DNA of 64,000 nucleotides from Candidatus Babelota bacterium (lineage in GTDB: Bacteria > Babelota > Babeliae > Babelales > JABDEC01), in contig JABDFA010000001.1 of NCBI GenBank assembly GCA_013286795.1, positions 38,195 to 102,194 of the forward strand, written 5' to 3'. This document shows positions 1 through 64,000 of this stretch, piece after piece. Below the pieces are notes generated by a model that had not been told where the DNA came from, made no database searches, and was given only the letters and a program-made list of their open reading frames with translations. The number at the start of each line of letters is the position of its first letter. Within the stretch, counting starts at the first letter, position 1. The translations under genes and the position numbers were made by a program.

Positions 1-957
1 GATAAAAATGTTGCTAGAAAAAAGGCATATATAAAACCTACACCACAAAGTCAGTTATTTTTAGTTAACGATCCTATATATAATAGAGATGATTGTTTAA
101 GACCATTTTATGAGTTGAAATTAGAGTTTGAAAGATTGGGTTATGATCTAATTCAAACAGAGTCTTTAGAAAATTTGGATGATGCTTCAATTATTATAAC
201 ACAAGATGTTCCTGTTAATGATCTAAAAACTTTATCTAAATATCCAAAAGAAAAATTGTTCTTGTATATGTGGGAACCCCCATCAGTTTTTGATTATAAT
301 TTTGAAAAAAAATATCATGATTATTACTCTAAGATTATTACCTGGGCGGATGATCTTGTGGATAATAAAAAGTATTTTAAATACCATTATCCTTACAAGA
401 GTAAAATGATAGACGACATTGTAAGTTTTGATAATAAAAAACTATGTACCATGATAGCGTCTAATAAACATTCTTCCTATAAAGATGAACTTTATTCAGA
501 AAAACGAAAAATAGTGGATTTCTTTGAAAAATTAAACAGTAATGATTTTGAATTTTATGGAATGTTATGGGATAAATCTCAATATAGAAATTTTAAGGGC
601 TACACTAAAAATAAATTAGATTGTTTAAAGAATTACAAGTTTTGTATTTGTTATGAAAATACTAAAAACTCAAATGGTTATATAACTGAAAAGATTTTTG
701 ATTGTTTTAAATCCGGTTCTGTTCCTGTTTATTGGGGAGCTCCTAATATTGAACAGTATATTCCTAAGAACTGTTTTATAGACCGCAGAGATTTCTCTAA
801 TGATGTTGAACTTTATATTTATATGAAGGCTATGACAAGAGAAAAATATCTAACCTACATAAATAATATAAGAAAATATTTGGAAAGCGAAAAATCTGAT
901 CTTTATTCAATAAAAAACTTTGTAAATGTTGTTACAAGTGTGTGTTTAAATAAATGA
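1..957 (+). CDS. GT10-family alpha-1,3/4-fucosyltransferase-like protein, 5' end cut by the window edge
   Basis: Frame 1 is open from nt 1, with no stop before the listed TTG at 115. 'YKFCICYENTKNSNGYITEKIFDCF..VPVYWGAP' fits the GT10 FxxxFENSxxxxYxTEK motif. Long collinear blocks are shared with the ORF at 22510-23595 (WEPP.., DDLVDNKKY, ELYSE(K/R)R..(V/I)DFFEKLN.NDF(E/D)FYGM.WDK). Confidence 0.75.
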   Translation, partial: DKNVARKKAYIKPTPQSQLFLVNDPIYNRDDCLRPFYELKLEFERLGYDLIQTESLENLDDASIIITQDVPVNDLKTLSKYPKEKLFLYMWEPPSVFDYNFEKKYHDYYSKIITWADDLVDNKKYFKYHYPYKSKMIDDIVSFDNKKLCTMIASNKHSSYKDELYSEKRKIVDFFEKLNSNDFEFYGMLWDKSQYRNFKGYTKNKLDCLKNYKFCICYENTKNSNGYITEKIFDCFKSGSVPVYWGAPNIEQYIPKNCFIDRRDFSNDVELYIYMKAMTREKYLTYINNIRKYLESEKSDLYSIKNFVNVVTSVCLNK

Positions 958-976
958 ACTTTATGCGTAATTAGAT

Positions 977-1136
977 CCGTTGTACCACTCATCCTTCGAT
1001 TCCGCGCTACGCTCTACACTCAGGATGACTGAATAAGAAATAAAATGTCCCGGTCTGAGCGAAGTCGAAGCATCGGGACGAGTAGATCTAGGTAATTTTC
1101 TTAGCGCTCGTGGTGAGCCTGTCGAACCATACGAGC
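977..1136. repeat. GC-rich composite palindromic repeat (rearranged modules of the CCGTTCG...CGAACGG element family)
   Basis: A GC-rich island sits between convergent genes in AT-rich DNA. It has two hairpins, GTCCCG-GTCTGAGCGAAGTCGAAGCA-TCGGGAC and GCTCGT-GGTGAGCCTGTCGAACCAT-ACGAGC. The modules CCTTCGAT..ACTCAGG and GTGGTGAG..TCGAACCAT recur in the 56089-56204 copy, and TCTGAGCGA..GTCGAAG recurs in the 42119 and 51149 copies. Confidence 0.6.
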
Positions 1137-1167
1137 TAATAAAGCTTTTCGTGATATTTTGTGCCTC

Positions 1168-1827
1168 TTACAAGATAATACATTCATGCTTTCTTATAGG
1201 ACGACTCAAAATTTTCCTGATAGTTGGATTTTCTGTAAGATCAATTGGTCTTTTACCTTTTTGGTCTTGCAAAATTGGATTCGCACCAAATCTAAGTAAT
1301 ATTTTAATTATATCAGGATGAACATTTTTTTCTGCTGCCCGATGCAACAATGTGACACCATATTCATTAGAATAATTGATATCAATACCTTTTAATAATA
1401 ACAATGATATTATTTTTTTAAAATTTTCCTTTGTTTCATCATTTATAAAATCAAATTCTTGTTCTTTATCTTCTTTTTCTTCTCTTTCTCCAAATATAGA
1501 AGGATATTTTCCTAAATTTGACATAGTATAACCTAAAGCACAATCACCAAAGCTATCAACTATACGGACATTGGCTCCATTATCAATTAATAATTTAACT
1601 ATTTTATAATTTAAATTTTTACAAGCCATCATTAAAGCTGTGTGTCTATGATTATTTTCATCTATCATAGGAAAATCAACATTGTATCCTGATTCTATTT
1701 GTTTTTTAACTTCAGAAAAATCATTATGCTCCGCCGCTTTAAATAATTCGCTTCCATATGTGCTTTGATAACAAAAAATAAATAAAAATATATAAATATA
1801 TTTTTTCTTTAAAATCTTATTAAACAT
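1168..1827 (-). CDS. Secreted ankyrin-repeat protein ending in a CaaX box (CIIL)
   Basis: The N-terminal leader is MFNKILKKKYIYIFLFIFCYQSTYG. ANK repeats include 'TALMMACKNLNYKIVKLLIDNGANV' and 'TLLHRAAEKNVHPDIIKILLRFGANP'. The C-terminus is 'RKHECIIL*'. Confidence 0.85.
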   Translation of the reverse strand: MFNKILKKKYIYIFLFIFCYQSTYGSELFKAAEHNDFSEVKKQIESGYNVDFPMIDENNHRHTALMMACKNLNYKIVKLLIDNGANVRIVDSFGDCALGYTMSNLGKYPSIFGEREEKEDKEQEFDFINDETKENFKKIISLLLLKGIDINYSNEYGVTLLHRAAEKNVHPDIIKILLRFGANPILQDQKGKRPIDLTENPTIRKILSRPIRKHECIIL

Positions 1828-2047
1828 TTATCTCCTTTTATTAAACAAATTTTTATATTTTAAACATTGCAAAGTTTAAATGTTTTTAAAAATAACTTCT
1901 ATAATTTTTAAATTTTTTTTTCAAAAATATCAAGGCTCTCAGAATATATATATTTACATTCATTACATGTCATAGTTATGAAAGTGGTTTTATAAGTACA
2001 AAAGCGATATAATTGGGGTACTGGAAATATAAATTTACAAAGATATT

Positions 2048-2719
2048 ATGACAAAAAAACCAATAGAGAATATCTATATTTATAGAACTATATATGAAAA
2101 TGTAATTGCAGTTATATTTTTTTTAGCACTTACTTTTGCGACCTTGAGTATTATTAAAGAAAAGTATGTCTTTTGTAACAAATTAATTATTATAAAACAT
2201 CTATTTTTTTTAACATTAGCTTTTGTTGGATTTGTATATTCATTATACAACTTTTTCTATAAATTTTTAAAAAGAAAAAGCCCAATCTTATTGCTAACTG
2301 CATGTTCTTTAACATATGAACATAACGATATTATAAAGAAAAGTAGGTTTACAGGACAAACGCAGGATGGTCCTGCATTTTTCAACCCATTTATTCAAGA
2401 ATCAATTTTATGGACCGATATAGAAAGTATAACAATTGAAAAATATAAACGAGTACCTGGTAGATATTCTGGAAGTCTTTATTTTTGTATTAATAAGAAA
2501 AAAAATACTGAATCTATTTTAATATCGCTAAAATCAGTTGATTTACCATTGTATTATTTGTGCAAGTTTTTTAAAGAATATAAACCAATAAAAATATATC
2601 CTAATAGCTTTCTTATAAAGATTAAATCATCTCGTTATTATACATATTATTATTCATGGCGTTATTTATTTTGGCTGGCATTAGCAATATGTTATTGTAT
2701 TTATAAACTAAAATATTAA
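2048..2719 (+). CDS. Hypothetical membrane protein
   Basis: Long ORF with several hydrophobic segments (e.g. VIAVIFFLALTFATLSII, LFFLTLAFVGFVYSLY, YLFWLALAICYCIY). No recognisable motif. Confidence 0.5.
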   Translation: MTKKPIENIYIYRTIYENVIAVIFFLALTFATLSIIKEKYVFCNKLIIIKHLFFLTLAFVGFVYSLYNFFYKFLKRKSPILLLTACSLTYEHNDIIKKSRFTGQTQDGPAFFNPFIQESILWTDIESITIEKYKRVPGRYSGSLYFCINKKKNTESILISLKSVDLPLYYLCKFFKEYKPIKIYPNSFLIKIKSSRYYTYYYSWRYLFWLALAICYCIYKLKY

Positions 2720-2735
2720 TTTTAAAAAAATAATT

Positions 2736-3089
2736 TTATATTTTTCTTTCAAATGGACGAGGATCAAAAAATAGTTCTACTTTTGAAATAAGATGATTTT
2801 TAAAATCCATTAAAACTGCTGTTCTAACATTTCCAATAGGCGCTGGACAATCCAAATCATAAATTAAAATTACCTGATCTTTTGAACCAATTACTGTGCG
2901 TATATTAAGTTTTTCAAAAACAGTCATGAAATATTTTATACCATTAACAACAGCTTTTTTTCCACTCATGTTGGTTAATGGTCCCATATACTCTACATTA
3001 GAGTCTAAGTACTTTTCTGCTTCTGCTAAATTTCTATTATTTATTGCTTCATAATAAGCTTTTGCAGAAATTATATTTTTTTCTGTCAT
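2736..3089 (-). CDS. SnoaL/NTF2-like small protein
   Basis: 117 aa. The N-terminus 'AKAYYEAINNRNLAEAEKYLDSNVEY' is typical of SnoaL-like/NTF2 fold proteins. It is transcribed divergently from the TetR gene. Confidence 0.55.
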   Translation of the reverse strand: MTEKNIISAKAYYEAINNRNLAEAEKYLDSNVEYMGPLTNMSGKKAVVNGIKYFMTVFEKLNIRTVIGSKDQVILIYDLDCPAPIGNVRTAVLMDFKNHLISKVELFFDPRPFERKI

Positions 3090-3127
3090 ATAGAGTTCCT
3101 TATGTTTTAATTGTGTTGAGAACTTAA

Positions 3128-3151
3128 TTAAATATAGTAAACTATATTTAA
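3128..3151. promoter_or_regulatory. Perfect 11-nt-arm palindrome, candidate TetR operator
   Basis: TTAAATATAGT-AA-ACTATATTTAA lies in the 91-nt divergent intergenic region between the SnoaL-like and TetR genes. Confidence 0.5.
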
Positions 3152-3180
3152 TATTTCAAGTACATAAAGGAAGACCAAGA

Positions 3181-3801
3181 ATGGTAATATCTAAAAGAGC
3201 CTACAACTTAGAAAAAAGGCAAGCTAAGGCTCAAAAAACAAAGGACCGTATTCTAGTTTCAGCAAAAGAGCTTTTTGAATCTAAAGGATTTGAAAAAGTA
3301 ACTATTGAAGAAATTGCTATCAGAGCAGAAGTATCTGGACCTACAGTTTATTCTATTTTTCAATCAAAAAGTGGAGTTTTAAAGGATTTAATTGATGTAG
3401 CTCTTCCCCAAAAACATTATGAATCAATTATTCAAAAACTGGAAAAGGAAAAATCTGTATCTAAGCGTCTTGAATTAACTGCCAAGCTTTCTCGCCAAAT
3501 TTATGATGCAGAGAAAGAGCAATTAGGGTTGTTACCGGATGTATCAATTTTAAATTCAGAGCTTAAAAATCTAGAATTTGAGCGGGAACAAAGACGTTAC
3601 AAACGACAAGAAGAATCAATCAAAAGATTTAAAGAAAAAAACTTATTAGGAGAACTCAATACATCAAAAGCAAGAGATATTTTATGGGCTTTCACTGGTA
3701 GAGATTTTTACCGAATGTTAGTAATTGAGCGAGGTTGGTCTTCAGATGAATATGAAAAATGGTTGGCTAATATGTTGGTACAGATTTTACTTAAACCATA
3801 A
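3181..3801 (+). CDS. TetR/AcrR-family transcriptional regulator
   Basis: The N-terminal HTH 'ILVSAKELFESKGFEKVTIEEIAIRAEVSGPTVYSIFQSKSGVL' is a classic TetR_N signature. Confidence 0.85.
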   Translation: MVISKRAYNLEKRQAKAQKTKDRILVSAKELFESKGFEKVTIEEIAIRAEVSGPTVYSIFQSKSGVLKDLIDVALPQKHYESIIQKLEKEKSVSKRLELTAKLSRQIYDAEKEQLGLLPDVSILNSELKNLEFEREQRRYKRQEESIKRFKEKNLLGELNTSKARDILWAFTGRDFYRMLVIERGWSSDEYEKWLANMLVQILLKP

Positions 3802-3818
3802 AATCGAATTAAATAAAA

Positions 3819-4505
3819 ATGATAATACAAGAACAATCACAAGAAATCTGTTTTCAAATAGATTATAAAGTTCTGGAAAAAAAAGGGATCGTGATAGTAG
3901 GATTGAGTCCAGAAAACAGTTATTTCAAAAAAGAAACTATTCATGAACTTCTTAGTTTTCTGACAAATTTATTTTCTATGCTAAGAATAATGATTCCCGA
4001 TAAGCCTATACTACATACTTATAAAGCTCTTGGATATTCTATTCAAAAAGCCGAAAGAAAAGCTCGATTAAATGGAAATACCTTAAAAAATCATTGTAAT
4101 AATAGCATCAATGAAATATTAAAAATTCAATCTAATAAAGATATAAAAATTATTAATTGGGAACTTGAAATCGAATCTGAAGAAAATTATTTGCACGAAC
4201 TAAAAGCTTTATTTGCATTATATCAAAGCAAAACTTTATTTTATGAAGATGTGCGATCGACTAAATGGCAAGTTATTAAAAAAAATATGAAGGACCATTC
4301 AGACATAGAAAAATCATTAGATGAAGCTGTTATTTACCTGCTGAAAGAATTAGCATTTATTTTAGCTAGTCCACTTATGTTTAAAGTAGAAAATATAGCA
4401 TTTGTATATCATACAAATTGGCCTCCTTTTGAAAATCTTATTGCTGGGAAATATGATGGCAAAATAAGAAAGAATATAGGATTTCTTATTTGTGTAAAAA
4501 AATAA
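3819..4505 (+). CDS. tRNA-dependent cyclodipeptide synthase (CDPS, NYH-type)
   Basis: 228 aa. 'VIVGLSPENSYFK' matches the catalytic-Ser pocket of AlbC/YvmC (GISxxNSxF). 'ALGYSIQKAERKAR', 'YLLKELAFILASP' (Y..E) and 'FVYHTNWP' (YH) are collinear with the remembered AlbC/YvmC sequences. The gene starts 17 nt after the TetR stop. Confidence 0.8.
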   Translation: MIIQEQSQEICFQIDYKVLEKKGIVIVGLSPENSYFKKETIHELLSFLTNLFSMLRIMIPDKPILHTYKALGYSIQKAERKARLNGNTLKNHCNNSINEILKIQSNKDIKIINWELEIESEENYLHELKALFALYQSKTLFYEDVRSTKWQVIKKNMKDHSDIEKSLDEAVIYLLKELAFILASPLMFKVENIAFVYHTNWPPFENLIAGKYDGKIRKNIGFLICVKK

Positions 4506-4625
4506 AATTTAATCTATATACCTGGAAATTTGGGTAAATTTAATAAAATCGGCAAACGCATTGATTTTCTATTTGTATTTGATATAATATAGATTATTGT
4601 AATATATTATTTTTTAGGAGGTTTT

Positions 4626-5228
4626 ATGAAATTAAGATTATTTTTATCAGTGGCAATAGCTTTATTAATTGTTCCCACAATCAGCTTATCTATGATTAAA
4701 AAGCATAGAAGCCCACAAGAAAAATTATTTAAAGGTACAAGGTATAATGATTTAAATTTGGTACAAGAAGCTCTAGCAGAAGGAGCAGATGTTAATGCAA
4801 AAAATGACATTGGAAAAACTCCTTTAAATATCATAATCGATCATAACGGTTTTCGGAGTTCCAAAAATTCAGATATCGTATTATTAAAAATTATCGAATT
4901 ATTATTAAAGTCAGGCGCACATGTTAATGAAAAAAATAACTATGGCAACACTCCTCTTTATAGTCTGATTCGATTAAATTATGATCCTAATATTATTGAA
5001 ATGTTATTAAATGCAGGTGCTGATATTAATATTGGAAGCTCATATGAAGAAACTATTGGTGAGACTGCTTTAGATGTAGCAAAAGCAAAAAACAATGAAA
5101 AAATAATTAGGCTTCTTACAAAATGGTTAAAAGAATTAAGAAAAAAAGCTAAAGAAGAAACAGCTGCCTATTTAATACCTGATATTAGTGATATAGTTTG
5201 TGATTATGTTGTTGGCTCAAAAAAGTAA
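4626..5228 (+). CDS. Secreted ankyrin-repeat protein with the conserved C-terminal tail motif
   Basis: RBS AGGAGG lies upstream. The leader is MKLRLFLSVAIALLIVPTISLS. ANK repeats include 'TPLNIIIDHNG..', 'TPLYSLIRLNYDPNIIEMLLNAGADIN'. The tail is 'YLIPDISDIVCDYVVGSKK*'. Confidence 0.85.
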   Translation: MKLRLFLSVAIALLIVPTISLSMIKKHRSPQEKLFKGTRYNDLNLVQEALAEGADVNAKNDIGKTPLNIIIDHNGFRSSKNSDIVLLKIIELLLKSGAHVNEKNNYGNTPLYSLIRLNYDPNIIEMLLNAGADINIGSSYEETIGETALDVAKAKNNEKIIRLLTKWLKELRKKAKEETAAYLIPDISDIVCDYVVGSKK

Positions 5229-5390
5229 GATTAATTTGTTGTCCTGATTTGTTATATAATTGTTGTTGTTAATTTTTCTAGGCAATCTGATAAACTAGAT
5301 CTATATCTCGTGTTAATTATTTAATGAATGATGTAAAAGTAATATTTAATTCTGGATTTGATAGTAAAATTTCAAGAAAGAAAAAACTAG

Positions 5391-5810
5391 ATGAATAAAA
5401 ATTATTCTTTATCAAAAATATTGTTGCCATTATGTTTATTTATATTTTGTAAATCTAATTCGCAAGAGTATCAAGAAACTGTAGGTTTGATAGCTTCATT
5501 TTCCTCAGGAGTATTGGTGCCATTTTTAGCGAAAGATATAGAAAAATCTATTGCGCCATATTTAAGCCCATGTATAGAAAAAATCTTTGGCTCTTCAGCA
5601 AAATATGTTATAACTAAGCCTGATGAGTTAGGAATAAGCAGACTTTTAGAAAAAAAATTCATTTTAAAATTATTGATAATGATATCATTAAATCAAGTGA
5701 GTAAATACTTGTGTGTTAACCATACATCTATGCTCATTAAATCATCGATAGTTGGATGCATATTTGGGTATATAATAAAAAATTTCTACTTAAAATTTTA
5801 TTCAGTTTAA
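5391..5810 (+). CDS. Hypothetical protein with an N-terminal leader
   Basis: ORF only. The leader is ILLPLCLFIFCKSNS. No motif recognised. Confidence 0.35.
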   Translation: MNKNYSLSKILLPLCLFIFCKSNSQEYQETVGLIASFSSGVLVPFLAKDIEKSIAPYLSPCIEKIFGSSAKYVITKPDELGISRLLEKKFILKLLIMISLNQVSKYLCVNHTSMLIKSSIVGCIFGYIIKNFYLKFYSV

Positions 5811-6232
5811 TTATTTAGTGATTTAAAAGTCATAATTAAAGCCATTAAACAAGTTAATCCAAGAATAATATATCCAACATCTGGTACAGGTCTATTTTTT
5901 TTAGGTGGTAAAAATCTTAACGTAACTTTATGATCAATTTCTGTATCTTCAACAAAAACTTTTGGCCAACCAAATAAATACGGTAGCCACCAAGTGTTGA
6001 TATGACCAAAAAGAATAAGAGACAAATATAAGATTAAAAATATTTTAAAATAAAAACCATAAAAGAAACTTCCTAAAATTAAGATCATTAATAGGACCCA
6101 ATTTATAAATAAAAAAAGTTTCCATGTAGGTTTATTTGGGAACTTATCAATATCATTTACGGGAGGAATTGGAATAAAGTGTATTATAAAGAACCAAATT
6201 GCAAAAACAAGTTGATATATTATTGTATTCAT
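5807..6232 (-). CDS. Hypothetical polytopic membrane protein
   Basis: 141 aa with about four hydrophobic helices. Its stop overlaps the neighbouring ORF by 4 nt. Confidence 0.5.
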   Translation of the reverse strand: MNTIIYQLVFAIWFFIIHFIPIPPVNDIDKFPNKPTWKLFLFINWVLLMILILGSFFYGFYFKIFLILYLSLILFGHINTWWLPYLFGWPKVFVEDTEIDHKVTLRFLPPKKNRPVPDVGYIILGLTCLMALIMTFKSLNN

Positions 6233-6259
6233 ATTAATTTCTCTTTTATTAAAAAATGG

Positions 6260-7048
6260 TTAAAATATTTTATAAAAAAGATAGTCAGGTAAAAGTTTAA
6301 TTAACCACGCGATTAATCTCCATCTTTTAGTAACATAAGCATGGTTTCTTTTTTGTTCAATTGTATCACAAATTTGCGTAGCTGCTTTTTCTGGTGAAGC
6401 TTTCCAAAAATCAGATGATTTACCCATTTGAGTATCTACAAAACCAGGTTGAATATCAGTGACATGTATGTTTTTATTTAATCTCTTAAATTTTTCTCTT
6501 AATCCTTGTAAATAACTTGAAACAAAAGCTTTAGATGCGCTATAAATAGGAGCATCCGCAAAACCTCTAAGCGCAGCAATAGAAGATATGCCAACTATGT
6601 GTCCTTTATTTTGATTTAAAAAATATTGTGTTGCTACATTAACCATAGCTGTAAAACCTAAAACATTAACATCTATGATTTCTTTTTGTTTTTGCCAATC
6701 TAAATCCAAATTACCTGTTCCTGAACTTACAACAATTAAATCTAGGCCTTCCAATTCACCAATAAGATTTATTAAATCTTTTTGAGCTAATTCTGGTTTT
6801 GATATGTCCATAACCTTTATAAAAACATTTGAGCCAATATTTTTCTGTAAATCTTCAAGCAGATTTTTTCTACGGCCTGTAATACCAATTATATAACCGC
6901 GTTTTGATAATTCTTTAGCCACAGCTTCACCTATACCAGAAGAAGACCCAATAATTATTGCTTTTTTGGAATAATTTGATTCACCTGGAATTAGTGAAAA
7001 TGCATGTAAGATAAAAAATAATGAATAAAACAAATATTTTCTATACAT
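6260..7048 (-). CDS. Short-chain dehydrogenase/reductase (SDR) with an N-terminal leader
   Basis: The cofactor motif 'AIIIGSSSGIGEAVAKEL' (TGxxxGIG-like) and the catalytic 'YSASKAFV' (YxxxK) are present. The leader is MYRKYLFYSLFFILHAFSLIPG. Confidence 0.85.
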   Translation of the reverse strand: MYRKYLFYSLFFILHAFSLIPGESNYSKKAIIIGSSSGIGEAVAKELSKRGYIIGITGRRKNLLEDLQKNIGSNVFIKVMDISKPELAQKDLINLIGELEGLDLIVVSSGTGNLDLDWQKQKEIIDVNVLGFTAMVNVATQYFLNQNKGHIVGISSIAALRGFADAPIYSASKAFVSSYLQGLREKFKRLNKNIHVTDIQPGFVDTQMGKSSDFWKASPEKAATQICDTIEQKRNHAYVTKRWRLIAWLIKLLPDYLFYKIF

Positions 7049-7055
7049 GAAATTG

Positions 7056-7541
7056 CTATAATAATAAAAGAATTTGATTATAAAACTCTTTTAAAGATAT
7101 ATAAAATTTTGAGGTAGACAAGTTTCTAATATAGCGAACTTTATCTCTGTAATCAGTATCTTTTTCATCTAAAATATTTATCTCTTTTTTTAAAGTTTCT
7201 CTTTGTTGAATTGCTTCAGCGATAGCTTCTTTATCAATAAAATGTAGAGTGTCACCAATATTGTTTGAAAATGATTTAAACTGAATTAGACAATCAGTAA
7301 GTGAATCAAGTCCATCGAAATATTCTTGCCATGTTGCCCAACCACGTGAAGAATTAATAAACTCATTAATTTTTTTTATAAGTTCATTACATGTATTAAT
7401 TCGTTCATTTAATTGTTCTTTTAAGTTTTTAGTATCATCTTGATTAAGTGTGCAAATCTTAGATTTTATAGTTGCAACAGTAGAATAGTTTGAAGAAAAA
7501 GTTAAAGAAATAGTGCAAAGTAATAATGTTTTTTTAAACAT
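7056..7541 (-). CDS. Hypothetical secreted coiled-coil protein
   Basis: The leader is MFKKTLLLCTISLTFSS. The remainder is a heptad-like helical sequence. Confidence 0.45.
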   Translation of the reverse strand: MFKKTLLLCTISLTFSSNYSTVATIKSKICTLNQDDTKNLKEQLNERINTCNELIKKINEFINSSRGWATWQEYFDGLDSLTDCLIQFKSFSNNIGDTLHFIDKEAIAEAIQQRETLKKEINILDEKDTDYRDKVRYIRNLSTSKFYISLKEFYNQILLLL

Positions 7542-7576
7542 CGAATACTCCTAAGTTAAAAGGTTCAAAAAATAAA

Positions 7577-8089
7577 TTAATACATTACATGTCGTATTTT
7601 ATATACAATTTCTTTGTCACAAACAAAAACCTCATAATCTTTTTGAAGTTTTTCATATAAATGGCAATAGCATTCATCTGCATGATAATAAATATTTCGA
7701 ATGACAAGAGACTTTTTATTTTTTAAATAAATTGCAATATCACCATTACAAAGTCTAAACTTATCAATAAACGCTTCACGTGAACTGCTAGTACCACTAA
7801 CAATGTTCAATTTCCCTTCATTAATATCCTCTTTTGAAATATTTAATTCTTTAAAACTTTCTTCTATACATTTAAATTCAGAAAGCAAACGATTGTAGTT
7901 ACTGTTTTTTGATTGAATATATTTATAAAGAGCAAAAACTGAAGAAATAGTAGCGATGCTACCAATAGAGGCTATTTTTTGCGTTACACTTAAATTACCA
8001 TACAAATTTTTTAGTTGCTCAACATTAATAGCTTTAGCCTGTGATGCACAGATTAATGAAATTAAAAATAAAGTTTTGTTAAATTTCAT
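7577..8089 (-). CDS. Hypothetical secreted protein
   Basis: The leader is MKFNKTLFLISLICASQAKA, with an AKA cleavage-like site. No motif recognised. Confidence 0.45.
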   Translation of the reverse strand: MKFNKTLFLISLICASQAKAINVEQLKNLYGNLSVTQKIASIGSIATISSVFALYKYIQSKNSNYNRLLSEFKCIEESFKELNISKEDINEGKLNIVSGTSSSREAFIDKFRLCNGDIAIYLKNKKSLVIRNIYYHADECYCHLYEKLQKDYEVFVCDKEIVYKIRHVMY

Positions 8090-8326
8090 AAAATTCCCTA
8101 TATTTAAAGTCTGATAAAATACCTTATAATCATATTATCATGGTATTTTTATAAAGCAAAAGCTACCACATAGAATTTTTAAACATGTTTATTAATGAGG
8201 TTTATAAGGTTATTTTATCCCGATGATTTATTTCGATCTGTAAATAAACCTTTTCAAGTTGTTATTTTATAGTTTTATACTATACTTAAATGAGTAATTA
8301 TAATTAATGATTATAGGGGTCATTTT

Positions 8327-9022
8327 ATGAGCTATTTTACCAAAATTTCAATATCTATATTATTTTTAACATTATGTACAACAGGAATTGTATATCTTTA
8401 TCAAAGCGTAAAAAATAAAAATATATATTTAGCAGAATTAGATAAAAAAATTGAAGAAATGGATAATAATTTTGAATCTGCTAGTAACGATAATGCGTCT
8501 TTAGAGTTAAAAACTCTTATAAATCTTTTTGATCTTTATCATAAAATAGACAACTTTGAAAAAGATCTAGAAAAATATAATGATAAGGAAGATGGTTTTA
8601 TACAAATAAATTGCGCTGTTGAAAAACTAAAGATTCAACTTAATATAGTACATAAACTTCTTAAAGGTTTTCTTGAATTTGAAAACGATGAGGTTGTTAA
8701 GAATCTAATCTCAGTAATTAAAAATATGGATTGCACATTCAAGAAAATTCTTAATATGGACAAAATATTAAAAATAAAACTTGAGCAAGCTTCTACTCGT
8801 AATGAAAAAGCTCAAGCAGCTATTGAATCGCTATCTGATGCATCTCAATACGGTGAAGAAATGAAGGTCAATCATTATGAATTTTTTATTATTGCATCGG
8901 AGTTTTTCAATAAATATATTAATATATTAAATGACGAAGAAAGAAATAGTTTTTATAAAATTTTGAATGATCAAGATAAAAAAAGAGTTTACAACAATAT
9001 TTATGAACTACTAATACATTAA
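8327..9022 (+). CDS. Hypothetical N-terminally anchored coiled-coil protein
   Basis: The hydrophobic segment ISISILFLTLCTTGIVYLY is followed by a Lys/Glu/Asn-rich helical sequence. Confidence 0.45.
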   Translation: MSYFTKISISILFLTLCTTGIVYLYQSVKNKNIYLAELDKKIEEMDNNFESASNDNASLELKTLINLFDLYHKIDNFEKDLEKYNDKEDGFIQINCAVEKLKIQLNIVHKLLKGFLEFENDEVVKNLISVIKNMDCTFKKILNMDKILKIKLEQASTRNEKAQAAIESLSDASQYGEEMKVNHYEFFIIASEFFNKYINILNDEERNSFYKILNDQDKKRVYNNIYELLIH

Positions 9023-9090
9023 CATAGTTATGTAAAAAGTTTATAATCTAATAAAGCATAATAATTAAACAAAGAGAATTCTTTTTATTT

Positions 9091-10191
9091 ATGAAATTTA
9101 AAAATTCAATTAGTGTGTTAATTCTATTTTCTTTATGTAACAATCAGATCCATTCAATGGATCTGATCAAAAAAAGTATTAAAAATAATAAAAGGTTTGT
9201 TATTTGCGTTGCAATTGGAGGCTTAGCTTTAGTTGCAACTAAATTTATAAATTCAAAAAACAGTACTCCCAAAAATGTTTTTGGTGAACACATAGATAAG
9301 ATTAAACAGCCATTTACTTATAATGTCGTTTTATTTTTAATTGATTCTGGCAATTTTGGTACAAAGGATTTTCAAAACACGTCAGAAGCAGAACAAATTT
9401 GTGATAATCTAAATGATGCTCTAAAATTACAATGTGTATGTAAACAATGGCGAGAAATGTTCTCTGTAGATGTTATAGGTAATCTTTTAAAAAATAAGAT
9501 AGGCACTATTAAGATCAAAGAAGAAACTGAGGGATTAGCTATAATTGATTATACAATTTTACATCATGCCTTCAGAAATGGATATACCAATGTAGCAAAA
9601 TGTCTTATAATTTCAGGTTATGATGCCAATGCTAAATGCAAAAGACTAGATTTTAAATGGTACAAAGGCGCAGGACTCTCTACACATTTTATGAAATCTT
9701 TAAAAACATTTACTGGTTCTAATCTTGAAAATTATGTTAATAGAAATATAAAAGAATTATCAGAGTTTGAAATATTGCGTATCCAATCAAGAAATCACGA
9801 ATTTTACGTGAAACCTTTATTTTATGCTGTAATTAATAACCACCCCAAAACTGTTGAAAAATTAATACATTCAACTACCAATATCAATGAACCATTAAAT
9901 TATGAATTTAGTGTTCATATATGTGCTTATTACCCCAGAGGAAAAAAACCTTTCCTTGTTAAACGCCCAAAAGCTAGAAATAGTTTCATTGATATAACTC
10001 TAAAACTTTACTTAAATCTACTTGATATTGCTAAAATTAGGCAATACAGAGAAATTGAAAATATATTAGAAATTCATGGTGGAATTCATGCTTTAAATTA
10101 TGAAATTTCGCAAGAAGATCGAGACAAGCTTAATAAGTTAAAAGAAGAATGGCGAAATGAAGAAAGAAAGTCTTCTTTAGAGTATGTTTAA
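9091..10191 (+). CDS. F-box-like plus ankyrin-repeat protein with leader and TM segment
   Basis: '..ICDNLNDALKLQCVCKQWREMF' matches the C-terminal half of the F-box consensus (L..L..VCK.W..L). ANK-like repeats follow ('ILHHAFRNGYTNVAKCLIISGYDANAK', 'PLFYAVINNHPKTVEKLIHSTTNIN'). Confidence 0.7.
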   Translation: MKFKNSISVLILFSLCNNQIHSMDLIKKSIKNNKRFVICVAIGGLALVATKFINSKNSTPKNVFGEHIDKIKQPFTYNVVLFLIDSGNFGTKDFQNTSEAEQICDNLNDALKLQCVCKQWREMFSVDVIGNLLKNKIGTIKIKEETEGLAIIDYTILHHAFRNGYTNVAKCLIISGYDANAKCKRLDFKWYKGAGLSTHFMKSLKTFTGSNLENYVNRNIKELSEFEILRIQSRNHEFYVKPLFYAVINNHPKTVEKLIHSTTNINEPLNYEFSVHICAYYPRGKKPFLVKRPKARNSFIDITLKLYLNLLDIAKIRQYREIENILEIHGGIHALNYEISQEDRDKLNKLKEEWRNEERKSSLEYV

Positions 10192-10219
10192 TATGAAAAA
10201 TCAAGATGATTGAATAAAT

Positions 10220-10792
10220 TTAATCAATTTCTATTTCAAAAGCTTTTAACAAATCCAGAACTTCAGGAACAGAGAATTTGGCTTTCTTGATTACATTAAT
10301 TGTAGGGTCAATAAAATAATTTTTTGATTTTCTAAAATCTGATTTTGATAAGTTACATCTATTAAATATTGTTCCTGTAAGATCTGTCTCAGAAAAATTA
10401 GCTTCAATTAAATCAACATTGGTAAAATTAACATCTTTTAGCTTTGACCCCACAAATGAAGTTTTATTTAAGGACAATTTTTTAAAATCACAAAATTGTA
10501 ATATTGTATTATTAAAATTAAAAGATAATAAAGGTTTTTCACATTTAAAAAAGTCTAAACCAACAAGCTTACAATCTTTGAAGGTAACATCTTGGAATTT
10601 ACAATGGTCCAGGTTGATTAAATTAATGTTGCAATTGATAAATTCACAATCGTAGAAGTTCGCATAAGACCAGTCATTTTTTACAAAATTACACCTTTCA
10701 AAAATCATATTTTTTAGTGTATAGTTTTTGAAATCTTTATTAGTGTAATCTTTAGATCTAATTGTTTGATTTTCTAAAAATAATTCGTTCAT
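10220..10792 (-). CDS. Pentapeptide-repeat protein
   Basis: Continuous A(D/N)LxX-type five-residue periodicity is visible, e.g. 'ERCNFVKNDWSYANFYDCEFINCNINLINLDHCKFQDVTFKDCKL'. Confidence 0.85.
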   Translation of the reverse strand: MNELFLENQTIRSKDYTNKDFKNYTLKNMIFERCNFVKNDWSYANFYDCEFINCNINLINLDHCKFQDVTFKDCKLVGLDFFKCEKPLLSFNFNNTILQFCDFKKLSLNKTSFVGSKLKDVNFTNVDLIEANFSETDLTGTIFNRCNLSKSDFRKSKNYFIDPTINVIKKAKFSVPEVLDLLKAFEIEID

Positions 10793-11061
10793 TTACATTC
10801 AGTATAATCTTTTTTCCATTTTATTGTAATATGTTCCGTAGCTGTTTTTAAAGTATATCCAAACCACCGAAACCATAGAATTATATTTTTACCACCACAT
10901 ATTATTCCATTAGGATCTCTTCGGATATTAGAACAAAGTTCTTGAATGTATCCAGATTTTAGACGCCCATTTGGTGGAAATTCTACGCTTCTAATATCGC
11001 AGCGGTAAATCCTAAGGAAGCTATTTTGGATGTAAATTACTTTATTAATAAAATAAAAAAT
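10789..11061 (-). pseudogene. ATG-less 90-codon ORF translationally abutted (ATGA) to the pentapeptide gene. It is either a 5'-truncated remnant or uses a non-canonical start.
   Basis: My own translation of the minus strand reads '..YRCDIRSVEFPPNGRLKSGYIQELCSNIRRDPNGIICGGKNIILWFRWFGYTLKTATEHITIKWKKDYTECK*'. The frame is open from the TAG at 11062-11064 and contains no ATG/GTG/TTG. It is absent from the supplied ORF track. Confidence 0.3.
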
Positions 11062-11168
11062 CTAATTTCACAAGGACTTTAAACTATGAGTAACAATAAT
11101 CTACCAAGCAAAAGTGCACAAAGTGTACAAGATGCTTTAAATAAAAAAAGGGATTCAAGTATACAAAA

Positions 11169-12401
11169 TTAATTTTTATCATATTCATCAAGAGCATCAT
11201 TTAGAATCCGATTTAATTCTGTCGATGGATTAATTTTAACGATACCTGGTTCTGTAGGTGGATTAGAATATGCTTGATTGCTCCAGATTTTTATTTTTCC
11301 ATCATATGATCCTGATGCAAACGTATTTTCTGATAATGCACACAAGCTGGTAAGACCACTTTCATGGGCCTGAAAAGTTTTTATACATTTGCCGCTTTCT
11401 GTATCCCATATTTTTATGGTTTTGTCATAATATCCAGATATAGATACAACTATCTTAGTAGATAATACACATAAATGTTTTGCATCTGTTTCTAATGTTT
11501 TTTCACATTCACCTGTTTCTAAATTCCATATTTTAATCTTGCAATCATCATATCCTGAAACAAGTTTATTTTTTGATAGTATACATAATGTATGGATAGA
11601 ACTATTGTGATCCTTAAGTGTTTTTACGCATTCATTATTATTTAAGTTCCATATTTTTATTGTTCCATCATGTGATGCTGATGCTAATGAATTTTCGGAT
11701 ATGGCACAAAAAGCTGTAATGGAAGATTCATGCTCCGATAAAGTTTGCTCACATTTACCTGTTTTTAGATTAAATATTTTAATTGAATCTTGCTTGTATA
11801 AGTAATTATAAGGCTTATTTTCATGGAAGCTAAAAACAAGTTTATCAGAATTTAATATACATAATATACATTTACCAATATCATTAAATTCAAAAGTTCT
11901 TTCATGTCTACAATATAGCCAATCCTTTTTTACTAAGTCTAAAAAATCTAAATTCCATATATTTATTGTTTTTTTATGAAATGAATGTCCTGATATTAGA
12001 ATATTTTTTGAAGGCGAACATAAGGTATCAATTCGATTTCCCAAAAATTTGGTACTTATACAATTGTAAGTTCCTAAATCCCATATTTTTATGTATCCAT
12101 TATTTGATACTGCTGCTATTTTATTATCATCTAATTTACATAAGGAATCAACGACTTCAAAGCCACCAAGTTCTCTAGCTAATAATTCTTTGCATTCCCA
12201 TTTATCTTCTATTGGATCATATTCTTGAACTAATCTAGCTAAATCATCAATTAAATGCTGGGAAAGACATTCTTGGCGATATCCGGTGATTTTTTGAACT
12301 AATGCAGAAGATAAGTCTTCTTTTTCTTTTGATTCAGACATTGAGTTTATATTAAAAGTCACTACTGAAAGTAATAAAACTATTTTTAGTATATTATTCA
12401 T
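11169..12401 (-). CDS. Secreted WD40-repeat protein with an N-terminal F-box-like motif
   Basis: About seven repeats end in 'IKIWDL/IKIWNL/INIWNL/IKIFNL/IKIWDT'. The leader is MNNILKIVLLLSVVTFNINS. 'HLIDDLARLVQEYDP' lies upstream of the propeller. Confidence 0.85.
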   Translation of the reverse strand: MNNILKIVLLLSVVTFNINSMSESKEKEDLSSALVQKITGYRQECLSQHLIDDLARLVQEYDPIEDKWECKELLARELGGFEVVDSLCKLDDNKIAAVSNNGYIKIWDLGTYNCISTKFLGNRIDTLCSPSKNILISGHSFHKKTINIWNLDFLDLVKKDWLYCRHERTFEFNDIGKCILCILNSDKLVFSFHENKPYNYLYKQDSIKIFNLKTGKCEQTLSEHESSITAFCAISENSLASASHDGTIKIWNLNNNECVKTLKDHNSSIHTLCILSKNKLVSGYDDCKIKIWNLETGECEKTLETDAKHLCVLSTKIVVSISGYYDKTIKIWDTESGKCIKTFQAHESGLTSLCALSENTFASGSYDGKIKIWSNQAYSNPPTEPGIVKINPSTELNRILNDALDEYDKN

Positions 12402-12579
12402 ATTTGATACCCTTCATTCATTAAAATATTAATAATAAGCTTATATGTAATTATCAATTTGTCAAGAAAAGATCCTCGGTACAAATAGAATATTCGCTTG
12501 ACTTATATAATACTCATGATATTCTATTATTTAATAATTGTATATTTTTATTAAAAAATAGAACTGAAATAGGGGAACA

Positions 12580-13347
12580 ATGAGATATTTAAAATATTTA
12601 GTTTTTTCATTTATAGTAATTTCTTTTTCACAAACTATCAAACCTTTTGGGGCTGATTTGACTGAAGAAGAACAAATTGAGCTTGCAAAGCTAATGAGCT
12701 TGGAAGCTGAAAGCAAAAGAATTCAGGAAGAATCTAACAAAACAGAAGAAGACGCAGAGCTTAAAAAAGCTATTCAAATGAGTTTGGAATCTCAAGCTAA
12801 AGACAAAAAACATCTTTCTCAAGAAGAGCAAAAAAGGGTTAATGATATGCTTTGGGATGGGGTAAAGGCGAAAAATGCTGCATTGGTTAATAAAGCTTTA
12901 ACATCTGGAGCAAATTTCAATATCCTAATTCAATCTAATATCCCAATTCACTCTAAAATAACACCTTTAATATATTCTTCGAGTGTAGGCTATGAAGATA
13001 TTATAAAAACATTATTAGATGCTGGAGCAGATCCTAATATTAGAGATGATTATGGGAGAACATCTTTAATGTATGCTTCATTGTCTGGTTATGAAAGTGC
13101 AGTAAGGATGTTATTAGAAAACGGCGCTAATCCTAATATTATTGATGATGGTGGTGAAACTGCAGCAGATAAAGCTAAGAAAAACGGCTATAAAGCAATT
13201 GAACAAATATTAAGGGAAGCCCAAAGACAAGCAGTTAAAAAAGAAATTATTAAAAATACACCTTTGATTCCAGAATTTGCTGAAATAATTTCTGAATACG
13301 CTGAATGCCTCAAGCCTGAAAACTCAAAACGTAAGGAAATAAAATGA
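12580..13347 (+). CDS. Secreted protein with tandem UIMs, ankyrin repeats and the conserved C-terminal tail
   Basis: The two UIMs are 'TEEEQIELAKLMSLEAES' and 'TEEDAELKKAIQMSLESQ' (e-e-x-x-x-A-x-x-x-S-x-x-e pattern). ANK repeats include 'TPLIYSSSVGYEDIIKTLLDAGADPN', 'TSLMYASLSGYESAVRMLLENGANPN'. The tail is 'PLIPEFAEIISEYAEC'. Confidence 0.85.
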   Translation: MRYLKYLVFSFIVISFSQTIKPFGADLTEEEQIELAKLMSLEAESKRIQEESNKTEEDAELKKAIQMSLESQAKDKKHLSQEEQKRVNDMLWDGVKAKNAALVNKALTSGANFNILIQSNIPIHSKITPLIYSSSVGYEDIIKTLLDAGADPNIRDDYGRTSLMYASLSGYESAVRMLLENGANPNIIDDGGETAADKAKKNGYKAIEQILREAQRQAVKKEIIKNTPLIPEFAEIISEYAECLKPENSKRKEIK

Positions 13348-14195
13348 AAGTTGTTAAAATATTGTATTTAGGGGTATTTTTTAGTTGCATATTATCTAAT
13401 GCTGCAGAGTTAGAAGTAAAAGAAACAAATGAGCTTGATAGGCTTGAGAATTTTGTTCTATCATTTAATAAACAATTACATATTAATAAGCAGTTATTTA
13501 ATGCTATTTCAAAAGGTTCTTTAGATGATGTTAAAAAATCTTTGGAAAATGGTGCTAGCCTAACATCAATAAATTTATTAAAAGAATACAATACTCCTCT
13601 TTTTGCTGCTATTTATGCACCTATAACTGTCAATAAAATTCTGATAATTGAATTGCTGCTGAAAAAAGGTGCAAATCCAAATGACTCAGATGTAAAAGGT
13701 AAGACACCATTAAGTGCAGCATTGACTTTAAATGAAATTGTAAGAGAAGAGAGTAATCAAATTCCAGCTATAGTAAAACTTTTATTAGATTTTGGTGCTG
13801 ATGTAAATAAACCTTCTGGTGATGGATACACCCCTATTATGGAAGCTAGAAATAGAAGTACGCCTGATTTAATCAATTTATTGATCAAAAATGGAGCTGA
13901 CGTTAATGCTTATGAGGAAGAGGATGCTTCTACTGCTTTAATTCAAGCAGCAGAAAGAGCCGATAATGTAGCAGTAAGAGCTTTGTTATCTGCAGGTGCT
14001 GATATAAATCATAGGGATAATGAAGGAGAAACTGCGTATGAAGTTGCAGATAGACTTTGCAATGCCGAAACTGCTGAAATTATAAAAAGTTGGTCAGAGT
14101 TTATGCAAAAAGGGATAGAAAAAGAACTTTTTGAAATGGGCTATTCAGTTAATGATCTAAATAAAATTATTTCAAGCTATCTGTTTAATCTTTAA
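13344..14195 (+). CDS. Secreted ankyrin-repeat protein
   Basis: The start overlaps the upstream stop (ATGA). ANK repeats include 'TPLSAALTLN..', 'TPIMEARNRSTPDLINLLIKNGADVN', 'TALIQAAERADNVAVRALLSAGADIN'. The tail is 'VNDLNKIISSYLFNL*'. Confidence 0.85.
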   Translation: MKVVKILYLGVFFSCILSNAAELEVKETNELDRLENFVLSFNKQLHINKQLFNAISKGSLDDVKKSLENGASLTSINLLKEYNTPLFAAIYAPITVNKILIIELLLKKGANPNDSDVKGKTPLSAALTLNEIVREESNQIPAIVKLLLDFGADVNKPSGDGYTPIMEARNRSTPDLINLLIKNGADVNAYEEEDASTALIQAAERADNVAVRALLSAGADINHRDNEGETAYEVADRLCNAETAEIIKSWSEFMQKGIEKELFEMGYSVNDLNKIISSYLFNL

Positions 14196-14306
14196 AAAAG
14201 TAAATCTAAATAAGTGTATTTCTTAAACCACTCTAAAACCGGAACTTTTTACTTTGCCCTATACCTGTAATTTATCACTTTGCCATGACACTTTGTCACC
14301 AGAATA

Positions 14307-14336
14307 TTGACTTTTATATTTGTAATTATATATAAT
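14307..14336 (+). promoter_or_regulatory. Sigma70-like promoter for the 14374 ORF
   Basis: TTGACT, an 18-nt spacer, then TATAAT. AAGGAGG lies 6 nt before the ATG at 14374. Confidence 0.45.
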
Positions 14337-14373
14337 TTATTTAGTAAGAATATATAAAAAAAAGGAGGTAGAG

Positions 14374-14850
14374 ATGAAAAAGTTATTATTTATAATTTTT
14401 GTACTTTTTAATATAGGATTGAAAGGATCAGAAAACACAATTACTATACAAAATAAAACTAATGATCCCATAGAGGTAATTGATGCAGCTTTTTTACCAA
14501 AGAATTATTTCGGACCAAGTTCAAATGATTCAATATTTAATATACCAAACTATGAACCACCCAAGAATACAATTAAATCACTTAATGGGACTTCTAGTCG
14601 ATTCGACAACATTCCCTATTGGGATACAATACATATGATGCAAGTTCTGCACGATCATATTCTTGATACAATAGATGCAAATAGTACAAAAAAATTAGAA
14701 ATATCTAAAGATCAAAAAATATTGTTCGGACCAAAATCTACAGAATCAGTATCATCTCTTCTTGGCAAAGTAGAAGCAGGTAAAACTTATATTCTAAGTT
14801 ACACAAAAAAAATACATGGAATATTTACATTAAAAATAGAAATTTCATAA
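14374..14850 (+). CDS. Hypothetical secreted protein
   Basis: Strong RBS. The leader is MKKLLFIIFVLFNIGLKGS. No motif recognised. Confidence 0.5.
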   Translation: MKKLLFIIFVLFNIGLKGSENTITIQNKTNDPIEVIDAAFLPKNYFGPSSNDSIFNIPNYEPPKNTIKSLNGTSSRFDNIPYWDTIHMMQVLHDHILDTIDANSTKKLEISKDQKILFGPKSTESVSSLLGKVEAGKTYILSYTKKIHGIFTLKIEIS

Positions 14851-15008
14851 AACTATACTAACCTGCAAACATATATTAAGATCCATACTCTTCAGCACAG
14901 TACCAAAAGGACTGCTTTGTAAATTCTAATTGACATTTATATAAAACGCTATAAGCTTAAAAATATAGTGAATAGTTATTTAAATATACTTAATAATAGG
15001 GTGTCTCA

Positions 15009-15956
15009 ATGGAGATCAAAATAATAAAGGTTTTTACAATCTTTCTAGTTTTAGCTTTTTTCAATAATATAAGCAGTATGGGGCCTGGTATTTCTCCTAA
15101 TCAGCTTTTGATTGATAGTGCTGCGACTGGTGATCTTGAAGGCGTTAAAAATGCTTTGGAGCAAGGTGCAGATGTATATTATCAAGGTGGCAAATATAGA
15201 GAGAGTCGTTTCGATGACTTACCGGCAATTTTTTATGCTTGTGAAAGAGGACATTTAAATATTGTTGAATTTTTGGTTAAATCAGGCTTTGATCCTAACT
15301 TTGTTGAAGCTAGAAACTATACCCTTCTGGACTTTGCAATATGGAACAAACATACTAAAATCTTTGAATATTTAATTAAGAAAAACTTAACTAATCGTAC
15401 AAGAATAGTTAGCTATTTTAGTTTTTATGGATCTTATATTCCTCAGCTTGCAGTTTGGCATGGAGTAACTCCTTCTCGTTTAAGATACGAAAAAAACATT
15501 AGAGTAGTTATTCAAGATTTTGATCTAAAATTGAAAAAATGGTTATCTGAAAGAGATAGACAAATCAAAGAACTTTCAACTGTTGGGCGTGATAGTGAAG
15601 AAGGGTTACGCATAATAGAATCTTTGGAAAGTATCAAAAGTACTATATTAAGTATTTTAGATACCCAAGCTATTTTAAAAAAATTTGCATTAAGGCTTGC
15701 AAATCTTGAAAATAAAAGCTTTAAGGACATTGTTAAAAAAGCTAATCAGGTTAAAAAGAATAAGCTTAAAAACAAAATTAATGGATTAGGTATTTTACCT
15801 CATGTTATTGAAGATATGGTTGTTCAATATTCTTTATATCCAGAAAATTTTGAAGATTTCTTTAAGTTGTCAGATTATGAGCTTGATGATCTAGTCAAAA
15901 CCTACTCAGAGGAATTTGAAAAAAAAGAACGTGCTGAATCTTGTTTAATTATGTAA
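15009..15956 (+). CDS. Secreted ankyrin-repeat protein ending in a CaaX box (CLIM)
   Basis: ANK repeats include 'LLIDSAATGDLEGVKNALEQGADV' and 'PAIFYACERGHLNIVEFLVKSGFDPN'. An internal tail-like motif 'ILPHVIEDMVVQYS' is present. The C-terminus is 'RAESCLIM*'. Confidence 0.8.
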   Translation: MEIKIIKVFTIFLVLAFFNNISSMGPGISPNQLLIDSAATGDLEGVKNALEQGADVYYQGGKYRESRFDDLPAIFYACERGHLNIVEFLVKSGFDPNFVEARNYTLLDFAIWNKHTKIFEYLIKKNLTNRTRIVSYFSFYGSYIPQLAVWHGVTPSRLRYEKNIRVVIQDFDLKLKKWLSERDRQIKELSTVGRDSEEGLRIIESLESIKSTILSILDTQAILKKFALRLANLENKSFKDIVKKANQVKKNKLKNKINGLGILPHVIEDMVVQYSLYPENFEDFFKLSDYELDDLVKTYSEEFEKKERAESCLIM

Positions 15957-15975
15957 TAAGTTTCAAGTTTAAACT

Positions 15976-16119
15976 TTATATCAAATATTTCTTAAACCAA
16001 TCTAAGGCTAAATTAGCTGCTTGTTCTAAGGTTCCAGGTTCTTCAAATAAATGGGTTGCTTTTGGAACAATGGCGATTTCTTTTGTACACTTTAGTTTTG
16101 AATAAGCAATTTCATTTAA
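15976..16119 (-). pseudogene. 3' remnant of a dienelactone-hydrolase-type alpha/beta hydrolase
   Basis: My translation of the minus strand reads '..KEIAIVPKATHLFEEPGTLEQAANLALDWFKKYLI*'. There is no start codon and a TAA lies about 57 codons upstream. The 'ATHLFEEPG' C-terminus is, from memory, typical of the hydrolase usually found with the PRTase and erythromycin-esterase-like genes that flank this spot. Confidence 0.45.
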
Positions 16120-16191
16120 TTTTAAAACTATTTTTATTTTATACAAAAATATTTATATTTTTTAATATTAAAAAATAAGGGATATAATTTT

Positions 16192-17502
16192 ATGTCTTAT
16201 AAACCTGAAGTAATTGAAAATATTAAAAAATCTGCAGTTATTTTAGATGAAAAAGCTTATGATATTTTATTAGAAAAAATTGGGGATGCACAAGTAGTAC
16301 TTTTAGGCGAAGCGACCCATGGGACACATGAATTTTATGAAATTCGAGCTGAGATTACAAAAAAATTAATTTTACAAAAAGATTTTAATGCTATAGCAAT
16401 AGAGGGTGATTGGCCAGATGCTTATAATATAAATAATTATATACATCAAAAGAAATACAAAAATGCTCAGGAAGCTTTAGCTTCATTTGATAGATTTCCA
16501 ACATGGATGTGGAGAAATGTTTCTATATTAAAATTAGTTGAGTGGCTAAAAAATCATAATACAAAATCTAATGACCAAGTTGGCTTTTATGGACTTGATT
16601 TATATAGTTTATATAGATCAATAGATGCCGTAATTTTACATCTGGAAAAAATTGATCCAAAACTAGCACAAGAAGCTAGATATAAATATGCATGTCTAGA
16701 GCAATATCGTTATGATCCACAGGTATATGGATATTCAGTTTTTACAAAACTATCTGAATCATGTGAAAATGAGGTAATTGAAGTATTAAAGAAGCTTGAA
16801 GAACTTGAATGGAGATTTATAAAAGAGAAAAGGGAACAAGTAGATGAAGCTTTTTATATAACTCAAAATGGTAGAGTTGTTAAAAATTCTGAAAGCTATT
16901 ATCGTTATCTTTTTGTAAGTGAAATAAAAAATTGGAATCTCAGAGATTCCCATATGATGGAAACATTAGAAGAACTTATTAATTACTATAAAAAAAATGG
17001 TATTTCAAAGCCAAAAATTATAGTTTGGGCCCACAATTCACATATTGGAAATTCTAAGTTTACGCAAATGAGTAGTACAGGTGAATATAATATTGGCGAG
17101 CTTGTAAAAAATAAATTTGGCAACAATTCTTATAGCTTAGGATTTACAACTTATAATGGAACTGTTTCTGCTGCATCAGATTGGCATAGACCAGTAGAAC
17201 GTAAAATAATTAGAAATGCTTTATCAAATAGTTATGAGGAACTTTTTCATCAAGTTGAAATTCCACAATTTTTGTTAACACTTGAGGATAAGAATTTAGT
17301 TCCAAATGAATTGCTTGAAAGAGCCATTGGGGTTGTGTATGCTCCTCAAACTGAAAGATTAAGCCATTACTTTTATGCATCTTTGGCAAATCAATTTGAT
17401 GCAATAATCCATTGTGATAAAACTACTGCATTAGAGCCATTGGAAAAAAGTTCTGCTTGGATAGAAGGCGAGACTCCTGAAACTTACCCTTCAGGATTAT
17501 GA
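16192..17502 (+). CDS. Erythromycin-esterase-family (Ere/ChaN-like) protein
   Basis: 'VVLLGEATHGTHEFYEIRAEITKKLI..FNAIAIEGDWPDA' and 'IVWAHNSHIG' are characteristic of the family. Confidence 0.8.
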   Translation: MSYKPEVIENIKKSAVILDEKAYDILLEKIGDAQVVLLGEATHGTHEFYEIRAEITKKLILQKDFNAIAIEGDWPDAYNINNYIHQKKYKNAQEALASFDRFPTWMWRNVSILKLVEWLKNHNTKSNDQVGFYGLDLYSLYRSIDAVILHLEKIDPKLAQEARYKYACLEQYRYDPQVYGYSVFTKLSESCENEVIEVLKKLEELEWRFIKEKREQVDEAFYITQNGRVVKNSESYYRYLFVSEIKNWNLRDSHMMETLEELINYYKKNGISKPKIIVWAHNSHIGNSKFTQMSSTGEYNIGELVKNKFGNNSYSLGFTTYNGTVSAASDWHRPVERKIIRNALSNSYEELFHQVEIPQFLLTLEDKNLVPNELLERAIGVVYAPQTERLSHYFYASLANQFDAIIHCDKTTALEPLEKSSAWIEGETPETYPSGL

Positions 17503-18344
17503 GATATTACATTTTCAATAAACTTGCTGATATCTACTATTTTAATTTTTCCTTGAGATTTTCGATTAAGAGTATTAGTAACATAAATATTTTTTAATGT
17601 GCTATCTTCGAGTCTTTCATATGATCCGCTTGCAAATACCCCATGTGTTGCTGCAGCAGAAACATCTAATGCCCCTAATCTTTTAAGTTCATTACAAGCT
17701 TCAATAAGGGTACGGCCGGTCGATATCATATCATCAATTAATAAAATCTTTTTACCTGCAACATTACCCTCTATAGATTCAATTTTAGCAACATCTTTTT
17801 CAGGACGTATTTTATGTAAAAAAATTATCTCTTTATGACATTCATTTGCAACTTTTTGAGCAAATTCAACTGCGCCTTTATCTGGAGCAGCAACTGCATC
17901 ATAATTCTTTGCTACTTGGCAGAAAAAATCAAAATCTATAACATTTGTAACTTTCATAAATTTTTGTAAAACATCAAATGCATGAGCATGAACAATAATA
18001 GTTTTATTGAGTTTAAAGTTTTTTAGGATATTACAAATAAATTGCGCGCTATGTGATTCATCATGTTGTGCTATAGCTTGTCTTGCATAACCAAAATATA
18101 AAAATAATAGATTAATTTTTTTTGTACCTAAATATGTCAAAGTATCTAATAAAAAAAATAGTTCAAGAAGATTCTCAGCTGGTGGTTCAGTTGAAGCTAT
18201 GACCCAAACATCTTTTCCTTTAACATTTTCATTTATTTTTATAAATAGTTCACCGTCACTAAATTGCTCAATTCTGTAATCTGGTTTTGGCAAGTTTATT
18301 TTATCAGTAATATGATTGGCTGATTTAGTTGAAAAGATAATCAT
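17484..18344 (-). CDS. prs: Ribose-phosphate pyrophosphokinase (PRPP synthetase)-like
   Basis: 'FSDGELFIKINENVKGKDVWVI', 'LFLYFGYARQ' and the PRPP loop 'ILLIDDMISTGRTL' are present. Confidence 0.8.
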   Translation of the reverse strand: MIIFSTKSANHITDKINLPKPDYRIEQFSDGELFIKINENVKGKDVWVIASTEPPAENLLELFFLLDTLTYLGTKKINLLFLYFGYARQAIAQHDESHSAQFICNILKNFKLNKTIIVHAHAFDVLQKFMKVTNVIDFDFFCQVAKNYDAVAAPDKGAVEFAQKVANECHKEIIFLHKIRPEKDVAKIESIEGNVAGKKILLIDDMISTGRTLIEACNELKRLGALDVSAAATHGVFASGSYERLEDSTLKNIYVTNTLNRKSQGKIKIVDISKFIENVISHNPEG

Positions 18345-18973
18345 GAGTTTGCCTCACGTAATAATCTAATTGCTTCATCATCTTCAACTTGAGTAAAATT
18401 ATTATAAAATTGTCCAACACTTTGAAAATTTTCAGGAGTCATAAGACAAACTACTTCATCGGCATTATATTCTATTTTTTCTAAAGCTTCTTTGGATGAA
18501 ACTGGTAATGCTACTACAATTTTTTTTGGTTTATAACCTTTAATTAAAGATAGAGTTAGAAGCATAGTATTTCCGGTAGCAACGCCATCATCAACTACAA
18601 TAACAGTTTTATTATAAAGATCTAAGGGAGCCATTCCTTTTCTGTATTTTTCATTGCGATCTTTAAGTGTTTTACGTATAGAAACAATTTGATCTGCTAT
18701 ATAATCATGAAAATGTGGATTATCTTTAAAATTTGAATTCAAAACAACTTGCTGATCTGTAACTGCACCAATTGCATATTCAGGGTTTAAGGGAAATCCT
18801 ATTTTTTTTGAAAGAATTATATCTAATGGAATATTCAAACCTTTTGCAAGCACATAACCAAGTTCAAGTGCCCCTCTTGGAATTGCAAGAATAATTGCAT
18901 TGGGATCAGATTTATAATTTTGTAAATTTGAAAGTAACTTTTCAGCTGCATCATAGCGATCTTTAAACATCAT
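18341..18973 (-). CDS. Phosphoribosyltransferase-family protein
   Basis: 'FKDRYDAAEKLL..LAIPRGALELG' and the PRT loop 'VIVVDDGVATGNTM' are present. It shares a 4-nt overlap with prs. Confidence 0.8.
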   Translation of the reverse strand: MMFKDRYDAAEKLLSNLQNYKSDPNAIILAIPRGALELGYVLAKGLNIPLDIILSKKIGFPLNPEYAIGAVTDQQVVLNSNFKDNPHFHDYIADQIVSIRKTLKDRNEKYRKGMAPLDLYNKTVIVVDDGVATGNTMLLTLSLIKGYKPKKIVVALPVSSKEALEKIEYNADEVVCLMTPENFQSVGQFYNNFTQVEDDEAIRLLREANS

Positions 18974-19095
18974 TTTTTTGTATCCTTTTTTTATACAATT
19001 TAATAAATCACTATTTTAATAATCAATAAAACTTGTAAATTGTTATATTTTGTGACATTTTGTTTTTGGTTGTTATAGTTAAGTTTTTTGAGACT

Positions 19096-20028
19096 ATGTT
19101 GAAAAATAAAATTCTGTTTTTTTTGTTTATAGCTTTTGAATTAAGATCTGTAGATATGTATTTTTGTACAGCGTCTGATACAAAATTTTTTATATTTCTG
19201 ACTAATTTAATTGGAAGTATTCATAATACCAACTTTGATAATTTAAAAGAAATTGCAGTATTTGATTTGGGTTTATCACAAAATCAAGTTTTACAACTTA
19301 ACAGTATGCAAAAGGTGAAAGTTTACCAAGTTGAAAAAGTTCATCCTGATATTATTAAACAGTTTAAAACTACACCTTTGGGTAAACTTGTTCCTGGTTG
19401 GTATGCTTGGAAGCCTGTTGTAATAAAACAGGCTCTTGAGATGTTTCCATATGTTTTATATTTAGATGCAGGATTTTCTGTTTTAAAACCACTTGATGAT
19501 TTGTTTACGCATGTTAAACAAAATGGATATTTTCTTGTTACCAATGGAGAAGAATATATTGATGGACGATATAATCATGGTGTTTGGTGGCAGACTACTC
19601 AATATTTAAAAGATAAATTTGAATTAGATAAACCAGATAAAAGTTGGATATTATCTCAAGATTCTTTGATGGCCGGTTTTGGGGGATATTCTAGAAAAGC
19701 TCTTGATAATTTAGTTTCACATTGGTATGAAATGGCTAAAGATTTAAGAAATTTTGCAGATGATGGAACGACTCCAGAGGGTTTTGGAACGGCAAGACAT
19801 GATCAAGCTGTTCTTAGTTTGTTGTGTTACACTAAAAATATATCTGCTCATAAACTAGATCAAACTCAAAATACGCCAATCATTTTAAACGTCTATAATA
19901 TAAAAATTCCATTTTATTTAACATGTTTTGGTAAATACCTTAATAAAAAGACTCATGTGTTTCATACAAGATATTATCAAAATGAAAATGGTTTTTTTTG
20001 CAAATCTATAAGGTATAAAAATGTTTAA
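19096..20028 (+). CDS. Leader-bearing GT-A-like transferase, 'YFCTA' paralog family, copy 1
   Basis: The listed ORF starts at TTG 19060. The first ATG, at 19096, gives the leader MLKNKILFFLFIAF. The blocks MYFCTA.D..F, LIGSIH..NFDNLKEIAVFD, PGWYAWKPV.IKQAL.MFP, LKPLDDLF and DDGTTP.GFGT.RHDQ are shared with the 20021 and 37947 ORFs. Family membership is inferred from the pattern only. Confidence 0.6.
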   Translation: MLKNKILFFLFIAFELRSVDMYFCTASDTKFFIFLTNLIGSIHNTNFDNLKEIAVFDLGLSQNQVLQLNSMQKVKVYQVEKVHPDIIKQFKTTPLGKLVPGWYAWKPVVIKQALEMFPYVLYLDAGFSVLKPLDDLFTHVKQNGYFLVTNGEEYIDGRYNHGVWWQTTQYLKDKFELDKPDKSWILSQDSLMAGFGGYSRKALDNLVSHWYEMAKDLRNFADDGTTPEGFGTARHDQAVLSLLCYTKNISAHKLDQTQNTPIILNVYNIKIPFYLTCFGKYLNKKTHVFHTRYYQNENGFFCKSIRYKNV

Positions 20029-20965
20029 AAAAATTATCTTTATTATTATTATAATTTTTTCAAATTCTATTTTAAAATTGTCATCTGTAGATATGTATTT
20101 TTGTACTGCAGCAGATTCAAAATATTTTGATTATCTTGTGAATTTGATAGGAAGTATTCATAAAAATAATTTTGATAATCTAAAAGAAATTGCTGTTTTT
20201 GATATAGGTATGAATAAAGGAGAGTTGGATCATTTAAGTAAAATTCAAAAACTTAAAATATATCAAGTGAATTTAGTTCACCCTGATATTCTAAAACCTT
20301 TTAAAACTTTAAATGAAGGTAAAATGGTGCCTGGTTGGTATGCTTGGAAACCGGTTATAATTAAACAAGCTTTAGATATGTTTCCACAAGTGTTGTGGAT
20401 AGATTCAGGTTCTGTTGTATTAAAGCCTTTAGATGATTTATTTAAACATATTAAACAAAATAATTATTTTCTTTGTACAATAGGTAATGCAACTGAAAAT
20501 GGTAGATACAGAAATCCTGTAGAGTGGCAAACAACACAATATCTGAGAAAAAAATTTCAAATCGATACACCCGACAAAAATTGGATTTTACAGCAAGAAC
20601 CTATAAACGCTTCATTTATAGGAGTATCAAAAGAAGCGCTTGCTGATTTAGTATTGCCTCTTTATGAGTTTGCAAAAGATTTAAGAAATTTTGAGGACGA
20701 TGGGACTACGCCTGGTGGATTCGGTACATCTAGACACGATCAGTCAATTTTAGCTTTACATGTTTATACTAAAGGATTGAGGTTTTTAAAACAGGATTAT
20801 ACTCAAAACAATCCTATGCTTTTGAAAGTCGATAATCAAGAAGTTCCATTTTATATTACCTGGGACAGTGAAAGTGTTTCAGATAAAACCCACATTTTTC
20901 ATTCGAGATTTGATCTGAGATATACTACTCAATATAAACAGTTTGTGAGATATAAGAATGTCTAA
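20021..20965 (+). CDS. Leader-bearing GT-A-like transferase, 'YFCTA' family, copy 2
   Basis: Tandem paralog of copy 1. The start overlaps the upstream stop (AATGTTTAA). The leader is MFKKIIFIIIIIFSNSIL. Confidence 0.6.
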   Translation: MFKKIIFIIIIIFSNSILKLSSVDMYFCTAADSKYFDYLVNLIGSIHKNNFDNLKEIAVFDIGMNKGELDHLSKIQKLKIYQVNLVHPDILKPFKTLNEGKMVPGWYAWKPVIIKQALDMFPQVLWIDSGSVVLKPLDDLFKHIKQNNYFLCTIGNATENGRYRNPVEWQTTQYLRKKFQIDTPDKNWILQQEPINASFIGVSKEALADLVLPLYEFAKDLRNFEDDGTTPGGFGTSRHDQSILALHVYTKGLRFLKQDYTQNNPMLLKVDNQEVPFYITWDSESVSDKTHIFHSRFDLRYTTQYKQFVRYKNV

Positions 20966-22499
20966 GCTAAAACTTATATTTTTGTTATTATTAATATTTT
21001 CAAAAATAAATTGTTTAAAAATAGATAGAGTAATTCTAGCTACTGATAATAATCCAAATTATATCCAGTTTTGGCCCATAGTTTCAAAAGCATGGAAAAA
21101 TATTGTTGGAGTTAAGCCAACTTTAGCTTTAATAGCAGACAAGTCTGTAAAAGTTGATGAAACATTAGGTGATGTAATTCGTTTTGAACCTATTCCTGGA
21201 GTTTCCACCGCATTATATGCACAGTGTATACGTCTTTTACTTCCAGCATATTTTGAGGAAGATGGTTGTATTTTGTCTGATATTGATATGGTTCCATTAA
21301 ATAAAAATTATTTTTTGGATTCAGTAAAAAATGTTTCAGATAATTGTTTTATAACCTATAGACAATGGACAATCGAAACAGCAGGTAATGAAGAAGTTAA
21401 ATTTCCAATGTGTTATAATGCAGCTAAGGGAAAAGTTTTTAAAGAAGTTTTTAAGATTTCCGATCCAAAAGAGATACCAAAAATAATAAAATCTTGGAGT
21501 GCATTGAATCTTGGTTGGAATACAGATGAGATAATTTTATGTAAATCTTTATTTGAATGGAAAGATTATACTACTAGATGTGTCAATTTAGGCCATTCTG
21601 TTACAGATAGAATAGACAGAATAGGATGGGGTTATAATTCTGATTTATTAAAAAAGGGTAATTATGTAGATATGCACTGCCCTAGGCCATATACTAAATA
21701 TAAAAGCTTTATAGACAAAGTTTTAAGTCATATTGGATTAGAAAATCAAATTAATAAAAAACATAAATTTGTTATAGTTACTACATCTTTTAATAATGAA
21801 AAGTGGTATCTGAAAAATTTGGATTCTATTTTTGGCCAGAATTATACCAATTATAGAGTTATATATATAAATGATATTTCTACGGATAAAACTGGAAAAT
21901 TGGTTCAGGAATACATAAGAACAAGATGTTTAGAGTCAAAATGTGCTTATATAGAAAATCAAGAAAAAAAATATCAGGTTCGAAATTTATATGATGCTAT
22001 TCACATGTGTCAAGATGATGAAATAATTGTTACAGTAGATGGTGACGACTGGTTGCCTGATGATAACGTTTTAACAAAGTTAAATAAAATATATAACGAA
22101 AATGATATTTGGATGACCTATGGCCAATATCAAAATTCACAGGGTAAAATTGGAGGAGCTTCCCCATACTCTGATTATGTAATACAAACAAGATCATTTA
22201 GAAAAGATGATTGGCGAGCTACTCATTTAAGGACATTTAAAGCTTTTCTTTTTAAAAAAATAAAAAAAGAAGATTTGATGTACGAAGAAAAATTCTTAGA
22301 TATGGCTGGAGATTTAGCTTTTATGATTCCTATGTTAGAAATGGCCGGTAATAGATCAATGTTTATTCCGGAAGTTTTATATGTTTATAACATAGATAAT
22401 CCATTAATGGAAAACAAAGTTAATGTAGCAAGACAGAATCTTTTAGCTGATATTACAAGAAATAGAAAACAGTATTCTGTTTTAAGTTTGAATAATTGA
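20958..22499 (+). CDS. Two-module glycosyltransferase (N-terminal GT-A-like module plus C-terminal GT2)
   Basis: The N-terminal module carries 'RLLLPAYFE..ILSDIDMVPL' (DxD-like). The C-terminal module is GT2: 'FVIVTTSFNNEKWYLKNLDSIFGQNYTNYRVIYINDISTDKTG' and 'VDGDDW'. The leader is MSKLKLIFLLLLIFSKINC. It is a paralog of 24462-26024. Confidence 0.7.
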   Translation: MSKLKLIFLLLLIFSKINCLKIDRVILATDNNPNYIQFWPIVSKAWKNIVGVKPTLALIADKSVKVDETLGDVIRFEPIPGVSTALYAQCIRLLLPAYFEEDGCILSDIDMVPLNKNYFLDSVKNVSDNCFITYRQWTIETAGNEEVKFPMCYNAAKGKVFKEVFKISDPKEIPKIIKSWSALNLGWNTDEIILCKSLFEWKDYTTRCVNLGHSVTDRIDRIGWGYNSDLLKKGNYVDMHCPRPYTKYKSFIDKVLSHIGLENQINKKHKFVIVTTSFNNEKWYLKNLDSIFGQNYTNYRVIYINDISTDKTGKLVQEYIRTRCLESKCAYIENQEKKYQVRNLYDAIHMCQDDEIIVTVDGDDWLPDDNVLTKLNKIYNENDIWMTYGQYQNSQGKIGGASPYSDYVIQTRSFRKDDWRATHLRTFKAFLFKKIKKEDLMYEEKFLDMAGDLAFMIPMLEMAGNRSMFIPEVLYVYNIDNPLMENKVNVARQNLLADITRNRKQYSVLSLNN

Positions 22500-22509
22500 G
22501 GAGAAGGAA

Positions 22510-23595
22510 ATGAAGAAAATATTAATTTTTCTTATTGCTATATTTAGTACAGGTTTAATCTCTAGCAAATCAATTTTGTTTTATTCAGCAAATTGGGGTG
22601 ATATATTTTCAGATAATATCTCTTATTTTGATGGGTGTCCCATAAGCTCAAATAGAGATGAATGTAAGAAATTTCTATTTAATTTAAGAGCTACGTGTAA
22701 TTACTTAGGTTATGAAGTTAAGCAGGTATTTGATTTAAATAATATTAATAATTCTAATTTTGACTACCTTGTATGCTTTGATCTAAGACCGGAATATATG
22801 AACCAATTACCTAAATTCTCAAAAGAAAAGTTAATCGCATATTTATGGGAACCACCTACAACTTTATTGCATAATTATAATAAATCATATCATGAATTAT
22901 TTTGCAGGATTTTCACTTGGCATGATGATTTAGTTGATAATAAAAAGTATATAAAGTTTTTTTATCCTGTACTTAATTCATTAGATGTTGAAAAAAATAT
23001 AAATTTTAAAGATAAAAAATTATGTACTCTTATTGGGTCAGATAAATCATCGTCTGATCCTAACGAGCTTTATTCTGAAAGAAGAAGAGTAATAGATTTT
23101 TTTGAAAAATTAAATAATAATGATTTTGATTTTTATGGCATGTCCTGGGATAAAACAAAGTATAGAAATTATAAGGGACCAATTAGTACCAAGATTGATT
23201 ATTTAAAAAAATATAAGTTTTGTATAGCTTATGAAAACGAAAATGGCACTAAGGGTTGGGTAACAGAAAAACTATTTGATTGTTTTAATGCTGGTTGTGT
23301 ACCAGTTTATTGGGGAGCGCCAAATATTGGCCAATATGTTCCTAGTAATTGTTATATTGATAGAAAAAAATTTAGAAACACAGAAGAACTTTATCAATTT
23401 ATTAAAAATATTACCGAAGATGAGTATAACGAATATATTAAAAATATTTCTAATTTTATAGTAACTAGTAGTTCTTTTAAATATTCATGGGAAAATTTTG
23501 TTGATATTTTCTGCAAAAATCTTTTACCTGAATATGATAGAGAACTAGTATTTTCAGGACAAAAACTTGAACTTCTAAAGAGAATAGATAATTAA
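22510..23595 (+). CDS. GT10-family fucosyltransferase-like protein with leader
   Basis: 'YKFCIAYENENGTKGWVTEKLFDCFNAGCVPVYWGAPNI' is the GT10 motif. The leader is MKKILIFLIAIFSTGLISS. It is a paralog of the 1-957 gene. Confidence 0.8.
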   Translation: MKKILIFLIAIFSTGLISSKSILFYSANWGDIFSDNISYFDGCPISSNRDECKKFLFNLRATCNYLGYEVKQVFDLNNINNSNFDYLVCFDLRPEYMNQLPKFSKEKLIAYLWEPPTTLLHNYNKSYHELFCRIFTWHDDLVDNKKYIKFFYPVLNSLDVEKNINFKDKKLCTLIGSDKSSSDPNELYSERRRVIDFFEKLNNNDFDFYGMSWDKTKYRNYKGPISTKIDYLKKYKFCIAYENENGTKGWVTEKLFDCFNAGCVPVYWGAPNIGQYVPSNCYIDRKKFRNTEELYQFIKNITEDEYNEYIKNISNFIVTSSSFKYSWENFVDIFCKNLLPEYDRELVFSGQKLELLKRIDN

Positions 23596-24458
23596 TGTTA
23601 AAAATAAATAGATACTTAATTTTATTTATTTTTAGCGTTAAAATTTTTGCTGAAAATAAGGTCGATCTTATAGTATTTTCATATAATAGGCCAATGCAAT
23701 TGTATGCATTTCTTGAGTCTGTGCAAAAATTTGTAACCAATTTGTCTCAAATTAAAGTAGTCCATAGAATGGATGATAAATATGTTTCAGCTTATCAAGA
23801 AGTTCAAGAGCATTTTAAATGGGTAGAATTTTATAGACATCAAGATTCTACTGATTTTAAATATGTTACTTTAAAAAATATTTTTGAAACTTTTAATGAT
23901 TACGTTCTTTTTGCTGTAGATGATATCATAGTAACAGATTTTATTGATATAGATAAATGTGTAAATGCTTTAGTAGAATCTGAAGCTTACTGTTTTTTGT
24001 TACGGTTAGGTTCAAACATAAAAACTTCTTATATGATTGGCAAAGATAATTCTGCACCAAAAAATAATATCTTTAAAAATAATATTTATATTTATGAATT
24101 CAAAAATGGCGTAGGAGAATGGAATTACCCAAATAATCTTGATATGACTCTTTACAAAAAAAGTGATATTAAATCTGATATTTTTAGTCTTAATATGACT
24201 CGTCCAGGGAACTTTGAAGGCGATTGGGCTCTTATTCCTAAATTAGATAAAAAAGGATTATTTTTTGAACATTCAAAAATAGTTAATATACCAATGAATC
24301 TTGCTCAGGAAACGGGCAATAAAAACATGCGGCTTTACTCTACAGGTGAATTACTTAATAAATTTAATGAAGGTTATAAGATAGACATAAATGAGTTTTA
24401 TAAAATAAATAATGATTCACCACATATGGCATATGTTCCTAAATTTATAAAAAGATAA
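23595..24458 (+). CDS. GT-A-like glycosyltransferase (unclassified), paralog of 41224-42189
   Basis: 'DLIVFSYNRPMQLYAFLESV' is a GT-A N-terminal beta-alpha pattern and 'LFAVDDIIV' is a DxD motif. The leader is MLKINRYLILFIFSVKIFA. The junction with the upstream gene is TAATG. Confidence 0.55.
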   Translation: MLKINRYLILFIFSVKIFAENKVDLIVFSYNRPMQLYAFLESVQKFVTNLSQIKVVHRMDDKYVSAYQEVQEHFKWVEFYRHQDSTDFKYVTLKNIFETFNDYVLFAVDDIIVTDFIDIDKCVNALVESEAYCFLLRLGSNIKTSYMIGKDNSAPKNNIFKNNIYIYEFKNGVGEWNYPNNLDMTLYKKSDIKSDIFSLNMTRPGNFEGDWALIPKLDKKGLFFEHSKIVNIPMNLAQETGNKNMRLYSTGELLNKFNEGYKIDINEFYKINNDSPHMAYVPKFIKR

Positions 24459-24461
24459 ATC

Positions 24462-26024
24462 ATGTATAGAAAAAAATTATTTTTAAGTTTTATATTTTTA
24501 TGCACCTTTAATATCTATTGTTTAAAAATAAACAGAGTAATTTTGTCTACAGATAATAATCCGGTATATATGGAGTTTTGGCCAATAGTATCTAAATTGT
24601 GGAAAGATGTTATTGGAGTACAGCCTACATTAGCCTTTATTGCGGATAAATCAGTAAAAATAGATGAATCATTAGGTGATGTTATAAGATTTGAACCAAT
24701 TCCAGGTATTTCAACTGCAACATATGCCCAATGTATTAGATTATTGCTACCTGCTTATTTTGAAGATGAAGTTTGTATAACTTCAGATATTGATATGTTA
24801 CCAGTTAATAAAGATTATTTTGTTAATTCTATTAAAGGAATACCTGACGATTGTTTTGTAAATTATAAGAATGGTTATTATGAAAGAGATGGTTCTTTTT
24901 TGCAATATCCAATATGTTATAATGTTGCTAAGGGTAAAATTTTTAAAGAAATTTTTAAAATTGCTAGCATACAAGATATACCTTTAATTATCAAACAATG
25001 GGTAAGTAAAGGTTATGGTTGGAATACTGACGAAAGAATACTTTATAAGAGTTTGCATGAATGGTGTTATTTTAAATCAAGATTTATAAGATTGGGACAT
25101 CTGGATAAAGATAGAATAGATAGGTTTAGATATAGGGATCCTAAAGACGGAGAATGGTTTTTTCAATATGATGACAAATTATTACAGAATAATTTTTACG
25201 TAGATGCCCATTGCCCAAGACCTTACCATAAATACAAAAATGAAATTGATAATTTGGTTAATAAGTTAATTTTTAAATCTGAACTAGAAAAGCGAAATGA
25301 ATTTGTGATTATTGTACCTTCTTATAACAACGAAAAATGGTGCATAAAAAATTTAGAGTCCATTTTTAATCAGGGTTATTTAAATTATCAAGTAATATAT
25401 ATAAATGATTGTTCTACTGATAATACAGGCAAACTTGTACAAGAATATTTGAAATCAAAAAATTTAGAAAATAAATGTTGGTATATAGAAAATTTCGAAC
25501 GTAAAGGAGCTCTTGCAAATATATATCAATATGTTCATGCGTGTAAGAATAATCAGATAATTGTCCTACTTGATGGTGATGATTGGTTTGTTCATGAAAG
25601 CGTTCTGTCGATCCTAGATAAAGCTTATAAAAGTTCTGATATTTGGTTAACATATGGTCAATATATTGATACTAATTGTGTATTGGGCTGCGGAACTCTT
25701 TATCCAGAAAATATTATTAAAGAAAGATCTTACAGAGAAAATGAATGGCGAGCATCCCATTTGAGAACCTTCAGGGCTTTTTTATTTAAACATATTTGTA
25801 AAGAAGATTTATTATATGAAGGTAAGTTTTTCGATATGGCATGGGATTTGGCTTTTATGTTTCCTATGCTTGAAATGGCCGGCAAAAGATTTTGTTGTAT
25901 AGATCAAATTTTATATGTTTATAATTTAGATAATCCGATTAGTGATGCTAAGAAAGATAAAGATAGACAAGGTTTTTTAGATCGATACATTAGAAAAATG
26001 GCTAAATATGATATGTTAGATTAG
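24462..26024 (+). CDS. Two-module glycosyltransferase (GT-A-like plus GT2), paralog of 20958-22499
   Basis: 'ITSDIDMLPV', then 'FVIIVPSYNNEKWCIKNLESIFNQGYLNYQVIYINDCSTDNTG' and 'LDGDDW'. The leader is MYRKKLFLSFIFLCTFNIYC. Confidence 0.7.
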   Translation: MYRKKLFLSFIFLCTFNIYCLKINRVILSTDNNPVYMEFWPIVSKLWKDVIGVQPTLAFIADKSVKIDESLGDVIRFEPIPGISTATYAQCIRLLLPAYFEDEVCITSDIDMLPVNKDYFVNSIKGIPDDCFVNYKNGYYERDGSFLQYPICYNVAKGKIFKEIFKIASIQDIPLIIKQWVSKGYGWNTDERILYKSLHEWCYFKSRFIRLGHLDKDRIDRFRYRDPKDGEWFFQYDDKLLQNNFYVDAHCPRPYHKYKNEIDNLVNKLIFKSELEKRNEFVIIVPSYNNEKWCIKNLESIFNQGYLNYQVIYINDCSTDNTGKLVQEYLKSKNLENKCWYIENFERKGALANIYQYVHACKNNQIIVLLDGDDWFVHESVLSILDKAYKSSDIWLTYGQYIDTNCVLGCGTLYPENIIKERSYRENEWRASHLRTFRAFLFKHICKEDLLYEGKFFDMAWDLAFMFPMLEMAGKRFCCIDQILYVYNLDNPISDAKKDKDRQGFLDRYIRKMAKYDMLD

Positions 26025-26031
26025 ATTAAAT

Positions 26032-26991
26032 TTATATTTTATATCTACAATCATCTTGATATTTACTTATTAAATTTTTCCAATAATCAAAATGTAGCTT
26101 TTCTAATTTATATGTCTTATTTTTTATTTCTTTATATTTTTCTTGAAGAAAATTTTCAGTAATGTCAGCCCAATCATTAATAATTAAAACAGGTAAATTT
26201 TCAAAGAGTTGGTCAATTGAAGAGGTTTTAATTATTGGTATAGCGCCTAAATATAAAGCTTCCCAAGTTCTATGGCAATCCAACCCATTCCCTTGTGGAC
26301 TTAAAATAAATTTAGAGTTACATACATCTATTAGATAATCTAAGTAATCTTTTTTGGAATTTACTGTATAACAAAAGTTCTGGTTTTTAAAATACTCTAG
26401 AATTGGCTTGCGAATTTTAGGATTAGTGTCAATATTGAAATTTGAGTATAGAAAACATGTTCGTTCTTTTTTGTCTAAATTTTTTGAATATAGATTACTG
26501 ATAAGAATATCGTAATGTCTTCCCCAATGTTTGTTTTCTAAACCTATTGGTATAGGAATTAATTTTGGATGATTTGATAGGTTGCAATTTTGTCCAAACC
26601 ATGCAAAAATTTTTTTATCTTCAATATAATCGTGAAATTTTCCAGGGACACTAATATCCTCATTATGGGTTACTAGGATATATTTATGTTGAATTAATGG
26701 ATGCATGTATTTAAAAAAAGGTTCTAAAAAATTGCTGTTTACAAAAACAGAATCACCAAGCTTTACGGTTTCAGGCTTAAAGTCAAAATCTGTTTCATCA
26801 AAAATATGATCAGAAAATTTTCTAAAAGTATCTCCGGCAATAAAAGGGTACATGCCTGGTCTTTTAGAATGTACCAAAGGCACATTACATGAAGCTAAAT
26901 AGTTGACAAAAGATTGATCAAATTCTCTCGCTTTCCAAGCATTTAAATAAAAGCTTGTGATTAAAAATAGAAATATAAATTTTATTTTCAT
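26032..26991 (-). CDS. Exostosin-like (GT47-like) glycosyltransferase with leader
   Basis: The C-terminal 'SKFILSPQGNGLDCHRTWEALYLGAIPIIKTS' matches the exostosin-family signature (F.L.P.G....S.R..EAL..GCIPV). The leader is MKIKFIFLFLITSFYLNA. Confidence 0.55.
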   Translation of the reverse strand: MKIKFIFLFLITSFYLNAWKAREFDQSFVNYLASCNVPLVHSKRPGMYPFIAGDTFRKFSDHIFDETDFDFKPETVKLGDSVFVNSNFLEPFFKYMHPLIQHKYILVTHNEDISVPGKFHDYIEDKKIFAWFGQNCNLSNHPKLIPIPIGLENKHWGRHYDILISNLYSKNLDKKERTCFLYSNFNIDTNPKIRKPILEYFKNQNFCYTVNSKKDYLDYLIDVCNSKFILSPQGNGLDCHRTWEALYLGAIPIIKTSSIDQLFENLPVLIINDWADITENFLQEKYKEIKNKTYKLEKLHFDYWKNLISKYQDDCRYKI

Positions 26992-26997
26992 AATAGT

Positions 26998-27636
26998 TTA
27001 TTTTTTTGGGTCAAACCACCAAAAAGTGCTAACTACATGTATATTTTGGTTTAAGTCTTTGGCCATTTTTTCTACGGCTGTTCTTACGCTTGGCCACATC
27101 CAATCATCTCCACTTAAAATACCCCCCGGTTTAAGTTTTTTGTACCAGTTTGAAATATCATCGCATACATCCTCATATTTATGTGAAGCGTCTAGATAAA
27201 TAAAATCAGGAAATAAATTTAATGACTTTACAGCTTCTATACTACTCATTCTTATTGGAACAATCTTTTCTGCCAATCCTAGTTGACGCATGTTAGATAA
27301 AAATAGTGCATATAAATTTGGCAAATATTTTGAATAAACTGGATCATCTTTATGTTCTGGTGACCCGTTCCAAGTATCGATAGCATAAAGGATGCAATTG
27401 TTGGGCATATTTTGTGCTATAAATGATGTAGATAACCCCATCCAAGATCCAACTTCTACTATAGTTTTGGGGTTAATTTGATTCATTATATTTTTTATAG
27501 GCTCTCTGCTATATTCAGAAAACCAACCGTCTAAATTTAAAGGTAATAACTTGATCCATCTGTAGGGTTCCGGGTAATCGCCATTATTTGCGCTAATATT
27601 AAAAAATGCAAAAAATGTTAAAATTAAAAATATCAT
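26998..27636 (-). CDS. Class I SAM-dependent methyltransferase with leader
   Basis: 'IVEVGSWMGLSTSFIA' is motif I. 'IYLDASHKYEDV..LKPGGILSGDDW' is also present. The leader is MIFLILTFFAFFNISA. Confidence 0.7.
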   Translation of the reverse strand: MIFLILTFFAFFNISANNGDYPEPYRWIKLLPLNLDGWFSEYSREPIKNIMNQINPKTIVEVGSWMGLSTSFIAQNMPNNCILYAIDTWNGSPEHKDDPVYSKYLPNLYALFLSNMRQLGLAEKIVPIRMSSIEAVKSLNLFPDFIYLDASHKYEDVCDDISNWYKKLKPGGILSGDDWMWPSVRTAVEKMAKDLNQNIHVVSTFWWFDPKK

Positions 27637-28634
27637 TTTTTATTCTCTTGATTTTTTATGTACCAATCAATAGTTTTCTTTAATCCTTCATCTAAGTTAA
27701 TTTGTGCTTTCCAGCCAAGATTGTTTATTTTGGAAACATCTAATAGCTTTCTTTTCATACCATCAGGTTTGGTTGTATCAAAAATAATTTCTCCTTTAAA
27801 ACCTACAAGATTTTTGATTTTATATGCTAAATCTTTAATAGAAATGTCTTCCCCTCTGCCTACATTAATAATTTCATTGTCCTGATAGTTTTGCATTAAA
27901 AATAAACATGCATCGGCTAGATCCTCAGCACCTAAGAATTCTCTGTATGCGCTTCCAGTTCCCCATACCGTAACAGACTCAAGATTATTGTTTTTTGCAT
28001 TTACAAACTTATTTATTAAAGCAGAAAGCACATGACAATTATTTATATCAAAGTTATCGCCAGGTCCATATATATTAGTTGGCATACAGGCTATAAATTT
28101 TGTACCATGTTGTTTATTGTAAGCTTCACATAATTTTAATCCTGCAATTTTTGCTATTGAGTAAAATTCATTAGTTGGTTCTAAAGGCCCGCTTAATAAA
28201 TAACTTTCTTTAATTGGCTCAGTATAATTTTTAGGATAAATACATGATGAACCTAAAAATAATAGTTTTTTTACTTTGTGTTTATATGCAGCATGTATAA
28301 TATTTGTGGATATCATTAAATTGTCATAAATGAAATCTGCAGGTTTTTCTATATTTGCTTTTATTCCGCCAACTTTTGCAGCAGCTAAAAAAACATATTC
28401 TGGTTTTTCTGATTCAAAAAATCTTTCGACCATTTCTTGATTTCTTAAGTCTAGTTGGTTCGATGTGTAGGTTATAATGTTTTTAAATCCATTATCTAAT
28501 AATTTTTTTACTATTGTAGATCCTACTAAGCCTGTATGTCCGGCAACATATATCTTGGAGTTTTTGTTAAATTCGTTAGAAAATATAATATTGGTTCTTA
28601 AGATAAAAATAATTAACCATGATATTTTGTTCAT
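27633..28634 (-). CDS. GDP-L-fucose synthase family epimerase/reductase (Fcl or ColC-like) with an N-terminal hydrophobic extension
   Basis: It is collinear with the remembered E. coli Fcl sequence: 'IYVAGHTGLVGS', 'VFLAAAKVGGI.AN...PADFIYDNLMISTNIIHAA', 'LLFLGSSCIYPK', 'LEPTNEFYSIAKIAGLKLCEAYN', 'MPTNIYGP.DNF'. About 25 extra N-terminal residues are present (MNKISWLIIFILRTNIIFS). Confidence 0.85.
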   Translation of the reverse strand: MNKISWLIIFILRTNIIFSNEFNKNSKIYVAGHTGLVGSTIVKKLLDNGFKNIITYTSNQLDLRNQEMVERFFESEKPEYVFLAAAKVGGIKANIEKPADFIYDNLMISTNIIHAAYKHKVKKLLFLGSSCIYPKNYTEPIKESYLLSGPLEPTNEFYSIAKIAGLKLCEAYNKQHGTKFIACMPTNIYGPGDNFDINNCHVLSALINKFVNAKNNNLESVTVWGTGSAYREFLGAEDLADACLFLMQNYQDNEIINVGRGEDISIKDLAYKIKNLVGFKGEIIFDTTKPDGMKRKLLDVSKINNLGWKAQINLDEGLKKTIDWYIKNQENKK

Positions 28635-29872
28635 TATTTCCTTTCAAAATAATTATCTATTGTTTGTATTATAAGATCCAGATCTTGTATAGTTAAATCT
28701 TGATGACAACCTACATAAAATCCATTATCATTTATCCATTTTGCAACAGGATAATCCTCTTCTTTGATATTAAACATTTTCTTGTAAATTGGTTGGTTAA
28801 TTAGTGGAAGCATATTGCGTGTTTCTATACCATTATCTTCAAGATAATGAACCAAATTTTTTTTTGGTTCATTAAATAAAACTATAGGAAACATCATAAA
28901 AGCATGTGTACATTCTGGCCTTATTTTTGGTAATTGAAATTGTGCTTGCCATTTTTTAAGACCATTTGTTAAGTATTGGGCATTAAATTGTCTTTTGTTT
29001 ATCATTGGTTGCCAATCTTCCAGTTGGGCCAAACCTAGGGCTCCTTCCATTTCTGTTATTCTAAAGCTGTGACCTATACTAATAAAAGAAAATCTTTTTT
29101 CTATTATTTCTTTGAATTCAACTCCTCTTTTTTTATTATCATCCATTCCTATATATATGGAGTCTCTTCCATGATTTAAAAGAGATCGCATGGCTATTGC
29201 ATACTCTTTATTGTTGGTTATAGATAATCCTCCTACTCCTGTGGTTAAAAGATGTGCCACATATGTTGAAAAGCAGCCAATATCTCCTAAAGTTCCTACA
29301 GGTCTATTTTTGTAGGTAACAAACATTGTTTCACATGAATCTTCAATAATTTTTAGATTATATTTATTTGATATTTCTATTATCGGATCCATATCACAAG
29401 ATAATCCAAATAGATGGACTGGAATGATTGCACGAGTTCTAGAATTTATTTTTTGCTCGATTAACTCAGGATCTATCCCATAATATTCCTTTTCAACATC
29501 TACAAATACAGGTTTCATTCTACAATGTATTACTATATTTGATGTTGCAACAAATGTTATGGCTGGTACTAACACTTCATCATCGTCTTGCCAATTGTGA
29601 ATCTCTTTCATAGCTTGTAAAGCAATTTGTAGTGAGCTTGTTCCACTGTTACTAGTTAAACCGAACTGCGCTCCATGTATTGCTGCAAAATCTCTTTCAA
29701 ATTTTTGTAAAAATGGTCCATAGGATAATCTATTAGAATCTAGAACTTGATTTACATATTCTTTAGCTTTTTTACTTATTTTTAAAGTGCCAACAGAGAC
29801 TTTTATTTCTTCAGCTGAAATAAAGGTTGGTAAACACATACTGATAATTATATACGTTATAATTTTGTACAC
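28634..29872 (-). CDS. DegT/ColD-family PLP/PMP enzyme with His in place of the Schiff-base Lys (probable sugar 3-dehydratase), with a signal peptide
   Basis: It has DegT-family blocks ('VLDSNRLSYGPF..FE.DFA', 'NSGTSSLQIAL', 'IIEDSCETM'). The motif 'CFSTYVAHLLTTGVGG' aligns with the aminotransferase motif 'FSF..NKIITTGEGG', but His207 (codon 29252-29254) occupies the Lys position, as in ColD. The leader is MYKIITYIIISMCLPTFISA. Confidence 0.65.
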   Translation of the reverse strand: MYKIITYIIISMCLPTFISAEEIKVSVGTLKISKKAKEYVNQVLDSNRLSYGPFLQKFERDFAAIHGAQFGLTSNSGTSSLQIALQAMKEIHNWQDDDEVLVPAITFVATSNIVIHCRMKPVFVDVEKEYYGIDPELIEQKINSRTRAIIPVHLFGLSCDMDPIIEISNKYNLKIIEDSCETMFVTYKNRPVGTLGDIGCFSTYVAHLLTTGVGGLSITNNKEYAIAMRSLLNHGRDSIYIGMDDNKKRGVEFKEIIEKRFSFISIGHSFRITEMEGALGLAQLEDWQPMINKRQFNAQYLTNGLKKWQAQFQLPKIRPECTHAFMMFPIVLFNEPKKNLVHYLEDNGIETRNMLPLINQPIYKKMFNIKEEDYPVAKWINDNGFYVGCHQDLTIQDLDLIIQTIDNYFERK

Positions 29873-30020
29873 ACTTCTACCTTTTTATTAAAAATAAAAC
29901 TTTGAGTTTAATAATACATTATCTATAAAAAATCAATTTTCAATAAATTTGATATTGATAGTTTAAAAAATCTTTTGTAATTTGATTTTGATTATAATTT
30001 TTAAAAGGATTGAATGAATA

Positions 30021-30842
30021 ATGAATCGTAAAATAATATTAATGGGTTTTTTGATTATCTTTGAAATAGTATCCCAAAATAGACCGGTAATTTTAACCTC
30101 ATGTAATTCGCCTTTATTGGGAAACAGATTATTTAATTATTGTTTTGCTAAAATAATTGCTGAAAAATTTAATTGTGATCTAGTAGCAGAACCTATATTG
30201 GGCTTTAATATTGATTGTCCTAAAAAACCTTTTAACTCTTCTTTTTCAGTGCAATATATACAAGATCAAGATGCAAAGCCATACCTTAACATCCCATTTA
30301 AAAATATTTTAAATAATCAATATCCTATGAATTTTCAGATTCATGGCTATTTTCAAAGATATGAATATTTACAGCCTTATAAAGATCTTATAAAAAATAG
30401 TTGGTTAAAATTAAACGAACCAATTGAGCTACATGATAATAAAGATGATGTAGTTGTTCATGTACGTTTAAGAGATGGTATGTTTGAATTGCCTTTTGAG
30501 TATTATAAAAAATCTCTAAGTTTAATAAAATATAATAAATTATTTATTTGCACTGATAATCCAGATCATGAATTCATTAAAAATTTTGATCCATATAATC
30601 CTATTATAATTAGACACAAAGATATATTTGATCCAAATGCTACTCTTGGTGATTTCAGATTTATTATGTCATTTAATAAAATTATTTGTTCACAAAGTAC
30701 TTTTTGTTGGTGGGCTGCATTTTTATCTAATGCCACAGAAATTTATGCACCTAGACCCAATAAAGGTTTGATGAGTTGGCCTCAAATTCAACTTGAAGTC
30801 ACAGATGAATCTAGATATATATATGTAGAGTGTAATTGGTAA
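30021..30842 (+). CDS. GT11-like alpha-1,2-fucosyl/colitosyl-transferase with leader
   Basis: 'VVVHVRLRDG' is a variant of HxRRGDY, 'LFICTDNPD' is FSDD-like, and 'SQSTFCWWAAFLS' is GT11 motif IV. The leader is MNRKIILMGFLIIFEIVS. Confidence 0.7.
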   Translation: MNRKIILMGFLIIFEIVSQNRPVILTSCNSPLLGNRLFNYCFAKIIAEKFNCDLVAEPILGFNIDCPKKPFNSSFSVQYIQDQDAKPYLNIPFKNILNNQYPMNFQIHGYFQRYEYLQPYKDLIKNSWLKLNEPIELHDNKDDVVVHVRLRDGMFELPFEYYKKSLSLIKYNKLFICTDNPDHEFIKNFDPYNPIIIRHKDIFDPNATLGDFRFIMSFNKIICSQSTFCWWAAFLSNATEIYAPRPNKGLMSWPQIQLEVTDESRYIYVECNW

Positions 30843-30856
30843 TAGATTATATTTTT

Positions 30857-31711
30857 ATGAATATTAAGAAAGTCTTTTTCACGATTATATTTTTATTTTA
30901 TCTCAATACAAAATCTAAAAATTATCCAGACTTTAATTCTGCTCATGTATTTTTTAGAAATTCTTCACAAAACTTAGATTTATTTAGAGATATTTATAGA
31001 AAAAATAATCTAAATGTATTAAAGCCTAAGACTCAAGCAATTATACCATTAAAAATTCATCAAATTTGGATAGGGCCAAAGCCATTGCCAGAAAAATTTA
31101 AATGGATGATAAAAAGTTGGCAAGAAAAGCACCCAAATTGGGAATATAAATTATGGACCAATGAAGATTTAAAATATTTTAAATTAATTAATCAAGAAGC
31201 TTTTGATAAAGCACAAAATTGGGGGGCCAAATCTGATATATTTAGACTTGAAATATTAAAGAAGTTTGGTGGAGTATATGTTGATATTGATTTTGAGTGT
31301 TTAAAATCGCTAGATATTTTGCATCATACCTATAAGTTTTATTGTGGAGTTATAATTGGTGACGATGTTCTTGCAAATGGAATTATGGGTTGCATATCAG
31401 AGCACCCAATTATAAATGAGTATATTAGTCGAATAAAAATTTCTTCAAATTTCAGTGCATTAAATTGGCATGATGGTACAGATATTTTGAAAACAACTGG
31501 TCCATATATGTTTACCGATGTTTTTTTAAAATATATAAATATTGAGTCAAATCAAGAAAGAATTATAGCTTTACCTTCATCTTATTTTTTTCCTTTTCCT
31601 GCAACGTCAAGAGAAGAATTTTGGTTAAATAAAGTTACAAGAAATGAAGTAGAGAAATATTTTAAAGATGAATCTTTTGGTGTTCATTATTGGGCAACTA
31701 GTTGGCAATAA
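30857..31711 (+). CDS. GT32-family (DXD sugar-binding) glycosyltransferase with leader
   Basis: 'IPLKIHQIWIGPKPLP', 'SDIFRLEILKKFGGVYVDIDFECL' are present. The first ATG, at 30857, is preferred over the listed TTG at 30836, which overlaps the upstream stop. Confidence 0.75.
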   Translation: MNIKKVFFTIIFLFYLNTKSKNYPDFNSAHVFFRNSSQNLDLFRDIYRKNNLNVLKPKTQAIIPLKIHQIWIGPKPLPEKFKWMIKSWQEKHPNWEYKLWTNEDLKYFKLINQEAFDKAQNWGAKSDIFRLEILKKFGGVYVDIDFECLKSLDILHHTYKFYCGVIIGDDVLANGIMGCISEHPIINEYISRIKISSNFSALNWHDGTDILKTTGPYMFTDVFLKYINIESNQERIIALPSSYFFPFPATSREEFWLNKVTRNEVEKYFKDESFGVHYWATSWQ

Positions 31712-31736
31712 GTTTATAAATTAATAGAGAGTTAAT

Positions 31737-32447
31737 ATGAAAAAGAATATAATGTTTTTTTTATTAAATATGATTTTAATTGTACAAGCTAACATTCCAT
31801 TATTTAATAAAATGGATCCTTTTAGTACACATCAACCTATATTATATAGCTTAGCTTTGCAGACAGAGGGGCCCATAATCGAATTTGGATGCGGTTATGG
31901 CAGTACTGATTTATTACATGATATCTGTAAAAAAAAGAATCGACTTCTTATTTCTTTAGATGACAATTTAGAATGGATAGATATTTTCCGTAAAAAATAT
32001 TTAAATGATGGATATAATTCAGACAATTCTGGTTGGCATCAATTTTATTTTGTACCAGGAAAAAAGCATTCTGGTGATGATGATCCTGGACATTGGTTAA
32101 AATTTCTTCAAGAGTTTACTTTATTAAAAATAATTACTTTTGAGATATGTTTTGTTGATCAACATCCTTGGCTTGGTAGATATGAAACCGTAAAATATTT
32201 AAAAGATAAAGCTAAATACATTGTTCTTCATGATTGTGATTATTTTCCTCTTTATAAAATTTTTGGAAAAGAAATTTTAGCGACTGATAGAAAAAATCAG
32301 ATACCCGGAATTTATGATTTTAGTGATAGTTTTAAATATTTTAAAGTATTTTTTCCTATTAATCCTTGGCCTGGTGAAACAGGGCCACCTACTTTAGTTG
32401 GTAGTAATTTTGATTATAAGCTAATTAATCTTTTAAAAATGCAGTAG
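31737..32447 (+). CDS. Hypothetical leader-bearing protein with a Rossmann/MTase-like GxGxG
   Basis: 'IIEFGCGYGSTDLL' and 'VLHDCDYF' are present. The assignment is weak. Confidence 0.4.
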   Translation: MKKNIMFFLLNMILIVQANIPLFNKMDPFSTHQPILYSLALQTEGPIIEFGCGYGSTDLLHDICKKKNRLLISLDDNLEWIDIFRKKYLNDGYNSDNSGWHQFYFVPGKKHSGDDDPGHWLKFLQEFTLLKIITFEICFVDQHPWLGRYETVKYLKDKAKYIVLHDCDYFPLYKIFGKEILATDRKNQIPGIYDFSDSFKYFKVFFPINPWPGETGPPTLVGSNFDYKLINLLKMQ

Positions 32448-32452
32448 ATTTT

Positions 32453-33442
32453 ATGATGAAAAAATTTATCTATAGTTTAATATGCACTCAATTTTTAATA
32501 TTTAACTATTTATTTAGTGATAACAGTAATTTTGATATTTTGTGGCTGGATATGCAAATAAAATATCTAAATTTAGATAATAAATTTTCTAATCAAGATT
32601 TAAAAAAATCAGAAAATAAATTTTTTACTAATTATTGGCTGTCGTTAAAAGATCCCATTAGGAATTTGATAATAGGTAATTCAAATAAGAATTTTTTAGG
32701 TACTCCTGGATTATCGAATGCTATGGTAAGGGGTCTTCACGGAGAATTTGGCCTAGAGCAAAGATTTGAAGAGTGTTATTTGACTAATTGCTTGAGTTCT
32801 AACACTCAATTGAAAATTAAAAAAATTCAAGATTGTGATTTGCTTCCAAGAACCTCCAAATTGTTTAACTGTTCTACCAGCACTTTGGGGCATCTATTTT
32901 ATGCTGCTAAAATTATAGAAAATTTTGATAATGAGCCTAAAGTTATAGTTGAATTGGGTGGTGGTTATGGTAATTTGACAAGATTATTAAAGCAAATTTT
33001 TGATGACACAACAATTGTGATGTTCGATTTTCCTGAAGTATTAGCTATTCAGTATTTATTTTTGAAGTATACTTTGCCCGGCGTTAAAATTATTTGCCAT
33101 GAAAATCCTATAAATGGATCATTGGAAAAAGGGATACACTTAGTTCCAGTATTTGTAATGGATAAGTGTAAAATAGATTCAGATATATTTGTTTCAACTT
33201 TTGCATTAACAGAAACTCCTGAATATGTACAAAATGTTGTTATAGAAAATAAATTTTTTAATTCAAAGTTGAGTTATGTTACTGGACAAATAAATGGATG
33301 GCAGGGCATAGGTCATTTATTTGTTGACCATAAAAACGTTATGGATGGATTAAGATCTGTTTATAAAAAAGTTAAATGTGAGTTATTCCATATATTTTCA
33401 GAAAATCAGTTTTCATTTGAGACTATAGCTATTAAAGGATAA
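32453..33442 (+). CDS. Putative sugar methyltransferase (class I-like), paralog of 35114-36052
   Basis: 'VIVELGGGYGNLTRLLKQIF..IVMFDFPEV.AIQYLFL' and 'FVSTFALTETPEYVQ' are shared almost verbatim with the 35114 ORF. The leader is MMKKFIYSLICTQFLIFNYLFS. Confidence 0.5.
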   Translation: MMKKFIYSLICTQFLIFNYLFSDNSNFDILWLDMQIKYLNLDNKFSNQDLKKSENKFFTNYWLSLKDPIRNLIIGNSNKNFLGTPGLSNAMVRGLHGEFGLEQRFEECYLTNCLSSNTQLKIKKIQDCDLLPRTSKLFNCSTSTLGHLFYAAKIIENFDNEPKVIVELGGGYGNLTRLLKQIFDDTTIVMFDFPEVLAIQYLFLKYTLPGVKIICHENPINGSLEKGIHLVPVFVMDKCKIDSDIFVSTFALTETPEYVQNVVIENKFFNSKLSYVTGQINGWQGIGHLFVDHKNVMDGLRSVYKKVKCELFHIFSENQFSFETIAIKG

Positions 33443-33443
33443 T

Positions 33444-35114
33444 ATGAGAAGAATTTTAAGTTTTATTATTTTAACAACATGTTCTTTGCTTTCTGCAAAT
33501 CAATATTTTTGTACTGCTGCCAAAGATGAACATTTTAATAATTTGTTAAATAGTATTGGTAGTTTACATAAAACTAATTTTGAACATTTAAAAGAAATAG
33601 TTGTTTTTGACCTGGGACTAAAAGAGGATCAACTTGAACTTTTAAACAAAACGGAAAAAATTAAAGTTTATAAAACTAATATAACTACCTTGGATGAAGC
33701 GCGACCATTTGTATTTAAACAAGCATTAGAAATGTTTCCATATGTTTTATGGATAGATCCAGGGTTCATTTCTTTAAATGAAATGAATGATCTGTTTAAT
33801 TATATAAAGCAAAAAAAAACTTTTTTATGTATGCTGCCAAAATCTAAGTCTTTTAAGAATTTGACTGATGATGTTTATATAATAGATAAGTTTAATCTTA
33901 GGTCTCCAGGTAATAAATGGATATTATCTCAAAACCCTGTAGTTACAAGTATAGTAGGATTAGATAAATCTATGTTAGCAGAGATATCTGTTCCATATTA
34001 TGATATTTCTAATGAATTAAAATCCTACAATCAATCTATATTAAGTGTATTAGCATATACTAAATGTTTAAAAATTTTAAGAACTAATTTTGATAAAGAT
34101 GAACCTGTATATTTAGATATTGATTCAAAAACAGTACCTTTTTATTTTACTTTTGATAAATATAATAGTTCTGATTATAAACAATTTATAGTTTATAAAA
34201 CTGCGCAATTTGGTTGTCAGGCAAAAGAACTTAAGTTTATGTATCCTAAAAGTAACGACTGGTCGTTGAGTTTAGAGTTTATTAAATATTTAAAAGAAAT
34301 TTTTAATTTCGATGTTTTTATTGAGACAGGAACTTATAATGGAAGTACCTGTTCAAAAGCTGCTATTATATTAGATGAGATATACTCAATAGAGCTTGAT
34401 CCCAATTTTTATAAAAATTGTTTGGATAAATTTAAAGATCAACCAAAAATCCATTTGCACCTGGGCGATTCAAAAGATGTTTTAAAAACTATTTTACCTT
34501 CAATAAATAAAAAAATTTTATTTTATTTAGATGCTCATTGGTCCGGAGATACCATAAAGGGTGAAGAAAATACTCCAATACTAGGAGAGTTAAAAGCTAT
34601 AAAAGAGACTGGTATCAAAAACTCAGTAATTTTAGTAGATGATATCAGGCATTTTCAGAATAAATACTTGTCTGAAATTCATTTAGCAAATGGTAAAAAT
34701 TCTGGTGATGCGAATTATCCAACTTTGGATGAATTAAAGCAGGCTATTTTAAGTATTAATTCTGATTATAAATTTTTTATTTATGGAGATATGGCTATAG
34801 CTTATCTAAAAACTGAAAATGTTATACCATCTAAGATTATTCAAGCTATGAGTGTGATGAGATTATATGAGGATTATGAAAATGATTTTATCAAATTAAT
34901 TGATGCTGAAAATACAATATCGCAAGCTCAAGGATCAGAAAAAGACGGGATCGTTGGACTTATGGTTATTCCTGGGCCAGAATTATTTACAACTCATTAC
35001 AGATATTGGTATGGGCTTACTTTGATGAATGACAATAAACTTGATCAGGCCAAAGAACAATTTTCTAAATTAAAAAGTTTAGGCTTTAACAAAATAAAAA
35101 TGAAAAATATTTAA
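33444..35114 (+). CDS. Fusion protein: a degenerate 'YFCTA' GT-A-like module plus a methyltransferase-like module
   Basis: The N-terminus 'QYFCTAAKDEHF..IGSLHKTNFEHLKEIVVFDLG' resembles the YFCTA family but lacks the GWYAWKP and DDGTTPxGFG..RHDQ blocks. The C-terminus carries 'FIETGTYNGST..IELDP..LDAHW..ILVDDIRHF'. Confidence 0.55.
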   Translation: MRRILSFIILTTCSLLSANQYFCTAAKDEHFNNLLNSIGSLHKTNFEHLKEIVVFDLGLKEDQLELLNKTEKIKVYKTNITTLDEARPFVFKQALEMFPYVLWIDPGFISLNEMNDLFNYIKQKKTFLCMLPKSKSFKNLTDDVYIIDKFNLRSPGNKWILSQNPVVTSIVGLDKSMLAEISVPYYDISNELKSYNQSILSVLAYTKCLKILRTNFDKDEPVYLDIDSKTVPFYFTFDKYNSSDYKQFIVYKTAQFGCQAKELKFMYPKSNDWSLSLEFIKYLKEIFNFDVFIETGTYNGSTCSKAAIILDEIYSIELDPNFYKNCLDKFKDQPKIHLHLGDSKDVLKTILPSINKKILFYLDAHWSGDTIKGEENTPILGELKAIKETGIKNSVILVDDIRHFQNKYLSEIHLANGKNSGDANYPTLDELKQAILSINSDYKFFIYGDMAIAYLKTENVIPSKIIQAMSVMRLYEDYENDFIKLIDAENTISQAQGSEKDGIVGLMVIPGPELFTTHYRYWYGLTLMNDNKLDQAKEQFSKLKSLGFNKIKMKNI

Positions 35115-36052
35115 TGAAGTTTTTTAAAATTTTAATATTTAATTTATTACTAAGTTTAATGGTCCATATTAGATCAGAATCGTTTAATAATATATGGTCT
35201 AGAATGCAATATAAATTTTCAATATTAGAACTATATTTGTCTAATCAGAATTTTGAGAAAAGTAAGTTTTTTACTTCATTTTGGTACATAAGACTTAATA
35301 ATTTACGGAGTTTATTGCAAGGACCTGTAGATTATGATTTTCGAGCACATCCAGATATACTGGAAACTATGGTGCGTGGACCGGAGGCCTATCTAAGTTA
35401 TGAAGAGGATTTTCTAACTAATTATTTGAGTGAATTTACTAAAAAAAAGATAATTGGGTTTAAAGATGATGATGTCCAAGTAGCTAAAGTAAGTAAAGTT
35501 TTCAATTACTCGGCAAATACTGTGGGTCACCTATATGACGCATGTAGAATTTTAGATCATTATCAAAAGGACCCTGAAGTTATAGTAGAACTAGGCGGTG
35601 GATATGGTAATTTAGCTAAAATATTTAAACAAATTTTACCTGAAGTTACTATAATCATTTTTGACGCTCCAGAAGTGAATGCTATTCAATATTTATTTTT
35701 ATCTAAAATGTTACCACGCACGAAGATTTTTTTTGACATTGAACCAATTAATGATTTTTCAACAATTGAGAAAGGGTCTATCTATTTAGTACCTATTTTT
35801 TTTCTAACAAAATGCAAAATTAAAGCTAATATTTTTGTTTCAACTTTTGCTATTACAGAAACTCCTAAATTTGTTCAAGAACAAGTTATAAAGAAGAGAT
35901 TTTTTAATTCTGACTTGTGTTACATAACAGGTGATGTTAGTGATGTAGGATTAATAAAAAATTCTTTGGAATCGTTTTATAAAACAATTAATTATCAGCG
36001 GTCCCATATAGTTTTAAAGCATGCAACGTTTTTTGAGCTAATGACTTACTAA
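35114..36052 (+). CDS. Putative sugar methyltransferase (class I-like), paralog of 32453-33442
   Basis: 'VIVELGGGYGNLAKIFKQIL..IIIFDAPEVNAIQYLFL' is present. The junction with the upstream gene is TAATG. Confidence 0.5.
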   Translation: MKFFKILIFNLLLSLMVHIRSESFNNIWSRMQYKFSILELYLSNQNFEKSKFFTSFWYIRLNNLRSLLQGPVDYDFRAHPDILETMVRGPEAYLSYEEDFLTNYLSEFTKKKIIGFKDDDVQVAKVSKVFNYSANTVGHLYDACRILDHYQKDPEVIVELGGGYGNLAKIFKQILPEVTIIIFDAPEVNAIQYLFLSKMLPRTKIFFDIEPINDFSTIEKGSIYLVPIFFLTKCKIKANIFVSTFAITETPKFVQEQVIKKRFFNSDLCYITGDVSDVGLIKNSLESFYKTINYQRSHIVLKHATFFELMTY

Positions 36053-36077
36053 ATAATAGGATAAGGAAAAAGAAAGT

Positions 36078-37178
36078 ATGAAAGTCTTTAGAAGCAAAAT
36101 AGTTTTTTATATTTTACTTTTATTTAACTACAGTTTTTGTATCAATTACATAACCAATGAAAGAGGGTGCCAAATTGGAGATTCAATTGCGAATTATTGT
36201 TTAGCTAAAGCTTTGTCTATTAAATATCCTGATAAATTAAAATTTCTTTATACACCATTTATCCATTCTGATTTATTTGTTTTTGATTTACATGAAAAAA
36301 GAATAGAACAGAATATGCAGTTTTGCCAAAATATGAGTGCCTATAGTAATGAAAATATTTTACAAAATTCAGATAAGAACAATACGCTTTTTATTGCAAA
36401 TATAGAAACCAAAGTTGATGGCGTTGATCAATTTTTATTAAATACTTTAAAAAAAGAGGTTCAACTTAAACAGATTCCCGAAATTAACTCTATACCCGAT
36501 AATATGATTACGGTTGCTATTCACATTCGAAAAGGTAATGGTGGGGGACAGGTTTATGATGGAGAACAATCATCATTACAAATTTATGATTATGATAGGG
36601 ACCAAGTATGTTATTTAGATGATTATGTAAATTACCCTTTTGATTGGGAGTCTTATAGAAGAAATAGTGGAAAAATTGAGCATATTTTTTTGGCTAATTA
36701 TAAAGATTATGTAACGGATGAGATTTTTGGATGGGCGCCTGCTGGCAAGTTTTTGGACCAAGTTAGTCATTGGCAGACCAAATTCCCTCCTGAACAATAT
36801 TATATTGATCAAATAATAAAATTATCCAAAGAATTAGATAATCAAAAGATATATATTCAGATATTTACAGATGATAAGGACCCTAAAGCTTTAATAGAAA
36901 GAATAAAATTGGCTGTTAATTTATCTAATATTAGTTTTTATTTTGTAAATAATAGAAATTTATCTTTTAGGGATCAGGTTGCTCAGGATTTATATAGTAT
37001 GTCTAGATTTGATATTTTGATTAGGTCGCAATCTTATTTTTCAAGAGTTGCGGAATTAATAGGTGATCATAAATTAGTGATCTATCCGTTAGAATATAAA
37101 TGGGAAAGTGATAAATTAATTATGAATAAAATAGTAATTAAAGGTAATATTTTAAATTTAAAAAGGAGAATTCAGTGA
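36078..37178 (+). CDS. Putative fucosyltransferase-fold protein (GT11-like motif order) with leader
   Basis: 'ITVAIHIRKGNGGG', 'IQIFTDDKDP' and 'ILIRSQSYFSRVAELIG' occur in the same order as GT11 motifs I, II and IV. This is a weak call. Confidence 0.35.
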   Translation: MKVFRSKIVFYILLLFNYSFCINYITNERGCQIGDSIANYCLAKALSIKYPDKLKFLYTPFIHSDLFVFDLHEKRIEQNMQFCQNMSAYSNENILQNSDKNNTLFIANIETKVDGVDQFLLNTLKKEVQLKQIPEINSIPDNMITVAIHIRKGNGGGQVYDGEQSSLQIYDYDRDQVCYLDDYVNYPFDWESYRRNSGKIEHIFLANYKDYVTDEIFGWAPAGKFLDQVSHWQTKFPPEQYYIDQIIKLSKELDNQKIYIQIFTDDKDPKALIERIKLAVNLSNISFYFVNNRNLSFRDQVAQDLYSMSRFDILIRSQSYFSRVAELIGDHKLVIYPLEYKWESDKLIMNKIVIKGNILNLKRRIQ

Positions 37179-37945
37179 CTTTTTCTAAATTGATATTGAT
37201 TTCGGTTGTTTTTACAGCAAATGCAATTTGCGCTGATGAGGATTTAAATAAAAAATTGGATAGTTTTGCAGGAGTGGCATGTTCGCCAAAAGAAACTGTT
37301 TATAATACTTATAATTTATCTTTAAGATGTATACAAAATAATATACCGGGCGATTTTGTAGAATGCGGTGTAGCTGCTGGCGCGCAAATTGCAGCAATGG
37401 GTTATGCTTGCCAAAAATTGGATTCAAACAGAAAAATACTATTGTTTGATTCGTTTGAAGGTATCCCTTTGGCTGGTCCAAATGATACCCAGCAACCTGG
37501 AGTTGGATATTTGGGGCATAATACAAATGTTAAACATATAGAAGATTTACTAGTAAGTAGTAGAACAGTGTATCCTAATCATGACGTATCTGACCATTCT
37601 GTTGAGAAAGTTAAAAATAATATGAAGCGTTTTGGGATTCAGGAGCATCGCTTAGTTTATTATAAAGGGTGGTTCCAGCATGTTTTGCCTATTGTAGCTC
37701 CAATGATGGGAAATATAAGTTTGCTTAGATTAGATGGAGATTTGTATGAATCTACAAAAGTTTGTCTTGAATATCTTTATCCTAAAGTTAGTAAAGGTGG
37801 TTATATAATTATTGATGATTATAACTTAGAAGGATGCAAAAAAGCTGTAGATGAATATTTGAAGGCACATAATATTTTTCCTAAAATGACTTTGATTTGT
37901 TCAATTTTAGGTGGATTAGGTCCAATCTATTGGCAGGTTGAATAG
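37175..37945 (+). CDS. TylF/MycF-family O-methyltransferase with leader
   Basis: The start is GTG, 8 nt after AAGGAG. 'DFVECGVAAGA', 'LFDSFEGIP' and 'LLRLDGDLYESTKVCLEYLYPKVSKGGYIIIDDY' are present. Confidence 0.8.
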   Translation: MTFSKLILISVVFTANAICADEDLNKKLDSFAGVACSPKETVYNTYNLSLRCIQNNIPGDFVECGVAAGAQIAAMGYACQKLDSNRKILLFDSFEGIPLAGPNDTQQPGVGYLGHNTNVKHIEDLLVSSRTVYPNHDVSDHSVEKVKNNMKRFGIQEHRLVYYKGWFQHVLPIVAPMMGNISLLRLDGDLYESTKVCLEYLYPKVSKGGYIIIDDYNLEGCKKAVDEYLKAHNIFPKMTLICSILGGLGPIYWQVE

Positions 37946-37946
37946 T

Positions 37947-38873
37947 ATGAATCAATTCAAGATATATATTTTTTTATTTTTAAATTTAAATTCATATTTA
38001 GTTTTTTGTAATGAGGAAAATATAACTGATCTTTATTTTTGTACAGGAGCAGACTCAAAATATTATAATAATCTTTTGAATTTAATTGGAAGTATTCATA
38101 AAACTAATTTTGATAATTTAAAAGAAATCGCTGTATATAATCTTGGTTTATCAAATATTGAGCTTGAAAATTTAAATAAAATTCAAAAAGTAAAAACTTA
38201 CGAAATTGAATTAACTCATCCGGATCTTCTAAAGCAATTTAAAATGAATAATGAAGGCAAAGAAGTACCTGGTTGGTATGCTTGGAAACCTGTTGCTATA
38301 AAACAATCGCTAGAAATATTCCCCTATGTTTTGTGGATTGATGCAGGCATGGCAGTGTTAAAACCCTTAGATAATCTTTTTAGATACATAAAAAAAAATA
38401 AATATTTTTTATGTAATTTAGCTTCAAGAAATGTGGATAGGCAAACTACAAAATATTTAAAAGATAAATTTAAATTAAATATGCCTGAAAATGGCTGGAT
38501 ATTGGGCCAGATGCCAGTGGTAGGATTTATTATGGGAGGCTCAAGAGAAGCGATTGATATATTATTTGGACCCTTTTATGAATTTACAAAAGATCTAAGA
38601 AATTTTGAAGATGATGGGTCTGCACCGGAAGGTTTTGGTAATGGAAGACATGATCAAGCTTTGCTATCTATATTTGCATATTTAAATAATTTAAAAGTGA
38701 ATTTTATTGATTATTACAATAGTTCACCAATTATGTTAGATGACTATGCATTCTATTTAAGTATAGACAAAATCTATTTTCATCAAAATACTGATGTTTA
38801 TTACCTTGCTAGATTTGATGAAAATCACAATAAGTATGCCGCTTTTATTAAGTATAGAGATAAGAGTGAATAA
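37947..38873 (+). CDS. Leader-bearing GT-A-like transferase, 'YFCTA' family, copy 3
   Basis: 'LYFCTGADSKYYNNLLNLIGSIHKTNFDNLKEIAVYNLG', 'PGWYAWKPVAIKQSLEIFP' and 'DDGSAPEGFGNGRHDQALLS' are present. The ATG at 37947 is preferred over the listed TTG at 37938. Confidence 0.6.
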   Translation: MNQFKIYIFLFLNLNSYLVFCNEENITDLYFCTGADSKYYNNLLNLIGSIHKTNFDNLKEIAVYNLGLSNIELENLNKIQKVKTYEIELTHPDLLKQFKMNNEGKEVPGWYAWKPVAIKQSLEIFPYVLWIDAGMAVLKPLDNLFRYIKKNKYFLCNLASRNVDRQTTKYLKDKFKLNMPENGWILGQMPVVGFIMGGSREAIDILFGPFYEFTKDLRNFEDDGSAPEGFGNGRHDQALLSIFAYLNNLKVNFIDYYNSSPIMLDDYAFYLSIDKIYFHQNTDVYYLARFDENHNKYAAFIKYRDKSE

Positions 38874-39606
38874 ATTAATAAAATATTTCCTATGTCTTTT
38901 TGGATGTGTGCCAGTTTTTTCAGTTGAGTACGGAAATAGGAATCTTTCTAGTACTAAAGTTGTTATAGATTTAGTTAAACCATTTTTGCCCGATAATCCT
39001 ACAATTGTAGAAGCGGGAGCTTATGACGCAGATGACTCTATATTATTGGCTTCTGGCTGGCCCAATGGTTCCATTCATATTTTTGAGCCAGTTCCTGAAC
39101 TGTATGAAAAAATTATCAAAAAGATAACAGTTTATAAAAATATATATTCTTATAATTTAGCGTTGAGTGATAGTAATGGTGTTTCAAAGTTTTATATTTC
39201 TGAAAATATAAATGATCCTGGTCAGCCTACAGCTTCTAGTTCTTTATTGGAACCCAAAGAGCATTTGAATTATGTGCCTTATATTTTATTTAAAAAAGAA
39301 ATTTCGGTTCCTACTATAACATTAGATTCATGGGCAAAAAAGAATGGTATAAAGAATGTTGATTTTCTTTGGTTGGATATTCAAGGATATGAGTTTAAAG
39401 TTTTAAAATCTTCTGGCTGGATTTTAAAAACAGTGAAAGCATTTGTAATAGAAGTAGAATTTGTTGAAGCTTATAAAAATCAAGCCTTATTTTACGAAAT
39501 TCACTCTTGGGCCAAAGATCAAGGTTTTACCCTAGTTTCACGTAATTTTGAATTTAATTGGTGGTGCGGTGATGCTTTGTATGTCAGAAAAGAACTATTG
39601 AGCTAA
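38866..39606 (+). CDS. FkbM-family methyltransferase with leader
   Basis: 'IVEAGAYDADDS', 'IHIFEPVPELYEKI', 'YNLALSDSNGVSKFY' and 'LWLDIQGYEFKVLKS' are present. The listed start at 38794 lies inside the upstream gene. GTG 38866 (GTGAATAA overlap) gives the leader VNKLIKYFLCLFGCVPVFS. ATG 38836 is an alternative start. Confidence 0.7.
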   Translation: MNKLIKYFLCLFGCVPVFSVEYGNRNLSSTKVVIDLVKPFLPDNPTIVEAGAYDADDSILLASGWPNGSIHIFEPVPELYEKIIKKITVYKNIYSYNLALSDSNGVSKFYISENINDPGQPTASSSLLEPKEHLNYVPYILFKKEISVPTITLDSWAKKNGIKNVDFLWLDIQGYEFKVLKSSGWILKTVKAFVIEVEFVEAYKNQALFYEIHSWAKDQGFTLVSRNFEFNWWCGDALYVRKELLS

Positions 39607-39721
39607 AAAAGCCCTGATTAAACAGCTATTTTATACTAAAATTAATCTAAATGTTGCAAATATGAATAATTTTTCATTATACTCGTATTAAGTAATATAT
39701 TTATTAAAAATGGAGATTATT

Positions 39722-41209
39722 ATGAATAGAATTTTTAGTTCTCTTTTATTTATTAGTATTTTGGCGTCTAATTCAAGTTTAATTTATTCTTCACAGCAAG
39801 ACGTTGATTATCTTAAAGGTCTTGTGAAATATCAGGGTGATTTTCCAGGATTATCTAAATTAACCTTAAATAATGCTAAGGAGCAACTGAAGGATATTGG
39901 AGTTATAAAAAATCAATCTTTGCGTAACGGAGAAAATATCTTAGAAAACGTTGTAGGTTTAAAAGATTATCAATCAGCAACTCCAGTAGGAAATTTAAAA
40001 CAAATACAAGGAGACTTAAGAGCTGTGAAGGCATTAATTAATCTTGGTGTTGATATTAACATTAGGGATCAAAACTTGACTACTCCATTGATGATGGCTG
40101 CTTTTACTGGTCAAGATGGTATAGTTGAATATTTATTATCCAAAGGCGCTGATAAGAGTTTGCAAAATAGTGGAGATCATGATTATAAAACAGCTTTAGA
40201 TTACGCTATGGAATCTCAAGAAAAATACAAAGATGATCCAGTAATTTCAGCAAAATTACAAAAAATAGTTCGAATGTTATTATCTGACTCTAAACCAGAT
40301 ATGAGTGAGACAAAAAGAGGGGCTGAGTTTGTTTCAACACCTACTGAATCTGAAAATCAATTACAAGCTATTCAGCAAAATTTAAAGAAATTAAACGCTG
40401 ACGCTAAAATATTATTAGAAAAACCAAAAGGTCCTTTTAACAAGGCAACTATAAATAATTTATTAAGTAATATAAATAACTTAGATCTTAGAATAAGATC
40501 AGGAAAAACTGACACCACATCTGTAAAGAATTATACAGATGAGCTCAATAGATTAATCGATAGTTATAACAGTCTAAATCTATCCATTAATGGTCCAAGT
40601 ACACCTTCTTCAACTGTAGCTACAAATCAAAATGATATCAAAAGAGGAGTTGAATTTGTCTCAACGCCTACACCATCTTCAGAAACCCAAGGTAATCTAA
40701 GAGATCAATTACGTGATTTAAGAGACAATGATTTATTAACATATTTACAACCAAAAGTATTAGGTTTAAAAGAAAAACTAAGGGGAGAGAAAAAAGGTTT
40801 TGATGCCGTCATCGATCTATTATCTAAAATAGACAGATTAGAAACTTTTATAACTTATAGATTAACCTCAAGAATTCCTTTGATCAGTATAGATACTCAA
40901 AAATTAGCAATTTCAGAATTAAATGCGGATTATAATGATTTATTGTTTACATATACTGGAGAAGGTAATGATCCAATCTTGAATAAATTGAATCTTTTGA
41001 AATCTATAGCAGATAATTTGAAAAGTAGACCAAAATATACAGAATTCAAAACACAAGTTGATCAATTCAGTGATGCGGTAGATAAACTATTAAGTAATGC
41101 TAAGAACATGAAAAGAAATGAATTAGAAGGTAAGATAGGTAGTTTAGAAGTGGCACAATGGCATCTATATGAGCTTTTTGGCAAGGAATTTGAAACTGCT
41201 TCTAAATAA
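39722..41209 (+). CDS. Secreted ankyrin protein with two ~110-aa repeats carrying S/T/P-rich patches
   Basis: GGAG lies 6 nt before ATG 39722. ANK repeats include 'TPLMMAAFTGQDGIVEYLLSKGADK'. The duplicated segments start 'KRGAEFVSTPTESEN' and 'KRGVEFVSTPTPSSET', and 'GPSTPSSTVATNQ' is also present. Confidence 0.75.
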   Translation: MNRIFSSLLFISILASNSSLIYSSQQDVDYLKGLVKYQGDFPGLSKLTLNNAKEQLKDIGVIKNQSLRNGENILENVVGLKDYQSATPVGNLKQIQGDLRAVKALINLGVDINIRDQNLTTPLMMAAFTGQDGIVEYLLSKGADKSLQNSGDHDYKTALDYAMESQEKYKDDPVISAKLQKIVRMLLSDSKPDMSETKRGAEFVSTPTESENQLQAIQQNLKKLNADAKILLEKPKGPFNKATINNLLSNINNLDLRIRSGKTDTTSVKNYTDELNRLIDSYNSLNLSINGPSTPSSTVATNQNDIKRGVEFVSTPTPSSETQGNLRDQLRDLRDNDLLTYLQPKVLGLKEKLRGEKKGFDAVIDLLSKIDRLETFITYRLTSRIPLISIDTQKLAISELNADYNDLLFTYTGEGNDPILNKLNLLKSIADNLKSRPKYTEFKTQVDQFSDAVDKLLSNAKNMKRNELEGKIGSLEVAQWHLYELFGKEFETASK

Positions 41210-41223
41210 CTTTTTGGTAACTA

Positions 41224-42189
41224 CTATCTTTCTATAAATTGTGGAACATATTCCATATGGGGAGAGTTGTTGTTGATCTTATAAAATTGGCTAATGTCAA
41301 TTTTTAAACCAGATTTAAACTTTGTTAAAAGTTCTTGGTTAGAATATAATCCCATATTGCGGTTAGTAGATTGAGAATAACATAGGTTAAGTGGAATATT
41401 TAAAATCTTAGATTCTGCAAAAAATAAACCCTTTTTATTGTAATCAGATAAGTGATGCCAATAATATTCAAAAGTAGTTGGATTAACCATATTTATTGTT
41501 AATAAATCATTTTTAATATCTTCTTTTTTGTATATTGTCATATCGACAGTATTGGGGTATCTCCAATCTCCACAACTATTATTAAAAGTATACATGCAAA
41601 TATTATTATCAACCAAATTATATTCTGGAAGAGGAGTTGGGTTAATAAACATCATGTATGATTCTTTAATATTAAGTCCAAGTCGCAAATAAAATCCATA
41701 AGCATTAGTTAGTTTTAAAGCTTGCGTGCACTGTAAAATATCTATTTCATCTTTTACTATAATATCATCAACAGCATAGATTATATATTCTTCAGGTGAA
41801 TTAAAAGTGTATTCAAGAGTTAATATTTTAAAATCTGAATAAGGATCATTCCCCTGTTGATGAAATTTATAATGATTAAATCTTTTTTCGACTTCTTTAT
41901 ACGCATCCAAATAATCATGATCTGCTCTAAAAATTATGTGTGTTTCACCTAAATTTTTTACATACTTTTCTATAGATTCAAGAAGCGCATATAATTGTAA
42001 AGGTCTATTGTATGAAAATATAACTAGATCTGCTTTGTTTCCTGCAAATAAGTTTATAAAAATAGTTGAGAATAATGCTACTAAACATAATAATTTTTTT
42101 TTGGATTCGTATATAAGTCCGTTCGCCCTGAGCGATGTCTGAGCGACGAAGGAGTCGAAGACAGAGTCGAATGGGTTAACTATATTCAT
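41224..42189 (-). CDS. GT-A-like glycosyltransferase (paralog of 23595-24458) whose 5' end and start codon lie inside a GC-rich repeat
   Basis: 'ADLVIFSYNRPLQLYALLESI' and 'IYAVDDIIV' are present. The homology-supported body starts at '..KKKLLCLVALFSTIFINLFA', which has no canonical start of its own. In-frame ATGs occur only in or beyond the repeat (42189, 42375, 42384), so the end coordinate is uncertain. Confidence 0.6.
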   Translation of the reverse strand: MNIVNPFDSVFDSFVAQTSLRANGLIYESKKKLLCLVALFSTIFINLFAGNKADLVIFSYNRPLQLYALLESIEKYVKNLGETHIIFRADHDYLDAYKEVEKRFNHYKFHQQGNDPYSDFKILTLEYTFNSPEEYIIYAVDDIIVKDEIDILQCTQALKLTNAYGFYLRLGLNIKESYMMFINPTPLPEYNLVDNNICMYTFNNSCGDWRYPNTVDMTIYKKEDIKNDLLTINMVNPTTFEYYWHHLSDYNKKGLFFAESKILNIPLNLCYSQSTNRNMGLYSNQELLTKFKSGLKIDISQFYKINNNSPHMEYVPQFIER

Positions 42190-42323
42190 AAATATATTTA
42201 TGAATTCCCAGATATTATTTTTAATGAAACATTTAAAGCATAAATTACTTAAATTTTTTACCCATTCGACTCCCTCATTCGACTCGCGTAAACGCTCGCT
42301 CAGAGATCGCTCAGGGCGAACGG
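42119..42323. repeat. MITE-like GC-rich palindromic element (205 bp)
   Basis: The terminal inverted repeats are CCGTTCGCCCTGAGCGAT (42119-42136) and ATCGCTCAGGGCGAACGG (42306-42323). Imperfectly complementary GC-rich arms of about 60 nt flank an AT-rich centre. It is collinear with the 51149-51311 copy. Confidence 0.8.
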
Positions 42324-42433
42324 GATAAAGACAAGTTAATTTAATTTTTATATTAAAAATATGAGTATAATGCATAGTTATCACGAACGGATTTTAAATT
42401 TATCTTCCAACCAAATTAATTCCCTAACAGCTT

Positions 42434-43708
42434 TTAGGATTTTGCAGGTATTTCTTCACCATTATTTAACTTATTTTTTAGAGCAAGTTCATTTTGTTGT
42501 AATTTTTCCAAATAACACATTAAATTATGATACAAATGTGGAACCGCTGCTTTGATAGCATTCATAGTTGCATCTTTGCCAATGCTATATTCACCAGCAT
42601 GCCAAGCAGATTTGCTTAAAATTTCATGTCTAGTGTAATCATAAATTTGTTTATCAACAAAAAGTACCTCATTTTGAGGGTAAGGCAAATCTTTGGTCAT
42701 CTTTGCAAATAAAAAACAGGTTGGAATATTTTCTGGCCAATAATGTTCAGCAATTCTAATTAGTGGTTCTGCGCGATGTGATCTTAGTTGATAAGCTTTG
42801 AGATAATAATCCATAGCCATTTGCCAAGTAAATTTTTCATCTATTTTGGAAAGCGAATCAGATACTCTTGCAAGTCGATAAAATGTTTCATAATTTTCTT
42901 CATCCCAGCCAGGTTGATGAGAACGAAGTTCATAATATTTATAAGCATTATGCAAATCATTAAGACCTTCAAATGTTTGGGCTAAGTAAAATGTGGTGCG
43001 TGAATTTTCTGGATTTTTATTGTGATCTTTCAATAGTAGTTCTCTATCTCTAACCCAACGTTTTTGTGTAGCTTCTATTCCTCTGCTGGTAGGTTTATAT
43101 TCTAAGTATATATCTTTTGGAAGTCTATCATTACTAGAAATTGGTATTACTTCGTGGACAACTCCCATAAATCTACTATTTGAACCTTTTCTTATAAGTC
43201 TACAGTGGTAAAAATCTGTAGGATAACTGATTACGCGTATTAAATAGGCTTTACGAGTTAAATTATTTGCTTCCTTTTTACAAAAATCTAATAATCCTTC
43301 AACATTATGTGCATACCATTCCGCATCGATCATTAAAATAAATGCTGCATTTGGAAATTTCTCTTCAGCTAAATCAAGAGCTCTATTACGAGATGTTGAA
43401 AAATCAATAAAGGGTTCTTGAGCGATGTGCCCATTCTTTACATTATTTTGGTTAAAATAATCTTTTACTACATTAATTGTGTTATCGGTGGAACCGGTAT
43501 CAAAAATAAAGTAATCTTTTATTCCAGCTTTTATAAATGGTTCTAACGTTGCATTAATAACCTTTTCTTCATTTTTTACCATTAAAGTTACCACTAAAAG
43601 TGGATTGTAAATAACATCATCTAAATTAGGAGGGTATATTGAAAATGCATGAATAAATATTAGATTAGTGATAATAGTGAGTTGTAATAGATTTTTTTTG
43701 GATATCAT
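42434..43708 (-). CDS. GT2 glycosyltransferase with a C-terminal helical-repeat (TPR-like) region and a leader
   Basis: 'LVVTLMVKNEEKVINATLEPFIKAGIKDYFIFDTGSTDNT' and 'MIDAEW' are present. The C-terminal half has the helical repeats 'FYLAQTFEGLNDLHNAYKYYELR' and 'AMDYYLKAYQL'. Confidence 0.7.
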   Translation of the reverse strand: MISKKNLLQLTIITNLIFIHAFSIYPPNLDDVIYNPLLVVTLMVKNEEKVINATLEPFIKAGIKDYFIFDTGSTDNTINVVKDYFNQNNVKNGHIAQEPFIDFSTSRNRALDLAEEKFPNAAFILMIDAEWYAHNVEGLLDFCKKEANNLTRKAYLIRVISYPTDFYHCRLIRKGSNSRFMGVVHEVIPISSNDRLPKDIYLEYKPTSRGIEATQKRWVRDRELLLKDHNKNPENSRTTFYLAQTFEGLNDLHNAYKYYELRSHQPGWDEENYETFYRLARVSDSLSKIDEKFTWQMAMDYYLKAYQLRSHRAEPLIRIAEHYWPENIPTCFLFAKMTKDLPYPQNEVLFVDKQIYDYTRHEILSKSAWHAGEYSIGKDATMNAIKAAVPHLYHNLMCYLEKLQQNELALKNKLNNGEEIPAKS

Positions 43709-43802
43709 TACTCTATTTCCTTAAGTTAGTTTCTATTTTTGTAACTGAGTATTTTCTAACAAATTTTTTTGTTTATATCAATTACAAAATTAACTTAAAA
43801 GA

Positions 43803-45056
43803 TTAAATTAAATATTGGGCAACTATATTTGATAGATCTTTTAAAAGGGAAGTTGAATCAGTAATTTTATCTGTAAATTTTTCTCTTGAAATTTTCTTCA
43901 TTGTCTCTGCATTTTCTAGCAACTTGATCATCTTCTCAAACTCTTTTCCGTTATATTTTCTACTACGGGGGTTGATGGCAAATAATGCAGTTTTATATTT
44001 GTCATCAACTATTTTTTTCTCGCTTATAAATCCATTAGATATATATTGAATTATTTCTAAGACAGTATGTCCATCCACATCCTTAAAACCCAAATCTGCT
44101 CCGTGCCATATTAATAATGAAACTATGTCAATTCTATTATGTAAAGCAGCAAGCATTAAAGGGCTTATTTTAGTAGAGTAATCTGTTCTTTGACAAACAC
44201 CTGGATAATTTATATCAGTACCTTTATCTATTAAGAAATCTAATAATTCGCACGTTTCATCTTTATAATTTGAATCATAAAAATCGATTCTGTGTTGATC
44301 AAATAAAATAGCATTAAAAAAAATAGACCTTTCATCGATTATATCATGTATTATTGACTGATCATGATCTATTATGAGTTTTATAATCTTTGGATCCGTT
44401 TCCCGGTCCAATCCTAGAGTTAGAGAATTATCAAATTGATCGATATATTTTGTGTTGGCTCCTTTTTTTAAAGCAATTTCTACGAGTTCCAAATCATTAT
44501 CTTTAATAGTTTCTAGCAAATAATTATTTAAATTTAACTGATTATGTAAAATAGGTAGAATTTTTTCACGATTATATTTTTTGGCAAATTCTATAGCATC
44601 CATAATTTCTTTTTTATGTTTGCATTTTTTTACAAGTAATTGAGCTAATTTTAGATAATTATTTTGTATAGCAATCATTAGGGGAGTTAGATTCTCTTCT
44701 TGAAAAGTTACATCAGAATCTTTTTTAGAGAAACAAAAAGCTAATTGGGATTTGGTGATTTCTGTATTTGCCCCATTTTCTAGTAAGAATTTGCTCATTT
44801 TTATGTCATTGATTGTAGTAGCCCAAGTTAGACAAGTATGCTCATCTTCATCTTTAGAATTGATGTCAGCTCCATTTATTAGTGCTTCCTGCATAGTTTT
44901 TATATCCCCTTCTTTTGCAGCTAAATGTAATTTTTGATTAGGGCATAACACTACTTTATATGCAGTATTAAGCTTTTGTTTTTTTGCTGGACCTTGTTCC
45001 ATCGAATTAACTTGCACAGAAGATACTGAAATAAAAATTAATAATACTTTTTTCAT
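43803..45056 (-). CDS. Secreted ankyrin-repeat protein with the conserved tail
   Basis: There are multiple ANK repeats ('LHLAAKEGDIKTMQEALINGADIN', 'TCLTWATTINDIKMSKFLLENGAN', 'SPLMLAALHNRIDIVSLLIWHGADL'). The tail is 'LLKDLSNIVAQYLI*'. Confidence 0.85.
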   Translation of the reverse strand: MKKVLLIFISVSSVQVNSMEQGPAKKQKLNTAYKVVLCPNQKLHLAAKEGDIKTMQEALINGADINSKDEDEHTCLTWATTINDIKMSKFLLENGANTEITKSQLAFCFSKKDSDVTFQEENLTPLMIAIQNNYLKLAQLLVKKCKHKKEIMDAIEFAKKYNREKILPILHNQLNLNNYLLETIKDNDLELVEIALKKGANTKYIDQFDNSLTLGLDRETDPKIIKLIIDHDQSIIHDIIDERSIFFNAILFDQHRIDFYDSNYKDETCELLDFLIDKGTDINYPGVCQRTDYSTKISPLMLAALHNRIDIVSLLIWHGADLGFKDVDGHTVLEIIQYISNGFISEKKIVDDKYKTALFAINPRSRKYNGKEFEKMIKLLENAETMKKISREKFTDKITDSTSLLKDLSNIVAQYLI

Positions 45057-45162
45057 TTTTTCCCCTATAATATAATTGGTTTTTAGCTTATATAATTATT
45101 TTAACACACTTGTAAATTATGTCAATCTGAAATTTTGATTATTTAACAGGTATATTTTAAAA

Positions 45163-45789
45163 ATGAATAATACTCTATTACTGGCTTCTACTTCAAAATC
45201 TCGTCAAATTTTATTAAAAGAAGCCGGAATACCATATAAATTAGTTAGCCAATCTGCAGATGAATCAGCATGCGATTGGGGGCAGAATTTGCAGGAAGCA
45301 GTTGAATCTATAGCAAAGCATAAAATGGATCATGTCATTTTACATTCAGGCAAAGAAGGTGAAGTTTGTTATGTTCTTACTGCTGATACAATGGGGGTTA
45401 ATAGAAAAGGTGAAATTTGTGGCAAACCTAAAGACAAAAACGATGCCATTAGAATGATAAAATCTTATCGTTCTGGATCCCAGACTTATACAGCTTTTTG
45501 TTTAGATAAAAAGATATTTAAAAATAATAGTTGGTTAGTAGAAGAGCGAATTATTGAAATTGTAGGCGCTGAATATATTTTTTATATTCCTGATAATTGG
45601 ATTGAAAGATACTTTGAACTTGTTGAGCTGGAAGGTTTAAGTTTTTCCCAGTTTAGTGGTGCTGTTGCCATTGAAGCTTTTGGTGCCCAATTTGTTAAAA
45701 CTATAAACGGTTCATATACTGCTGTTATGGGATTACCTATGTTTGAATTACGTGAAGCTCTTGAAGAAATTGGTTTTTTTAAAAATTAA
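45163..45789 (+). CDS. maf: Maf-family nucleotide pyrophosphatase
   Basis: 'LLLASTSKSRQILLKEAGI', 'LTADTMGV..GEICGKPKDKNDA' and 'GSYTAVMGLP' are present. Confidence 0.8.
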   Translation: MNNTLLLASTSKSRQILLKEAGIPYKLVSQSADESACDWGQNLQEAVESIAKHKMDHVILHSGKEGEVCYVLTADTMGVNRKGEICGKPKDKNDAIRMIKSYRSGSQTYTAFCLDKKIFKNNSWLVEERIIEIVGAEYIFYIPDNWIERYFELVELEGLSFSQFSGAVAIEAFGAQFVKTINGSYTAVMGLPMFELREALEEIGFFKN

Positions 45790-47467
45790 ATTTTACCGGC
45801 AATTTTCCTGTTGATTTTAGGTTTCCAGCTAATACTTTAACTGCAGCTTCTTGCATGGGAACTGCGTCTTCATAAGTGACAATTATAGTATCAGCATCAT
45901 TAAAATAATTTAAACTGTATGGTGTGCCAAAGGCTATTACAATAATTTTTTTATCTAATTTTTTTAACTTATTAATTAATAAAAGTGTGTTATTAGCAAT
46001 ACCAAATTTTTGTGTCATAAATTTGTTCATCTGTCCCAAAGATATAATAATATTATTTTTATTTTGGGCTTGCTCTAAGCAAGCTAATAATTCTTGATCA
46101 GACATGCCAGATTCGCAGTATTTAATTTTGCAATTAAATTTTTCACACTCTTTTGCAAATTTATTTTCTGGTAATGAACCAACTTGTATAATTAAGCTAT
46201 TATTTAATAATTCAGGATTAAATTTTAAATTACTCGAATTTTTAACTAATGTAATTGCACTTTCGTATAATCTTTTTTGTAAAATATAAGCTTGTGGGCG
46301 AGTTAAAAAATCAGTATTAATTTCGTCTTGCCTGTTAAGTGCCCATTTTTTTGCTTTAAGAATTTTTAAAACTCGTAGATTTAATTCTTCTTCACTTACT
46401 AATCCAGATTTAATAGCTGCTTCTATTTTCTCTATAGCTGCAGGGATATCAAGAGGGCAAAGTAAAATATCATTTCCAGCTAAAAATGCCTGAAGTTCAA
46501 GTTCGCCTGGTTTGTAATATTTAGTAATAGCTTGCATGCCTAAACCATCAGTTATTACTAAGCCATTAAAACCAAGATTCTTTTTAAGTTCTTGTGTGAC
46601 AACAGAGTAAGATAAACTTGATGGTAGATTTGGTGATGGATCAAGTTCAGGAACAGAAAGATGTGCAGTCATAACTGCGCTTACACCAGAGCTAATTAAT
46701 TCTTTAAATGGGTATAATTCGATGTTATTAAGTCTTATTCTATTGTGCTTAATTACAGGAAGATCAAAGTGGGAATCTATATCAGTGTCACCATGTCCTG
46801 GAAAATGTTTTGCGCATGCAATAACGCCAGCATCTTGTAAACCTTGAGAATATAATTTTGCCAATTGAGCTACCCGTTTTGGATCATCACCAAATGAGCG
46901 ATCATGAATTACAGGATTTTTGGGGTTATTATTTACATCAACAACAGGTGCAAAATTTATATGCACACCAATTGCTTTACATTGTTTACCTACTTCGTAA
47001 CCCATTTGATATATTAACTGTTCGTTTTGAATTGCACCAAGCGTCATGTTTTTTGGATATCTTACAACTTTTTCTAGACGCATACTTAATCCCCATTCAG
47101 CATCGAGACCAATCAATAATGGAATTTTAGATAAGCTTTGATATTTTTTTGTAAAATATATTTGTTTTTCAGGTTCACTTTTGAATAAAAAAATTATGCC
47201 CCCAATGTTATATTCCTGAATCATTTTTGTGATATACTCTTCATCCATTTTATAAGGAGATTTTTGCATGGCTGATGCTAGCAATTCATCTGGCTGATCA
47301 AAACTAGATGCTGCTGCTACCATAAAAAGTTGACCAATCTTTTCTTTAAGGGTTAAAGATTGTAAAGTTTCTTCTGCCCATTTGTCTGAAGCCAGAAAGG
47401 GTGGATTGCAATATGATATATTGAACATTATGAAGACAGCAATTGAATTTAAACCATGCTTTAACAT
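45779..47467 (-). CDS. GH3 beta-N-acetylhexosaminidase (NagZ/YbbD-like) with a signal peptide and a C-terminal domain
   Basis: 'KIGQLFMV', 'DAEWGLSMR', 'NFAPVVDVN' and 'KHFPGHGDTDIDSH' (the NagZ-type motif) are present. Confidence 0.8.
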   Translation of the reverse strand: MLKHGLNSIAVFIMFNISYCNPPFLASDKWAEETLQSLTLKEKIGQLFMVAAASSFDQPDELLASAMQKSPYKMDEEYITKMIQEYNIGGIIFLFKSEPEKQIYFTKKYQSLSKIPLLIGLDAEWGLSMRLEKVVRYPKNMTLGAIQNEQLIYQMGYEVGKQCKAIGVHINFAPVVDVNNNPKNPVIHDRSFGDDPKRVAQLAKLYSQGLQDAGVIACAKHFPGHGDTDIDSHFDLPVIKHNRIRLNNIELYPFKELISSGVSAVMTAHLSVPELDPSPNLPSSLSYSVVTQELKKNLGFNGLVITDGLGMQAITKYYKPGELELQAFLAGNDILLCPLDIPAAIEKIEAAIKSGLVSEEELNLRVLKILKAKKWALNRQDEINTDFLTRPQAYILQKRLYESAITLVKNSSNLKFNPELLNNSLIIQVGSLPENKFAKECEKFNCKIKYCESGMSDQELLACLEQAQNKNNIIISLGQMNKFMTQKFGIANNTLLLINKLKKLDKKIIVIAFGTPYSLNYFNDADTIIVTYEDAVPMQEAAVKVLAGNLKSTGKLPVKFNF

Positions 47468-47551
47468 TTTTACCTCTAAAAACTTTTTTATATTTATTTG
47501 ATATAATAGTATATGTGGCTATAATTTCCAGGTTTAAAGTTGGGGTTTTTT

Positions 47552-48229
47552 ATGAGAATTAAATTATTTTTATTAATCTATCTAGGATCTATAGGCTCAA
47601 TCTATGGTATGAGCAAAATTGCTAATGAAATGCTTTTGGAGGGGATTGTTATGGGGAATATAGAACTTGTAAAAGAGGCTATAGAAAATGGAGCAGATGT
47701 AAATACCAAAAAAGGCCAAGATACGGCTTTAATGATGGCTGCTCGTAATGATAATGAAGACGTAGCAAGGTTATTATTAGATGCTAAAGCTGACTGTAAT
47801 ATGACCGATGATTACAGTTCAACTCCCTTAATGATTGCAGTGCGTCGTGGCAAAGAAAATTTAGTGAAGCTATTTTTACGTTATGGTGCTGATCCTGATA
47901 TTAAAAGCAGGTATGGCGATGTGGCTTTGTTATTAGCTGCATATGGCTATGGAATTATCGTGAAAATGGAGGATATACTAAAATTATTATTAGATGCAGG
48001 TGCTTCTCTGGATATAATGGACAAGCAAGGTCTAAATGTTTTAGATACAGCAAATAAAAAAAAAGACAAATCTCTTATAGAATTATTAGAAGCTGAATAC
48101 AAAAAAAGAGAAGAAAAAAGACAACAGGTGAATAAAGAGATTGTTGAATCAGGTTATCTATTGCCGGATTTAGCAAGCATAGTTTCAGAATATGCTGTTT
48201 GCGCAAAACAAAAGGGAGGAGGCAAATAA
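47552..48229 (+). CDS. Secreted ankyrin-repeat protein with the conserved tail
   Basis: ATG 47552 gives the leader MRIKLFLLIYLGSIGSIYG. There are 4-5 ANK repeats. The tail is 'YLLPDLASIVSEYAVCAKQKGGGK*'. It is a close paralog of 63278-63919 and of the N-terminus of 54909-56264. Confidence 0.85.
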   Translation: MRIKLFLLIYLGSIGSIYGMSKIANEMLLEGIVMGNIELVKEAIENGADVNTKKGQDTALMMAARNDNEDVARLLLDAKADCNMTDDYSSTPLMIAVRRGKENLVKLFLRYGADPDIKSRYGDVALLLAAYGYGIIVKMEDILKLLLDAGASLDIMDKQGLNVLDTANKKKDKSLIELLEAEYKKREEKRQQVNKEIVESGYLLPDLASIVSEYAVCAKQKGGGK

Positions 48230-48238
48230 AAGCCTCCT
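48217..48238. terminator. Hairpin between convergent genes (possible bidirectional terminator)
   Basis: AGGAGGC-AAATAAAA-GCCTCCT spans the stop of the ANK gene and lies just 3' of the 48248 gene. The T-runs are weak. Confidence 0.35.
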
Positions 48239-48247
48239 TAAATTAGA

Positions 48248-48718
48248 CTAATTTTCAAGAGATTTTTTAGTGGATGGTTTCCATCTTTTAAGAAGTTCTT
48301 TAAATAAAATCTCTTTTGCATCTGTTTTTGGGTTTCTTTCTATTTTTGATGCAACTACAGCAGCAGTAGATCTTAATGATGATGGATCAATGGTAAGTGT
48401 ATCTACATGATCAACCATAGGAATCTTATTTTTTTGAATTACATTACTAGCAGCTTGCTCATTAGCGGTTTCATAAAGGAGCATTTCTAAGAGACTCAAA
48501 AAGTCTACTATATTATTTTGCATAATTTCAGGTGAATTAGTTTTTTGAGTTTTTATTACAGTATCATAAAAACCATTTCTAAAAGCACGAGTAATTATTT
48601 TCTTTAAAGCATCTGCTTCATTGTCTACTAGCCATTCCATCAATTGTAAAAGCTCATAAGATAAAGTAAGTTTTTCGCTTGAACTTTCCATGTTAGCATA
48701 TGAATTTTGATTTTCCAT
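48248..48718 (-). CDS. Hypothetical protein downstream of the hspR-like gene
   Basis: The ATG at 48718 (MENQNSY) is preceded by AGAGAGG. No motif recognised. Confidence 0.45.
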   Translation of the reverse strand: MENQNSYANMESSSEKLTLSYELLQLMEWLVDNEADALKKIITRAFRNGFYDTVIKTQKTNSPEIMQNNIVDFLSLLEMLLYETANEQAASNVIQKNKIPMVDHVDTLTIDPSSLRSTAAVVASKIERNPKTDAKEILFKELLKRWKPSTKKSLEN

Positions 48719-48798
48719 TAAGAACCTCTCTTTGTTTAAGGACAAACATTTTACGGATCTCACGTGGAATCAGACTTACTGTTTTTAACTCTGGTGTA

Positions 48799-49293
48799 TT
48801 AATTATCATATTCAATTTCCCAATTATCAATGTCAATTGTTTCATTGTTTTTGATTGTTGATTCAGAGTCAGACGAGTTAGTTTGATTTGTTTTAATATT
48901 TTCTTTAAGTTTTAAAAGTTTATTTGCATTTTGCGATACGAATTGTTTGGAAGTTTCTACATCTTTAGTTAGATCTTCTTGTGTCTGTTCAAACATTTTA
49001 TTCATATCTTTTTGCATTTTTTTAATCTGTTTTTGTAGTTTCAAAATCATTTCTACACCAGCAAGATTTATTCCTAACTGATGAGTTAGATAAATAACTT
49101 CTTCAAGCTTATTTACATCCTCTTCGCCAAACATTCTTGTATTACCATCAGATCTTTTTGGAGTAATTAATCCCTCTTTTTCATAAAGTCTTATAGTTTG
49201 TTGATGAACAGCAAACATTTTGGCAACAGCTGATATTGAAAAATAACCCTTATTTTTTTTCATATTTTTTCCTGACAATAATTTTTTCTCCAT
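48799..49293 (-). CDS. hspR: MerR-family heat-shock regulator (HspR-like)
   Basis: The HTH is 'YFSISAVAKMFAVHQQTIRLYEKEGLITPKRSDGNTRMFGEEDV'. 'GINLAGVEMIL' resembles the HspR 'GINLAGIKRI' block, recalled from memory. Confidence 0.65.
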   Translation of the reverse strand: MEKKLLSGKNMKKNKGYFSISAVAKMFAVHQQTIRLYEKEGLITPKRSDGNTRMFGEEDVNKLEEVIYLTHQLGINLAGVEMILKLQKQIKKMQKDMNKMFEQTQEDLTKDVETSKQFVSQNANKLLKLKENIKTNQTNSSDSESTIKNNETIDIDNWEIEYDN

Positions 49294-49439
49294 GACACTA
49301 CCTTTTTTTGGCTTTTAAGCTAAGTATTAGTATAACATTTTATGATATATATGAATACTGAGTTTATTTATAGTTTACAAGATAATTTTTAAGGCTAGCA
49401 AACAATATTATTTCAAACTGTCAGAAATTATCTGGGGTA

Positions 49440-50546
49440 TCAAACATTAAACTTAACGTTTATGATATCTCCATCTTGAACTATATAGTCTTGACCGGCG
49501 GTTTTGATTTTCCCTAAATCCTTAAGTTTAGATATAGTTAAATATTCAAAGAGATCAGTGCAATTAAATACTTCTGCGCAGATAAAACCGCGTTCTAAAT
49601 CTGAATGTATTTCTCCGGATGCTTTACGAATACTTGTTCCTTTAATTATAGGCCAAGCATGAATTTCTTTTGGGCCACATGTAAAAAATGTTATTAATCC
49701 TAAATTTTTATAAGATTGCATGATAATTTGGTCGATTCCCTTTTGTTTTAATCCTACCATATCCATCATTTCTTTTGATTGTTCATCATCTAATTGAGAA
49801 AGTTCATATTCAAGTCTTACACAAATAGGTATAACTTTTTCTGGACCAAATTTTTTTACTACTTCTTTATAAAATTTATTTTCGTTATATGTTTCTATTT
49901 CATTTTCAGATATATTAGCGATAACTAAAAAATTTTTTGTTGATAGAAGGGGTATAATCTGAATTTGGCTATTTTTGATTAATTCTTGTGATTTTGTCAC
50001 TAAACCTTTGTCTAAGTTTTCTTTGATTTGTGTTAAAAGTTCAAGTTCAGTAGTCAATTCTTTTTGTTTTTTTGTATCATTTGTTGAAGTTTTTATTAAT
50101 TTAGGCAACTTTTCTAATCTGTTTTGTATGCTTTCAAGATCTTTTAGTATAAGTTCTGCAATTATTGTTTCATAATCGTCAATAGGGTTTATTTCTTTTC
50201 CTGAGTGATTTATGTTTGTATCTTCAAAGCAACGTAAGACATGTAAGATTAGATCTACTTCACGGATATGGCTAAGGAATTGGTTTCCTAAACCTTCTCC
50301 TGAGGCTGCTCCTTTTACTAATCCTGCAATGTCTACAAATGTCACACTAGTAGGAATTAACTTTTGAGAATTATATAGTTTTTGGAGTTGCTCCATTCTT
50401 GTATCTGGCACTTCTGTTATGGCTATATTTGGATCTATGGTACAAAAAGGATAATTTTCTGCAGGTACGCTTGATTTTGTTAATGCATTAAAAAGTGTTG
50501 ATTTACCTACATTTGGTAGGCCCACTAATCCAGCTTTTATACTCAT
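49440..50546 (-). CDS. ychF: Ribosome-binding ATPase YchF
   Basis: 'AGLVGLPNVGKSTLFNALT', 'FVDIAGLVKGAS.GEGLGNQFL' and the TGS-like C-terminus '..GQDYIVQDGDII' are present. Confidence 0.9.
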   Translation of the reverse strand: MSIKAGLVGLPNVGKSTLFNALTKSSVPAENYPFCTIDPNIAITEVPDTRMEQLQKLYNSQKLIPTSVTFVDIAGLVKGAASGEGLGNQFLSHIREVDLILHVLRCFEDTNINHSGKEINPIDDYETIIAELILKDLESIQNRLEKLPKLIKTSTNDTKKQKELTTELELLTQIKENLDKGLVTKSQELIKNSQIQIIPLLSTKNFLVIANISENEIETYNENKFYKEVVKKFGPEKVIPICVRLEYELSQLDDEQSKEMMDMVGLKQKGIDQIIMQSYKNLGLITFFTCGPKEIHAWPIIKGTSIRKASGEIHSDLERGFICAEVFNCTDLFEYLTISKLKDLGKIKTAGQDYIVQDGDIINVKFNV

Positions 50547-50687
50547 ATTAGTTTTCTTTCAAAAAAATATTGCAATTATAGTTTATAATTTATATATTAT
50601 ATTTTGCTTGAAAAATTAAATTTATTCAAATTTAATTGTAATTATAGTGTTGTTTAGTTCTAGTTTTTATACTAAAAAGGAGTTCTT

Positions 50688-50963
50688 ATGATGCATCATC
50701 ATTCATTTCTAGGAAAAACAGTGTGTCTTCTTGCTTGGCTTTTGTGCAGTTTAGCTGCAATATTTATTGGCTTATCAGCTTTTAATATTGAAGTTGGTTC
50801 TCTTAATTTCGTACAAATGCACCTAGCTGCATATATGAAGTATATCAAGATCGTTTTTGGTGTTGCTGGTGTTATTAGTCTTGTAGCCTTATTTTGTAAG
50901 TGCCATCATTGTATTACTCACAAAGGCAACGGTTCTTGTTGCTCTACAGAAAAACATAAATAA
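50688..50963 (+). CDS. Small two-TM membrane protein with a His/Cys-rich C-terminal tail
   Basis: RBS AAGGAG is present. There are two hydrophobic helices. The tail is 'CKCHHCITHKGNGSCCSTEKHK'. Confidence 0.5.
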   Translation: MMHHHSFLGKTVCLLAWLLCSLAAIFIGLSAFNIEVGSLNFVQMHLAAYMKYIKIVFGVAGVISLVALFCKCHHCITHKGNGSCCSTEKHK

Positions 50964-51148
50964 TTCTGATTTTAAATCAGTTATAAATATATAGGTGTCA
51001 GATAATTTTTTTGTCTACACCTATATTTATTTTACATAAATTCGATAATTAATTTATTTGCGAAGGCTTTATTCTGGTCAAGATATTAATAAAAAATTAT
51101 CAAATTCATCTTTATTATACACATCCTTATAGGGTAAAATCATCCAAT

Positions 51149-51311
51149 CCGTTCGCCCTGAGCGATGTTTGAGCGACGAAGGAGTCGAAAACAGAGTCGA
51201 ACGGGGTTTTTATATTGAAAAATAAATCAAAATTTTTAAAAATTTTTTACCCATTCGACTCCCTCTTCGTCTCGCGTAAACGCTCGCTCAGAGGTCGCTC
51301 AGGGCGAACGG
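51149..51311. repeat. MITE-like GC-rich palindromic element (163 bp)
   Basis: CCGTTCGCCCTGAGCGATGTTTGAGCGACGAAGGAGTCGAA... ...CGCGTAAACGCTCGCTCAGAGGTCGCTCAGGGCGAACGG. Both arms differ from the 42119 copy by only a few substitutions and single-base indels. It is intergenic, 37 nt 3' of the DOT1-like gene. Confidence 0.8.
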
Positions 51312-51347
51312 GAAAGATGTAAATCTATTTAAACAAAACAAGAAGAT

Positions 51348-52142
51348 TTATTTTTTGGCTTTTTTAGCAGCTTTTTTAGCTTTACCTTCAAGTTTATATA
51401 TATGAACTGGTGAACCTTCGGACCAAGTCATAGGTAGTTTATATTCTTTTATATGTTTTAGCCCAAAATCTTCATAGTTATCAGGCAAAGCTTTTAATGT
51501 AATTACAGTTAAACCTGGTTTTAATTTTGAAAATCTTTCTGTTAATTTTGCCATCAATTCTTCAGGATAACAGGTTGAACACATATAAATCACAGTGGCG
51601 TCGCTAATATTTTCTTTGGCTATATCGCCATTGTATAATTCAAATTTTCTGTCTTTAGTTATTAAATTCTTCTTTTCTAAATTTTTTCTTATAGTTTCTG
51701 CGTGGTGATTCCTGGTAGGAGAAAGTTCTATTCCTACAACTTTCTTAAAAGGATAATCCAGATACCCTTGTACAAGAACTTTTCCTGTTCCTGAGCCTAG
51801 ATCATACAAAACGTCTGTTTTTTTAATATTTAAATCATCTAAAACTTTTTTTAATGAATCAAACTTAATTTCTCCATAAACTGGACTGCCGCCAGTTTTT
51901 GTAACCATAGACCGTTCTGTATCACTGATTTGATGTTTAATGTTTTTATACATCTCATCTATTAAATCGGATGTGTTTATTTTCTTGCTTGCAGGTATAT
52001 CAGTTGTTACTTTTGCAGTTTTAGAAAGATTTGGCTTTATAGCGCAATTTTTAGTATTGTCTTTTTTTGCCTTACAATCAATAACATTATTCCATAATAT
52101 TAATGACATCGAAAATAATAAAAATTTTTGCATAACATTCAT
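51348..52142 (-). CDS. Secreted DOT1-like class I SAM methyltransferase with a Lys-rich C-terminal tail
   Basis: 'VYGEIKFDSLKKVLDDLNIKKTDVLYDLGSGTGKVLVQ', 'VGIELSP..HHAET' and 'YNGDI....ISDATVIYMCSTCYPEELMAKLTERFSKLKPG' are collinear with the remembered DOT1L core (YGETSFDL.., [13 protein letters not shown], GDF..., [13 protein letters not shown]...L.ERF..MK.G). The leader is MNVMQKFLLFSMSLILWNNV. The tail is 'GKAKKAAKKAKK*'. Confidence 0.65.
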   Translation of the reverse strand: MNVMQKFLLFSMSLILWNNVIDCKAKKDNTKNCAIKPNLSKTAKVTTDIPASKKINTSDLIDEMYKNIKHQISDTERSMVTKTGGSPVYGEIKFDSLKKVLDDLNIKKTDVLYDLGSGTGKVLVQGYLDYPFKKVVGIELSPTRNHHAETIRKNLEKKNLITKDRKFELYNGDIAKENISDATVIYMCSTCYPEELMAKLTERFSKLKPGLTVITLKALPDNYEDFGLKHIKEYKLPMTWSEGSPVHIYKLEGKAKKAAKKAKK

Positions 52143-52221
52143 ATTTTACTTCCTATAGTTTTGAATTACCACTTAGTAATAAATTTATACTTTCAAGTAA
52201 CTTTATTCAAGAAAAGCCTTT

Positions 52222-52251
52222 AAGAACAAAGAAAAACCCCGGTGTTTAATA
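52222..52251 (-). terminator. Rho-independent terminator of the 52286-53377 gene
   Basis: On the minus strand, CCCCGGT-(11 nt)-ACCGGGG is followed by TTTTTCTTT. Confidence 0.6.
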
Positions 52252-52285
52252 TAAACCGGGGTATAACTTTAGTTAAATTGATTAG

Positions 52286-53377
52286 TTACCGACCATTACC
52301 AAGATCTTCTCTTCTTTTTGCCATTGCTGCTTTTAAAGCGCCCATAAGATCAGCTTTTGCTTCTTGTTTTACTTCCTCACGAACTGGCTTTTTCGCTGCA
52401 GGGATTATCTTTATAGATGGACTAGCTATAGTTTTTGATATTGTTTCTTCAAGATCACCTATTGGTGGAGCATCTGGTATTCCTAATGTACTAATATCTT
52501 CTTGTACTGCTTCTACTATTGCACTTGTAACTTCTTTTTGTTCTTGTGGTGTTAATTGAGGATTTTCAGTTACTATTTTTGTTGCTTCTTTACGTACTAC
52601 ATTTCTAATATCTTCAGCTGCCAACGCTCTATTTCTAGTTACTATCGTATAATCTTCGGGCATTGTTTCTACTACCATTGGAGTAGGTGGCACAGGCATT
52701 GGTGTAGGAGTAACTTTAGTTGTGTCAGTTTCTACTTCAATCGGTATAGAAAAATTAGGAATAACTAGTTCTTCTGGCGTAAAATCTTTTTCGTGAAGAC
52801 TACTAAATGCTGTTGTGCATAATCCTTGTACAACATCACTTTGTAAAACACCAATAATAAATCCTAAAATTTTAATCATTGTATTTTTAGCTGTATCCAC
52901 TAGAGATGAAGGAAGTTTGAGTTTTTTAACTTGCGTTATAAGTTTTTCTATTATTGTATTACTAAAAGTTTTAATTAAAGATGGTAATTTTTGACATATA
53001 AGTGTAGGATCCTCTTCGTATCTTTCGAGTGCATGTCTTTTATTCAATTCATTTTTAATCGTTGGGCAAATAACATCTTTAAATACGTTAATTCTTATAA
53101 CACCAGGAATAATTTCTATAGATCCTTTTGGTTTAAAGTCAGAACCCTTTACACTTACTCCACCTATGAATTCCTTAAGCCACGCTACAATTTCTTTTTT
53201 TGTAGATCTTGGACTAGGGTAATCAGGTGTTACTACTCCAGCAAGATTAACTCCAGTTAATTGGTCTAATTTGCCAAATTGATCTGTAATTGTTTTACAG
53301 AATTCAGCTCTTGCATGTACCAAAGAATTACATACAATAGTCGTGAAAACAGTAATAAATAACAACATTTTTTTCAT
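52286..53377 (-). CDS. Hypothetical secreted protein with a Pro-rich segment and a basic amphipathic C-terminus
   Basis: The leader is MKKMLLFITVFTTIVCNSLVHA. 'TPTPMPVPPTPM' is present. The C-terminus is 'KADLMGALKAAMAKRREDL'. Confidence 0.55.
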   Translation of the reverse strand: MKKMLLFITVFTTIVCNSLVHARAEFCKTITDQFGKLDQLTGVNLAGVVTPDYPSPRSTKKEIVAWLKEFIGGVSVKGSDFKPKGSIEIIPGVIRINVFKDVICPTIKNELNKRHALERYEEDPTLICQKLPSLIKTFSNTIIEKLITQVKKLKLPSSLVDTAKNTMIKILGFIIGVLQSDVVQGLCTTAFSSLHEKDFTPEELVIPNFSIPIEVETDTTKVTPTPMPVPPTPMVVETMPEDYTIVTRNRALAAEDIRNVVRKEATKIVTENPQLTPQEQKEVTSAIVEAVQEDISTLGIPDAPPIGDLEETISKTIASPSIKIIPAAKKPVREEVKQEAKADLMGALKAAMAKRREDLGNGR

Positions 53378-53599
53378 TTTTTCTCCTTTTTAATTAACAT
53401 TTTAACCTGTTACTAAATTAATTATAACTTACAAATAGAAATAAAAGCAATACTTTGAAAATGGTTTTTTAATAAACAGGGGGATTTCTTGGCGAAAATG
53501 GCTATTTTAGGCGTTATTTTAATTATTTTAAGAGACTTTTTTGGGGTTAATTATTATATAATATTGCAGGTAGAATTGGCAAATGTGAGATTTTTAGAA

Positions 53600-53621
53600 G
53601 GGGAGTAGTGTTACTCCCCTG
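53600..53621. terminator. 9-bp-stem hairpin 3' of the 53631-53990 gene
   Basis: AGGGGAGTA-GTGT-TACTCCCCT. A T-run follows only on the plus strand, so the strand assignment is uncertain. Confidence 0.35.
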
Positions 53622-53630
53622 GGTTGATTT

Positions 53631-53990
53631 TTAGCTTTGACTAGGTCTTCTTACGTCTTTTTGTTTATTTGCAGGTTCTACAAATAATAGCGAAATAGCC
53701 TGTGCGGCAGCAGCCCATCCGGCTCTCATTAGGGTTGCGTTCCAATCGATTTTTCCATTGTCTCCAGATGTTCCTGCTATTAATACCAAGCTGATCAATG
53801 AACTCAATGCTACGCCTTGTCCTTTGCTTAAACTGCCATTTTTAACGGCAGCAAAAGAGATTAGCCTTGATAGTCCCCCAAAGCCAACGCCATATAATAA
53901 ATCATTTGAATTTATGTCAGCTTTTAGATTAGTTGCTGCAGAGCTTAACAATCCACCAAGTAAAATTGGTAAAAGAAATTTTTTGTTCAT
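53631..53990 (-). CDS. Small Gly/Ala/Ser-rich membrane or secreted protein
   Basis: The leader is MNKKFLLPILLGGLLSSAATNLKA. Gly-zipper-like hydrophobic stretches are present. Confidence 0.5.
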   Translation of the reverse strand: MNKKFLLPILLGGLLSSAATNLKADINSNDLLYGVGFGGLSRLISFAAVKNGSLSKGQGVALSSLISLVLIAGTSGDNGKIDWNATLMRAGWAAAAQAISLLFVEPANKQKDVRRPSQS

Positions 53991-54164
53991 ATGAACTCCT
54001 ATTATTTAGATATTTTATAACAGTACGCTGTATAATTTTATTGATTTAATGGGTTTTTGCAAAATTTTAATTTAAAAAAATGGTTAAAATTTGTTTTTTT
54101 TGGTAGAAATTTATACAAGATTTAACTGGGATATGTTTGATATTTGAATTAACTATTTTTAGGA

Positions 54165-64000: not shown

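What the first reader, a model, noticed from the sequence alone, without database searches (positions are those of the whole stretch)
1171..1182. CaaX box (CIIL) at the C-terminus of a secreted ANK protein
SEEN: ORF 1168-1827 ends '...ILSRPIRKHECIIL*'. This is Cys, two aliphatic residues, then Leu, preceded by basic residues. KNOWLEDGE: CaaL motifs are geranylgeranylated by eukaryotic GGTase-I. Legionella AnkB and other effectors use host prenylation for membrane anchoring. Bacteria lack this machinery. INFERENCE: the protein functions inside the host cytosol and is lipid-anchored there.
Basis: partly seen in the sequence, partly recalled or inferred. Interest (0 to 1): 0.62.

Follow-up and report, generated by a model that had tools for sequence, protein, structure and literature searches.

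The report
Host-prenylation tail on secreted bacterial ankyrin protein
A secreted ankyrin-repeat protein of an AT-rich, apparently intracellular bacterium ends in CIIL, a tail eukaryotic cells use to attach a lipid anchor, and relatives and a second protein family keep such tails, so these proteins probably act, membrane-anchored, inside the host cell.

Summary
ORF 1168-1827 (-) encodes a 219-aa ankyrin-repeat protein with an N-terminal signal-peptide-like segment. It ends ...RPIRKHECIIL*.

Chance is unlikely. Its only detectable ortholog (39% identical) ends ...QRRSNCVIL*. A second, unrelated ANK gene in the window (15009-15956) ends CLIM*. Six of the seven full-length relatives of that gene end C[LVI]IM*, although the 20 residues before the box are only about 20% identical. 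Three tandem paralogs carry KKRKL-type, NLS-like tails instead.

CIIL, CVIL, CIIM and CVIM are the tails of yeast Rho2, Rho5, Rho3 and human K-Ras4B. A CIIL tag was shown to accept geranylgeranyl.

The window has 28% GC. About 64% of its ORFs have signal-like N-termini, and it holds 11 ANK proteins plus WD40, RING-LRR and DOT1-like proteins. This resembles Babela-like Dependentiae, whose secreted ANK proteins are already assumed to act in host cytoplasm. I found no report of prenylation motifs for that group.

Best reading: a Sec-exported effector that host GGTase-I geranylgeranylates. It would be a new member of the known CaaX-effector class (Legionella AnkB/Pel, Salmonella SifA), with Sec-type rather than T4SS delivery. 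Lipidation, the delivery route and the taxon are inferred, not shown.

The parts
1168..1827 (-). Gene for the 219-aa secreted ankyrin-repeat protein with a C-terminal CaaX box (P0001)
   Evidence: ORF list. Pfam Ank_2/Ank/Ank_4/Ank_5. AF2 model with pLDDT 83.8 and pTM 0.79, ANK fold. The identical protein is in public collections on a 177,881-bp contig.
1171..1182 (-). CaaX box CIIL (Cys216-Ile-Ile-Leu219), the predicted GGTase-I site
   Evidence: Sequence. The ortholog P0002 ends CVIL. CIIL is a validated geranylgeranylation signal and the tail of yeast Rho2.
1183..1218 (-). Basic linker before the Cys (residues 204-215, RKILSRPIRKHE), a candidate polybasic second membrane signal
   Evidence: Sequence: 4 K/R in positions -11..-1. 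In the AF2 model the last helix is 201-208 and residues 211-219 have mean pLDDT 69.
1204..1746 (-). Ankyrin-repeat domain (residues 28-208), interrupted by a disordered acidic loop at residues 108-124 (1456-1506)
   Evidence: Pfam. AF2 secondary structure, with pLDDT <50 at residues 108-124.
1753..1827 (-). N-terminal Sec-type signal-peptide-like segment (residues 1-25)
   Evidence: Sequence. Maximum 10-residue hydropathy 2.56 with 4 K/R in the first 10 residues. Housekeeping proteins of the window score <1.5.
1832..1837 (-). Shine-Dalgarno AAGGAG, 4 nt upstream of the ATG; it fixes the start codon and so the signal peptide
15009..15956 (+). Second, unrelated secreted ANK protein with a CaaX box (P0010, 315 aa; CLIM at 15942-15953, predicted farnesylation class)
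   Evidence: Relatives P0012 CVIM, P0014 CIIM, P0015 CLIM, P0018 CVIM and L017:1873-2838 CLIM.

Best explanation
The gene encodes an effector of an obligately host-associated, AT-rich bacterium that is most likely a Babela-like member of Dependentiae. Steps 1 and 3 are read from the sequence; steps 2 and 4-6 are inferred. (1) The N-terminal signal peptide sends the protein through Sec into the periplasm. (2) It then leaves the cell, plausibly through the type II secretin pathway conserved in this phylum or in outer-membrane vesicles, and reaches the host cytoplasm. (3) There the free C-terminal tail ...RPIRKHE-CIIL is exposed beyond the last ankyrin helix. (4) Host geranylgeranyltransferase I attaches a C20 isoprenoid to Cys216. 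Rce1 and Icmt then presumably remove -IIL and methylate the Cys. (5) The prenyl group, together with the basic residues R204/K205/R209/R212/K213, anchors the ankyrin domain on the cytosolic face of a host membrane. (6) The ankyrin repeats bind an unknown host partner there. A second ANK family in the same genome does the same with CaaM tails (farnesyltransferase class). Some of its paralogs carry NLS-like tails instead. The C-terminal tails therefore act as interchangeable eukaryotic address labels.
For: The motif is present and canonical. The exact tetrapeptide CIIL accepted [3H]geranylgeranyl in yeast lysate and sufficed for membrane attachment (PMC2192637). CIIL, CVIL, CIIM and CVIM are the tails of ScRho2, ScRho5, ScRho3 and HsK-Ras4B (PMC11304957). 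The only ortholog among 5.8 billion and 1.84 billion proteins is P0002. It is 39% identical, aligns to the very end and finishes CVIL; the last 4 residues are 75% identical against 20% for the preceding 20. In the independent second family, 6 of 7 full-length members end C[LVI]IM. Their last 4 residues are 82% identical against 17-21% for the preceding 20, the linker has indels of up to about 17 residues, and there are synonymous codon differences (TGT/TGC). X is fixed within each family (L in one, M in the other), as expected if enzyme specificity is under selection. Three tandem paralogs in L015 replace CaaX with SKKRKLENIES, GEKRKLENIES and SKRRKLDNNDHQNL. Background is low: 0 strict CaaX among about 115 generic ANK hits, and 0 among 119 ORFs of unrelated loci. 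In the AF2 model the tail lies beyond the last helix and has lower confidence. Context: 43 of 67 ORFs have signal-like N-termini while DnaK, YchF, MiaA, Maf and CarD do not, and the window holds 11 ANK, WD40, RING+LRR and DOT1-like proteins. [quoted passage not shown] TM6 genomes conserve a T2SS with two gspD copies (PMC4776705). Chromulinavorax lies in host cytoplasm and 78% of its ANK proteins carry signal peptides (PMC6561590). A secretin gene lies in the related locus L015.
Against: There is no experimental evidence of lipidation or of delivery into a host. The organism and its host are not identified: no tool returned a taxon for the source contig. Family 1 has only two members. The flexible linker is short, because the last modelled helix ends at -8 whereas known prenylated GTPases have helices ending at -12 to -15, and PrePS uses an 11-residue linker (PMC1175975). 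Position -1 is Glu, whereas GGTase-I substrates tend to have Ser or Lys there. A Sec-exported protein passes through an oxidising periplasm and must still cross the outer membrane and any vacuolar membrane. P0002 has a lipobox-like IMAC in its signal peptide, so it may be retained on the bacterium. PrePS itself could not be run.
Confidence: 0.7

Rival explanations
1. The conserved C-terminal Cys-hydrophobic tail serves a bacterial-side function and is never prenylated. Candidates are a periplasmic or outer-membrane sorting or retention signal, a disulfide or metal ligand, or a substrate for a bacterial lipidation or CPBP-type protease system.
For: The proteins carry Sec-type signal peptides, so their first destination is the bacterial envelope. 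P0002 has a lipobox-like IMAC. Bacterial C-terminal tags with an invariant Cys processed by CaaX-protease homologs do exist (MYXO-CTERM/myxosortase, PMC11980579, seen).
Against: Only three residues follow the Cys, and there is no transmembrane helix or basic cluster of the kind that defines MYXO-CTERM-type tags. The tails are the exact tetrapeptides of eukaryotic Rho and Ras proteins, with family-specific X = L or M. Paralogs swap the tail for NLS-like sequences, which makes sense only in a eukaryotic cell. No prenyltransferase or CPBP protease was found among the window ORFs scanned.
Confidence: 0.12
2. Chance: in a genome rich in Ile and Leu codons, a C-terminal C-I-I-L arises at random and has no function.
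For: The genome is 28% GC, so I, L, K, N and F are abundant. One further window ORF (58879-59115) ends CLVP, which is probably a chance match. Given the first hit, the probability of at least one further CaaX-like end among the other 66 ORFs is 0.12.
Against: Only 0.135 such ends are expected in the window. The motif is retained in a 39%-identical ortholog and in 6 of 7 members of a second family, while the adjacent residues are about 20% identical. There are none among about 115 generic ANK proteins.
Confidence: 0.06
3. Relic of horizontal transfer: the ANK-CaaX gene came from a eukaryotic host, and the tail is retained by descent without being used.
For: Dependentiae and other amoeba parasites carry many eukaryote-like genes thought to be acquired horizontally (PMC4378268).
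Against: No close eukaryotic homolog was found; the best non-family hits are <=31% identical generic ANK proteins. The genes have acquired bacterial signal peptides and a Shine-Dalgarno site. A neutral relic would not survive divergence to 30-40% identity while the flanking linker is scrambled.
Confidence: 0.05

Closest known systems
Legionella pneumophila AnkB (F-box / ANK / CaaX effector farnesylated by the host)
   Same: It is a bacterial ankyrin-repeat protein with a C-terminal CaaX box, and host prenylation anchors it on the cytosolic face of a host membrane (PMC2916131, PMC5506055). The lifestyle also matches: a parasite of amoebae and other protists.
   Different: The window protein has no F-box (Pfam). 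It has no detectable homology beyond generic ANK repeats. Its X residue is Leu (GGTase-I class), whereas AnkB is farnesylated. It has an N-terminal Sec-type signal peptide instead of Dot/Icm T4SS translocation. It comes from a different, probably non-proteobacterial lineage.
Legionella Pel / CMP prenylated effectors (PelA-K, LegG1/PelE)
   Same: They are a set of otherwise unrelated effectors in one genome that share only a C-terminal CaaX, whose Cys is required for membrane or vacuole localisation (PMC13081727). Here too, two unrelated families in one genome share only the CaaX.
   Different: Pel proteins are T4SS substrates. L. pneumophila has 7-11 of them in about 3000 genes, whereas this window has 2 in 67 ORFs. 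The window proteins carry Sec signals.
Salmonella SifA
   Same: It is a bacterial effector with a C-terminal CaaX-like motif that host GGTase-I geranylgeranylates (own knowledge, not checked here).
   Different: It is a T3SS substrate without ANK repeats, and it is additionally S-acylated.
Eukaryotic Rho/Ras C-terminal tails (ScRho2 CIIL, ScRho5 CVIL, ScRho3 CIIM, HsK-Ras4B CVIM)
   Same: The tetrapeptides are identical, and there is a basic stretch before the Cys as in polybasic Rho and K-Ras tails (sequence).
   Different: There is no GTPase domain. The linker is shorter. The protein is made in a bacterium and has a signal peptide.
Signal-peptide-bearing ANK proteins of Dependentiae (Babela massiliensis, Chromulinavorax destructans)
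   Same: They are AT-rich reduced genomes with about 100 ANK proteins, most carrying signal peptides and presumed to be secreted into host cytoplasm (PMC4378268, PMC6561590).
   Different: None of the three Dependentiae/TM6 genome papers I read mentions prenylation or CaaX: 'prenyl' occurs 0 times in PMC4378268 and PMC4776705, and no paper in the library holds Dependentiae together with CaaX or prenylation. Membership of the window's organism in this phylum is inferred, not shown.

Membership tests
CaaX substrates of protein geranylgeranyltransferase I | Cys exactly four residues from the free C-terminus | tested here: met
   The ORF ends C216-I-I-L219 followed by TAA.
CaaX substrates of protein geranylgeranyltransferase I | a1 and a2 aliphatic and uncharged; X = Leu (or Phe) for GGTase-I | tested here: met
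   The residues are I, I, L. The same tetrapeptide accepted [3H]GGPP on a heterologous protein (PMC2192637) and is the tail of ScRho2.
CaaX substrates of protein geranylgeranyltransferase I | Flexible, mostly hydrophilic linker of about 11 residues before the Cys (PrePS) | tested here: inconclusive
   Positions -11..-1 are KILSRPIRKHE. The last AF2 helix ends at -8 and residues 211-219 have mean pLDDT 69. PrePS was not available.
CaaX substrates of protein geranylgeranyltransferase I | Motif retained in orthologs | tested here: met
   P0002 (39% identical) ends CVIL. There are only two family members.
CaaX substrates of protein geranylgeranyltransferase I | Protein is exposed to eukaryotic cytosol and carries a thioether-linked isoprenoid | not testable with these tools
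   This needs expression in host cells, metabolic labelling or mass spectrometry.
Legionella AnkB-type F-box/ANK/CaaX effectors | F-box domain that binds Skp1 | tested here: not met
   No F-box or PRANC hit in Pfam for P0001. There was none for the second family either at E<=5.
Legionella AnkB-type F-box/ANK/CaaX effectors | ANK repeats plus C-terminal CaaX | tested here: met
Legionella AnkB-type F-box/ANK/CaaX effectors | [quoted passage not shown] | not testable with these tools
   No T4SS genes were found among the window ORFs scanned. The protein instead has a Sec-type N-terminal signal.
Secreted ANK proteins of Dependentiae (Babeliales) | N-terminal signal peptide plus ANK repeats in an AT-rich, reduced, effector-rich genome | tested here: met
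   GC is 0.26-0.35. 43 of 67 ORFs have signal-like N-termini. The window holds 11 ANK proteins. Compare PMC4378268 and PMC6561590.
Secreted ANK proteins of Dependentiae (Babeliales) | Phylogenetic placement of the organism in the phylum | not testable with these tools
   The window has no rRNA or tRNA. The source contig was not found in genome contigs or metagenome contigs, and no source gives a name.
Bacterial C-terminal sorting tags with invariant Cys (MYXO-CTERM type) | Cys motif followed by a transmembrane helix and a basic cluster | tested here: not met
   Only three residues follow the Cys.
Bacterial lipoproteins (SPase II lipobox) | [LVI][ASTVI][GAS]C at the end of the signal peptide | tested here: not met
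   P0001 has F-I-F-C19, which is not a lipobox. The ortholog P0002 has I-M-A-C, which is borderline.

The most novel reading that the evidence does not exclude
Babela-like bacteria may export, through Sec and a type II-like route rather than an injection system, a repertoire of ankyrin effectors whose C-terminal tails are interchangeable eukaryotic address labels. CaaL would direct geranylgeranylation, CaaM farnesylation, and K-K/R-R-K-L nuclear import. These tails would be swapped among tandem paralogs. On this reading host prenylation is a lineage-wide targeting strategy in a phylum where it has never been reported. Members with a bacterial lipobox at the N-terminus (P0002) and a prenyl group at the C-terminus could even tether the bacterial surface to host membranes.
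Probability: 0.4. Interest if true: 0.7.

Novelty: new member of a known kind. Interest (0 to 1): 0.5.

Why it matters
Host-mediated prenylation of bacterial effectors is established mainly for Legionella (T4SS) and Salmonella (T3SS). If it also operates in this lineage, three things follow. First, it would extend the mechanism to uncultured, Babela-like parasites of protists. Second, it would be direct sequence evidence that their signal-peptide-bearing ANK proteins really reach the host cytosol, which has only been assumed so far; that in turn implies a Sec-dependent route into the host. Third, it gives cheap, decisive experiments: a Cys-to-Ser mutant, prenyltransferase inhibitors, and in vitro prenylation. 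These need only the gene, not a culture of the organism. The CaaX versus NLS-like tail swap among paralogs suggests a simple way to predict where each effector goes.

Tried and rejected
- **Locating the source contig or organism.** Exact look-ups failed for P0001, P0014 and P0013. The genome contigs and metagenome-contig scans returned only generic ANK hits, and the source was absent. A literature search for the sample accessions found nothing.
- **More orthologs of the finding's protein.** The exhaustive HMMER search of 1.84 billion representatives was swamped by giant multi-ANK proteins. It listed no single-stretch ortholog beyond P0001 and P0002.
- **Metagenome hits L007 and L009 (27-38% identical).** They come from a flagellated low-GC organism and end KFLKGF / ILKDTK. 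They are not orthologs.
- **Viral contigs.** Only weak ANK matches, none with a CaaX end.
- **F-box/PRANC idea.** I asked whether the recurrent C-terminal LPxLxxIVxxY motif is an F-box or PRANC, which would make these proteins AnkB-like. Pfam gave no hit at E<=5 on 10 family members. Foldseek of the P0010 model against the PDB returned only DARPins and ANK proteins. The idea is unsupported.
- **PDB sequence search with P0001.** Only generic ANK proteins.
- **Rfam and tRNA scans.** Nothing found.
- **GC-rich element downstream of the gene (958-1140).** Its predicted hairpin is no more stable than shuffled sequence (z = -0.84).
- **Third CaaX-like end.** CLVP on the 78-aa Cys-rich peptide at 58879-59115 is probably chance, since to my knowledge X = Pro is not a prenylation-competent residue.

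Full report
**Observation**

The minus-strand ORF 1168-1827 encodes 219 aa ending ...ILSRPIRKHECIIL. The stop is at 1168-1170 and CIIL is at 1171-1182, exactly as reported. Pfam finds ankyrin repeats (Ank_2 1.4e-17). A Shine-Dalgarno AAGGAG lies 4 nt upstream of the only ATG that precedes the first repeat. The N-terminal MFNKILKKKYIYIFLFIFCYQSTYG is therefore part of the protein. It has the n-, h- and c-regions of a Sec signal peptide; this is read from the sequence, because no SignalP was available. The 11 residues before the Cys (KILSRPIRKHE) contain 4 K/R.

**What kind of genome this is**

- The window is 26-35% GC and has no rRNA, tRNA or Rfam hit.
- It encodes bacterial housekeeping proteins: DnaK, YchF, MiaA, Maf, CarD, PRPP synthetase, and TetR and MerR regulators.
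- Next to these lies a dense set of eukaryote-like proteins. There are 11 ANK proteins, a WD40 propeller, a RING+LRR protein and a DOT1-like methyltransferase. A cluster spanning about 25 kb holds GT10, GT11, GT2 and GT47-like glycosyltransferases.
- By a crude hydropathy test, 43 of 67 ORFs have a signal-like N-terminus. The housekeeping proteins do not.

This matches published Dependentiae.

- Babela massiliensis has 27.4% GC and 126 ANK proteins, 79 with signal peptides. [quoted passage not shown] It also has WD40, LRR and RING proteins (PMC4378268).
- In Chromulinavorax, 78% of 98 ANK proteins carry signal peptides, and the cell lies in host cytoplasm (PMC6561590).
- TM6 genomes conserve a type II secretion system with two gspD copies (PMC4776705).

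No tool returned a taxon for the source contig. 'Babela-like Dependentiae' is therefore an inference.

**Is the CaaX more than chance?**

*Within the window.* C[AVILMF][AVILMF]x occurs 39 times internally in 19,295 residues. That predicts 0.135 such tetrapeptides at the 67 C-termini. Three are seen (P(>=2)=0.008):
- CIIL, the finding itself.
- CLIM, on a second and unrelated ANK protein at 15009-15956.
- CLVP, on a 78-aa Cys-rich peptide. This one is probably chance.

*Conservation, family 1.* The only real homolog of the finding's protein among 5.8 billion clustered proteins is P0002. It is 39% identical over 88% of the query and lies on a 7.4-kb contig with 29.5% GC. It aligns through to the C-terminus and ends ...QRRSNCVIL. 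The last four residues are 75% identical. The preceding 20 are 20% identical.

*Conservation, family 2.* The second family is more informative.

| Member | C-terminal end |
|---|---|
| P0010 (window) | CLIM |
| P0015 | CLIM |
| P0012 | CVIM |
| P0014 | CIIM |
| P0018 | CVIM |
| L017:1873-2838 | CLIM |
| P0013 | no CaaX |

- These proteins are 29-37% identical overall. The linker before the Cys varies in length by up to about 17 residues.
- The last four residues are 82% identical, against 17-21% for the preceding 20.
- The Cys codon differs synonymously between members (TGT/TGC).
- All members have signal peptides. P0018 does so once its GTG start is used.

*X residue.* X is fixed within each family: Leu in one and Met in the other. 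That is what selection by GGTase-I and by FTase respectively would produce.

*Controls.* None of about 115 generic ANK proteins recovered in the same search has a strict CaaX. None of 119 ORFs in the unrelated loci has one either.

**Tail swapping**

In the related locus L015 the second family forms a tandem array of four paralogs. They share the conserved C-terminal domain but differ in the tail:
- SKKRKLENIES
- GEKRKLENIES
- SKRRKLDNNDHQNL
- ...PKGSCLIM

K-K/R-x-K/R is the classical monopartite NLS pattern (own knowledge; it was not tested here). A family that alternates between a prenylation box and an NLS-like tail is hard to explain unless the tails are read by a eukaryotic cell.

**Fit to the enzyme**

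- A CIIL tag on a heterologous protein accepted [3H]geranylgeranyl in yeast lysate and sufficed for membrane attachment (PMC2192637).
- CIIL, CVIL, CIIM and CVIM are the tails of ScRho2, ScRho5, ScRho3 and HsK-Ras4B (PMC11304957).
- PrePS requires in addition about 11 flexible, hydrophilic residues upstream. Known GTPases end their last helix at -12 to -15 (PMC1175975).
- The AF2 model of P0001 has pLDDT 83.8 and pTM 0.79. Its last helix is 201-208, which ends at -8, and confidence is lower for 211-219. The tail is outside the fold but the linker is rather short. I score this criterion as inconclusive.

**Mechanism and rivals**

The best-supported reading has these steps: Sec export, passage across the outer membrane, geranylgeranylation of Cys216 in the host cytosol, and membrane anchoring helped by the basic stretch. 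The outer-membrane step could use the T2SS or vesicles.

Rivals:
- *A bacterial-side role for the Cys tail.* MYXO-CTERM-type tags need a transmembrane helix after the Cys, and here only three residues follow it.
- *Chance.*
- *An unused relic of a eukaryotic donor gene.* No eukaryotic full-length homolog was found.

**Comparison and novelty**

Functionally this is the Legionella AnkB/Pel and Salmonella SifA paradigm (PMC2916131, PMC13081727). It is not a member of the AnkB family. It has no F-box and no homology beyond ANK repeats. It also carries a Sec-type signal instead of a T4SS signal.

I found no paper linking Dependentiae/TM6 with CaaX or prenylation. The Babela and TM6 comparative papers do not mention prenylation.

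I rate it a new member of a known kind, with a distinct delivery architecture. Interest is moderate: the principle is known, but the case is well supported, easily testable, and informative about how this uncultured lineage delivers effectors.

Noticed in passing
window 15009-15956 (+): A second, unrelated signal-peptide ANK protein (315 aa) ends CLIM. Its family keeps C[LVI]IM in 6 of 7 full-length members. After the ANK repeats it has long helices and a conserved C-terminal domain with no Pfam match.
   Followed up: yes
L015 7702-10915 (relative's contig Ga0207097_1023): A tandem array of four paralogs of that family. Three end in KKRKL / EKRKL / KRRKL NLS-like tails and the fourth ends in CLIM. 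This looks like a swap of eukaryotic targeting tails within one family.
   Followed up: partly
window 4626-5228, 12580-13347, 13344-14195, 15009-15956, 43803-45056, 47552-48229, 63278-63919: Seven of the 11 ANK proteins carry a short conserved motif near the C-terminus, of the type [LI]P[DE][LIF]xxI[IV]x[DEQ]Y (for example LLPELADIVSDY). It resembles the start of an F-box or PRANC, but Pfam at E<=5 and Foldseek gave no support.
   Followed up: partly
window 51348-52142 (-): A signal-peptide-bearing DOT1-like histone methyltransferase (PF08123, 8e-21) with a Lys-rich tail KLEGKAKKAAKKAKK. It is a candidate secreted nucleomodulin.
   Followed up: no
window 54168-54902 (+): A signal-peptide-bearing LRR + RING-finger protein, a candidate secreted E3 ubiquitin ligase mimic.
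   Followed up: no
window 19096-43708 (also 115-957): A large cluster of about 20 genes, nearly all with signal-like N-termini, encoding GT10 (fucosyltransferase-like), GT11, GT2 and GT47/exostosin-like glycosyltransferases. It also holds a methyltransferase, an epimerase and an aminotransferase, with several paralog groups (19096/20021/37947; 20958/24462; 23595/41224). Signal peptides on glycosyltransferases and sugar-nucleotide enzymes are unusual.
   Followed up: no
window 958-1140, 42118-42344, 51148-51332: GC-rich (about 55-60%) intergenic repeat elements in a 28% GC genome. The copies at 42 kb and 51 kb are 85-88% identical and contain inverted arms. The one at 958-1140 lies directly downstream of the CaaX gene, and its hairpin is not more stable than shuffles (z -0.84). 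ORF calls at 41224-42375 and 54909-56264 appear to start inside such elements.
   Followed up: partly
window 3181-4505 (+): A TetR-family regulator lies next to a cyclodipeptide synthase (PF16715, 1.5e-30). This is unexpected in a reduced, host-dependent genome.
   Followed up: no
window 58879-59115 (+): A 78-aa signal-peptide, Cys-rich peptide ending ...GACNAGYCLVP. Its CaaX-like end is probably chance (X = Pro).
   Followed up: no
L001 3766-4883: The ortholog P0002 has a lipobox-like IMAC in its signal peptide and an extra Cys six residues before the CaaX Cys (QCQRRSNCVIL), a possible palmitoylation site. It is followed by a truncated tandem paralog (116 aa, 43% identical to P0001) that lacks the C-terminal half and the CaaX.
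   Followed up: partly
window 11169-12401 (-) and 16192-17502 (+): A signal-peptide WD40 beta-propeller protein, with homologs next to ANK genes in L015 and L001. There is also an erythromycin-esterase-family protein (PF05139, 3e-118) without a signal peptide.
   Followed up: no

Follow-up and report, generated by a model that had tools for sequence, protein, structure and literature searches.

The cyclodipeptide synthase (CDPS) gene of this Candidatus Babelota bacterium is probably a lineage-specific addition that sits behind a pre-existing unit of a TetR-family regulator gene, a divergent SnoaL-like gene and a common operator, and is likely to be co-transcribed with tetR. That the CDPS gene came later is suggested by the observation that the TetR/SnoaL/operator unit occurs elsewhere without a CDPS, and that related CDPSs occur without TetR or SnoaL. 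All positions refer to the window, that is, the whole stretch of 64,000 nucleotides that was analysed.

The CDPS gene and its predicted product

The open reading frame at 3819-4505 on the forward strand encodes 228 residues and is an intact, full-length and functional-looking CDPS gene of the NYH subfamily, from which we infer enzymatic activity. Its product matches PF16715 (E 1.5e-30, 107 bits, cut-off 27, residues 18-224 of 228) and TIGR04539 (E 5.8e-37, 127.4 bits, cut-off 45). All the motifs that a first-pass annotation had listed as CDPS hallmarks, namely GLSPENSYF, KAERKAR, YLLKELAF and FVYHTNWP, are found in the translation. Profile alignment with AlbC by hhalign (probability 98.9%; AlbC sequence verified) pairs S30, N33, Y173, E177, Y197 and H198 with AlbC S37, N40, Y178, E182, Y202 and H203, so that the catalytic residues Ser, Tyr, Glu and Tyr (S30, Y173, E177 and Y197) are all correctly aligned. 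Of 22 aligned relatives, 21 share these six residues, the exception being the paralogue P0002, which has Phe at the position of Y173. The NYH subfamily is defined by N40, Y202 and H203, and the XYP subfamily by X40, Y202 and P203, in AlbC numbering (PMC7613923). The NYH assignment made in the first-pass annotation is borne out by N33, Y197 and H198, which are invariant across the CDPS clade.

An AF2 model of the protein (pLDDT 92.9, pTM 0.89) predicts a Rossmann-type fold related to the catalytic domains of class-I aminoacyl-tRNA synthetases. When the model was compared with the PDB by Foldseek, CDPSs filled the first 49 places (TM up to 0.83) and the next match was an aminoacyl-tRNA synthetase; NYH structures ranked above XYP structures. 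In AlbC, the basic residues R98, R99, R101 and R102 of helix alpha4 bind the tRNA acceptor arm. The positions aligned to these four are not basic here, whereas the corresponding helix of the model (residues 75-103) has its basic residues K77, R80, K81, R83 and K89 nearer its start. If the mechanism resembles that of AlbC and YvmC, S30 would accept the aminoacyl group from the first aminoacyl-tRNA, a second aminoacyl-tRNA would then yield a dipeptidyl-enzyme, and Y173, E177 and Y197 would help its cyclisation to a 2,5-diketopiperazine.

The P1/P2 specificity prediction suggested in the first-pass annotation was run by mapping both pockets through the alignment. P1 consists of I26, G28, M58, P60, I112, F180, I181 and F195 and is hydrophobic throughout; P2 consists of T148, Q151, V152, K155, T199, W201 and P202. 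Instead of I112, W114, which is invariant in the clade, may line P1. The pocket residues did not match any specificity motif of the characterised groups in PMC5816076. Relatives of this CDPS bear the JGI label 'cyclo(Tyr-Tyr) synthase', which we rejected as a product assignment because it is annotation and not evidence; the NYH motifs for cYY, VGxTMLFN and LxFxQLP, are unlike the pockets found here, IGMPIFIF and TQVKTWP.

The solved NYH enzymes, YvmC of B. licheniformis (cyclo-Leu-Leu), Shae-CDPS of S. haemolyticus, AlbC of S. noursei, BtCDPS and Rv2275, share with this CDPS the predicted fold (TM 0.78-0.83), the catalytic Ser/Tyr/Glu/Tyr, the N40/Y202/H203 signature and a stand-alone domain of ~230 residues. 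The differences are that sequence identity is merely 17-24%, that no P450 (as CypX or CYP121) or cyclodipeptide oxidase (as AlbA/B) lies nearby, and that the host is neither an actinobacterium nor a firmicute. Among species-representative genomes, the closest relatives are found mainly in DPANN archaea and CPR bacteria. Their distribution across domains is patchy, and the branch that leads to the clade is long. The CDPS family as a whole comprises 501 clusters at 50% identity. To our knowledge, no member of the clade has been characterised biochemically, and our literature search on CDPSs in Dependentiae, DPANN or CPR found nothing relevant.

The TetR gene, its divergent partner and their operator

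The TetR/AcrR-family gene lies at 3181-3801 on the forward strand and encodes 206 residues, of which 24-68 match TetR_N (E 7.3e-12, 45.3 bits, cut-off 24). It has 908 homologues, the best 120 being 55-84% identical; two are named, from a Candidatus Babeliales bacterium and from Simkania negevensis. In an alignment of 24 members the mean column identity is 65% over the full length. Solved TetR structures match through the HTH region only, and the ligand-binding domain is without a close solved or named relative.

On the reverse strand at 2736-3089 is a SnoaL_2/NTF2-like gene of 117 codons, which is the divergent partner of the TetR gene and not of the CDPS gene. The small size of its product (~117 aa) and the SnoaL_2 match (E 5.2e-7, 30.6 bits, cut-off 27) are what it has in common with the SnoaL/NTF2-like superfamily. 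It differs from the SnoaL polyketide cyclase family proper, PF07366, for which it scores 21 bits, under the cut-off of 28.4. The best solved relative, 3f40 (E 2.2e-5), is described as an 'uncharacterized NTF2-like protein'. A word-indexed homology search with the protein returned only itself, and the orthologues were found through their position beside TetR orthologues. For this comparison we used a set of 84 TetR-orthologue loci, 78 of them with a full TetR open reading frame. Where the upstream DNA was sufficient, 53 of 68 loci have a SnoaL-like orthologue (E 1e-16 to 1e-46) divergent to the TetR orthologue, and clustering gave a count of 56 among about 70 informative loci. All three TetR-orthologue contigs that were inspected carry the divergent SnoaL_2 gene, and their downstream genes differ. 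More generally, the genes downstream of TetR orthologues are mainly singletons, which makes this position a variable slot for unrelated genes. The TetR-orthologue neighbourhoods that hold the SnoaL-like orthologues showed no association with genes for polyketides or diketopiperazines, and a literature search on TetR regulators paired with SnoaL proteins found nothing relevant.

The first-pass annotation had placed a palindrome with 11-nt arms at 3128-3151, in the divergent region common to the TetR and SnoaL-like genes. Both the position and the arms are correct, and one further pair extends it to a 26-bp palindrome at 3127-3152, ATTAAATATAGT-AA-ACTATATTTAAT, with perfect 12-nt arms around a 2-nt spacer. 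A first-order Markov model for AT-rich sequence predicts an arm of at least 12 nt ~0.0015 times per 91-nt spacer; for arms of at least 11 nt in the whole window, 6 palindromes were seen against 0.75 expected. The operator sequence is unique in the window, and no second copy was found there or at the paralogue locus. Of 74 TetR orthologues, 68 have an operator-like site upstream with no more than 7 mismatches, the best background match having 8. The 55 distinct sites give the consensus ATTGAATATAGT-AA-ACTATATCCAAT, in which the core TATAGTAAACTATA is near-invariant. At one TetR-orthologue locus, L083, the operator has undergone symmetric compensatory changes. These sequence comparisons mark the palindrome as a real operator that has been conserved in evolution, and as the predicted binding site of TetR.

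Promoter-like sites, identified as consensus matches only, face both genes. On the tetR side, at 3116-3143 on the forward strand, TTGAGA and TAAACT are 16 nt apart (9/12 consensus matches), and this site would serve tetR and possibly the CDPS gene. On the side of the SnoaL-like gene, at 3131-3159 on the reverse strand, TTGAAA and TATATT are 17 nt apart (10/12). Both -10 boxes fall within the operator. In the loci L083 and L086, a TTGAGA or TTGCAT hexamer lies where the tetR hexamer does here, and a matching TTGAAA or TTGACA hexamer is kept on the SnoaL side. An N-terminal HTH and a palindromic operator in the divergent intergenic region, over both (here promoter-like, predicted) promoters, are also found in classical TetR repressors of the TetR/tetA, EthR/ethA and QacR/qacA type. 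Since the operator lies in the divergent region and overlaps both putative promoters, autoregulation and control of the divergent gene would be expected. Unlike the classical repressors, the TetR here has a small NTF2-like protein as its predicted target.

Origin of the arrangement and control of the CDPS gene

The CDPS gene begins exactly 17 nt past tetR, as had been noted in the first-pass annotation. The spacer from the tetR stop to the ATG (3802-3818, forward strand; aatcgaattaaataaaa) holds neither a terminator nor a Shine-Dalgarno-like run. No terminator-like site was found within 2600-4700, and no significant RNA structure at the spacer (z 0.88) or around the CDPS gene. A Shine-Dalgarno sequence is present at tetR, the SnoaL-like gene, the downstream ankyrin gene and the paralogue, and absent at the CDPS gene. 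From the 17-nt same-strand gap, the lack of a terminator or stable hairpin and the missing Shine-Dalgarno sequence, we infer that the CDPS gene is probably co-transcribed with tetR. Control of the CDPS gene by TetR is plausible, and would come solely via read-through of the operon. The missing Shine-Dalgarno sequence could alternatively signal poor expression.

We propose that, in this lineage only, the CDPS gene would have joined downstream of a two-gene unit of a TetR repressor and a divergent NTF2/SnoaL-like gene, with the operator lying over both -10-like boxes. The CDPS gene would then be derepressed by whatever ligand TetR senses, and that ligand would be tied to the role of the SnoaL-like protein and not to diketopiperazine chemistry. 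The composition of the region is in line with its surroundings, as the GC content of the cassette equals that of the flanks (26-31%), without compositional anomaly, and no meaningful direct or inverted repeats that could be insertion scars were found around the CDPS gene.

The first-pass annotation had described a minimal regulated diketopiperazine cassette. The part of this description that stands is a CDPS gene directly downstream of TetR and a conserved operator; what does not stand is one dedicated SnoaL/TetR/CDPS unit. In such a unit the SnoaL-like protein would tailor the diketopiperazine, and TetR would be specific to the pathway and possibly sense the product. This would fit three adjoining genes with one common control region, and polyketide-cyclase-like reading frames recur beside some CDPSs of other bacteria (PMC5767969). 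However, no CDPS match was found in the 84 TetR-orthologue loci, and at least 53 CDPS-free loci keep the SnoaL/TetR/operator unit. Conversely, a TetR or SnoaL neighbour was found at none of the 80 related CDPS loci, a set that came from a pattern-seeded scan and is biased to close relatives, and the locus of P0002 (L082, 2861-3544), a CDPS of 58% identity from the same sample and apparently the same genome, has no TetR gene, SnoaL gene or operator. Because the unit is conserved without a CDPS while the CDPS relatives and the paralogue lack the unit, a tailoring role of the SnoaL-like protein, which also scores too low for the SnoaL cyclase family proper, is unlikely. The same neighbourhood evidence, together with the full-length conservation of TetR in CDPS-free loci, where its ligand domain is 55-84% identical, argues that TetR is not a pathway-specific regulator. 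We therefore consider a dedicated cassette very unlikely.

It is also conceivable that the adjacency is incidental, with the CDPS gene using its own promoter in the 3' end of tetR and the operator not in control. A weak promoter-like match at 3775-3804 (TTGGTA, 18 nt, TAAAAT), shortly before the ATG, makes independent transcription possible; the paralogue would function without a linked regulator; and the slot behind TetR holds unrelated genes in other genomes. On the other hand, the match reaches 9/12 in a sequence where such matches are hardly commoner than by chance (17 seen, 12.3 expected), the leader would be ~7 nt and without a Shine-Dalgarno sequence, and no terminator separates tetR from the CDPS gene, so that incidental adjacency appears unlikely to us. 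That the CDPS gene was acquired horizontally and is now non-functional or barely expressed would agree with the absent Shine-Dalgarno sequence, with its being a singleton cluster at 90% identity and with the patchy occurrence of its relatives across domains. Yet the reading frame is full length with all catalytic and NYH residues intact, the structure model is confident, its composition no longer differs from that of the host and a second intact paralogue is retained, which makes a defunct gene highly improbable. A lineage-specific addition to the TetR/SnoaL/operator unit is the reading that we prefer.

The neighbours of the CDPS gene and of its relatives do not form a CDPS-dependent gene cluster with a conserved tailoring enzyme. 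Within ~5 kb around the CDPS gene, no cyclodipeptide oxidase, P450, methyltransferase, 2-OG oxygenase or prenyltransferase was found; the surrounding genes encode ankyrin proteins, unknowns and, at 1.75 kb on the opposite strand, an SDR. Across the 81 clade loci (the 80 related loci and this one), there was no P450 or CDO and no conserved neighbour family. The largest family, present at 7 loci, is a different regulator of tandem AsnC/Lrp type, and methyltransferases occur near related CDPSs at variable distance. On the neighbourhood evidence above, the adjoining SnoaL-like gene should be left out of any list of tailoring enzymes.

Genome setting and CDPSs of host-dependent microbes

An endosymbiont-like genome, as claimed in the first-pass annotation, is plausible: the GC content of the window is 28.8% and 11 of its 66 open reading frames contain ankyrin repeats. 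The bacterium is AT-rich and ankyrin-rich, and probably intracellular. The window also encodes WD40 and GT10 fucosyltransferase genes, and no rRNA or tRNA was found in it.

CDPSs are found in other intracellular bacteria, namely Legionella/Fluoribacter dumoffii, Rickettsiella grylli and Parachlamydia/Protochlamydia, which resemble the present case in that a host-dependent bacterium otherwise without secondary metabolism carries the enzyme. A role of these CDPSs in host interaction was proposed in 2010 (PMC2922099), well before the first-pass annotation suggested that the product here could modulate the host. Fdum-CDPS and Rgry-CDPS are XYP-subfamily structures (PMC7613923) and are structurally more distant from the CDPS here (Foldseek rank 21 or lower), which is of the NYH type with DPANN and CPR relatives. 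ParcuCDPS of Parcubacteria bacterium RAAC4_OD1_1 has been characterised as producing cyclo-His-Pro/His-Glu (PMC5816076, PMC7613923). Its host belongs to the CPR, the kind of host that dominates the clade described here, whereas the enzyme itself is of the XYP subfamily and a much weaker structural match (TM ~0.63, E ~1e-5).

One could speculate that the NYH-type clade represents a 'symbiont toolkit' gene exchanged across domains, among DPANN, CPR, predatory bacteria and protist-infecting Babeliales-like bacteria. The target of its diketopiperazine would be the host or partner cell, and one of the two paralogues would be wired into a conserved TetR circuit so that the product is made only on an intracellular cue. 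We regard this as quite unlikely. If true, the defined operator, the repressor and the two paralogues would offer a tractable entry to the role of CDPSs in host-dependent microbes. The clade is concentrated in organisms of minimal metabolism (DPANN, CPR), and for these it is reasonable to make a bioactive small molecule from aminoacyl-tRNA with a single enzyme.

The locus does not overturn current understanding. CDPSs in intracellular bacteria have been noted since 2010 without a demonstrated role, and the present locus extends them by an enzyme of NYH type whose clade is uncharacterised. Its two intact paralogous CDPS genes are sources for seeking new cyclodipeptides. A by-product of the analysis is a clearly defined 26-bp consensus for the operator of a TetR family that has over 900 members.

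The cyclodipeptide synthase and its substrate pockets

The ORF at 3819-4505 (plus strand, 228 aa) is predicted to encode a genuine tRNA-dependent cyclodipeptide synthase (CDPS), and sequence and structural model together make this enzymatic assignment solid. It starts 17 nt past the stop codon of a tetR gene (3181-3801, plus strand, 206 aa), which is divergent from a SnoaL-like gene (2736-3089, minus strand, 117 aa); its surroundings hold ankyrin proteins, unknowns and an SDR gene on the opposite strand. The first-pass annotation had placed all three ORFs correctly, and every CDPS peptide motif that it quoted is found in the translation. Residues 18-224 match the Pfam CDPS model at 107 bits (cut-off 27) and TIGR04539 at 127 bits (cut-off 45). 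Among enzymes of solved structure, YvmC, the S. haemolyticus cLL synthase and BtCDPS are the nearest in sequence. When a 22-member family profile was aligned by hhalign to AlbC of S. noursei, in a sequence identical to PDB 3oqv, the alignment (probability 98.9%) placed S30, N33, Y173, E177, Y197 and H198 on S37, N40, Y178, E182, Y202 and H203 of AlbC. The catalytic Ser, Tyr and Glu are thus correctly aligned, and the misalignment named earlier as grounds against a CDPS was not found. These residues match the catalytic set and, by the definition in PMC7613923, the NYH signature, and they are invariant in 21 of 22 relatives, the exception being P0002, a 58%-identical CDPS with Phe at the Y173 position. 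The AlphaFold model, built on the family alignment, has a mean pLDDT of 92.9; its best 49 Foldseek matches in the PDB are CDPSs throughout, with NYH enzymes (TM 0.78-0.83) ranked above XYP enzymes. AlbC alignment and fold ranking both bear out the proposed NYH subfamily.

The pocket positions of AlbC we take to be 33, 35, 65, 67, 119, 185, 186 and 200 for P1, and 152, 155, 156, 159, 204, 206 and 207 for P2. By these assumed positions, the P1 pocket reads I G M P I F I F and the P2 pocket T Q V K T W P, with the fifth P1 position bordering a 3-residue alignment gap where the clade-invariant W114 is an alternative. The text of PMC5816076 supports positions 65 and 119 only and names 119 as the fourth P1 residue, unlike the ordering used here; none of the specificity motifs tabulated there fits our P1/P2. 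A P1 made up entirely of hydrophobic residues suggests that the first substrate is hydrophobic, while the product itself is regarded as unpredictable. The pockets of P0002 are different (P1 LGFPLFLY, P2 TQVSKWP).

The TetR/SnoaL-like module and its predicted operator

The palindrome reported earlier upstream of tetR exists, with perfect arms of 12 nt, one pair longer than had been described (ATTAAATATAGT-AA-ACTATATTTAAT, 3127-3152). It occurs once in the window, and a first-order Markov model for AT-rich DNA predicts such a 12-nt arm about 0.0015 times per 91-nt spacer; palindromes with arms of at least 11 nt number six in the whole window, against 0.75 expected. A match to the 26-mer with at most 7 mismatches lies upstream of 68 of 74 TetR orthologues, the best background match having 8. 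The consensus of 55 distinct sites is ATTGAATATAGT-AA-ACTATATCCAAT with a near-invariant core TATAGTAAACTATA, and the site of the closest locus carries a symmetric compensatory change, ATTGAATATAGT-AA-ACTATATTCAAT. Each strand has a promoter-like match whose -10 box is overlapped by the palindrome, and the flanking -35-like hexamers are retained in two TetR-orthologue loci, L083 and L086. The layout around this predicted operator is the classical one for a TetR repressing both its own gene and the divergent one.

In a set of 5.8 billion proteins the TetR has 908 homologues, the best 120 of which are 55-84% identical over their full length and include just two with an organism name, 'Candidatus Babeliales bacterium' and 'Simkania negevensis'. 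A CT_504-like gene, specific to chlamydiae, lies on the Simkania contig as well. All three contigs inspected (TetR 84%, 75% and 59% identical) have a divergent SnoaL_2 gene beside tetR, and each differs downstream of tetR: one has nothing there, one a CMD-family gene and one a PAF-AH gene in convergent orientation. A further 80 loci came from a metagenome scan. Among the 68 loci where 450 nt or more of upstream DNA is available, 53 have an orthologue of the SnoaL-like protein divergent from tetR (E 1e-16 to 1e-46). The genes 3' of tetR are mostly singletons, the slot being variable and holding genes such as CMD, SDR or FAD monooxygenase, and the GC content of the loci ranges from 27 to 60%. 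On sequence comparison, TetR, palindrome and SnoaL-like gene form a separate, older unit. The TetR is highly conserved, ligand domain included, in CDPS-free genomes, which makes a diketopiperazine unlikely as its signal. A tailoring role for the SnoaL-like protein, suggested earlier, is likewise unlikely; the protein also scores too low for the SnoaL cyclase family itself, and the structure closest to it is that of an uncharacterised NTF2-like protein. We found no literature on this module, which is a very widespread uncharacterised unit with named Babeliales and Simkania members.

Relatives of the synthase and the cassette question

Relatives of the CDPS were sought in one genome per GTDB species with clade-specific peptide patterns, a seeding that does not sample all-CDPS diversity, and 80 loci were found with relatives at 33-47% identity. 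No TetR or SnoaL neighbour was present in any of the 80, and no CDPS in any of the 84 TetR-orthologue loci. The first-pass reading of TetR, palindrome, SnoaL-like gene and CDPS as a minimal diketopiperazine cassette needs correction, because the CDPS was added to a pre-existing TetR/SnoaL module. Most likely, the CDPS gene joined a variable slot 3' of the conserved tetR in this lineage only. From the 17-nt gap, the absence of a terminator-like site or stable hairpin between tetR and the CDPS gene, and the lack of a Shine-Dalgarno sequence for the latter (aatcgaattaaataaaaATG), we infer that it would be co-transcribed with tetR from the operator-controlled promoter. Shine-Dalgarno sequences are found for tetR (aaggaag), the SnoaL-like gene (aaggaac), an ankyrin gene (aggagg) and P0002 (agggg). 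A weak promoter-like match ahead of the CDPS gene, at 3775-3804, makes transcription independent of tetR a less likely rival to co-transcription.

Unbiased clustering of genes within 4 kb of the CDPS gave a largest family of seven loci, all DPANN archaeal: a tandem AsnC/Lrp-type regulator of ~345 aa, divergent and 72-111 nt upstream (L002:3057-4082, L003:6883-7920, L004:6865-7890, L005:228-1250, L007:6845-7879, L009:4538-5578, L010:3184-4248). This is apparently a different, dedicated regulator-CDPS pairing. SAM methyltransferases lie at variable distance in 7 loci, and no P450 or cyclodipeptide oxidase was found within 4 kb. Some CDPS domains are part of fusion proteins; in one locus (L042:8409-9371) the CDPS C-terminus runs on into an SBP_bac_3 solute-binding domain.

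The 80 loci are labelled CPR/Patescibacteria (42), DPANN-type archaea (19), Obscuribacterales/Melainabacteria (6), Bdellovibrionota (4) and other or unclassified (9); in this pattern-seeded set, the clade is concentrated in ultra-small symbiont lineages. The 2018 census of NYH enzymes was 72% actinobacterial, 19% firmicute and 8.5% proteobacterial, with one archaeal CDPS known, of XYP type (PMC5816076), and CPR hosts were already represented by ParcuCDPS (PMC5816076, PMC7613923). Against that census, an NYH clade labelled DPANN in 19/80 and CPR in 42/80 loci is mildly new, and we found no literature tying CDPSs to DPANN or Babeliales. An exhaustive HMMER search gave 501 clusters (50% identity) at E <=1e-3 and 44 at <=1e-30. 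The CDPS is N-terminal in several representatives of 444-500 aa (P0189, P0201, P0214, P0231, P0234, P0259, P0281).

The closest relative of all, P0002 (L082:2861-3544), lies in 28% GC DNA with ankyrin genes on either side, and neither a regulator nor an operator was found at its locus. P0002 and the window's dnaK both trace to one sequencing run, SRR8433578, and P0002 is probably a paralogue within the same genome. A neighbour-joining tree pairs P0002 with the window's CDPS in 176 of 200 bootstraps, within the half of the clade that is rich in archaea; the group sister to this pair is wholly archaeal in just 86 of 200.

Genome setting and other features

The window (28.8% GC, 91% coding) is dense in eukaryote-like proteins. 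Ankyrin repeats occur in 11 of its 66 ORFs (17%; e.g. 1168-1827, 4626-5228, 47540-48229, 54909-56264), one of which matches Legionella Dot/Icm Ank effector models at scores below threshold, and GT10 fucosyltransferase and WD40 beta-propeller genes lie at 115-957 and 11169-12401. This composition and the ankyrin, WD40 and GT10 content fit an intracellular bacterium associated with protists, for example one of the Babeliales. All proteins looked up are singletons at 90% identity. CDPSs in intracellular bacteria were described already in 2010, together with the idea of host-acting products (PMC2922099).

Immediately ahead of an erythromycin-esterase-family gene (16192-17502; PF05139, E 2.9e-118) is a perfect 22-nt palindrome, TATTTTTTAATATTAAAAAATA (16156-16177). 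The upstream region of dnaK (56459-58333, minus strand) holds an inverted repeat with perfect 13-nt arms, TTGCAATTAATTT-TACTG-AAATTAATTGCAA (58931-58961), apparently unlike the CIRCE element; a CarD-like gene seen on contig L081 is nearby. A long same-strand ORF run (19060-39606) may represent a surface-polysaccharide cluster; a TuaG-like glycosyltransferase domain is encoded within it (24462-26024).

What the first reader, a model, noticed from the sequence alone, without database searches (positions are those of the whole stretch)
12177..12314. The same motif precedes a WD40 propeller, giving an FBXW-like architecture
SEEN: in the secreted WD40 protein (11169-12401) the segment 'CLSQHLIDDLARLVQEYDPIEDKWECKELL' lies between the leader and the first WD40 blade. 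'LIDDLARLVQEY' follows the same pattern as the ANK tails. KNOWLEDGE: eukaryotic FBXW proteins (beta-TrCP, Fbw7) place the F-box directly N-terminal of a WD40 substrate-binding propeller. INFERENCE: occurrence in the F-box position of a second repeat class favours the Skp1-adaptor interpretation over a purely C-terminal secretion signal.
Basis: partly seen in the sequence, partly recalled or inferred. Interest (0 to 1): 0.6.

Follow-up and report, generated by a model that had tools for sequence, protein, structure and literature searches.

The report
Portable effector helix, not an F-box
The stretch in front of this bacterial WD40 propeller is a weak copy of a short helical tag that also ends the neighbouring ankyrin proteins and recurs in chlamydiae and giant viruses. 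It is too short and wrongly spaced to be an F-box, and what it binds is unknown.

Summary
Its core, HLIDDLARLVQEY, resembles the ANK tails (consensus L-[LI]-P-[DE]-L-[AS]-x-I-[VI]-x-[DE]-Y), but the Pro is replaced by Asp.

Using the window alone, the match is not significant. It becomes significant against profiles built from the wider family (E=9e-4 and 0.021; at most 1 of 100 shuffled proteomes). A paralogue, P0003, keeps the Pro.

The motif is portable. It sits N-terminal, C-terminal or internal in ANK, LRR, helicase and small proteins from Chlamydiae MAGs, another uncultured bacterium and giant-virus (NCLDV) contigs. No Pfam, NCBIfam or PDB entry covers it.

It fails the F-box membership tests:
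- no HMM hit, although a positive control was detected;
- hydrophobic spacing one residue off the F-box consensus;
- one 10-residue helix, only 7 residues before the first strand;
- profile-profile probability 0.2%.

The best reading is an unannotated docking helix that ties different binding domains to one conserved host factor. Skp1 is one candidate among several. The FBXW reading does not.

The parts
11169..12401 (-). Gene for the 410-aa exported WD40 protein (P0001)
   Evidence: ORF list. Pfam WD40 E=1.9e-31. Exact match to P0001 on a 177,881-bp contig.
12333..12401 (-). Residues 1-23: signal-peptide-like leader (MNNILKIVLLLSVVTFNINSMSE)
   Evidence: Read from the sequence; AF2 helix 2-23 with low pLDDT. 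No signal-peptide predictor was available. 52% identical in paralogue P0003.
12255..12329 (-). Residues 25-49: long helix upstream of the motif (EKEDLSSALVQKITGYRQECLSQHL)
   Evidence: AF2 H25-49, pLDDT about 62-67. Conserved in P0003. It parallels the helix that precedes the motif in the ANK tails (H172-189).
12219..12254 (-). Residues 50-61: motif core LIDDLARLVQEY (kink at I51-D52, then helix 52-61)
   Evidence: Regex hit. AF2 H52-61. Profile hits at residues 47-65 or 49-65 with E=9e-4 and 0.021.
12198..12218 (-). Residues 62-68: DPIEDKW linker, 7 residues between the motif helix and the first beta strand
   Evidence: AF2 shows no secondary structure at 62-68 and a strand at 69-74. Nearly identical in P0003, DPIQDKW.
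11277..12197 (-). Residues 69-375: seven-bladed WD40 propeller
   Evidence: 28 predicted strands, pLDDT mostly above 90. Foldseek top hits are mostly G-beta subunits, E about 1e-22.
11175..11228 (-). Residues 392-409: C-terminal helix ELNRILNDALDEYDKN (role unknown; it also ends in EYD)
   Evidence: AF2 H392-409. Not hit by the motif profiles. Only 10% identity to P0003 in this region.
48158..48193 (+). ANK tail motif LLPDLASIVSEY (ORF 47540-48229)
   Evidence: External-only profile E=2.1e-8.
63311..63346 (-). ANK tail motif LLPELADIVSDY (ORF 63278-63919)
   Evidence: AF2 H194-207 follows a loop at 190-193. External profile E=2.2e-6.
13264..13299 (+). ANK tail motif LIPEFAEIISEY (ORF 12580-13347, which also has UIM-like helices)
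   Evidence: External profile E=4.4e-5.
5172..5207 (+). ANK tail motif LIPDISDIVCDY (ORF 4626-5228)
   Evidence: External profile E=1.2e-8.
14145..14180 (+). Degenerate ANK tail motif SVNDLNKIISSY (ORF 13344-14195)
   Evidence: It was used as training data and was not recovered by the external-only profile.
43812..43847 (-). ANK tail motif LLKDLSNIVAQY (ORF 43803-45056)
   Evidence: External profile E=0.013.
15795..15830 (+). Variant tail LPHVIEDMVVQY in ANK ORF 15009-15956, with spacing one residue longer, 41 more residues and a CLIM end
   Evidence: It is the only copy that fits phi-P-X2-phi-X3-phi. No Pfam hit.

Best explanation
Residues 25-68 form a conserved N-terminal module of a Sec-exported, seven-bladed WD40 protein. 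The module is a long helix, a kink at L50-I51-D52, then a 10-residue acidic amphipathic helix (D52-Y61) placed 7 residues before the propeller.

Its core is a divergent copy (Pro to Asp) of a portable 12-25-residue motif with consensus [K/E]-E-I-x-E-S-x-x-L-[LI]-P-[DE]-L-[AS]-x-I-[VI]-x-[DE]-Y. The same motif ends the ANK proteins of this genome. It also sits at either terminus of unrelated proteins in other intracellular bacteria and in giant viruses.

It is not an F-box, a BC/SOCS box or a sorting signal. Most likely it is a docking helix that tethers interchangeable binding domains (ANK, WD40, LRR and others) to one conserved eukaryotic host factor. On that reading the propeller is one more cargo or target binder plugged into the same hub as the ANK effectors.

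Shown: the motif, its portability, its predicted helix-kink-helix shape, and its failure of the F-box tests. Inferred: export, delivery into a host, docking to a host protein, and the identity of that protein (a cullin-ligase adaptor such as Skp1 is one candidate).
For: Selection on the module:
- The N-module is 64% identical between paralogues P0001 and P0003, against 32% for the propeller.
- ANK tails are 63% identical where the whole proteins are 38% identical.

Membership of the WD40 copy in the motif family:
- Profiles trained without any WD40 sequence give E=9e-4 and 0.021; at most 1 of 100 shuffles reaches those scores.
- P0003 keeps L-I-P.
- The best outside match is a giant-virus tail, 10 of 18 identical.

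Portability:
- C-terminal on ANK proteins of a Chlamydiales MAG (L033), and near-C-terminal (36-143 residues from the end) on ANK-containing proteins of MFD10064.bin.1.39 (L010, L021, L040).
- N-terminal in a Chlamydiae protein family (L041/L114/L130) and tandem in P0137.
- C-terminal in a three-copy small-protein family on contigs from one metagenome, one of which (L051) carries a VLTF3 gene and is therefore NCLDV (PF04947, E=5e-19), and N-terminal in another viral family.
- N-terminal to an SF1 helicase, internal before LRRs, and C-terminal after ANK or Cys-rich domains in metagenome contigs of GC 0.22-0.59.

Shape: in both AF2 models the motif is a short helix after a longer helix and a 2-4-residue break, with pLDDT only 57-74. 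That fits a segment that needs a partner.

Not annotated: no Pfam, NCBIfam or PDB-sequence match covers it.

Context: the window also encodes RING+LRR, UIM-like and CaaX-ended ANK proteins. Signal-peptide ANK expansions aimed at the host are documented for Dependentiae (PMC4378268, PMC6561590).
Against: - The WD40 copy is weak. It lacks the Pro, and the window-only tests are not significant.
- No binding partner is known and no interaction was tested.
- The N-terminal helix could instead be a lineage-specific structural extension of the propeller. G-beta, the closest fold, also has an N-terminal helix.
- Motif instances outside the window were found with a DNA pattern that fixes 9 of the 12 positions. 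The sample is therefore biased towards the consensus, and about 30-50 of the raw hits per scan are chance.
- One partner, an SF1 helicase, is not an obvious adaptor cargo.
- The organism was not identified. Export and delivery into a host cell are inferred from the leader sequence and from the literature.
- Two protein-database searches with the short module found almost nothing, so the family's true size is unknown.
Confidence: 0.5

Rival explanations
1. One reading: the motif is a minimal or degenerate F-box (helix H1 only) that binds host Skp1. The WD40 protein would then be an FBXW-like SCF substrate receptor and the ANK proteins would be PRANC-like.
For: - L-P followed by an amphipathic helix ending in an aromatic residue, often with a Pro 2-4 residues later, recalls LPxEIxxxIxxYLxP (sequences).
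- Its positions (N-terminal of WD40, C-terminal of ANK) and its partner domains match F-box usage. Viral F-boxes and BC boxes are known to be truncated (PMC6232478).
- Amoeba-associated bacteria and giant viruses are rich in F-box proteins (PMC4209131).
- The 15009 tail, and a relative's signal-peptide WD40 protein (L112, KLPKVLELEIFSY), fit phi-P-X2-phi-X3-phi.
Against: - No F-box, F-box-like or PRANC HMM hit at E<=10, while a control F-box is detected.
- Hydrophobic register is P+2, +5, +6, +9 rather than P+3, +7, +8, +11. This WD40 copy has no Pro at all.
- Only one helix and 7 residues precede the propeller. ANK tails end 2-17 residues after the Tyr.
- hhalign probability is 0.2%, and the alignment falls on H3, not H1.
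- No F-box/WD40 protein appears among the top 50 Foldseek PDB matches.
Confidence: 0.13
2. Chance resemblance: the WD40 N-module is a lineage-specific helical extension of the propeller, for example a G-beta-like partner helix or a cap, and is unrelated to the ANK tails.
For: Window-only statistics are not significant. Pro and Ile of the consensus are replaced. The top structural neighbours, G-beta subunits, have an N-terminal helix with a different role. No outside homologues of the whole N-module were found.
Against: - Profiles built without WD40 sequences rank the two WD40 paralogues immediately after the ANK tails and above all other ORFs. At most 1 of 100 shuffles reaches their scores.
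- P0003 has L-I-P.
- Positions the DNA pattern did not select also agree: His before the first Leu, and the C-x-S-x-H stretch shared with giant-virus tails.
Confidence: 0.17
3. The motif is a bacterial secretion or sorting signal for a step after Sec export.
For: Most copies in this genome are at the extreme C-terminus of signal-peptide proteins. Dependentiae have a type II secretion system (PMC4776705).
Against: It is N-terminal in the WD40 paralogues and in chlamydial and viral proteins, internal or tandem elsewhere, and present in NCLDV proteins. There is no NCBIfam sorting-signal model. The helix is acidic and is not a transmembrane-plus-basic tail.
Confidence: 0.05
4. The motif is a different known class of host-directed helical signal. 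One option is an all-helical nuclear export signal (Phi-xx-Phi-xxx-Phi-xx-Phi). Another is a DCAF-type H-box that docks the propeller on DDB1.
For: Spacing I/L(1)-L(4)-V(8)-Y(11) fits a class-3 NES pattern (own knowledge of the consensus). A helix directly N-terminal of a WD40 propeller is the DCAF arrangement (PMC3928422; AF2). Position independence suits a short linear signal.
Against: Conservation of P, D/E, A/S and Y is far tighter than an NES needs. H-boxes are basic with a conserved Leu/Arg pair, and DCAF propellers carry WDxR. Here the helix is acidic and no WD is followed by x-R (IWDLG, IWDTE; sequence). Nothing was tested directly.
Confidence: 0.08

Closest known systems
F-box domain of FBXW proteins (beta-TrCP, Fbw7, Cdc4) and the truncated C-terminal F-box (PRANC) of poxvirus, Orientia and Wolbachia ANK proteins
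   Same: An adaptor-type element N-terminal of WD40 and C-terminal of ANK repeats. L-P before an amphipathic helix. Found in host-associated bacteria and large DNA viruses.
   Different: One helix of about 10 residues instead of three helices over 40-50 residues. Hydrophobic register shifted by one residue. No H2/H3 or Trp. No helical linker to the propeller. No HMM or profile similarity.
Poxvirus ANK/BC proteins (ECTV 010, CPXV 019): ANK repeats plus a short, truncated C-terminal Elongin-BC box that recruits Cullin-2 (PMC6232478)
   Same: The closest functional analogy. A roughly 10-residue helical box at the tail of ANK proteins, missed by domain databases, sufficient to dock a repeat protein on a host ligase.
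   Different: The BC consensus [TSP]-L-X3-[CSA]-X3-phi is not met; position 6 is Leu or Phe (against the sequences). hhalign against SOCS boxes gives 0.5%. The partner of the present motif is unknown.
H-box of DCAF WD40 receptors and its viral mimics (HBx, SV5-V), which dock on DDB1
   Same: A short helix directly N-terminal of a seven-bladed WD40 propeller. The helix is portable and is copied by viruses.
   Different: H-boxes are basic with a conserved Leu/Arg pair, and DCAFs have WDxR motifs. This helix is acidic and the propeller has no WDxR.
G-protein beta subunit
   Same: Best structural match of the whole model: an N-terminal helix followed by seven WD40 blades.
   Different: 17-19% identity and high rmsd over the helix. 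No G-gamma partner is known here. The helix here carries the ANK-tail motif.

Membership tests
F-box (Pfam PF00646/PF12937; PRANC PF09372) | Sequence matches the family HMMs | tested here: not met
   No hit at E<=10 on residues 1-101 of P0001 or P0003, or on eight tails and N-term segments. Positive control: L130:853-2595 F-box, E=1.4e-5, 25.2 bits against a 20.5-bit cutoff.
F-box (Pfam PF00646/PF12937; PRANC PF09372) | 40-50-residue domain of three helices after the L-P | tested here: not met
   AF2: after L50-I51-D52 there is one helix (52-61), 7 loop residues, then strand 69-74. pLDDT is 62-74, so confidence is moderate. ANK tails stop 2-17 residues after the Tyr.
F-box (Pfam PF00646/PF12937; PRANC PF09372) | Core pattern phi-P-X2-phi-X3-phi (as given in PMC6232478) | tested here: not met
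   The WD40 copy has Asp in place of Pro. The family has hydrophobics at P+2, +5, +6, +9. Only the 15009-15956 tail (LPHVIEDMV) fits.
F-box (Pfam PF00646/PF12937; PRANC PF09372) | Profile-profile similarity to F-box alignments | tested here: not met
   hhalign probability 0.2% over 6 columns, aligned to H3.
F-box (Pfam PF00646/PF12937; PRANC PF09372) | Binds Skp1 | not testable with these tools
FBXW architecture | F-box, then a helical linker of tens of residues, then the WD40 propeller | tested here: not met
   7 residues lie between the motif helix and the first strand. In the control L130 the F-box is at 32-66 and the blades start after about residue 120-165. The top 50 Foldseek PDB hits include no F-box/WD40 protein.
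BC box / SOCS box | [TSP]-L-X3-[CSA]-X3-phi, with a Cul box downstream | tested here: not met
   No register puts a small residue at position 6 (sequences; consensus). hhalign against SOCS boxes gives 0.5%. Elongin C binding was not testable.
DCAF (DDB1-CUL4 receptors) | Helix directly N-terminal of the propeller | tested here: met
   AF2 H25-49 and H52-61 immediately precede the blades.
DCAF (DDB1-CUL4 receptors) | Basic H-box with conserved Leu/Arg, and WDxR motifs in the propeller | tested here: not met
   The helix is acidic (DDLARLVQEYD). The W-D/N dipeptides are followed by LG, LD, LN, LE and TE, never x-R. Definition taken from PMC3928422.
C-terminal protein-sorting signals (NCBIfam CTERM-type models) | Fixed C-terminal position and a curated model | tested here: not met
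   N-terminal, internal and tandem copies exist. There is no NCBIfam hit on the tails.
WD40 beta-propeller | WD40 repeats forming a closed propeller | tested here: met
   PF00400 E=1.9e-31. 28 strands in 7 blades, pLDDT above 90. Foldseek E about 1e-22 to G-beta.
Unannotated L-[LI]-P-[DE]-L-[AS]-x-I-[VI]-x-[DE]-Y motif family (defined here) | Matches a profile built from members outside this protein family | tested here: met
   WD40 E=9e-4 (21-sequence profile) and 0.021 (external-only profile). P0003 gives E=0.044 and 0.0024. 0-1 of 100 shuffled proteomes reach those scores. The match is weaker than for the four strongest ANK tails (E 1e-8 to 4e-5; the 43803-45056 tail scores E=0.013).

The most novel reading that the evidence does not exclude
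The motif is a previously unrecognised adaptor 'box'. It would be a roughly 25-residue helix-turn-helix module exchanged among Dependentiae-like bacteria, Chlamydiae and giant viruses. Like the F-box, BTB or BC box, it would plug ANK, WD40 and LRR target-binding domains into one conserved host hub, such as a cullin-ligase adaptor or another essential protist protein. This WD40 protein would be its first propeller-type receptor.
Probability: 0.3. Interest if true: 0.75.

Novelty: new variant of a known kind. Interest (0 to 1): 0.5.

Why it matters
Intracellular bacteria and giant viruses of protists carry hundreds of ANK, LRR and WD40 proteins whose mode of action is unknown. Only those with a recognisable F-box, BTB or RING domain can be tied to a host pathway.

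A short, conserved tag that is independent of position and shared across phyla and with viruses would give a handle on many of these orphan effectors. One binding partner could explain a whole class. The motif is easy to test by peptide pull-down or point mutation.

For this particular finding the practical result is negative. The protein should not be annotated as F-box/WD40.

Tried and rejected
- The look-up of encoding contigs for P0001 and P0003 returned no record, so the genome context beyond the window and the organism name could not be obtained. 'Dependentiae-like' is an inference from GC content, signal-peptide ANK expansion and the literature.
- A homologue search with the two-sequence N-module alignment found no candidates.
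- A homologue search with a 23-sequence motif alignment returned only P0132, after two failed attempts on parameter limits.
- The representative-library search with 7 tails returned 17 hits. Nearly all were close ANK relatives and none was a WD40 protein.
- The window-only HMM and PSSM tests were too weak or overfitted to judge the WD40 copy.
- hhalign against F-box and SOCS-box alignments gave no similarity.
- The PDB sequence search gave only chance hits in enzymes.
- NCBIfam holds no tail model.
- A literal search of papers for motif strings gave irrelevant hits. Keyword searches for a described ANK tail motif found none.
- Foldseek of the ANK model against viral structures returned generic ANK proteins and said nothing about the tail. 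afdb50 was unavailable.
- By reading the sequences I considered and dropped: BC box, Cul5 box, clathrin box, LIR, SIM, UIM/MIU, B56 LxxIxE, SxIP, AKAP helix, acidic dileucine. Each fails on spacing or on a required residue in most copies.
Full report
**What is at the coordinates.** ORF 11169-12401 on the minus strand encodes a 410-aa protein. It is identical to database protein P0001, which sits on a 177,881-bp contig. Residues 1-23 look like a Sec signal peptide; this was read by eye and no predictor was run. Pfam finds WD40 repeats (PF00400, E=1.9e-31).

An AlphaFold2 model (mean pLDDT 81.7) gives the following layout:
- helix 2-23, the leader;
- helix 25-49;
- a two-residue break;
- helix 52-61;
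- a 7-residue loop;
- 28 strands forming 7 blades (residues 69-374);
- a C-terminal helix at 392-409.

The quoted peptide is residues 45-74, window 12180-12269. The descriptive part of the finding is therefore correct. The window has about 28% GC and carries many ANK proteins with signal-peptide-like N-termini. That is what is reported for Dependentiae such as Babela and Chromulinavorax. The organism itself could not be identified.

**Is it the same motif as the ANK tails?** Six ANK proteins in the window carry L-[LI]-[P/K/N]-[DE]-h-[AS/N]-x-I-[VI]-x-x-Y close to their C-termini; in a seventh, 15009-15956, 41 more residues follow. The motif follows a conserved K-E-I-V-E-S stretch. A degenerate DNA pattern for the motif matches the window three times against 0.00 expected.

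The WD40 copy, HLIDDLARLVQEY, has Asp for Pro and Leu for Ile. Judged from the window alone it is not significant:
- an HMM of the seven tails gives E=9;
- with a simple PSSM, 64% of shuffled proteomes reach its score.

I then collected members from elsewhere (described below) and built two profiles containing no WD40 sequence.
- With 21 members, the WD40 ORF is the best non-training hit in the window: E=9e-4, 10.2 bits, and no shuffled proteome out of 100 reaches it.
- With 25 members taken only from other genomes, metagenomes and viruses, four ANK tails score E=1e-8 to 4e-5. P0003 scores 0.0024, a fifth tail 0.013 and the WD40 ORF 0.021. Noise starts at 0.63. One shuffle in 100 reaches those scores.

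Three further observations support the link. The N-module is 64% identical between the paralogues against 32% for the propeller. The best tblastn match of the module among all fetched loci is a giant-virus tail, KCASPHLIPDLAKIVHDY, 10 of 18 identical. I conclude that the motif is shared, at modest significance.

**Where else the motif occurs.** I scanned public collections with the DNA pattern. It fixes 9 of the 12 positions, and about 30-50 chance hits are expected per large scan. Genuine copies stood out as long ORFs with matching flanks. They were found in these settings:
- the C-terminus of an ANK protein in a Chlamydiales MAG, L033;
- the N-terminus of a Chlamydiae protein family, L041/L114/L130;
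- four ANK-containing proteins of the uncultured bacterium MFD10064.bin.1.39;
- a family of about 130-aa proteins ending in ...SPHLIPDLAKIVHDYI, in three copies on two viral contigs from one metagenome; one of them, L051, also carries a VLTF3 gene and is therefore NCLDV (PF04947, E=5e-19);
- a second viral family with the motif at residue 12;
- metagenome contigs of GC 0.22-0.59, where it is N-terminal to an SF1 helicase and to a repeat protein, internal before LRRs, and C-terminal after ANK or Cys-rich domains;
- many low-GC ANK relatives of the window's own proteins.

P0137 has two tandem copies and P0136 has a duplicated helix. No Pfam family covers the motif in any of these proteins. NCBIfam has no model for it. 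A profile search of all PDB sequences finds only chance matches. I found no description of it in the searchable literature.

**Is it an F-box?** The defining features fail.
1. [quoted passage not shown] The same scan detects a genuine F-box (PF00646, E=1.4e-5, above the curated cutoff) at residues 32-66 of a symbiont WD40 protein, L130:853-2595. That gene lies next to a motif-bearing gene. Two homologues in the first search, P0013 and P0120, also carry Pfam F-boxes.
2. The F-box core is phi-P-X2-phi-X3-phi (PMC6232478). The motif has hydrophobic residues at P+2, +5, +6 and +9, an offset of one residue inside the helix. This copy has no Pro.
3. After the L-I-D there is one 10-residue helix and 7 residues before the first strand. 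ANK tails end 2-17 residues after the Tyr. That leaves no room for H2, H3 or the helical linker of FBXW proteins.
4. hhalign of the motif alignment against an F-box alignment gives probability 0.2%, and against SOCS boxes 0.5%.
5. The top 50 Foldseek PDB matches of the model are mostly G-beta subunits, which have an N-terminal helix plus seven blades, along with designed propellers and LIS1. None is an F-box/WD40 protein.

The structural one is met. The shuffle one is met only for window-only tests.

The BC-box consensus [TSP]-L-X3-[CSA]-X3-phi is not met either. A DCAF-type reading fits the helix-before-propeller layout. It fails on the basic H-box residues and on WDxR motifs.

**What it most likely is.** Both AF2 models show the same unit: a longer helix, a 2-4-residue break containing L-[LI]-[P/D], then a 10-14-residue acidic amphipathic helix. 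Confidence is only 57-74 pLDDT next to very confident repeat domains. This is typical of a segment that becomes ordered on a partner.

The motif has four relevant properties:
- it is more conserved than the domains it is attached to;
- it is indifferent to N- or C-terminal placement;
- it is attached mostly to protein-binding repeats (ANK, WD40, LRR);
- it was found mainly in host-associated bacteria and giant viruses, although the survey was biased by the DNA pattern.

The simplest mechanism is a portable docking helix for one conserved eukaryotic protein. It would be analogous in logic to the truncated F-box of ANK/PRANC proteins and, more closely in size, to the truncated BC box of poxvirus ANK/BC proteins.

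The identity of the partner is not shown. Skp1 remains possible, at about 0.13. So do an export receptor or another hub. The viral, internal and tandem copies strengthen it.

**Limits.**
- The WD40 copy is the weakest member of the family.
- The outside sample is biased by the DNA pattern.
- The protein-level searches with this short module were almost empty, so the family's size and any eukaryotic members are unknown.
- No interaction was tested.
- The organism, protein export and delivery into a host are inferred.

Noticed in passing
window 15009-15956 (+) and 1168-1827 (-): Two signal-peptide ANK proteins end in CaaX-type boxes: ...AESCLIM* and ...KHECIIL*. These may be host prenylation motifs, like that of Legionella AnkB. 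The first also carries the variant tail motif 41 residues upstream.
   Followed up: no
window 12580-13347 (+): This ANK protein has two UIM-like helices near its N-terminus (EEEQIELAKLMSLEAE, EDAELKKAIQMSLESQ; Pfam UIM E=0.006, below cutoff) as well as the C-terminal motif.
   Followed up: partly
window 54165-54902 (+) and 54909-56264 (-): An LRR + RING-finger protein (PF13639, E=3.8e-7) lies next to a protein with two ANK blocks separated by a CxxC...CxxC stretch. These are further ubiquitin-system-like effectors.
   Followed up: partly
window 9091-10191 (+): A membrane or signal-anchored ANK protein gives a weak F-box-like hit (PF12937, E=0.093, residues 108-125, LKLQCVCKQWREMF). This may be the only canonical-type F-box remnant in the window.
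   Followed up: no
L112:1074-2225 (-), contig Ga0207097_1028 (low-GC relative): A signal-peptide WD40 protein whose N-terminus, KLPKVLELEIFSYISDEL, fits phi-P-X2-phi-X3-phi and lies about 55-80 residues before the blades. It is a better FBXW-like candidate than the protein under study, but Pfam is negative at E<=10.
   Followed up: partly
L130:853-2595 (-) and L130:2795-3700 (+): A genuine Pfam F-box + WD40 protein in a symbiont-type contig sits directly beside a gene with the motif at its N-terminus. The second gene belongs to a family shared with Chlamydiae MAG loci L041/L114 and has no Pfam domain.
   Followed up: partly
L050 and L051 (IMG/VR contigs from one metagenome, GC about 0.55): A giant-virus (NCLDV) gene family of about 130-aa proteins, at least three copies, ends in ...EEFLKC(A/S)SPHLIPDLAKIVHDYI*. 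L051 also carries a VLTF3 gene.
   Followed up: partly
window 11175-11228 (-), residues 392-409 of the WD40 protein: The C-terminal predicted helix ELNRILNDALDEYDKN also ends in EYD with a similar heptad pattern. The motif profiles do not detect it, and it is not conserved in P0003.
   Followed up: no
window about 19000-39600 and 41200-43700: A large cluster of paralogous glycosyltransferase- or methyltransferase-like genes with signal-anchor N-termini. Several gene pairs are clearly duplicated, for example 19060/20021/37938, 20958/24462 and 23595/41224.
   Followed up: no
window 10220-10792 (-): A pentapeptide-repeat protein (PF13599, E=2.1e-23) lies immediately downstream of the WD40 gene, inside the ANK/WD40 effector cluster at 9-16 kb.
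   Followed up: no

Follow-up and report, generated by a model that had tools for sequence, protein, structure and literature searches.

A conserved C-a-a-M ending of predicted secreted ankyrin-repeat proteins from Dependentiae as a probable signal for host farnesylation

The protein P0001, encoded in a stretch of 64,000 nucleotides of DNA (the window), is probably a secreted effector of Dependentiae with a eukaryotic farnesylation signal in its last four residues. Its C-terminal end is ...EEFEKKERAESCLIM (longer C-terminal stretch: TYSEEFEKKERAESCLIM), with a cysteine at position -4 of the true C-terminus and a1, a2 and X residues that conform to the rules of farnesyltransferase (FTase). A sequence-only reading of the window had taken the terminal CLIM for an FTase-type CaaX box exploiting host prenylation. 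This view is supported by the C-a-a-M endings of 10 of the 16 members of the protein family, by the fact that CLIM is a proven FTase substrate, and by the obligate intracellular lifestyle of the phylum. CaaX effectors prenylated by the host are a kind already known; their occurrence in Dependentiae is apparently unreported, and a literature search yielded no article tying Dependentiae to CaaX, prenylation or farnesylation.

The window has a GC content of about 28% and is placed in the Dependentiae (TM6/Babeliales) by its DnaK, whose named best relatives all belong to Babeliales, Dependentiae or TM6; the closest relative other than itself shows 84% identity. Cultured Dependentiae live as obligate parasites inside amoebae and flagellates (PMC6561590, PMC4776705), and by analogy the organism studied here presumably has an intracellular lifestyle as well. 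In Chromulinavorax, signal peptides were found on 78% of the 98 ANK proteins, which are regarded as secreted effectors (PMC6561590), and the TM6 core includes a T2SS that has two gspD genes (PMC4776705). Other signal-peptide proteins encoded in the window carry RING-H2 plus LRR, a DOT1-like methyltransferase, a WD40 propeller and UIM-like repeats. Judged by these domains, the proteins point to host delivery of Sec-exported proteins. Scans of the window for tRNAs, Rfam families and terminators gave nothing relevant, with no tRNA or Rfam match.

The features of the P0001 gene are compiled in Table 1, together with the other loci of the window that are discussed below. The CLIM codons lie exactly where the sequence-only reading had placed them, and since tandem stop codons come next, CLIM is the true C-terminus. 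The N-terminus is organised in n, h and c regions like a Sec signal peptide, its hydropathy being highest (2.98) over aa 8-18, and is presumably cleaved. In Pfam, P0001 passes the gathering scores of Ank_2 (44.3 bits, cutoff 27.3) and Ank_4 (39.5 bits, cutoff 22.7), and ankyrin repeats are the only domains found there; the NCBIfam search with P0001 gave 0 families. The C-terminal module (aa 222-305) has no match in Pfam, in NCBIfam or, by sequence, in the PDB, and no exact-protein record exists for P0001 or for its relative P0004. Upstream of the gene, the 16-mer ATTCTAATTGACATTT recurs without change 72 nt ahead of the GTG start codon of the family member P0137 (L085), in a surrounding AT-rich spacer that is divergent. 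The element is probably a conserved promoter.

Table 1. Positions of the P0001 gene, its parts and other discussed loci in the window
Feature	Position	Strand	Remarks
Upstream element with a perfect TTGACA (-35-like) hexamer inside	14923..14938	+	71 nt before the start codon
Gene P0001, 315-aa signal-peptide/ANK/helical-module/CaaX protein	15009..15956	+	SD-like AGGGTG before ATG
Predicted Sec signal peptide, aa 1-23 (MEIKIIK / VFTIFLVLAFF / NNISS)	15009..15077	+	hydropathy, family conservation
Ankyrin-repeat domain, aa 36-126	15114..15386	+	Pfam Ank_2 at 2.7e-11
Long helical region with three long helices, aa 164-260	15498..15788	+	AF2 model
Family-specific C-terminal module, aa 222-305	15672..15923	+	..NLxNKSxKDIVKKxNQ..LPxVxExxVxxYxLYPExxExFFxLSxxxxDxLxxxYxEEFE
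Internal copy of the ANK tail motif, ILPHVIEDMVVQY, aa 262-274	15792..15830	+	predicted helix 265-274
Short charged linker KERAES, aa 306-311	15924..15941	+	length and sequence variable across the family
CaaX box C312-L-I-M315, X = Met (farnesyltransferase type)	15942..15953	+	codons TGT TTA ATT ATG
Tandem stops TAA TAA	15954..15959	+	directly after the CLIM codons
Signal-peptide ANK protein, unrelated to P0001	1168..1827	-	polybasic stretch + CIIL (..RKILSRPIRKHECIIL), GGTase-I-type, codons 1171-1182
Tail-motif ANK ORFs	4626-5228, 12580-13347, 13344-14195, 43803-45056(-), 47552-48229, 63278-63919(-)		
DnaK	56459..58333	-	taxonomic placement

The structure of P0001 was modelled with AF2 on a 16-sequence alignment (mean pLDDT 83.9, pTM 0.71); this run replaced one on five sequences, in which the C-terminal part stayed below a pLDDT of 50. 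The ANK domain is modelled at aa 30-125, with a pLDDT of 87-98 in the repeat helices and lower values in the loops between them. It is followed by helices at 164-192, 197-231 and 238-260 (mostly pLDDT 85-97), by a short helix at 265-274 that coincides with the tail motif described below, and by a last helix at 289-313. The fold is confident to about aa 300, and the final block drops to a pLDDT of 47, which in a predicted model is compatible with an exposed and accessible CaaX box. When the model was compared with the PDB by Foldseek, every match was an ANK repeat protein, mostly DARPins, and the helical module had no PDB match besides these.

Relatives of P0001 were sought by a word-index search, which gave only four full-length homologues (29-35% identity), three of them ending in CVIM, CIIM and CLIM, and by an exhaustive phmmer search with aa 171-315 against 1.84e9 representatives. 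The latter returned 15 proteins, one of them spurious; the remaining 14 and two more from the word-index search constitute a family of 16. The spurious match, P0138 (2457 aa), was rejected as a eukaryotic source of the module, its score being the sum of 30 repeats with about 2 bits each. All 16 members have in common a private C-terminal helical module (..NLKNKSxKDIVKKVNQ..LPxVLExxVxxYxLYPExxExFFxLSxxxIDELIxxYxEEFE), and Sec-type signal peptides are predicted family-wide; in P0137, the choice of an upstream GTG as start restores the signal peptide MKFIKFLSVLSFLYFFNSNC. The family is small, and all known members come from metagenomic contigs. A metagenome scan with the C-terminal module returned two contigs, both already in the set, and no relatives of the family were found on viral contigs. 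A profile search of genome contigs with the full-length alignment gave generic ANK matches from unrelated taxa at all 75 loci retrieved, because the ANK-derived pattern dominated the full-length profile. The family genes reside on low-GC (28-31%) contigs, often as tandem paralogues, together with bacterial genes for ribosomal proteins, PheT, LspA, enolase, AspRS, UvrC, a secretin, a prepilin peptidase and a pilin.

The comparison of the C-terminal ends within this family carries most of the argument. The C-a-a-M endings comprise CLIM in three members (P0001, P0005, P0134), CIIM in two (P0004, P0137), CVIM (P0002) and CSIM (P0135) in one each, and CSVM, CIVM and CLVM in one member each; the other six of the 16 end without a CaaX box. 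When the ten CaaM proteins are anchored at their C-termini, the column entropy is 0 bits for Cys and 0 bits for Met, 0.88 bits for a2 (I or V only) and 1.85 bits for a1 (L/I/S/V), and it reaches 1.4-2.9 bits in the 16 positions preceding the box. Pairwise identity among these proteins is 22-49%, except for one pair at 79%, and across the family between about 6 and 30 linker residues precede the Cys. With a1 tolerant, a2 aliphatic and X selecting the enzyme, the sequence pattern matches what would be expected for FTase recognition. Kept in homologues while its flanks drift, the CaaM motif is under selection.

The family genes without a CaaX box add a second kind of tail. Four of seven end in a basic KR(K/R)KL(D/E)N patch, which we take to resemble monopartite and c-Myc-type nuclear localisation signals (NLS), and three of these four lie in one tandem array. 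This array, on contig Ga0207097_1023 (L001/L085), consists of four family genes with the tails ..KKRKLENIES, ..EKRKLENIES, ..KSKRRKLDNNDHQNL (..KRRKLDN..) and ..CLIM, and the same contig encodes P0137 (CIIM) at a distance of about 10 kb. The tail of P0136 reads ..KPKRRRLDNVVS. Further neighbouring paralogues are a CVIM and a CLIM gene in tandem (L081), a CSVM and a CSIM gene in tandem (L083), and a CIVM gene that adjoins a gene with a tail ending in LYLCL (L084). It would be difficult to account for a common scaffold that bears a lipidation tag in some proteins and an NLS-like tag in others if these did not work within a eukaryotic cell. Because paralogues with the same scaffold bear an NLS-like basic tail instead of CaaX, the C-terminal tail can be understood as an exchangeable host address label.

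Beyond this family, CaaX ends are rare. A phmmer scan with consensus ANK repeats detected 11 ANK ORFs in the window. Their N-termini are all hydrophobic and alike, and two of the ORFs have canonical CaaX ends, namely P0001 (CLIM) and the protein ending in CIIL; the number agrees with the two among about a dozen counted from the sequence beforehand. In the CIIL protein, a polybasic stretch stands before a box of the GGTase-I type, as is typical for Rho and Rap proteins. A homologue search with this protein gave generic ANK matches only and no close homologues, and a weakly similar (24%-identical) ANK protein in L087 is without CaaX; it is the motif by itself that would suggest prenylation here. 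In reporter assays, CIIL led to complete geranylgeranylation (PMC11152559). The proposal that ANK proteins exploit host prenylation systematically is not supported by these data: in about 135 kb of Dependentiae sequence, for which extra loci had been chosen for their family content, all CaaX ends but CIIL fell within the P0001 family, and the trait is limited there to this family and the CIIL singleton.

A different C-terminal feature recurs among the ANK proteins. Six other ANK ORFs of the window have a C-terminal (L/I)(L/I)Px(L/I/F)xxI(I/V)xxY(L/A/V) motif (five by the strict pattern, one by eye), and ANK ORFs in L001 and L081 bear the same motif at their C-terminus. The strict pattern occurred in 5 of 65 window ORFs, compared with 0.035 in shuffles and 1 of 851 control-locus ORFs, an enrichment test that is partly circular because the pattern was derived from those very tails. 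As the earlier reading had remarked, P0001 carries a tail-like motif internally: the segment at aa 262-274 fits the (L)LPxLxxIVxxY that ends the six other ORFs, and the motif is internal throughout the family. LPxLxxIVxxY resembles the first helix of the F-box (LPxEIxxxIL). An F-box or PRANC identity of the motif was discarded, as the module and the six ANK tails gave no such Pfam match at E <= 10.

Several other explanations of the CLIM end were considered. It is extremely improbable that CLIM is a functionless chance product of an AT-rich genome rich in Leu, Ile and Met codons, even though the GC content of the window is as low as stated above, the residues AVILMF make up 37% of its protein residues, and Cys occurs accidentally at position -4 in other ORFs, with the ends CVKK (cyclodipeptide synthase) and CLNK (GT10). 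These two ends were rejected as CaaX boxes, X = Lys being non-canonical. Furthermore, the accidental Cys of the cyclodipeptide synthase is not conserved, the window protein ending in ICVKK and a 58%-identical homologue in L087 in VIVIK. From the amino-acid composition of the window, the chance of a canonical CaaX end is 0.00108 per protein; 0.069 such ends are expected among 64 window ORFs, and the probability of at least two is 2e-3 for these and 6e-5 for the 11 ANK ORFs, values that are post hoc and suggestive, the comparative evidence being decisive. In unrelated bacterial and archaeal loci obtained by the profile search of genome contigs (about 1.02 Mb; ORFs of at least 100 aa), canonical CaaX ends were found in 0 of 787 ORFs and Cys at -4 in seven; two apparent matches that belong to the family locus L083 were left out. 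Above all, Cys and Met are invariant in ten relatives at 22-49% identity next to an unconstrained linker, and recent gene conversion among the ten CaaM tails does not account for this, as their DNA and linkers differ. The same persistence of the motif despite such divergence requires selection and thereby speaks against a relic without function, left over from a eukaryotic CaaX gene lately acquired from the host. That ANK repeats and CaaX boxes are eukaryote-like would fit such a relic, and for the Pel genes of Legionella an origin by horizontal transfer from protists has been put forward (PMC13081727). Nevertheless, no eukaryotic homologue of the module was found among the 1.84e9 representatives, the eukaryote-like P0138 being a repeat artefact, and all retrieved family loci are on low-GC contigs with bacterial genes and encode members with bacterial signal peptides, so that a relic is very improbable.

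The CxxM end might also serve the bacterium itself, in periplasmic or outer-membrane sorting or processing, as a metal or disulfide site, or as a substrate of a CPBP/Rce1-like protease, and never meet host prenyltransferases. The Sec signal peptide, which puts the protein outside the bacterial cytoplasm, the fact that no dedicated host-injection system is evident, and the common occurrence of CPBP-family (CaaX-protease-like) membrane proteases in bacteria all count for such a role. We consider it improbable all the same, since the free a1, the I or V at a2 and the Met at X fit the FTase rules exactly, and we know of no bacterial sorting system that reads a four-residue C-a-a-M end. In addition, paralogues exchange CaaX for an NLS-like tail, which is meaningless in bacteria, and the neighbouring secreted proteins have RING, DOT1 and UIM domains, which are active in eukaryotic cells. 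Finally, the motif could be used by the host with a different lipid, geranylgeranyl attached by GGTase-I, or a host-dependent mixture. Without FTase, GGTase-I can take over the prenylation of CaaM sequences, CLIM, CIIM and CVIM among them, and human GGTase-I modifies CLIM to about 50% (PMC11152559). However, FTase modifies CLIM, CIIM and CVIM completely, alternate geranylgeranylation occurs mainly upon FTase ablation (PMC11152559), and X is invariantly Met, where a dedicated GGTase-I substrate would have Leu; geranylgeranyl is therefore an unlikely choice.

Host farnesylation of a secreted effector is thus the favoured reading, and the following course of events is conceivable. The N-terminal signal peptide, itself a plain sequence feature, would take P0001 across the bacterial inner membrane. 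A Sec signal peptide by itself brings a protein only to the periplasm; release into the host cytosol might then occur through the T2SS, outer-membrane vesicles or cell lysis. There, as the motif and published assays on CLIM suggest, host FTase would attach a farnesyl group to Cys312, Rce1 or ZMPSTE24 would cut off -LIM, and ICMT would methylate the new C-terminus at the ER. Farnesylation by human FTase is complete for the tetrapeptides CLIM (human PEX19), CIIM (KRas4A), CVIM (KRas4B) and CSIM (prelamin A), and a CLIM-ended reporter is cut by Rce1 or ZMPSTE24 (PMC11152559). Through the lipid tail, the ANK domain and the helical module would be fixed to host endomembranes or to the bacterium-containing compartment, on the side that faces the cytosol, and the ANK repeats may then bind a host partner at that membrane. 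The tail of P0001 has neither a polybasic stretch nor an extra palmitoylatable Cys, and as a second membrane signal is thus missing, farnesyl alone would give weak, endomembrane-type binding, with specificity coming from the protein moiety.

Dependentiae are widespread protist parasites, mostly uncultured, and their numerous ANK proteins with signal peptides are taken for effectors, without functional handles. A conserved farnesylation tetrapeptide validated by experiment leads to a concrete prediction, namely host lipidation and membrane targeting that would be lost with FTase inhibitors or the exchange C312A. It would further imply that Sec-exported Dependentiae proteins get to the host cytosol, and paralogues may be retargeted through swaps of short C-terminal tags. 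More tentatively, and with some doubt remaining on our side, the family could be seen as a modular address-label system, in which a tandem-duplicated ANK-plus-helical scaffold is exported by Sec/T2SS and fitted with swappable CaaM tags for membranes or c-Myc-like KR(K/R)KL(D/E)N tags for the nucleus. If true, host-prenylation mimicry arose independently in a deep-branching phylum without T3SS/T4SS-type delivery. Farnesylation of P0001 would extend this mimicry, which is mainly documented in Legionella and Salmonella, to an unrelated phylum, and, from the sequences, Sec-type export and tag swapping among tandem paralogues look like added features compared with the known CaaX effectors.

Bacterial effectors with a host-prenylated C-terminal motif include SifA of Salmonella, a T3SS effector without ANK repeats, whose C-terminal Cys-rich motif CLCCFL is geranylgeranylated and S-acylated. 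Poxvirus ANK/PRANC proteins are similar to P0001 in that N-terminal ANK repeats are followed by a short conserved C-terminal helix motif, but the P0001 module and the six tails have no Pfam match to PRANC or the F-box (E <= 10). The eukaryotic proteins PEX19, KRas4B, KRas4A and prelamin A end in tetrapeptides (CLIM, CVIM, CIIM and CSIM) identical to those of family members; in contrast to these, they are made in the cytosol without a signal peptide, and beyond the four residues they are not homologous to the family.

Close parallels are found in Legionella. The Pel effectors (PelA, C, D, E, H, I, K) have scaffolds that share only the C-terminal CaaX box, which is prenylated by the host and needed for membrane and vacuole localisation (PMC13081727). 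They are T4SS-dependent, Gammaproteobacterial and non-homologous to the P0001 family, in which CaaX is, in contrast, a conserved trait of a multi-gene family in tandem arrays. AnkB of L. pneumophila is likewise a bacterial ANK-repeat CaaX effector of an amoeba parasite; it is farnesylated by host FTase and, after processing by Rce1 and ICMT, located at the cytosolic face of the host membrane (PMC2916131). P0001 was rejected as a member of the AnkB family, as it has no homology beyond generic ANK repeats, no detected F-box (Pfam, E <= 10) and no NCBIfam family. The Dot/Icm T4SS injects AnkB, which lacks the kind of Sec signal peptide that P0001 has; the CaaX box of AnkB is CVLC, that of P0001 is CLIM with X = Met, and the two organisms belong to different phyla. 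A natural AnkB variant is described with a di-lysine ER signal in place of CaaX (PMC5506055), and this swapped targeting motif parallels the CaaX and NLS-like tails of the P0001 family. By analogy, P0001 probably works like AnkB and the Pel effectors, whose CaaX boxes are farnesylated or prenylated by host enzymes, which anchors these proteins to the vacuole (PMC2916131, PMC13081727).

In tandem paralogues of the target family on a relative's contig (Ga0207097_1023), the CaaX box is replaced by NLS-like basic patches, with the tails ..KKRKLENIES, ..EKRKLENIES and ..KSKRRKLDNNDHQNL. Family member P0136 likewise has an NLS-like basic tail (..KPKRRRLDNVVS) and lacks CaaX. Since paralogues carry such patches in place of CaaX, the use of both tails on one scaffold suggests, as judged from sequence, alternative targeting within the host, to the nucleus versus membranes.

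The 16-mer ATTCTAATTGACATTT, which contains TTGACA, is identical about 71 nt upstream of the target gene and of its relative P0137, in a spacer that is otherwise divergent between the two; it probably acts as a promoter or regulatory element kept in both. Directly downstream of the target gene lies an erythromycin-esterase family gene. In two tandem family paralogues of another relative, ending in CSVM and CSIM, the same 12 nt (TTTTAGGGGATT) follow both stop codons, which suggests a duplication or gene conversion that included the 3′ flank.

Features in the window and at loci on contigs of relatives (Dependentiae; L numbers)
Feature	Position	Strand	Pfam match, E-value
Cyclodipeptide synthase	window 3819-4505	+	CDPS, 1.5e-30
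Cyclodipeptide synthase homologue	L087 2861-3544		
WD40 beta-propeller protein	window 11169-12401	-	
WD40 beta-propeller protein	L001 2069-4510		
16-mer	window 14923-14938		
16-mer	L085 8368-8383		
Erythromycin-esterase family protein	window 16192-17502	+	PF05139, 2.9e-118
Glycosylation and methylation enzyme cluster (about 25 kb)	window ~19060-43708		
DOT1-like histone methyltransferase domain protein	window 51348-52142	-	PF08123, 8e-21
LRR protein, C-terminal RING-H2 finger	window 54165-54902	+	zf-RING_2, 3.8e-7
Tandem paralogues, NLS-like tails	L001 7702-10915		
12-nt copies 3′ of stop codons	L083 2178-2189, 2953-2964		
Tail-motif ANK ORF	window 4626-5228	+	
Tail-motif ANK ORF (UIM-like repeats)	window 12580-13347	+	UIM, 0.006 (under cutoff)
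Tail-motif ANK ORF	window 13344-14195	+	
Tail-motif ANK ORF	window 43803-45056	-	
Tail-motif ANK ORF	window 47552-48229	+	
Tail-motif ANK ORF	window 63278-63919	-	
Tail-motif ANK ORF	L001 4681-5232		
Tail-motif ANK ORF	L081 7745-8392	-	

Signal peptides were also found on the LRR/RING-H2 protein, a candidate effector of the eukaryote-type E3 ubiquitin ligase class, on the DOT1-like protein, which has a lysine-rich C-terminus (KLEGKAKKAAKKAKK) and is a possible nucleus-targeted nucleomodulin, and on the WD40 proteins; in the relative, related genes have a secretin gene and the ANK arrays as neighbours. Two UIM-like repeats, EEQIELAKLMSLEAE and DAELKKAIQMSLESQ, close to the N-terminus of one ANK protein hint at ubiquitin binding.

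Nearly all enzymes of the glycosylation and methylation cluster have hydrophobic N-terminal signal or anchor sequences. Among its families are glycosyltransferases of GT2, GT10 and GT11 fucosyltransferase-like, GT47/exostosin/RXYLT1-like and TcdA-like DXD types, together with methyltransferases (TylF, Methyltransf_24), an NAD epimerase and a DegT aminotransferase. In several cases the family is of eukaryote or Golgi type. The cyclodipeptide synthase, 58% identical to its homologue, represents a secondary-metabolite capacity unusual in a reduced parasite genome.

Signal-peptide ANK proteins furthermore share a conserved motif at the extreme C-terminus, (L/I)(L/I)Px(L/I/F)xxI(I/V)xxY(L/A/V). A strict pattern, partly circular as it was built from the same window tails, matched 5 of 65 window ORFs, compared with 0.035 in shuffles and one of 851 control ORFs. 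Pfam gave no F-box or PRANC match to this tail at E <= 10; in motif, it resembles the first helix of the F-box.
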